This document shows, one piece after another, positions 1-5,485 of a stretch of 5,485 bases of DNA. Under the pieces are notes generated by a model. It saw only the letters and a list, made by a program, of their open reading frames with translations. It searched no databases and was not told where the DNA came from. Every line of letters begins with the position of its first letter. Positions within the stretch are counted from its first letter, which is position 1. Source of the DNA: a virus (lineage: Duplodnaviria > Heunggongvirae > Uroviricota > Caudoviricetes); the IMG/VR virus record IMGVR_UViG_2671180669_000009. The stretch is one strand, 5' to 3'. A program made the position numbers and the translations under genes.

Positions 1-51
1 CTGCATGACAAAGTCATCGGGCATTATCTGAACATAAAACACTATCAATAA
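1..51 (+). CDS. insB: IS1 transposase InsB, C-terminal fragment (5' end outside window)
   Basis: In-frame translation [16 protein letters not shown] then TAA at 49-51, identical to the C-terminus of the 167-aa InsB ORF at 3064..3567. Confidence 0.8.
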   Translation: MHDKVIGHYLNIKHYQ

Positions 52-66
52 GTTGGAGTCATTACC
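44..66. repeat. IS1 right terminal inverted repeat (about 23 bp)
   Basis: atcaataagttggagtcattacc is the imperfect reverse complement of the left end ggtgatgctgccaacttactgat at 2815-2837. Confidence 0.85.
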
Positions 67-158
67 AAAAAAACCGCCGAAACGGGTTAAGTGCGGGTGC
101 GTTGAGGATGCCTGACACATCAAAGGTGGCGGGAGATTACTCTCCCGCCTGGTCACTC

Positions 159-314
159 TTACTCTCTAGATTCGTAGTCTACGAAAACAGCGACCTCCGT
201 CTGGCCGATTCGGATTCGTACCTCGCAGAGGTCTTTCCTCGTTACCAGTGCCGTCACAATGACGGTTAAACAGATGACGATCAGGGCGATTAACATCGCC
301 TTTTGCTGCTTCAT
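159..314 (-). CDS. hok: Hok/Gef-family type I toxin (51 aa, small membrane peptide)
   Basis: Internal ATG at 314-312 with AGGAG 9 nt upstream. The product MKQQKAMLIALIVICLTVIVTALVTRKDLCEVRIRIGQTEVAVFVDYESRE has a single TM helix followed by the conserved Hok C-terminal region (TRKDLCE..GQTEVA..YES), closely resembling HokC/HokD as I recall them. Confidence 0.85.
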   Translation of the reverse strand: MKQQKAMLIALIVICLTVIVTALVTRKDLCEVRIRIGQTEVAVFVDYESRE

Positions 315-371
315 AGCCTGCTTCTCCTTGCCTTTCGGCACGTAAGAGGCTAACCTACATTTGTGAGACAT
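159..371 (-). CDS. mok: Mok-like overlapping reading frame (70 aa; in-frame N-terminal extension of hok that couples hok translation)
   Basis: The ORF starting at ATG 371-369 (MSHKCRLASYVPKGKEKQA...) runs in frame into hok, as in chromosomal mok/hok loci; weak GAGG about 9 nt upstream. Confidence 0.5.
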   Translation of the reverse strand: MSHKCRLASYVPKGKEKQAMKQQKAMLIALIVICLTVIVTALVTRKDLCEVRIRIGQTEVAVFVDYESRE

Positions 372-420
372 AGATTGGGCCTCAGATTAATGTTAAGCGT
401 CTTGCAGGACGCGTAATGTT
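360..420 (+). ncRNA. sok: Putative Sok-like antisense RNA overlapping the mok start region (boundaries approximate)
   Basis: By analogy with hok/sok loci, where the antisense RNA overlaps the mok translation start. Candidate sigma70 elements TTGCCT (338-343) and TAACCT (361-366) with a 17-nt spacer; hairpin gcgtc-ttgcag-gacgc at 397-412. Not verifiable without expression data. Confidence 0.25.
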
Positions 421-651
421 AACTGGGGCTTTTCTCTGTCTGCCTTACAGTGACATACCCGAGGCAGACAGCCTCAAGCACCCGCAGCAATCTTACCGAC
501 ACCGATAAGAAAACGCTATTTTTTATTGCCAGCACCATCTATCCAGGCTAGTTTATCTGCGTCAGAACGGCGCAATGCGCTCGCCTGAGATACGTTTACT
601 TGCCATGGTAACAACAGGTAACGGCAATTGCTGTTTCTGTTTTGTTTCCTT

Positions 652-690
652 CAAAAACCCCGGACCATCAATCCGGGGTTTTTGTTTGTT
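652..690. terminator. Rho-independent terminator, bidirectional (ends the minus-strand operon that stops at 769)
   Basis: Perfect 7-bp GC-rich stem ccccgga (658-664) / tccgggg (672-678) with a 7-nt loop, flanked by AAAAA (653-657) and TTTTTGTTTGTT (679-690). Confidence 0.75.
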
Positions 691-768
691 AACCCCAACG
701 GCAAATCGAATACACCACCAGCGCCACCGCCATCGCAATTCCTACCGTGGTGAATGCCTCAGGCCAGG

Positions 769-1134
769 TCATTGATTCACCTCCTGCGGTGGTTCCGGTA
801 GCGGCATCCAGTGAGTTGAGCTCTCTACTTCAACGCCGTCTTTGTCCACAAAAGCCATCTTATTCCCGCCACGAGTGGGGCAAAAAACCTTATCCCAGGA
901 ACCGGGGAATACATTCCCGAGATCATCGAGAAGAATCACATCGCAATATTCAGCAGGAACTGCATCACTACAGCTTATCCAGCCAGCCGGAGCTACCGGA
1001 GAGTTGCCAGCCTTACGCATGGCCATTTCCACGATTTCAACCATATCTCCTGGTGGAATTTTACAAAGTTGCCCAATACATTTCTGCTGCCTGGCATATT
1101 CGAGAATGTGCTCCAGTTTGGTTCGATTAATCAT
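769..1134 (-). CDS. Hypothetical prophage protein (121 aa), last gene of the minus-strand operon
   Basis: ATG at 1134-1132 overlaps the TAA of the upstream gene (TAATG), with AAGGGAG upstream; the ORF ends about 90 nt before the terminator. No family recognised from sequence. Confidence 0.6.
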   Translation of the reverse strand: MINRTKLEHILEYARQQKCIGQLCKIPPGDMVEIVEMAMRKAGNSPVAPAGWISCSDAVPAEYCDVILLDDLGNVFPGSWDKVFCPTRGGNKMAFVDKDGVEVESSTHWMPLPEPPQEVNQ

Positions 1135-1799
1135 TATTTATCTCCCTTAAGCATGGCAGCGCGGCAGGCGTTCCAGCCATCAACATAATCAAACGTATTA
1201 CTATCGTTTGGCCCGATTTCATCCGGCACTATCGGCTCTGGTTGGATAGTGACGTTGGCAAAGGCAGCACGCAAACCGGTTTTAATTTCTTCGATTTCAT
1301 CAGAGCCAAGCGATGAATCTGACAGTGCGTGATGGAATGCGTAAGCCATGTCGTCGTTTACTGCAACCGGCACTGCCGGCGCTGCGTAAAGCGGTGTTAT
1401 ATCTGCCCGAAAATCACATGCTTTATGCAGTCGTACCCAACACTCAACTTCCGCTTTGTCAAAATATATAGCAGTGAACGTATTAGATTCCTGGTCAACT
1501 TGAGTAAACGTCACCTTCCACGCTACAGCTACGGCTTTCCATCCATCAGGTTGTCGCATTCGCGGGGCAGCATAAAGCTCATGCATTCCATCAGGCAGCG
1601 AGTGACCCACATACTCACCGAACCCGTCAATACACATGCCCCCATCTTCAACAATGCATTCCGCTACAGGCTCTGCTTCCAGTGATGCCAGAGCGATAAG
1701 CGCCAGTTCACGAATTTCACCGCCGTCTATATCGTCAATATCATCGCGGCCAGAAATGTTAGCCAGCCATTGCAGTCGCTCTTTGGTAATAGTGGTCAT
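1134..1799 (-). CDS. Hypothetical acidic prophage protein (221 aa)
   Basis: ATG at 1799-1797 overlaps the TGA of the HNH gene (ATGA). Long open frame, D/E-rich, with the motif LYAAP occurring twice (aa 75-79 and 137-141). No family recognised. Confidence 0.65.
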   Translation of the reverse strand: MTTITKERLQWLANISGRDDIDDIDGGEIRELALIALASLEAEPVAECIVEDGGMCIDGFGEYVGHSLPDGMHELYAAPRMRQPDGWKAVAVAWKVTFTQVDQESNTFTAIYFDKAEVECWVRLHKACDFRADITPLYAAPAVPVAVNDDMAYAFHHALSDSSLGSDEIEEIKTGLRAAFANVTIQPEPIVPDEIGPNDSNTFDYVDGWNACRAAMLKGDK

Positions 1800-2161
1800 G
1801 CCGTAGCCCCTTCTTGATATTTTTCAAACCAGAACACAACCGGGTCAGATTTCATTTCAACCAATCCCATACGAACCAGCGCTTTGCCTTTCCCGGACGC
1901 AAGGAATTCACGACGACCATCACTGATAATTCGTCGATAATCTTCCAGGCTACTGCAATGCTTGTGCAGATTGCATGGGTGGCATGCTGGTACCATGTTG
2001 GATATATCGTCACGTTCCTGGTGAAGCATATTTCCATCAAAACGAATGACCGGTTTTACATGGTCTGCATGCCACTTTTCGCCAAGTTCGCAGCCGCAAT
2101 AAGCGCAGCGACCACCGAACTTCATGCGCAGTTCTGCACGTTGTTTTTTCGTCAGTGCCAT
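1796..2161 (-). CDS. HNH endonuclease (121 aa, phage-type small HNH nuclease)
   Basis: MALTKKQRAELRMKFGGRCAYCGCEL..WHADHVKP..NMVPACHPCNLHK carries the CxxC / HxDH / N / CxxC-H signature. Start chosen at ATG 2161-2159 with AAGGAAA upstream; the ORF track's longer version from 2251 adds 30 residues that do not look like protein. Confidence 0.8.
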   Translation of the reverse strand: MALTKKQRAELRMKFGGRCAYCGCELGEKWHADHVKPVIRFDGNMLHQERDDISNMVPACHPCNLHKHCSSLEDYRRIISDGRREFLASGKGKALVRMGLVEMKSDPVVFWFEKYQEGATA

Positions 2162-2162
2162 A

Positions 2163-2381
2163 TCAGCTTTCCTTATACGGATTAATTTTATTGTGCAGTG
2201 TGTTGAATGACGCCCATACCACGTCGTTATACAATTCAATAACTGGCTCAATTATTTTTCCGATTATCCAGACAAAAATTAGCGGGGATATCGGTGTCAT
2301 CAACACGATAAACAGAATGAGAAACAGGAATTCTGTTGTTCTACTCTTTCGCGGATATTTTTTTCTAAATAATGTAACCAT
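2163..2381 (-). CDS. Possible small membrane protein (72 aa; basic N-terminus then one hydrophobic helix)
   Basis: MVTLFRKKYPRKSRTTEFLFLILFIVLMTPISPLIFVWIIGKII...; its TGA (2165-2163) is one base from the HNH ATG (2161), giving a stop-N-ATG junction. Weak RBS and a GC hairpin directly upstream, so the start is uncertain. Confidence 0.35.
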   Translation of the reverse strand: MVTLFRKKYPRKSRTTEFLFLILFIVLMTPISPLIFVWIIGKIIEPVIELYNDVVWASFNTLHNKINPYKES

Positions 2382-2473
2382 TCATTACCGCCCTTTCGGG
2401 CGGTCTCCTGATGATTTGAGGGTGCAGAAATCCCTCCGGTTAAGGATTAAATTTTTAACAGTGCTAAATTTAA

Positions 2474-2814
2474 TTATTCAGTTCTGGATTTTGTCGCCCT
2501 GCGTATCCGCGCTTTCGCGTTACGCTCAATCTGTATCAGCTTTTCTATATTTCTCCGCCTTTCCTGTTCCTCCTGGCGCAATAGCCTTACATCATCTGCC
2601 AGTCTGGTTTCTCTTTTTGCCACAGAGAGCATCCAGTCAAACGGCTCCACAACCGCACCGCAGATTTTACAGCGGACCTGACGCTCTTTTTCGTCAACCC
2701 GTACAGAGGCGTGATGGCAATATGGTCTTTCCGATGGCTCATAAAGAAAATTAACCTGATTACGTGGGTCATCCTCTTTTACCGGAAATAAAACGATATT
2801 GCTTAACTCATCTT
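2474..2814 (-). pseudogene. 3' portion of an IS1-interrupted ORF (zinc-ribbon-like protein, about 118 aa when reconstructed)
   Basis: Open frame ...DDPRNQVNFLYEPSERPYCHHASVRVDEKERQVRCKICGAVVEPFDWMLSVAKRETRLADDVRLLRQEEQERRRNIEKLIQIERNAKARIRRATKSRTE* ends at TAA 2476-2474 and is cut at 2814 by the IS1 left end; the matching 5' part with ATG and RBS is at 3584-3705. Confidence 0.6.
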
Positions 2815-2837
2815 GGTGATGCTGCCAACTTACTGAT
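2815..2837. repeat. IS1 left terminal inverted repeat
   Basis: ggtgatgctgccaacttactgat, imperfect inverted match to the IS1 right end seen at 44-66. Confidence 0.85.
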
Positions 2838-2869
2838 TTAGTGTATGATGGTGTTTTTGAGGTGCTCCA

Positions 2870-3145
2870 GTGGCTTCTGTTTCTATCAGCTGTCCCTCCT
2901 GTTCAGCTACTGACGGGGTGGTGCGTAACGGCAAAAGCACTGCCGGACATCAGCGCTATCTCTGCTCTCACTGCCGTAAAACATGGCAACTGCAGTTCAC
3001 TTACACCGCTTCTCAACCCGGTACGCACCAGAAAATCATTGATATGGCCATGAATGGCGTTGGATGCCGGGCAACTGCACGCATTATGGGCGTTGGCCTC
3101 AACACGATTTTACGTCACTTAAAAAACTCAGGCCGCAGTCGGTAA
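2870..3145 (+). CDS. insA: IS1 InsA (91 aa; zinc-finger/HTH transposition regulator)
   Basis: [39 protein letters not shown]...[12 protein letters not shown] matches the InsA sequence as I recall it. Confidence 0.95.
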
Positions 3146-3567
3146 CCTCGCGCATACAGCCGGGCAGTGACGTCATCGTCTGCGCGGAAATGGACGAACA
3201 GTGGGGCTATGTCGGGGCTAAATCGCGCCAGCGCTGGCTGTTTTACGCGTATGACAGTCTCCGGAAGACGGTTGTTGCGCACGTATTCGGTGAACGCACT
3301 ATGGCGACGCTGGGGCGTCTTATGAGCCTGCTGTCACCCTTTGACGTGGTGATATGGATGACGGATGGCTGGCCGCTGTATGAATCCCGCCTGAAGGGAA
3401 AGCTGCACGTAATCAGCAAGCGATATACGCAGCGAATTGAGCGGCATAACCTGAATCTGAGGCAGCACCTGGCACGGCTGGGACGGAAGTCGCTGTCGTT
3501 CTCAAAATCGGTGGAGCTGCATGACAAAGTCATCGGGCATTATCTGAACATAAAACACTATCAATAA
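3064..3567 (+). CDS. insB: IS1 InsB reading frame (167 aa; expressed as the InsAB' transposase via a -1 frameshift)
   Basis: [53 protein letters not shown]...HYLNIKHYQ, overlapping the 3' end of insA in the -1 frame. Confidence 0.9.
3119..3127 (+). promoter_or_regulatory. IS1 programmed -1 ribosomal frameshift motif (A6C slippery site) between insA and insB'
   Basis: TTAAAAAAC lies in the insA/insB overlap just before the insA stop; established IS1 biology. Confidence 0.7.
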
Positions 3568-3572
3568 GTTGG

Positions 3573-3583
3573 NNNNNNNNNNN
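3573..3583. other. Assembly gap (11 N)
   Basis: Run of n characters directly after the IS1 right-end sequence. Confidence 1.
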
Positions 3584-3689
3584 GCGTGATGGCAATATGG
3601 TCTTTCCGATGGCTCATAAAGAAAATTAACCTGATTACGAGGGTCATCCTCTTTTACCGGAAATAAAACGATATTGCTTAACTCATCTT
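3584..3689. repeat. 106-bp duplicate of 2709..2814 (the flank just left of the IS1), with one mismatch (2765 t vs 3640 a)
   Basis: Direct base-by-base comparison; the copy begins immediately after the N gap. Confidence 0.95.
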
Positions 3690-3705
3690 CTGGTTTTATT
3701 TCCAT
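3584..3705 (-). pseudogene. 5' portion of the zinc-ribbon ORF (start codon plus first ~40 codons); continues into the duplicated flank
   Basis: ATG at 3705-3703 preceded by AAGGAGAGGAG; MEIKPEDELSNIVLFPVKEDDPRNQVNFLYEPSERPYCHHA... is in frame with the 3' portion at 2474..2814 once the duplicate is aligned. Confidence 0.5.
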
Positions 3706-3762
3706 GCTCCTCTCCTTTGATGCGAATGCCAGCGGTAATTGAAGCCTGATAGCTAATTTCAT

Positions 3763-4185
3763 TCACAGTATCGCCTCCTGAAAATTACCCTGATAGAAAG
3801 CCAGTACACGCTGCATAGCTTCGCTCTTCCGGCACTCGCGACAGATTATATTCAGGCGCCTGTCGTAGCGGCGTATTTCTCCGTCAGGTAATGACCAGAT
3901 AAGGTCCGGATCAACAACAACCGGTTTCCTCACCTTTACTCTCGAGAGTTTTTTGCGGGCGCTTTGCCAGTCCTTGCGAGCCTGTTCAGACGGGAATAAG
4001 CCGTAGCCAGAATTATATACATCACCACTTGCGACCAGTTCTATGCATAAGCGACCGACAGACGCACGACTGATACCTGTTTCATCTGACAACTGCCGAA
4101 TCGTGACCCGACCGTCCTGATGCACGAGTTCCACAATTCGCGTCTTCAGTTCTTCCCGCTGTTCGGGAGTAAAAGGTTTCGCCAT
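3763..4185 (-). CDS. Hypothetical prophage protein with N-terminal helix-turn-helix / winged-helix-like region (140 aa)
   Basis: ATG at 4185-4183 with AGGAGG 6 nt upstream, 14 nt after the dnaC-like stop. Segment VTIRQLSDETGISRASVGRLCIEL resembles an HTH; basic C-terminal half. Confidence 0.75.
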   Translation of the reverse strand: MAKPFTPEQREELKTRIVELVHQDGRVTIRQLSDETGISRASVGRLCIELVASGDVYNSGYGLFPSEQARKDWQSARKKLSRVKVRKPVVVDPDLIWSLPDGEIRRYDRRLNIICRECRKSEAMQRVLAFYQGNFQEAIL

Positions 4186-4199
4186 AAATCCTCCTGAAA

Positions 4200-4946
4200 C
4201 TACTTAACAACCCTCGAATGGCTAACATTCGGACGCCAGCTCTCCCAGTTAAAATTCACCCAGCGCCCGCCGTTCATGACCATGCGATCCATCACCCGCT
4301 CGCCGAGCAATGTTTTCATCACCTCATAGTTCAGGTTTGTCAGCATCCCCACGCTGCGCATCGACGCTGTCCGGCGATCAACAATCTGGTGCAGCACCAC
4401 CTGCTCGTTTTTCGTCTCGCGCTGAATGCCAATTTCATCAAGAACCAGCAGATCCACTTCGCACAGCTCCCGCAAAAATTTTTCGCCTGACTGCCCGTCG
4501 TCATAGCTGGCGTGCAGGGCGCTCATAACATCAGCCACGGTAACCACAATCACTGTCTGACCGTCTTTCAGCAGGCGATTCCCGATAGCTGCCGCTAAGT
4601 GATTCTTCCCGGTACCAGGTTTTCCGCTGAACGCAAAATTTGTACACCCGGTCATCAGTTCATCGGCGATGGATTTCGCCTGGCTTAACGCGTATCGCTG
4701 GCCGTCGTTCTGCACCTGGTAATTCGCAAACGAGCATTTACGGTGCAACGGCTGGATGCCTGAGCGATTCAGAATTTTTTCCACCCGCAACTGGCGATTC
4801 AGGCGGTTGATCTCCTCGCTACGTTTCTGGCCTTCAGCAAGTTGCCACTCGCGCCACTCCGCTACCGTTCTGAATGGGGCGGTTACATGTGGCGGGGTCA
4901 GTCGGCGGATGCGTTCCAGAACGCCGCCTGTCGCAATATTTTTCAT
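4200..4946 (-). CDS. DnaC-like replicative helicase loader (AAA+ ATPase, 248 aa), prophage paralog
   Basis: Walker A FSGKPGTGKNHLAAAIG, Walker B DLLVLDEIG, and MLTNLNYEVMKTLLGERVMDRM; collinear and roughly half-identical to E. coli DnaC as I recall it (e.g. RSGIQPLHRKCSFANY vs RSGIRPLHQNCSFENY). Confidence 0.92.
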   Translation of the reverse strand: MKNIATGGVLERIRRLTPPHVTAPFRTVAEWREWQLAEGQKRSEEINRLNRQLRVEKILNRSGIQPLHRKCSFANYQVQNDGQRYALSQAKSIADELMTGCTNFAFSGKPGTGKNHLAAAIGNRLLKDGQTVIVVTVADVMSALHASYDDGQSGEKFLRELCEVDLLVLDEIGIQRETKNEQVVLHQIVDRRTASMRSVGMLTNLNYEVMKTLLGERVMDRMVMNGGRWVNFNWESWRPNVSHSRVVK

Positions 4947-4952
4947 GGTCCG

Positions 4953-5431
4953 TTACCCCCTGAAGCCTGGCGGGATCGCACTGTCCGGCAACGAGACGGT
5001 GTTAACCTGTCGGAGCAACGTCTCAGGCCGAACACCTTTCGGCGCGAACAGGCCCTGGTATTCATTGGCGATGCTGTGTCGAATCACCTGCTCAGGTGTA
5101 AAACCCTGCTGACGGAATTTTTCCAGTTCCCGTATCGCCCCGTTAGCGCCCTGCTCCGTTCGAATCGGTTTTCGCAATGCCTGTCTGAACCGGACCCACT
5201 CATGCCAGAGTGTTTCCGGCAACCAATCGGGCAGCTCAATAGCCTCCGGCTCGAATTTTTTAGACGCTCGTTTTTGGCGAGGGGGAGATCAGTATTTAGA
5301 TCTTCCTCTTCCTCTTCCTCTTCCTCTGGTAACGCTTTTTGATCCGTTTGTGTAACGCTGGCAGCGTTACCTTTTCGTTTCAGTTCGCGTATTTTTGTTA
5401 CTCGCTCGTTTGTAACTGAAGTGGTCAACAA
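4953..5431 (-). pseudogene. DnaT-like primosomal protein gene with an apparent frameshift (N-terminal frame 5431..5084, C-terminal DnaT-like frame 4953..5288)
   Basis: C-terminal frame ends ...LRQVNTVSLPDSAIPPGFRG*, resembling the DnaT C-terminus, and sits directly upstream of the dnaC-like gene as in the chromosomal dnaT-dnaC pair. The N-terminal frame (TTG start, basic region, E8 tract) is offset by one base; the two join cleanly if the G5 run at 5281-5285 were G6. Confidence 0.55.
5301..5327. repeat. Hexanucleotide tandem repeat (tcttcc) x4.5, encoding a poly-Glu (E8) tract on the minus strand
   Basis: tcttcctcttcctcttcctcttcctct read directly; in frame with the N-terminal part of the DnaT-like ORF. 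Confidence 0.9.
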
Positions 5432-5485
5432 AAACTGGCCACCGAGTTAGAGTTTTTCCAGTATCGATTTTCCGATTCGTTTGGG

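Follow-up and report, generated by a model that had tools for sequence, protein, structure and literature searches.

The hok/sok locus is the textbook type I toxin-antitoxin system. Homologues of its toxin, Hok, are reported from almost 80% of the genomes of Enterobacteriaceae, with enrichment in prophages (bioRxiv 10.1101/2025.08.07.668861). The system of plasmid R1, hok/sok (parB), is plasmid-borne and has a role in post-segregational killing. Processing of the mRNA from its 3' end, cleavage of the Sok duplex by RNase III, and toxicity of Hok are known for the homologues R1 hok/sok (PMC9841398) and hokW-sokW (PMC8621323), and a 3' hairpin has been described as protecting the truncated R1 mRNA (PMC9841398). 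[quoted passage not shown] In Escherichia coli K-12, hokC (gef) has an in-frame mokC and an annotated sokC, and hokD (relF) lies in Qin, a cryptic lambdoid prophage.

Here we describe a member of this family in a phage-derived stretch of 5,485 nucleotides, the whole of which we call the window. With a probability of about 0.9, positions 67 to ~495 on the minus strand carry the whole of a type I toxin-antitoxin cassette, hok/mok/sok, that belongs to the prophage hokW/hokD subgroup. A preliminary description of the window had placed a hok/mok/sok-type locus at 159-480. That identification is borne out, with Pfam, Rfam, the Sok gene and the mRNA fold-back all in agreement, but the functional unit is larger than the proposed interval, with its -10 box at 495-490 and a 3' untranslated region (UTR) at 158-67.

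Results

The cassette is an annotated copy of a well-studied toxin-antitoxin family, and its nearest relative has been characterized experimentally. By exact protein look-up, the 51-aa and 70-aa proteins that it encodes are present in public databases on at least 1000 contigs, under the labels 'Hok/Gef family protein [Shigella sonnei]', 'MULTISPECIES: Hok/Gef family protein [Shigella]' and 'type I toxin-antitoxin system Hok family toxin [Shigella sonnei]'. Complete chromosomes with an exact match to the locus have the same neighbors and a full 768-bp IS1 at the identical junction; judging by the protein labels, their host would be S. sonnei.

Among characterized systems, the closest is hokW-sokW (with mokW), with 92.7% DNA identity over ~405 nt. 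The two loci share an in-frame 70-aa Mok, identical Sok promoter hexamers, the same Sok hairpin, and carriage by a lambdoid prophage. They differ at several positions in the 5' tail of Sok and the N-terminus of Mok (MSHK... versus MLNT...), at the C-terminus of Hok (...ESRE versus ...ESEK in HokW), in a T36I substitution in the window copy, and in the terminator. The similarity runs from the hok -10 box to a few bases beyond the 3' element fbi, with unrelated flanks on both sides, and the ~420-bp unit therefore behaves as a cassette that has been placed variously among phages. On the 933W map it is close to the right end of the genome, and in the window it lies between replication genes and a Q-like antiterminator.

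The architecture is also that of R1 hok/sok, including the elements tac, ucb, mok Shine-Dalgarno, dcb, fbi and Sok and the same switch in mRNA folding (PMC9841398), although the R1 toxin is far more distant in sequence (see below). The K-12 hokC locus resembles it in the toxin and in its in-frame mokC and annotated sokC.

The setting of the cassette is the nin-like region of a lambdoid prophage that, from the genome comparisons, is decayed and riddled with IS elements. The nearest E. coli copy, in strain FDAARGOS_944, is 99.6% identical over 694 nt and free of IS1 at the junction. In that strain the order is replication genes, DUF977, DUF4014, HNH, DUF551, hok, DUF1367, YbcO-like, Q-like antiterminator, tRNAs, holin, and lysozyme. 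Comparison with related and complete genomes showed that several IS elements break the host prophage.

Hok is nested in frame within Mok

The reading frames and ribosome-binding sites of the cassette are as follows.

159-371, minus strand: mok leader ORF of 70 aa that shares the hok frame; mokW (933W) and mokC (K-12) are annotated alike
159-314, minus strand: hok coding sequence, 51 aa, stop codon included, from the internal ATG at 314 (Pfam, alignment)
324-329, minus strand: hok Shine-Dalgarno AAGGAG, 9 nt upstream of the hok ATG
380-383, minus strand: mok Shine-Dalgarno GAGG, paired with ucb in the full-length fold

The nesting of a 51-aa Hok in a 70-aa Mok and the good ribosome-binding site for Hok, both read from the sequence in the preliminary description, were confirmed. 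The 70-aa protein is MSHKCRLASYVPKGKEKQA-MKQQKAM..., in which the hok start follows the Mok-specific part without a change of frame. In K-12, the annotation puts mokB and hokB in different frames, whereas the mok of the window, like mokC and mokW, extends hok in frame at the N-terminus; the relation between the two frames therefore varies within the family.

The encoded protein is a member of the Hok family. The Pfam profile HOK_GEF (PF01848) scored 76 bits against a cut-off of 22, with the entire profile covered by the 70-aa protein. NCBIfam gave sub-threshold Hok matches only, its Hok subfamily model scoring 51.7 bits, under the cut-off of 73. By alignment, Hok is 94% identical to HokW, 90% to HokD, 76% to HokC, 39% to R1 Hok, 36% to HokA, 35% to HokB and 32% to HokE. 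The residues C15, T17, L29, E31 and E40, at columns that are invariant among eight reference Hoks, are all kept.

The predicted hok mRNA has a complete leader and 3' end

We placed +1 at 483 by homology with the leaders of R1, hokB, hokC and hokE and with the start of the Rfam model, and set the 3' end at the U-run 73-67, giving a predicted mRNA of 417 nt with these elements.

513-518, minus strand: hok promoter -35 TAGCGT, weak (sequence inspection)
490-495, minus strand: hok promoter -10 TAAGAT, in agreement with TANNNT and 6 nt ahead of +1, positioned as in R1, hokC and hokE
472-483, minus strand: tac element at the mRNA 5' end (Rfam model start; homologous to the leader starts of R1, hokB, hokC and hokE)
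423-433, minus strand: ucb (upstream complementary box, or anti-SD), whose partner is the mok Shine-Dalgarno region when the mRNA is full-length and tac once it is truncated (predicted folds)
346-351, minus strand: dcb (downstream complementary box) AGCCUC, paired with the mok Shine-Dalgarno in the active form (Rfam consensus structure)
128-149, minus strand: GC-rich 3' hairpin, which would form the protective end of the processed mRNA (folds and 25-locus alignment; role from R1)
95-107, minus strand: fbi (fold-back inhibitory element) CCUCAACGCACCC, paired with mRNA nt 1-12 in the minimum free energy (MFE) and centroid folds
67-86, minus strand: intrinsic terminator of the hok mRNA, a 4-bp stem with a UUCG loop (86-74) and U7 (73-67) (folds; homologue of the hokD terminator)

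The counterparts of the -10 box at the equivalent position are TATAAT in hokC, TAAGAT in hokE, and TATGAT in R1, the last of which has been validated experimentally (PMC9841398). A generic sigma-70 promoter scan of positions 1-800 gave no site at threshold, with the hok and Sok promoters below it, and both were therefore assigned by homology to validated ones. The terminator stem, at only 4 bp, is weaker than that of hokD.

The leader is recognized along its whole length by Rfam. RF01794 matches 483-309 on the minus strand (118.1 bits, threshold 59, E = 2.5e-27) over model positions 1-157 of 157. Although this family is named 'sok', its match here spans the hok mRNA leader from the 5' end to the hok start codon. 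The consensus includes the tac-ucb stem, the Sok target hairpin and the stem between the mok Shine-Dalgarno and dcb, and the leader thus has the structure expected of a hok mRNA.

The full-length mRNA is predicted to fold back on itself. The predicted structure has an energy of -163 kcal/mol (z = -5.87), and none of 100 dinucleotide shuffles was as stable. In both the MFE and the centroid fold, tac at 483-472 (nt 1-12) pairs with fbi at 107-95 (nt 377-389) through 12 bp with one bulged C, and ucb at 433-423 masks the mok Shine-Dalgarno region (383-380) in the predicted full-length fold. We modeled the truncated form by trimming the 3' end to just beyond the hairpin 149-128, as for the R1 hok mRNA, and found that the 5' end switched to ucb (nt 53-59). 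In these models, the switch matches the published change of the R1 mRNA from a closed full-length to an open truncated form (PMC9841398). Folding of the mRNA, which the preliminary description had suggested as a check, thus gave the 5'/3' fold-back, the hidden mok Shine-Dalgarno, and the tac-ucb pairing of the trimmed form.

The fold-back is conserved and covaries

We scanned one genome per species with four close Hok sequences and obtained 54 related loci. In the intact loci examined, the best complement of leader nt 1-12/13 sits 44-55 nt 3' of the hok stop codon; a hokC copy disrupted by IS186 has no fbi complement. The covariation alignment comprised 25 distinct loci from Escherichia, Kluyvera, Pseudocitrobacter, Photorhabdus and Pantoea, together with hokB and R1, a set that leans to the HokC/D/W subgroup because the four close sequences served as queries.

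Over the tac-fbi helix and the 3' hairpin, 93% of the cells in these 25 loci are standard pairs, versus 47-58% when the partner is slid by 1-3 columns. Pair 4/102 is U-A in 20 of the 25 loci, C-G in the other 5, and unpaired in none, and the observed covariation score was reached by 0 of 500 shuffles. Several of the cells counted as unpaired in helix 7-12 are register shifts, because MAFFT left no gap where the bulged C is absent. For the 3' hairpin (128-149), 92% of cells are paired and three pairs are changed on both sides. Energies of cognate versus non-cognate tac/fbi duplexes separated only the minority tac classes, by 4-10 kcal/mol; this test is weak because, through G-U wobble, fbi of the GCGCC type also accepts the common GGGUGC class, and we used pair counts instead. 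The possibility raised at the outset that the fold-back elements might not be conserved is answered by these data, as tac-fbi is kept and covaries across the 25 loci.

A Sok gene overlaps the mok start

At the sequence level, a cis-encoded Sok gene that overlaps the start of mok is present.

363-433, plus strand: Sok antisense RNA, ~71 nt (mapped from the 933W sokW feature; predicted fold)
328-356, plus strand: Sok promoter, with -35 TTGCCT at 328-333, a 17-nt spacer, and -10 TAACCT at 351-356; both hexamers are those of sokW

The same -10 TAACCT is the element of sokW that Takada et al. mutated in their promoter-less construct (primers YO-421/422; PMC8621323). The predicted fold of Sok (-29.2 kcal/mol) has a free 5' tail of 14 nt, a long hairpin, and a U-tail. 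The 5' tail is antisense to the mok start; several of its positions deviate from sokW, which may curb cross-talk among paralogous loci.

Proposed mechanism

The ORFs, the RNA elements, their predicted pairing and their conservation are shown above; by homology with R1 hok/sok and hokW-sokW, the cassette would be transcribed, processed and toxic in the following way. A weak constitutive promoter (-10 at 495-490) would yield an mRNA of ~417 nt, from 483 to 67. In the full-length mRNA, 5' tac would pair with 3' fbi and ucb would mask the mok Shine-Dalgarno, so that the mRNA would be neither translated nor bound by Sok. Slow 3' trimming to the hairpin 149-128 would take off fbi, and tac would then pair with ucb, exposing the mok Shine-Dalgarno and the Sok target. 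An abundant, unstable Sok RNA (363-433, plus strand) would pair across the mok start, and RNase III would cut the duplex. On loss of Sok, translation of mok would couple to that of hok, and the 51-aa Hok would insert into the inner membrane and collapse the membrane.

T36I and Tyr47 may bear on the activity of the toxin

Two sites within the hok coding sequence may bear on whether the toxin is active.

207-209, minus strand: codon 36, ATC (Ile) in place of the ACC (Thr) of its close relatives (aligned to FDAARGOS_944 and 933W)
171-177, minus strand: CUACGAA around the Tyr47 codon (176-174), a candidate TadA A-to-I editing motif, Tyr47 to Cys

The preliminary description held that the toxin may still be functional. 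As far as the cis elements go, all of which are intact, this stands, and it is slightly weakened by T36I, a lineage-specific change that could, from the alignment, attenuate Hok. Serious attenuation of the toxin seems unlikely. The reading that competes best with a working cassette is that the locus is structurally complete but a disabled relic, in which T36I, fixed in S. sonnei and perhaps aided by the weak terminator, has detoxified Hok and left neutral prophage debris. T36I is one of only three differences from the FDAARGOS_944 copy in 694 bases and the sole non-synonymous change in hok, and it strikes a polar position in the periplasmic part of Hok that is Thr or Ser in all full-length close homologues examined; the host prophage is broken by several IS elements, and the chromosomal hok loci of K-12 are widely considered inactive (PMC12214031). 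However, position 36 varies across the wider family, where it is always polar but may be Asp (R1 Hok and HokB), Gln (HokA) or Glu (HokE), and toxicity was seen for 42 of the 45 diverse Hok homologues assayed in one study (bioRxiv 10.1101/2025.08.07.668861). The regulatory elements, Sok among them, are all intact, which fits continued selection, though recent acquisition could also explain the close similarity to other copies. On balance, we consider a disabled relic improbable and prefer the reading of an intact cassette.

Toxicity may also depend on editing of the mRNA. In the full-length MFE fold, a 4-bp stem presents CUACGAA as a 7-nt loop, and we take this sequence to be that of the anticodon loop in tRNA-Arg(ACG). 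All Tyr-type hok loci examined keep UACGAA, whereas Cys is encoded at this position in HokA and HokB. TadA is reported to edit hokC/D/E by A-to-I conversion, changing Tyr to Cys, and this is needed for a disulfide (PMC12214031). As the Tyr47 motif is the editing site of hokC/D/E, toxicity of the Hok described here may likewise need editing at Tyr47.

IS1 abuts the hok terminator and spares the transcript

1-66, plus strand: right end of IS1 (3' end of insB and terminal inverted repeat), convergent with hok; its first 56 bases (1-56) recur without mismatch at 3517-3572, where the complete IS1 copy (2817-3572) ends

At the junction, 66/67, the T-run of the hok terminator gives way directly to IS1, and the sequence that precedes IS1 there is CGGCGGTTTTTTT in both the window and the complete genomes. 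Of the eight T that run into an A/T-rich spacer in the IS1-free copy, the copy next to IS1 retains seven. Because IS1 starts beyond the U-run, the transcript retains fbi, the terminator hairpin and seven U. IS1 had been noted to abut the 3' UTR at 66/67 and leave the coding region intact; we find that it spares the whole transcript as well. The locus is thus outside the class of hok loci in which an IS inside the unit has removed fbi or the leader (K-12 hokA, hokC and hokE). In K-12 hokC and hokE, IS186 interrupts the 3' hairpin 18-19 nt past the stop codon, and fbi has been removed, whereas the IS1 of the window removes nothing.

Comparison with the IS1-free FDAARGOS_944 and with the complete genomes revealed no 9-bp target duplication at the IS1 junction, and ~135 bp of the A/T-rich spacer of FDAARGOS_944 is absent beside IS1. 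Together, these features argue against a simple insertion and for either a deletion next to IS1 or recombination of two IS1 copies. In other E. coli strains, independent IS1 copies lie in the same orientation 5 nt and ~130 nt downstream of other hokD-type terminators, and the A/T-rich region 3' of hok therefore looks like a recurrent IS1 target.

It is very doubtful that IS1 nevertheless affects the locus through readout from insAB, antisense to the hok 3' UTR and fbi, that alters the stability or activation of the mRNA. The insB gene ends at 53 on the plus strand, aimed at the hok 3' end, and no plus-strand terminator is predicted between IS1 and hok. Against such an effect, a promoter scan and inspection of 52-81 found no outward or hybrid promoter at the IS1 end (a candidate TTGGAG at 52-57 was rejected, as it has no -10 partner), and the varied distances of IS1 from other hokD-type loci suggest a neutral A/T-rich target.

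The cassette stands apart from relBE and from the upstream phage genes

The locus was proposed to be a stand-alone hok, unlike hokD, and we agree. The window contains no relB or relE ORF; upstream of hok there is non-coding DNA at 484-768 and then a DUF551 phage gene. K-12 hokD is directly after relBE and lacks tac, ucb, mok and sok, all of which the window locus has, and it shares with the window locus only ~17 nt upstream of the ATG, indicating that its leader, mok and sok are gone.

652-684, strand not assigned: strong 13-bp hairpin flanked by A-runs and T-runs, a probable bidirectional terminator (scored on the plus strand; minus-strand activity would follow from the sequence)

Lying between the DUF551 gene and the hok promoter, this hairpin probably insulates hok. 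Hence, even though its Hok and its homologous 3' hairpin, fbi and terminator tie the locus to hokD, the idea that it is a hokD/relF-type remnant driven by an upstream operon, as in K-12 Qin, rather than by its own mok/sok control, is refuted by the absence of relBE, the complete leader with tac, ucb, mok, dcb and the Sok gene, and the terminator-like hairpin that parts hok from the upstream phage genes, leaving it next to no probability.

Weak Rfam matches at 529-690 (STnc30, PsrR1, His_leader and others) are far below thresholds, reflect the hairpin 652-684 only, and were discarded. The spacer 484-768 is far rarer than hok: at least 80% of 67-760 is covered in 26 of 5426 E. coli genomes, with a partial match in 4729.

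Other features of the window

The window looks like two draft contigs, 1-3572 and 3586-5485, joined by 13 N (3573-3585). Bases 1-3572 start and finish with the identical 56 nt of IS1. The part after the N-run is only ~90% identical to the region adjacent to the locus in complete genomes and probably derives from a paralogous prophage. A 106-nt direct repeat (99% identical; 2709-2814 and 3584-3689) flanks the second IS1 copy at 2817-3572 and represents a small phage gene present twice, with one copy interrupted by IS1; in FDAARGOS_944 the gene product has 118 aa. The length of the repeat greatly exceeds that of an IS1 target duplication, which we rejected as its origin, and the repeat most likely arises from the contig join or from paralogous prophages. 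Neither Pfam nor NCBIfam gave a match for the phage ORFs at 1134-1799 (minus strand, 221 aa) and 4953-5222 (minus strand, 89 aa); in related prophages the 221-aa protein is conserved beside the HNH and DUF551 genes.

Discussion

Because several IS elements break the prophage, this locus is unlikely to act in phage release, the role proposed for hokW-sokW. Stabilization of the region or abortive-infection-type defense would be the usual alternatives. Chromosomal hok loci that were tested did not mediate post-segregational killing, according to work cited in bioRxiv 10.1101/2025.08.07.668861.

The significance of the cassette beyond its annotation is small. It does offer a natural contrast, in that IS1 here spares every hok regulatory element and IS186 cuts off fbi in K-12 hokC and hokE, and the T36I copy is usable as a test allele for work on the structure and function of Hok. 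We would give poor odds to a bolder proposal, in which the T36I found under S. sonnei labels is a lineage-specific attenuation or retuning of Hok and the ~135-bp loss stops at the U-run because deletions that reach fbi are counter-selected. If that were true, a 'domesticated' prophage hok/sok would still be under selection in a host-restricted pathogen.

Follow-up and report, generated by a model that had tools for sequence, protein, structure and literature searches.

A tightly coupled gene block of an E. coli/Shigella prophage, probably a run of independently assorting accessory cassettes

RESULTS

Layout of the block

The window analysed here is a 5485-nt stretch of viral DNA (IMG/VR record IMGVR_UViG_2671180669_000009). 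Four densely packed genes were read from its minus strand, between 2381 and 769, encoding a DUF4014 protein, an HNH nuclease, an acidic 221-aa protein and a DUF551 protein (Table 1); the positions and the stop/start junctions agree with those of the four coupled ORFs described in the initial annotation. RefSeq annotates the same four genes in E. coli FDAARGOS_944 (DNA identity 99.8%), in the order replication genes, DUF977, hypothetical gene, DUF4014, HNH, hypothetical gene, DUF551 and Hok, followed by DUF1367/1364/1133, tRNAs, lysis genes and terminase. The block lies, with replication genes on one side and hok/sok on the other, in the ‘nin-like’ accessory region (early-right) of a Rac/lambdoid prophage. 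It had been described as following the replication genes and does lie downstream of them, although not directly: DUF977 (3763-4185) and a 118-aa hypothetical gene, interrupted by IS1 in the window, stand between. An Rfam search gave no match inside the block, the sole match being the sok RNA downstream.

Table 1. Positions of the genes, junctions and putative RNA elements of the block
Feature	Position	Strand	Assignment or detail
Intergenic leader 5′ of DUF4014	2382-2473	-	two hairpins; fold -26.4 kcal/mol, z = -3.0
DUF4014 small membrane protein, 72 aa	2163-2381	-	Pfam PF13198, phrog_1832, RefSeq WP_000256997.1
DUF4014/HNH junction	stop TGA 2165-2163, 1 base, ATG 2161-2159	-	TAAGGAAAGCTGATATG, TGAnATG
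Stand-alone HNH (beta-beta-alpha-metal) endonuclease, 121 aa, pI 8.8	1796-2161	-	PF01844, phrog_2118, WP_001229296.1
HNH/221-aa junction	ATGA 1799-1796, stop overlaps start	-	GAAGGGGCTACGGCATGA
Acidic 221-aa mosaic protein, no Pfam family	1134-1799	-	piecewise PHROG matches; module map
221-aa/121-aa junction	TAATG 1136-1132, stop overlaps start	-	TAAGGGAGATAAATAATG
DUF551 protein, 121 aa	769-1134	-	Pfam PF04448
Bidirectional intrinsic terminator	652-684	both	closes operon segment, before hok/sok; terminator scan match, 13 pairs

A Shine-Dalgarno-like purine run precedes every start in the block. Elsewhere in this prophage, at least nine same-strand gene pairs show overlaps of 1 or 4 nt or gaps of 1-3 nt; tight coupling is therefore generic in this prophage and nothing special to the block. 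The only block junction without translational coupling is that between the leader and DUF4014, where a hairpin (ACCGCCC-GAAA-GGGCGGT) ends 5 nt ahead of the ATG. At the opposite end, 85 nt beyond the last stop, the minus-strand RNA folds into a 15-bp stem with a U5 tail (-23 kcal/mol, z = -3.7 vs shuffles), and the minus strand carries GGGGUUUUUG. The strong terminator that had been taken to end the block is thus real, but it lies outside the span originally assigned to the block (769-2381).

The DUF4014 protein and the HNH nuclease

The 72-aa protein matched PF13198 over its full length (E = 1.3e-25, 90 bits, cut-off 23.2), which makes it a DUF4014 member. It has a basic N-terminus and one hydrophobic helix at about residues 17-41, in agreement with its first description as a small membrane ORF; tentatively, the product could be a single-pass inner-membrane peptide. 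A legacy database label names DUF4014 an ‘O-polysaccharide acetyltransferase inhibitor’ (epsilon15 gp46-like), and the family bears the same name in HK225, g341c and ArgO145. Since a literature search found no paper naming DUF4014, and none for ‘acetyltransferase inhibitor’ with epsilon15, this label should be treated as unverified.

The HNH protein matched PF01844 above the curated threshold (28.1 bits, cut-off 21.4) and phrog_2118 with E = 5e-57. Its motif is intact (C19/C22, D33-H34, N55, C60/C63, N64), and an alignment with the HK225 and g341c homologues showed these residues to be kept across three subfamilies. The start at ATG 2161, giving 121 aa, is preferred; a longer TTG-initiated ORF is not likely to be the gene. 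PADLOC and NCBIfam searches yielded nothing beyond generic HNH-core matches, with no defence system or named family, and a PDB sequence search returned only one marginal match, 4h9d (E = 0.058). Identity with lambda NinG/Rap was rejected: PF05766 scored 18.2 bits, below its cut-off of 25.4, over an alignment limited to the HNH-like core (profile positions 93-147 of 193). A PtuB-type nuclease of Septu or retron systems was rejected as well. PtuB models gave weak generic core matches over ~70 residues (best E = 3e-8), TIGR02646 scored 21.8 against a cut-off of 52, and neither a PtuA ATPase nor a reverse transcriptase was found in the window or in L001.

The protein has the size and the CxxC...DH...N...CxxCN motif of stand-alone phage HNHs, and shares their conserved terminal segments MKFGGRCAYCG (N) and VVFWFE.YQ (C). 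Its kin include HK225 gp56 (62% identity), which occupies exactly the nin-type position of the block, identical proteins in the Stx phages ArgO145 and Stx2_EH2011, and the terminase-proximal HNH of Bas77-type siphoviruses (49%). An identical protein is also encoded in a CPS-53-like prophage of UTI89. In ArgO145 the gene lies elsewhere, within a few kb of the integrase, in an accessory region whose feature order points to the early-left arm. Small phage HNH nucleases had been said to occur usually beside terminase genes. This holds for Bas77, where the relative is upstream of terminase, but relatives are also found beside the ligase gene of RB49 and, in lambdoid and P22-like phages, in the early-left as well as the early-right accessory region. 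A literature search found no paper on an HNH of this kind in lambdoid early regions.

Kala et al. are said to have described, in 2014, packaging HNHs of the HK97 gp74 type that adjoin terminase and portal genes within an HK97-like packaging module. The HNH of the window was not assigned to this class: in the RefSeq locus (99.8% identity), ~8.5 kb with hok, late-regulator (Q-like) genes, tRNAs and lysis genes separate the HNH from the lambda-like terminase genes downstream. A packaging-accessory role is therefore unlikely.

The two acidic proteins

The 221-aa protein is acidic, as first noted (pI 4.34; D+E 39 vs K+R 17), and found no match in Pfam or NCBIfam. A map over 120 homologues resolved it into a patchwork of at least four modules, A (1-46), A2 (47-90), B (91-136) and C (137-221), each recurring separately in DUF551, DUF550 and Ead/Ea22-like proteins. 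Modules A and C are fused to a DUF551 domain in many relatives, such as a 264-aa protein of L041, and module C occurs at 84% identity inside a protein with the Ead/Ea22 Pfam domain (P0044). Although acidic and mosaic like lambda Ea22 and P22 Ead, the 221-aa protein is not a member of their family: it gave no PF13935 match, and neither BLASTP (E = 0.49) nor hhalign (probability 0.1%) detected any similarity to lambda Ea22.

The 121-aa protein encoded by the last gene is a DUF551 member (PF04448, E = 3.4e-19, 69.9 bits, cut-off 22, residues 51-117). Two N-terminal helices (residues 1-41, a phrog_24004-type module) precede a small beta-domain (51-117), and both W52-I-S-C-S56 and the end motif HWMPLPEPP are kept. 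YfdS of the E. coli K-12 CPS-53 prophage and the C-terminal domain of Stx-phage Ea22 variant 2 are likewise DUF551 and acidic. DUF551 is a portable domain, present in mosaic Ea22 variants and in YfdS (PMC10834534, PMC4776307) and fused to many N-terminal modules (PMC10834534). Unlike the single-chain fusions of many relatives, the DUF551 of the block is encoded by a separate gene, translationally coupled to that of the 221-aa protein, and has a two-helix N-terminus of its own; the modules of the 221-aa protein are often fused to DUF551 elsewhere.

Structure prediction, proposed earlier as a check, served the two proteins unequally. The DUF551 model reached pLDDT 83-90 across the domain, and a fold search with it gave no significant match. 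AlphaFold2 on the 221-aa protein (44-sequence alignment) gave a mean pLDDT of 50 with no residue above 70, so that the model was too poor for a fold search; the shallow per-module depth of the mosaic alignment is probably responsible. No fold was assigned to either, and PDB sequence searches returned no match to either protein. Both had been called unassignable to any family. This no longer stands, as one is DUF551 and the other a patchwork of known modules, yet these families are functionally uncharacterised, and neither protein is a well-characterised nin-region protein. With its four modules, the 221-aa ‘hypothetical protein’ can now be counted among the DUF551/DUF550/Ea22-associated mosaic pool.

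Neighbours of the cassettes across loci

The surroundings of the HNH gene were compared in 80 IMG/VR viral contigs encoding an HNH at least 96% identical to that of the window. The 4-nt ATGA overlap (GGCATGACNACTWTT) is kept in 75 of these loci, while the gene behind it belongs to at least eight unrelated types. One begins MTTFTREQL (32 loci) and another, MTTITKERLQ, is the 221-aa type (16 intact); the others start with MTTITKERLL, MTTFTNSKL, MTTITNKKQ, MTTFTDKEL, MTTITRENA and MTTN-HPAH. The 221-aa and 121-aa genes follow the HNH as a pair in only 17/80 loci. All of these are flanked by the same hypothetical gene, by the same hok and, wherever the contig reaches, by the same DUF977; because of these shared flanks, the 17 loci are one prophage lineage. 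The DNA identity profile shows the same pattern: the HNH gene aligned in 80/80 loci and the 221/121 genes in 17-33. Alignment resumed at 671-790, a stretch reaching into the first stem arm of the terminator and common to 53/80 loci whichever cassette precedes it; the remainder of the stem (611-670) aligned in 22/80.

Complete E. coli genomes (n = 5,426) gave a similar picture. A near full-length HNH gene, covering at least 80% of the query, is carried by 385 of them, and a 221-aa gene of such coverage by 2; independence of the HNH from the 221/121 genes, which the initial annotation had named as evidence against a joint system, is thus what was found. No HNH adjoins the nearest full-length homologues of the 221-aa protein (74% and 66%), in front of which DUF4014 or other cassettes stand. 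We also surveyed 79 loci with DUF4014 at 88% identity or more. HNH follows in 33 of them and another cassette in 46, the latter of five types joined through the same TATAAGGAAAnCTGAwATG junction; in a P2-like element, a 221-aa homologue directly follows DUF4014. A conserved multi-gene system was rejected on these counts (17/80 IMG/VR loci, 2/5,426 E. coli genomes), the set showing no co-occurrence across unrelated backgrounds.

DISCUSSION

We consider it likely, with a probability of roughly 0.8, that the block is made up of four independently assorting accessory cassettes and forms part of a post-replication (‘nin-like’) early-right operon in an E. coli/Shigella prophage of the Rac/lambdoid type. 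The ordinary nin-region cargo set that the initial annotation had offered as one possibility gains support from this independent assortment; a co-evolved dedicated nuclease system is not supported. As far as comparative data go, the four proteins may interact functionally in the lineage of the window. The lambda nin, P22/lambda ‘ea’ and exo-xis regions are, like the block, parts of an early operon between the replication genes and the late-gene regulator, with small, dense, overlapping genes mostly of unknown function and with internal terminators; gene-sized exchange (~0.4 kb) occurs between phages and defective prophages (PMC3945230). None of the lambda nin genes is present in the block, and the replication module of its prophage is Rac-type (YdaU/YdaV/DUF977), whereas that of lambda is of the O/P type.

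Cassette mosaicism of lambdoid accessory regions is already known, and has been attributed mainly to exchange guided by homology between short diverged sequences, the median mosaic measuring ~400-500 bp (PMC3945230). The cassettes studied here share a stereotyped junction: a Shine-Dalgarno sequence is combined with a stop that overlaps or adjoins the following ATG and with opening codons that are almost identical, either ATG-ACN-ACT-WTT (MTT[I/F]T) or ATG-GCA-ACT (MAT/MAL). This junction connects one and the same HNH, or DUF4014, with many neighbours that are unrelated. Such short conserved junctions could be crossover points for the relaxed homologous recombination behind lambdoid mosaics; translational coupling would therefore be a property of the junction type and not a sign of functional partnership. 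Because the conserved stretch (~15-23 nt) is shorter than the ~30-bp minimum quoted for Red-beta recombination (PMC3945230), this role of the junctions is put conditionally here. The block would be co-transcribed from the early rightward promoter, and transcription would either halt at the terminator or be carried through by antitermination, ahead of hok/sok. The result is mainly negative: in a lambdoid accessory region, stop/start overlap and a common terminator do not amount to evidence for a functional module, and the candidate ‘nuclease system’ falls apart when its neighbours are compared from locus to locus. The junctions common to many cassettes provide a concrete, testable case of linker-type recombination sites in lambdoid mosaicism.

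The HNH might in addition be a free-standing, homing-type selfish cassette, its breaks spreading the gene and promoting exchange of neighbouring cassettes. We regard this as rather unlikely; it is compatible with independent assortment, to which it would add a driver. The HNH gene forms an island of 96-99% DNA identity between variable flanks in all 80 loci, prophages of three types, differing in operon position as well, encode the identical protein, and relatives at 42% identity are isolated genes in T-even-like phages such as RB49. Against this, no clean pair of empty and filled sites was seen among the 79 DUF4014 loci, where another cassette replaces a missing HNH, and there is neither an intron or intein context nor a conserved target flanking both sides. 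Moreover, the DUF4014 and acidic cassettes, which are not nucleases, assort equally freely, so that ordinary recombination suffices.

It is unlikely that DUF4014 and HNH constitute a two-gene unit, for instance a membrane-tethered or regulated nuclease, with the 221/121 genes as unrelated cargo. DUF4014 lies within 1.2 kb of the HNH in 59/79 window-type loci, and directly upstream with identical spacing in 55/79. In HK225 and g341c, whose HNH homologues are 62% and 50% identical, DUF4014 genes (Pfam E = 1e-44 and 6e-52) overlap the 3′ ends of the HNH genes, and thus the pair recurs in both gene orders. These data suggest adjacency above chance expectation. Yet 20/79 window-type HNH loci lack DUF4014, which is present in only 7/79 HK225-type and 4/80 g341c-type loci, and the frequent non-HNH cassettes behind DUF4014, among them the 221-aa homologue of the P2-like element, also speak against a fixed pair.

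An extension of the cassette reading, which we hold to be improbable, sees the region as a cassette-exchange array: the junction, in which more than 12 unrelated small genes have the stop/start overlap and four or five opening codons in common (MTT[I/F]T or MA[T/L]LT), would be a dedicated recombination linker, and breaks made by the near-invariant HNH would drive shuffling. The 221-aa protein, the DUF551 proteins and the tails of Ea22 variants would together make up a diversifying arsenal of modular acidic proteins, directed against targets in the host or in rival phages and serving, for example, anti-defence. The data behind it are the common junctions and free assortment.

The initial annotation had also raised an uncharacterised nuclease-based module, and a single defence, anti-defence or superinfection-exclusion system of three or four genes, in which the HNH would act as effector under sensing or regulation by the 221/121-aa proteins, now appears very unlikely. 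Defence genes are frequent in prophage accessory regions; together with the tight translational coupling, the common terminator and the weak PtuB matches this counts in its favour. However, no PADLOC model matches the other three proteins of the block (72, 121 and 221 aa), the HNH is accompanied by no partner such as a PtuA ATPase or a reverse transcriptase, and 221-aa homologues exist without it. The near-invariant HNH precedes at least eight unrelated genes, and the combination, whose co-occurrence across unrelated prophages had been proposed as a check, is confined to one lineage and to 2 of the 385 HNH-bearing E. coli genomes. A toxin-inhibitor pair resembling colicin DNase and its acidic immunity protein is extremely unlikely: a basic HNH does overlap by 4 nt the gene for an acidic protein, and pI is 4.4-5.4 in seven proteins, one of each alternative type, encoded downstream of the HNH in other loci, but cognate pairs co-vary, whereas here a near-invariant HNH precedes unrelated proteins of 114-364 aa that also occur with no HNH nearby.

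Within the preferred reading of four independent cassettes, a loose, class-level association of the HNH with the modular acidic pool is possible, since some member of that pool frequently follows it. The HNH could tentatively be an active, non-sequence-specific or structure-specific enzyme that nicks or cleaves DNA, serving phage DNA metabolism or acting as a selfish cassette. With similarly low confidence, we place the 221-aa and DUF551 proteins in a modular acidic pool shared with Ea22-variant C-terminal domains and YfdS, whose members probably tune development by binding host or phage partners. For YfdS, the only reported phenotype is H2O2-sensitivity (PMC4776307).

Genomic setting and organization of the block

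The window belongs to a Rac/lambdoid-type prophage, an annotated copy of which (99.8% identical) is carried by E. coli FDAARGOS_944. ORF calling on the minus strand revealed four ORFs in succession (769-2381), with a purine-rich Shine-Dalgarno-like run upstream of every start, at a location that corresponds to the nin region of lambda. In the FDAARGOS_944 copy, hok is followed by DUF1367/DUF1364/DUF1133, then by tRNA and lysis genes and by lambda-like genes for terminase and head. The initial annotation of four coupled genes followed by a strong terminator was correct, as established by junctions read directly and by hairpin folding. The hairpin begins 85 nt beyond the final stop of the block and folds with -23 kcal/mol (z = -3.7), which none of 200 shuffles equalled; it is predicted to be a terminator that can be used in either direction. 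Tight coupling is the local norm rather than a mark of the block, since overlaps of 1 or 4 nt, or gaps of 1-3 nt, are seen at no fewer than nine other same-strand gene pairs of the FDAARGOS_944 prophage copy.

Features of the prophage segment (numbers give the gene order in the prophage)
Feature	Position	Strand	Basis or description
1. YdaU-like gene		-	gene order in prophage
2. DnaC-like loader	4200-4946	-	
3. DUF977	3763-4185	-	
4. 118-aa hypothetical gene (phrog_1621 type)		-	
DUF4014 leader	2382-2473	-	sequence and folding
5. Four-gene block, then 6. terminator		-	
72-aa ORF to HNH junction	TGA 2165-2163, one base, ATG 2161	-	read from sequence
HNH gene (121 aa)	1796-2161	-	PF01844 above cut-off; phrog_2118 E = 5e-57 (profile searches)
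HNH to 221-aa junction	TGA/ATG overlap as ATGA 1799-1796	-	read from sequence
221-aa to last gene junction	TAA/ATG overlap as TAATG 1136-1132	-	read from sequence
DUF551 gene (121 aa)	769-1134	-	69.9 bits (profile search)
Terminator hairpin	652-684	both	15-bp GC-cored stem, A-runs/U-runs flanking on both strands
7. hok/sok	159-483	-	Hok/Gef ORF Pfam E = 1.7e-21; sok RF01794 118 bits, E = 2.5e-27

The hok/sok toxin-antitoxin locus lies directly beyond the terminator, and a mok-like extension overlaps its Hok/Gef family ORF. In the YdaU-like gene, (CTCTTC)-type repeats at 5290-5335 encode, on the minus strand, the poly-Glu stretch EEEEEEEED; RefSeq presents the FDAARGOS_944 gene as two partial pseudogene pieces with a gap between them.

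Identity of the encoded proteins

Three of the four genes bear family names, and the fourth is a RefSeq 'hypothetical protein'. The 72-aa product is a full-length DUF4014 protein (90 bits, profile search) with a basic N-terminus followed by a single long hydrophobic stretch, tentatively predicted to be a single-pass membrane peptide. In older phage records the family bears the name 'O-polysaccharide acetyltransferase inhibitor', taken from epsilon15 gp46; a literature search found no literature supporting this name. A 7-bp GC hairpin closed by a GAAA tetraloop (ACCGCCC-GAAA-GGGCGGT) lies in the leader of the gene, where it ends 5 nt upstream of the ATG and masks the sole purine-rich stretch able to be the ribosome-binding site; a second hairpin (GAGGG...CCCTC) lies upstream of it. 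The leader fold has z = -3.0, and the leader aligns in about 60 of 80 related loci at about 94% identity. These hairpins may play a role in translation or processing.

The HNH gene is 366 bp long. An alignment with the HK225 and g341c relatives shows that the two CxxC pairs are conserved, as are the catalytic D-H, N and N residues. The protein is predicted, with low confidence, to be an active DNA nicking/cleaving enzyme of phage DNA metabolism, or else a selfish cassette.

The 221- and 121-aa proteins had initially been left without a family. The latter is a DUF551 protein, for which the structural model has a pair of helices at the N-terminus and a small beta-domain of four strands, predicted with confidence; structure searches with this domain returned no significant match among solved structures. 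The acidic 221-aa protein (pI 4.34) indeed has no Pfam or NCBIfam family match, but it is no orphan, having 3,289 matching proteins in the database. Among the best 120 of these matches it appears as a patchwork, with residues 1-46, 47-90, about 91-136, and 137-221 recurring separately in proteins that bear DUF551-, DUF550- or ead/Ea22-like names, with identities of 50-96%. In many relatives residues 1-46 run directly into 137-221, and a DUF551 domain follows in the same chain (as in the 264-aa protein of locus L041); the joint motifs ALASLEAEP(V/I)A, GWNACRAAML and GNSPVTPDGWISCS recur among them. Thus, the 221-aa and DUF551 genes lie side by side and belong to a single modular pool. Published work on Ea22 has described this pool as mosaic and DUF551 as a 'portable domain' (PMC10834534), and YfdS of CPS-53 is a member of the same pool (PMC4776307). 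By analogy with Ea22, we tentatively predict that the acidic modular proteins are binding adaptors tuning development. The 221-aa protein as an Ea22 homologue was ruled out by direct comparison, and its AlphaFold model (pLDDT 50) was too poor for use.

Independent assortment of the cassettes

We compared HNH loci from the best 80 of 469 IMG/VR relatives, all at least 96% identical. The ATGA overlap and GGCATGACNACTWTT are kept in 75 of these 80 loci. The gene 3′ of HNH always starts with MTT[I/F/N]T; beyond this start, no fewer than eight unrelated proteins (114-364 aa) are encoded in its place, the commonest being a 114-aa protein (29 of 32 MTTFTREQL loci). The 221-aa and 121-aa genes occur together in only 17 of the 80 loci; all 17 are flanked by the same hypothetical gene and by hok, with DUF977 also shared where the contig extends that far, and therefore represent one prophage lineage. 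In a binned identity profile, HNH aligned in 80/80 loci, the two downstream genes in 17-33/80, and positions 671-790, a stretch extending into the terminator, in 53/80, indicating that the space from HNH to the terminator is a variable slot.

The nuclease-based module that the initial proposal considered possible is not supported: among 5,426 complete E. coli genomes, HNH is present at ≥80% coverage in 385, versus 2 genomes with the 221-aa gene at that coverage and 2 with the whole block. HNH thus occurs independently of the 221/121-aa pair, which is part of what the initial proposal had named as evidence against a module. The full-length homologues closest to the 221-aa protein (74% and 66%) have no adjacent HNH. 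The former comes directly after DUF4014 on a metagenome scaffold (ENA ERZ28660700), in an element where the replication gene is of P2 gpA type, the portal and terminase genes are P2-like, and ParM/StbA partition genes are also present. This element may be a phage-plasmid, and its gene content implies that the cassette pool crosses the lambdoid/P2-like divide. The 66% homologue is preceded by two other cassettes.

The identical HNH protein (WP_001229296.1) is present in two further settings. In UTI89 (NC_007946.1, 4987008-4995358) it belongs to a CPS-53/KpLE1-like prophage adjoining yjjG, downstream of yfdP-yfdQ-yfdR and two hypothetical genes; in Stx phage ArgO145 it lies a few kb from the integrase, where the feature order points to the early-left region. 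A homologue with 62% identity is found in the nin region of HK225, between ren and ninB. Unannotated remnants of 221-aa modules 1-46 and 137-221, and then a DUF551 pseudogene, were seen 3′ of the UTI89 gene; judging by a gene-cluster title (PMC4776307), yfdS (DUF551) occupies the corresponding place in K-12. The P22-like Salmonella phage g341c has two different HNH genes within a 1.7-kb stretch of its early-left region (2219-2911 and 3501-3923), with a 'mosaic protein' gene between them; one is an EaE/HNH fusion, and the other, wrongly labelled 'DNA repair ATPase', is homologous to the HNH described here.

The strongest residual association is that between DUF4014 and HNH, which are together in 59 of 79 window-type loci and occur in both gene orders. 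It is far from obligatory: the pair is found in only 7/79 and 4/80 loci of two other HNH subfamilies, and DUF4014 (≥88% identity) is followed by HNH in 33/79 loci and by other cassettes (MTTITREN, MATLTKKE, MATLQELI, MTELTKEQ, MTITTKEQ) in 46/79, joined via the same TATAAGGAAAnCTGAwATG junction. The high-identity island and the promiscuous contexts would fit a homing-type HNH, but no empty site was found among 79 DUF4014 loci, and non-nuclease cassettes shuffle likewise. A defence or exclusion module is not supported, as PADLOC gave only generic HNH-core matches and both partner genes and co-occurrence are absent. A nuclease-immunity pair is contradicted by the lack of co-variation between HNH and the downstream gene.

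The best-supported explanation is that the block, within an early operon, is an array of accessory cassettes that assort independently; it is a lineage-specific combination in a well-known, ordinary kind of mosaic region. The stereotyped junctions would serve as compact translation-coupling signals (Shine-Dalgarno, stop overlapping start, shared first codons) and would probably also supply short homologies where cassettes are shuffled by relaxed exchange driven by recombinases. Lambdoid mosaics have been shown, by experiment and by comparing genomes, to be mainly homology-driven and typically about 0.4-0.5 kb in length (PMC3945230). The terminator would separate the operon segment from hok/sok, being either read through under antitermination or stopping early transcription. 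That the region is a linker-defined cassette-exchange array, possibly HNH-driven, diversifying acidic host-interaction proteins, we regard as quite unlikely.

IS1 insertions

A complete IS1 (2816-3572) interrupts the 118-aa hypothetical gene, its final few bases being substituted by 13 N (3573-3585). It is surrounded by a 106-nt direct duplication (2709-2814 and 3584-3689, 99% identical); the usual target duplication of IS1 is 9 bp. The arrangement resembles a join made at the repeat during scaffolding or assembly, not biology. In FDAARGOS_944 the 118-aa gene is intact, with an IS3-family element nearby instead. Positions 1-56 lie within the right end of a second IS1 copy, identical to 3517-3572 and immediately adjoining the hok locus. 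Many database copies of the 221-aa protein come from Shigella flexneri and Shigella sonnei, several ending at contig ends. Together with two IS1 ends in 5.5 kb, this suggests a Shigella-type, IS1-rich genome.

Follow-up and report, generated by a model that had tools for sequence, protein, structure and literature searches.

IS1 elements typically leave target duplications of 9 bp, with lengths of about 8-14 bp reported. Lambdoid prophages of E. coli and Shigella are mosaics, in which co-resident prophages share modules set in otherwise different gene contents; the locus described here follows the same pattern, with nothing unusual about it, and such mosaicism is the everyday setting in which assemblers go astray. 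Among draft assembly procedures, one widely used pipeline, Velvet/SSPACE/GapFiller, contains greedy tools that can make false joins, drops contigs shorter than 300-500 nt and, by the GapFiller default, trims 10 nt from gap edges (Page et al. 2016, PMC5320598; Boetzer and Pirovano 2012, PMC3446322).

The 5,485-nt stretch of viral DNA analysed here (hereinafter the window) resembles false joins of the SSPACE/GapFiller type in that an N gap separates contigs with shared sequence, the join appears to pass through a collapsed repeat, and contigs end at k-mer-like distances from distinguishing bases. The 10-nt shortfall at both gap edges equals the default trimming of GapFiller. The model predicts neither the 11-N gap of the window nor its 69-nt IS stub. 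In the window, an IS1 element is preceded by 106 nt that recur after the gap, and we conclude that this "duplication" is very probably an assembly artefact, in which a prophage-1 contig carrying IS1 has been joined across the gap to a contig from a near-identical region of a second prophage.

The 106-nt repeat and the junctions of IS1

A repeat search and a base-by-base comparison both recover the direct repeat exactly as the original prediction described it, namely as a 106-bp flank repeated across an N gap with one silent change in a Pro codon. Of the 106 positions, 105 agree between the two copies (2709-2814 and 3584-3689), an identity that, inside a 5.5-kb window, could not be due to chance. 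Their sole mismatch, T at 2765 versus A at 3640, reads on the minus strand as CCA versus CCT in the frame of the 118-aa ORF that starts at 3705. The left copy stops exactly at the left end of IS1 (2814/2815), and the right copy runs uninterrupted through the empty insertion site (3689/3690) toward the ATG of this minus-strand ORF. Fusing 2474-2814 to 3690-3705 restores the 118-aa reading frame. IS1 and then the 11 N (3573-3583) lie between the copies, and the N run breaks sequence continuity from one to the other.

The IS1 copy in the window begins at 2815 with GGTGATGCTGCC... and lacks its final 10 nt at the gap. Its products match the Pfam families Zn_ribbon_InsA, HTH_Tnp_IS1 and DDE_Tnp_IS1 (PF03811, 1.3e-21; PF12759, 4.7e-31; PF03400, 5.9e-78). 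The left inverted repeat (2815-2837) agrees with the right repeat at 18 of 23 positions, the right repeat being taken from the tail of another IS1 copy at the start of the window (44-66) and the right end of the in-gene copy being seen in finished loci. With a length of ~768 bp, imperfect inverted repeats of ~23 bp, InsA and an InsB DDE frame linked by an A6C -1 frameshift, and a short target duplication, the element shows each of the defining features of the IS1 family that were examined.

The natural context of this insertion was read from ten chromosome-scale contigs of 4.8-5.0 Mb (L004-L013, hereinafter the finished prophage-1 loci), which were obtained by exact-protein look-up of the 221-aa ORF and include CP019689 (Shigella sonnei 75/02). 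The IS1 of the window is 99.9-100% identical to the copies in these loci. In eight of the ten, the complete in-gene IS1 measures 768 bp and carries AACTCATCTT on both flanks, a 10-bp target duplication in place of the ~9 bp assumed in the original prediction; the duplication is thus known from finished relatives with an identical left junction, the right junction being absent from the window. Likewise in eight of the ten loci, the true right neighbour of IS1 is exactly 139 nt of unique DNA, followed by an IS3-family element that starts with TGAGGTAGCC. This right flank of prophage 1 (AACTCATCTTCTGG...GAATACCAGC, with A at the position equivalent to 3728) differs from window positions 3680-3818 at 10 of 139 positions, the first of them 3728, indicating that the post-gap sequence is not the continuation of the IS1 locus.

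L007 and L011 have lost the 139-nt remnant together with the final 2 nt of IS1 (locus positions about 8150-8230), so that the TGAGGTAGCC... IS3-family element abuts IS1 directly, a configuration that looks like an IS-adjacent deletion. What looked like an extra IS1 in these two loci is explained by the same deletion.

Table 1. Positions of the annotated features within the window, with strand and supporting remarks.
Feature	Positions	Strand	Remarks
Last 66 nt of a second, upstream IS1	1-66	+	Right inverted repeat 44-66; bases 1-56 identical to 3517-3572
Prophage-1 segment	67-2814	-	hok/sok, DUF551, 221-aa ORF, HNH, DUF4014 and 3' part of the interrupted 118-aa gene
hok	159-371	-	Pfam HOK_GEF, 1.7e-21; intact toxin ORF
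sok antitoxin RNA	309-483	-	Rfam RF01794, full-length match, 118 bits
DUF551	769-1134	-	Pfam
221-aa ORF	1134-1799	-	No family matched
HNH	1796-2161	-	Pfam
DUF4014	2163-2381	-	Pfam
Interrupted 118-aa gene	2474-2814 and 3690-3705	-	Weak zinc-ribbon match, below the Pfam cut-off
Left copy of the 106-nt repeat	2709-2814		Prophage-1 copy of the 118-aa gene; T allele at 2765
Left copy of the 10-bp target duplication, AACTCATCTT	2805-2814	+	Empty sites carry AACTCATCTT once
IS1, first 758 of 768 bp	2815-3572	+	100% identical to the in-gene IS1 of L004, L005, L007, L010 and L012
insA	2870-3145	+	Within IS1
insB frame	3064-3567	+	Within IS1
A6C frameshift motif	3121-3127	+	Within IS1; TTAAAAAAC at 3119-3127
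Scaffold gap of 11 N, very probably a false join	3573-3583		Sides map 1.108 Mb apart in CP104423.1
Prophage-2 segment	3584-5416	-	5' part of the intact 118-aa gene, DUF977, YdaV and partial YdaU/O-like gene
Right copy of the 106-nt repeat	3584-3689		Prophage-2 copy of the 118-aa gene, intact; A allele at 3640
Start codon of the intact 118-aa gene	3705	-	Prophage 2
DUF977	3763-4185	-	Pfam
YdaV, IstB/DnaC-like ATPase	4200-4946	-	Pfam
YdaU/O-like replication gene, C-terminal part	4953-5416	-	Ends at the IS3-family stub
IS3-family element, first 69 nt	5417-5485	+	TGAAGTGGTCAAC...; marks the contig end; ISEc52/IS911-like

Two prophages on either side of the gap

Outside IS1, the genes of the window all lie on the minus strand and are early and nin-region genes of lambdoid prophages. 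Window positions 1-3572 are colinear with a prophage remnant (hereinafter prophage 1) of finished S. sonnei chromosomes at 99.7-100% identity. Up to position 2814 the match is full-length and colinear in all ten finished prophage-1 loci at 99.7-99.9% identity, including the upstream IS1 tail, whose junction (52-81) is found in each of the ten. IS1 lies at codons 6-9 of the 118-aa gene in prophage 1. Compared with the finished insertion (for example CP104423.1, 1,982,360-1,983,127, and CP019689), the window has the same left junction, the same IS1, the same upstream IS1 and the same 2.75-kb segment, and the two diverge to the right of IS1, where finished S. sonnei chromosomes have the 10-bp duplication, the 139-nt remnant and another IS, whereas the window has the gap followed by the sequence of another prophage; the window also departs from them at 2702 and 2738. 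The insertion, predicted to inactivate a small prophage gene, is real in itself and can already be found in finished S. sonnei genomes that are public. A search of complete E. coli genomes, a collection that does not include Shigella, returned no instance of the IS1 left junction.

The 2.75-kb segment from hok to DUF4014 lies between two IS1 copies in the same orientation, in the window as in all ten finished loci. This bracketing by two direct IS1 copies fits the protein-collection blocks with the 221-aa protein, in which the longest carrying contig is mostly 2-5 kb.

The right side of the gap belongs to a different prophage (hereinafter prophage 2), the loci of which were obtained by look-ups of the DUF977 and YdaV proteins. 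Positions 3584-5416 show no mismatch and a single hexamer-repeat indel against L015-L018, L024 and L028-L033, and one mismatch without a gap against L021 and L026. The 71-nt string that spans the empty site and carries the A allele (3630-3700) occurs in 13 prophage-2 loci. The gene order of prophage 2 is YdaV - DUF977 - intact 118-aa gene - QueH - hok, and the prophage is found in S. sonnei 53G (HE616528.1), FDAARGOS_90 (CP014099) and other chromosomes.

Both prophages reside in CP104423.1 (L004 and L024), where the IS1-interrupted copy and the intact copy, the latter at about 3,091,413, have the same orientation and are separated by 1,108,286 bp. What they have in common is confined to a nearly identical module of about 465 bp (window 2388-2814 plus 3690-3727), encoding the putative zinc-ribbon-like 118-aa protein. 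In finished genomes, four synonymous differences distinguish the module of prophage 1 from that of prophage 2: 2401 C/T, 2702 G/T, 2738 T/C and 2765 T/A. Because all four are synonymous, protein look-up cannot separate the two haplotypes. At 2765, T is present in all ten finished prophage-1 copies, and A is present at the equivalent position in the five prophage-2-type copies that were read (L002, L015, L017, L018 and the 118-aa gene of L020/L022); as judged from these copies, the T/A mismatch is a fixed difference between paralogues. E. coli FDAARGOS_943 and FDAARGOS_944 likewise carry both prophage types in one genome, and up to six copies of the shared region occur per E. coli genome.

Origin of the join

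Given that the two sides map to different loci and that the repeat copies carry the alleles of two paralogues, a scaffolder very probably joined the paralogues to each other. What carries this reading is the colinearity of each side with a different locus, the real junctions of IS1 and the allele assignment of the two copies. The original prediction of a scaffold join involving a contig that ends in IS1 is thereby supported, the two sides lying 1.108 Mb apart in CP104423.1. As for the partner contig, it had offered either an IS1-free allele or a paralogous prophage; the latter is supported, the right contig being prophage 2 with the A allele, and the former is not, the real right flank of IS1 differing from the right contig at 10 of 139 positions. 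The second prophage with the variant copy that it proposed to look for is present in finished S. sonnei chromosomes, with an intact gene and the A allele, and the local structure, which it had left open, is resolved by the finished genomes. The PCR suggested at the same time, with primers at ~2650 and ~3750, would probably yield two products of ~0.23 and ~1.0 kb and fail to discriminate, both primers lying largely in sequence common to the two prophages.

We infer the assembler mechanics as follows. The source would almost certainly be a short-read draft assembly of S. sonnei or a very close relative. The prophage-1 contig would run into IS1, and a separate prophage-2 contig would begin at the T/A SNP (2765/3640), the first point at which the copies can be told apart. 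To the right of IS1, the real neighbour of 139 nt between two multi-copy IS elements would form a contig of only about 250-270 nt, below the cut-off of 300-500 nt and probably dropped or unusable. Pairs of reads originating in the collapsed shared module (2388-2764) would then connect the two prophage contigs, which the scaffolder would join across a nominal gap, with the shared 106 nt written twice as a result.

Exactly 56 nt separate the start of the right contig from the SNP at 3640, and the end of the left contig overlaps the start of the window by 56 nt. At the insertion site, the stretches identical between the two prophages are short, with 49 nt (2766-2814) to the left and 48 nt (3680-3727) to the right; these are shorter than 56 nt, so a k-mer assembler with k-1 above 49 would neither merge nor break contigs there. 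The three offsets (66, 56 and 56 nt) agree with k = 67 if gap edges lose 10 nt by trimming: k-1 = 66 with this trimming accounts for all three, k-1 = 56 for two. The passage of the left contig through nearly the whole of a multi-copy IS1 is not predicted by the k = 67 model. Together, the offsets suggest, rather than prove, a k-mer assembler with 10-nt gap-edge trimming. A single assembler k derived from the contig-end offsets is offered as a suggestion only, as neither k-1 = 56 nor k-1 = 66 accounts for the 69-nt stub or the 11 N.

Alternatively, the scaffold order could be right, the IS1-bearing prophage continuing into the right contig and only 3584-3679 being redundant and derived from a second, intact copy. 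Mosaics of this kind exist naturally, as illustrated by L020 and L022, in which a left arm of the prophage-1 type runs directly into an intact gene followed by a DUF977 protein identical to that of the window. Their right-side DNA is, however, only about 92.5% identical to the right contig; all ten finished genomes with the IS1 junction have either the divergent right flank or the deletion; and a k-mer assembler should break the right contig near 3680, whereas it is continuous from 3584. We regard this arrangement as very unlikely. A mixed culture, in which IS1-occupied and empty alleles of the same locus were both assembled, would explain the presence of an occupied and an empty site in one assembly, but an empty allele would keep the prophage-1 flank, from which the right contig differs at 10 of 139 positions. 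The right contig instead matches prophage 2 without mismatches over 1.8 kb (apart from the one hexamer-repeat indel), its genes share only about 90.5% identity with the corresponding prophage-1 genes (L007, L013), and the SNP at 2765/3640 is a paralogue difference rather than an allelic one, all of which makes coexisting alleles highly unlikely.

The arrangement might also be taken at face value, as IS1 within a true 106-bp direct duplication on one molecule that arose, for example, by aberrant transposition or recombination. The order of sequences in the scaffold speaks for it and nothing more, and this order is itself interrupted, there being no continuity across the N gap. None of the ten finished genomes with the IS1 junction shows a 106-bp duplication, the two copies carry alleles of two different prophages, and a duplication of 106 bp lies outside the target duplications of about 8-14 bp made by IS1, so that we consider a genuine duplication extremely improbable. 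A hybrid locus on one molecule, with recombination or gene conversion between the prophages having placed IS1 between paralogous 106-nt copies, is judged to be highly improbable. In a milder version, only the prophage-2 alleles at 2702 and 2738 in the IS1-bearing copy would be real, and these two positions would then be the trace of gene conversion over a short tract, the prophages involved lying 1.1 Mb apart.

If, as we favour, two paralogues were mis-joined, the record contains a false adjacency: genes of two prophages are abutted, 106 nt are written twice and the real right junction of IS1 is hidden. Gene calls, synteny analyses and surveys of IS sites that use the record would be wrong at the join, and draft scaffolds of IS-dense Shigella genomes should be treated as unreliable wherever an N gap falls within a prophage module. 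The significance of the case is one of quality control only. The 106-nt flank duplication would be a scaffolding artefact of a well-known kind and not a genomic feature. The two ORF products that span the N have no exact match on record, that is, no identical artefact was found.

Allele states, related arrangements and the contig end

Over its 2814 nt, the left contig departs from the majority of finished S. sonnei prophage-1 copies only at 2702 and 2738. It carries T and C there, which are the prophage-2 alleles, and keeps the prophage-1 alleles at 2401 and 2765, implying that the prophage 1 of the source is identical to none of the ten finished copies. The two positions reflect either gene conversion over a short tract, with prophages about 1.1 Mb apart as partners, or a chimeric consensus built from collapsed reads. 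An exact-pattern scan of metagenome contigs and GTDB representative genomes, in which the left junction was allowed any base at the three SNP positions, gave no match, and no second carrier of the T-C-T haplotype was found.

An uninterrupted arrangement within a single prophage is seen in L020 (CP189683.1) and L022 (CP097831.1), chromosomes of 4.5-4.7 Mb, where locus positions 9240-13152 read YdaV - DUF977 - intact 118-aa gene - DUF4014 - HNH-like - 221 aa - DUF551 - hok. We label this arrangement ancestral. The DUF977 protein of both is identical to that of the window.

At the right end of the window, the IS3-family stub is 98.5% identical to the end of an element annotated as ISEc52 in L001, and its terminal sequence recurs elsewhere in the fetched loci with different flanks. 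Its junction with the prophage (5416/5417) is absent from all 33 fetched loci, and the insertion in the YdaU/O-like gene is either strain-specific or another contig-end effect. Upstream of this junction, (CTTCCT)4 at 5302-5325 encodes, on the minus strand, a poly-Glu run of the YdaU/O-like replication protein. Finished S. sonnei genomes have between 4 and 7 copies of CTTCCT, and this variation is all that separates the right contig from most of them.

Follow-up and report, generated by a model that had tools for sequence, protein, structure and literature searches.

A very probable dead ydaU remnant with a 10-bp deletion and an IS911 insertion in a Rac-type cryptic prophage of Shigella sonnei type

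The window analyzed here, a whole stretch of 5,485 nucleotides from a viral sequence record, very probably carries on its minus strand at 4953–5416 the dead 3' remnant of ydaU, which bears two independent lesions; ydaU is the replication-initiator gene of a Rac-type cryptic prophage, here in a chromosome of Shigella sonnei type. A first-pass annotation had described a DnaT-like gene of about 158 aa starting at TTG 5431 and split by a frameshift at a G5 homopolymer next to a poly-Glu repeat. It offered three explanations: a sequencing error, a genuine inactivating mutation in the prophage replication module or a phase-variable tract. The minus-strand frame split with its one-base offset, the GGGGG run at 5281–5285 on the plus strand and the run of eight Glu residues, encoded by a perfect 6-bp repeat, are indeed present in the sequence. 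Among the three explanations a genuine inactivating mutation of a prophage replication gene turned out to be the right one, although what broke the frame is the loss of 10 bp between two direct repeats, TCCCCCT, and not a one-base change in a homopolymer. The second lesion is an insertion of IS911. Both lesions are seen directly, and the loss of ydaU function in the window is considered likely on the basis of the sequence. The remnant is a genuine pseudogene fixed in the lineage and an instance of typical prophage decay. Its correct label is ydaU pseudogene (10-bp deletion plus IS911 insertion), replacing that of a DnaT-like gene with a homopolymer frameshift. Sequences of this remnant are already present in public genomes; beyond the right annotation the remnant matters little. 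The features of the window are compiled in Table 1.

Table 1. Positions of features in the window and the basis of their assignment.
Feature	Position	Strand	Basis or remark
Hok/Gef-family toxin ORF	159–371	-	Pfam labels of identical genes in L014–L021
DUF551 ORF	769–1134	-	Pfam labels of identical genes in L014–L021
221-aa ORF, no Pfam hit on record	1134–1799	-	Identical genes in L014–L021
HNH-like ORF	1796–2251	-	Pfam labels of identical genes in L014–L021
ydaV, intact DnaC-like helicase-loader gene, 248 aa	4200–4946	-	Begins 6 nt after the ydaU stop
ydaU 3' remnant, equivalent of codons 108–262 with internal 10-bp deletion	4953–5416	-	Aligns to intact ydaU nt 322–789
Residual 89-codon ORF, DnaT-CTD-like domain	4953–5222	-	ORF listing; TTG 5222 is an internal Leu codon (DW-L-PE)
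Chimeric 115-codon ORF	5084–5431	-	ORF listing; 5 codons of the IS911 IRR, ydaU codons 108 to ~160, about 65 out-of-frame codons
Deletion scar, sole surviving TCCCCCT (AGGGGGA on the + strand)	5280–5286	-	Alignments A1 and A3 and regular-expression locus survey
(GAGGAA)n in-frame hexanucleotide repeat, poly-Glu	5301–5327	-	Tandem Repeats Finder: period 6, 4.5 copies, 100% matches
IS911 right end, terminal inverted repeat TGAAGTGGTCAACAAAAACTGGCC on the + strand	5417–5485	-	69/69 identical to annotated Sf6 IS911

Megablast of positions 4900–5485 against complete E. coli genomes and phage records matched 4900–5416 to Rac-type prophages with 93–98% identity. The annotation beneath the match names either a 'hypothetical protein' or a 'phage replication initiator YdaU family protein' and, after it, 'ydaV: ATP-binding protein'. 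In its intact form ydaU is a single ORF of 262–264 aa immediately 5' of the DnaC-like ydaV and not a gene of about 158 aa from TTG 5431; the copy in the window is truncated by IS911 at codon 107/108. Membership in the YdaU family was judged by full-length similarity to the profile or protein, corresponding to about 262–277 positions. Intact YdaU from a related locus (L005) is covered from end to end by phrog_2509 'replication initiation protein' (1.2e-89, positions 1–262). The N-terminus of YdaU is a phage initiator domain according to the PHROG profile match, the C-terminal half of the intact protein matches phrog_6451 'primosomal protein', and PGAP names the intact homologue 'phage replication initiator YdaU family protein'. 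A Pfam search with intact YdaU and both window ORFs returned no family at E≤0.01. The pseudogene derives from a YdaU family member and is itself no functional member, because the window keeps only the equivalent of codons 108–262, distributed over two frames.

Compared with YdaU of the E. coli Rac prophage (ydaU-ydaV-ydaW operon, PHROG 2509) the window gene shows 93–98% nucleotide identity across the retained 464 bp, occupies the same site directly 5' of ydaV and has the same C-terminal sequence once it is repaired. It differs by the lack of codons 1–107, due to the IS911 insertion, and by the frameshifting 10-bp deletion. Of the order ydaT, ydaU, ydaV expected for the family, the window shows ydaV 6 nt past the ydaU stop; the upstream side is occupied by IS911 from position 5417 and ydaT falls outside the window. 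In contrast to the E. coli Rac loci, the window and the S. sonnei loci are also devoid of the ydaW/DUF1627 gene after ydaV. In the E. coli Rac-type loci L001–L003 we observed a gene of 762–777 bp between ydaV and the DUF977 gene, which is absent from the window (4185–4200) and from the S. sonnei loci. YdaU is co-transcribed with the DnaC-like loader YdaV; the function of ydaUVW is still described as undetermined (PMC11014345). The architecture of the Rac-type initiators, an initiator domain fused to a DnaT-like C-terminal domain and encoded 5' of a DnaC paralogue, may be of mild general interest.

In alignments with homologues, the intact alleles contain 10 extra bases exactly at the frame break. 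The 10 bases TCCCCCTAAA are missing in the window between two 7-bp direct repeats TCCCCCT, the intact alleles reading GATC-TCCCCCT-AAA-TCCCCCT-CGCC and the window GATC-TCCCCCT-CGCC. The window was aligned with three intact alleles, and a second alignment added L005 as a fourth intact allele as well as L023, which keeps the 10 bases despite homopolymer errors. The G5/C5 run at 5281–5285 belongs to the repeat copy that was kept, and it is not shortened. When the 10 bp are put back, the translation of the window corresponds to residues 108–262 of L005 YdaU with a single difference, Glu8 instead of Glu6. Since a loss of 10 bases is equivalent to a loss of one base modulo 3, one added base restores the ydaU frame as well; as had been predicted, an additional C/G joins both frames to a continuous ORF, which comprises 159 codons with the junction ...DLNTDLPPRQKRASKKF... 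Loss of one repeat plus spacer between short direct repeats is the classic footprint of slipped-strand mispairing. Slippage of this kind probably removed one unit of TCCCCCT-AAA-TCCCCCT, and the loss shifts the ydaU frame by -1 after codon Pro(160). Reads of the source strain containing TCCCCCTAAATCCCCCT would contradict the single TCCCCCT copy.

The distribution of the deletion was read directly from ten NCBI loci encoding a YdaV identical to that of the window. The 10-bp deletion is found in nine of these ten loci and the remaining one, L005, holds the intact 262-aa allele; the deletion junction is furthermore contained in 12 IMG/VR contigs. Concordance with these independent assemblies suggests that the base calls of the window assembly are sound. 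Three of the nine deletion-carrying NCBI loci are confirmed from papers as S. sonnei, namely HE616528 (strain 53G, phylogenetic group II), CP014099 (FDAARGOS_90) and CP022457 (2015C-3566). The deletion is an inherited one, since 53G has it in common with further S. sonnei genomes. A 43-nt query that seeds solely across the deletion junction gave no match in 5,426 complete E. coli genomes; as a positive control the same query recovered all nine deletion loci locally with the low-complexity filter switched on. Neither the deletion junction nor the IS911-ydaU junction was found in the scanned GTDB species-representative genomes, presumably because Shigella is merged into E. coli in GTDB and lacks a representative of its own. 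Searching proteins with the 115-aa ORF as query gave just 8 partial YdaU fragments. Because none of these fragments includes the out-of-frame tail, the search is unusable for counting deletion alleles. Locus L005 (GCA_031665325.1, JARKNJ010000001.1) encodes at 5206–5994 an identical YdaV along with intact YdaU of 262 aa, with the 10 bp retained and 3 GAGGAA units. The prophage at this locus is fuller, including ydaT, Q-like, holin and lysozyme genes, and may represent an undecayed relative of the S. sonnei element.

The second lesion was identified at the upstream border of the remnant. Homology to ydaU ends at 5416, corresponding to ydaU nt 322 in codon 108, and the 107 N-terminal codons are absent. 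Beyond this point all 69 bases of 5417–5485 match the right end of the annotated IS911 in phage Sf6 and an IS end in L004, an S. sonnei locus. Within the window the IS911 end reads ...CCACTTCA and the element terminates with ...GTTGACCACTTCA, and the last 20 OrfB codons together with the TGA stop (5427–5425) are readable in frame 1 (...RYWKNSNSVASFC, then stop). The assignment to IS911 follows from the terminal inverted repeat and the OrfB 3' end, both identical to the reference element. IS911 continues past the window end at 5485, which places its other junction and with it the 3-bp target-site duplication outside the window, and the partner contig L025 likewise begins within the IS. As 5417–5485 is the end of IS911, TTG 5431 sits inside the IS911 inverted repeat. 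What had been taken for an N-terminal frame therefore consists of IS911 sequence in ORF codons 1–5 (5431–5417), the rest being codon 108 onward of the 262-aa gene. The resulting ORF of 115 codons extends from TTG 5431 to the stop at 5084; it reads ...VTNERVTKIRELKRKGNAASVTQTDQKALPEEEEEEEEDLNTDLP before the frame is lost, and ...KRKGNAASVTQTDQKALPEEEEEEEEDLNTDLP is followed by out-of-frame residues. Protein-search hits to this ORF, none of which matches it in extent, were confined to its in-frame part. The second minus-strand frame, offset by one base, ends with ...VNTVSLPDSAIPPGFRG and a stop at 4953. Exact-product look-ups with the chimeric ORFs of 115 aa and 114 aa found no such gene on record.

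A strain-restricted insertion of IS911 between ydaU nt 321 and 322, probably the later of the two events, has taken away the first 107 codons from this locus. The IS911-ydaU junction recurs exactly in the independent contig L025, which has 8 GAGGAA units versus 4 in the window. Elsewhere in S. sonnei, where the deletion is still present, ydaU is interrupted by a different IS at nt 104–108 or, in the case of 53G, by none. Because S. sonnei genomes sharing the deletion differ in this way, we infer that the deletion is older and shared, followed by later, strain-specific IS insertions. All S. sonnei loci retrieved have this prophage broken up by multiple copies of IS1, IS3-family elements and IS911, at sites that differ between strains. 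The window ydaU is a typical case of pseudogenization of Shigella prophage genes by IS elements and small deletions, with nothing distinctive about it. Both the 10-bp deletion and the IS911 junction serve as S. sonnei lineage or strain markers, which gives them modest practical value.

We weighed the two remaining explanations for the frame split against a genuine deletion. If the run at 5281–5285 were in truth G6 and had been shortened by a sequencing or assembly error, the gene would be continuous, consistent with the single frame obtained when one base is added to the run. Errors of this type do exist in the related assembly L023 (CP026824), where four runs are each one base short. The gap relative to the intact alleles, however, amounts to 10 bp and not to 1 bp, the identical 10-bp-deleted C5 sequence is present in the nine NCBI loci read and the 12 IMG/VR contigs, and the product of a single-base repair to G6 would be devoid of Leu-Asn-Pro, residues kept in every intact homologue seen. 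We therefore consider an error at this homopolymer to be practically negligible. In L023 (CP026824.1, 3300–3800) every homopolymer of ydaU (C5, C5, G4 and G5) lacks one base and the ydaV call comprises 229 aa, a pattern which indicates uncorrected long-read homopolymer errors and contrasts with the 10-bp deletion of the window. As every run in its ydaU is shortened, the sole C4 case is an assembly error, and protein P0006, encoded by this DNA, was rejected as a true C5-to-C4 frameshift allele.

Hardly any weight can be given either to a phase-variable tract or a programmed ribosomal frameshift at C5/G5 that toggles the full-length protein. Such a switch would fit a short homopolymer located at a frame junction with an adjoining hypervariable repeat. 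Yet in a regular-expression locus survey the C5 length never varied: it was the same in 21/21 other deletion alleles and, for intact alleles, in each of the two repeats. Intact homologues are single ORFs that need no frameshift, the two-frame organization is not conserved, and the 107 N-terminal codons are gone from the window regardless. The sole variable tract, (GAGGAA)n, always changes its length by multiples of 6 bp and so keeps the reading frame. With 4 full units in the window and 1–8 in related loci, this repeat is hypervariable: we counted 1, 3, 4, 5, 6, 7 or 8 units in S. sonnei-type loci which are otherwise about 99% identical (survey of the window, L004–L013 and L023–L035). The repeat, which encodes a poly-Glu linker, behaves like a VNTR-like, fast-changing marker; among published MLVA/VNTR loci of S. 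sonnei, none of relevance to (GAGGAA)n came up in a search of the literature.

The designation DnaT-like, which had been applied to the whole gene, holds for one part of it. YdaU residues 170–262 align with the C-terminal domain of DnaT in a phmmer search of solved structures (PDB 2ru8_A, E=9.5e-5; residues 92–179 of 9zbt chain D, E=3.2e-4), and the C-terminal tail VNTVS-PDS-IPPGFRG is nearly identical in YdaU and DnaT. Assignment to DnaT requires 201 bits with the NCBIfam equivalog PRK02854, whereas the scores obtained against this model were 15.7–17.5 bits and covered the last 19 residues only. The N-terminal oligomerization domain of DnaT (residues 1–91) gave no alignment in searches of curated models and solved structures. 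Since the C-terminal domain aligns, the DnaT model score stays far below the cut-off and the N-terminal domain is unmatched, the term is valid for the C-terminal domain only and fails as a family label: YdaU is a phage replication initiator of the YdaU family and no DnaT orthologue. Homology to E. coli DnaT (PDB 2ru8, 9zbt) thus directly extends over the C-terminal ~90 residues, while YdaU has an initiator domain in the place of the DnaT N-terminal domain. The residual 89-codon ORF matches phrog_6451 'primosomal protein' at profile positions 180–272 (1.7e-29), its DnaT tail scoring 17.5 bits. Both dnaT, in the dnaT-dnaC gene arrangement, and ydaU are located immediately 5' of a DnaC-type loader gene. 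In the E. coli preprimosome it is the C-terminal domain of DnaT that forms filaments on lagging-strand ssDNA, and on its own this domain can bind ssDNA (PMC13377028). By analogy, the C-terminal domain of YdaU may handle ssDNA in a similar manner before the DnaC-like YdaV acts.

The dnaC-like gene, which had been presumed intact, is directly seen to be so: ydaV encodes 248 aa matching NCBIfam PRK12377 across 1–248/248 (8e-154), in addition to the DnaC equivalog (1.7e-91) and the Pfam families IstB_IS21 and Bac_DnaA. The window YdaV protein is identical to that in S. sonnei genomes and is encoded in many assemblies. A point against full inactivation is that the 89-codon ORF with its DnaT-like domain remains beside intact ydaV. 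We asked how probable it is that this ORF (4953–5222, or a version starting further in) continues to be expressed and serves YdaV as a stand-alone partner, conceivably by read-out from IS911 orfB in the same direction. The co-orientation of IS911 orfAB with ydaU and ydaV would allow this, S. sonnei genomes share an intact and identical ydaV, and the C-terminal domain of DnaT alone binds ssDNA and forms filaments in the E. coli preprimosome (PMC13377028). In the intact gene, however, TTG 5222 is an internal Leu codon, the closest GGAGG lies ~20 nt upstream of it and hence beyond the normal distance of a ribosome-binding site, and a promoter scan of 4150–5485 detected no sigma-70-like site. Homologues naturally starting near TTG 5222, which the first-pass annotation had named as a counterargument to a split gene, were not found among those seen. 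Furthermore, S. sonnei is a young clone, and for this reason the identity of ydaV is uninformative on selection. Expression of the stand-alone ORF is accordingly regarded as very unlikely, and a dead ydaU remnant is the preferred reading. Slightly more improbable still is a co-option in S. sonnei of a retained module made up of intact YdaV and the free-standing DnaT-CTD-like ORF, possibly transcribed from IS911. If this were true, the module might, for example, modulate replication restart or the loading of host DnaB. Selection might then have favored the 10-bp deletion that is shared, as it would disarm a harmful initiator while sparing YdaV and the DnaT-CTD-like ORF.

Apart from the lesions, a cluster of the motif AGCGTTAC(C) was noticed at 5329–5371 (L005: 5572–5615) within the linker-coding part of ydaU. 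It is composed of two direct copies 23 nt apart and an inverted copy that gives rise to a 9-bp palindrome (GTAACGCTG/CAGCGTTAC). The sequence CGTTAC occurs 8 times in the window versus 1.9 expected, with 3/8 occurrences inside the cluster. In bacteriophage lambda, ori lies inside gene O. By analogy the cluster could contain candidate origin iterons of the oriJ type; the literature searched confirmed only an active Rac origin and did not give the map position of oriJ relative to ydaU.

We also noted that the window consists of two scaffolded pieces with N11 (3573–3583) between them, beside a copy of IS1 at 2815–3572. An 86-codon ORF listed at 3502–3762 spans this gap and was discarded as an artefact. 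In most S. sonnei genomes the pieces 1–3572 and 3584–5416 map to separate prophage loci (for example at about 1.98 Mb and 3.09 Mb in CP104423). A stretch of about 106 bp occurs on either side of the gap (2709–2814 and 3584–3689; region 2709–3689). Locus L024 has the two pieces in one contiguous sequence, where about 218 bp take the place of the N11 of the window.
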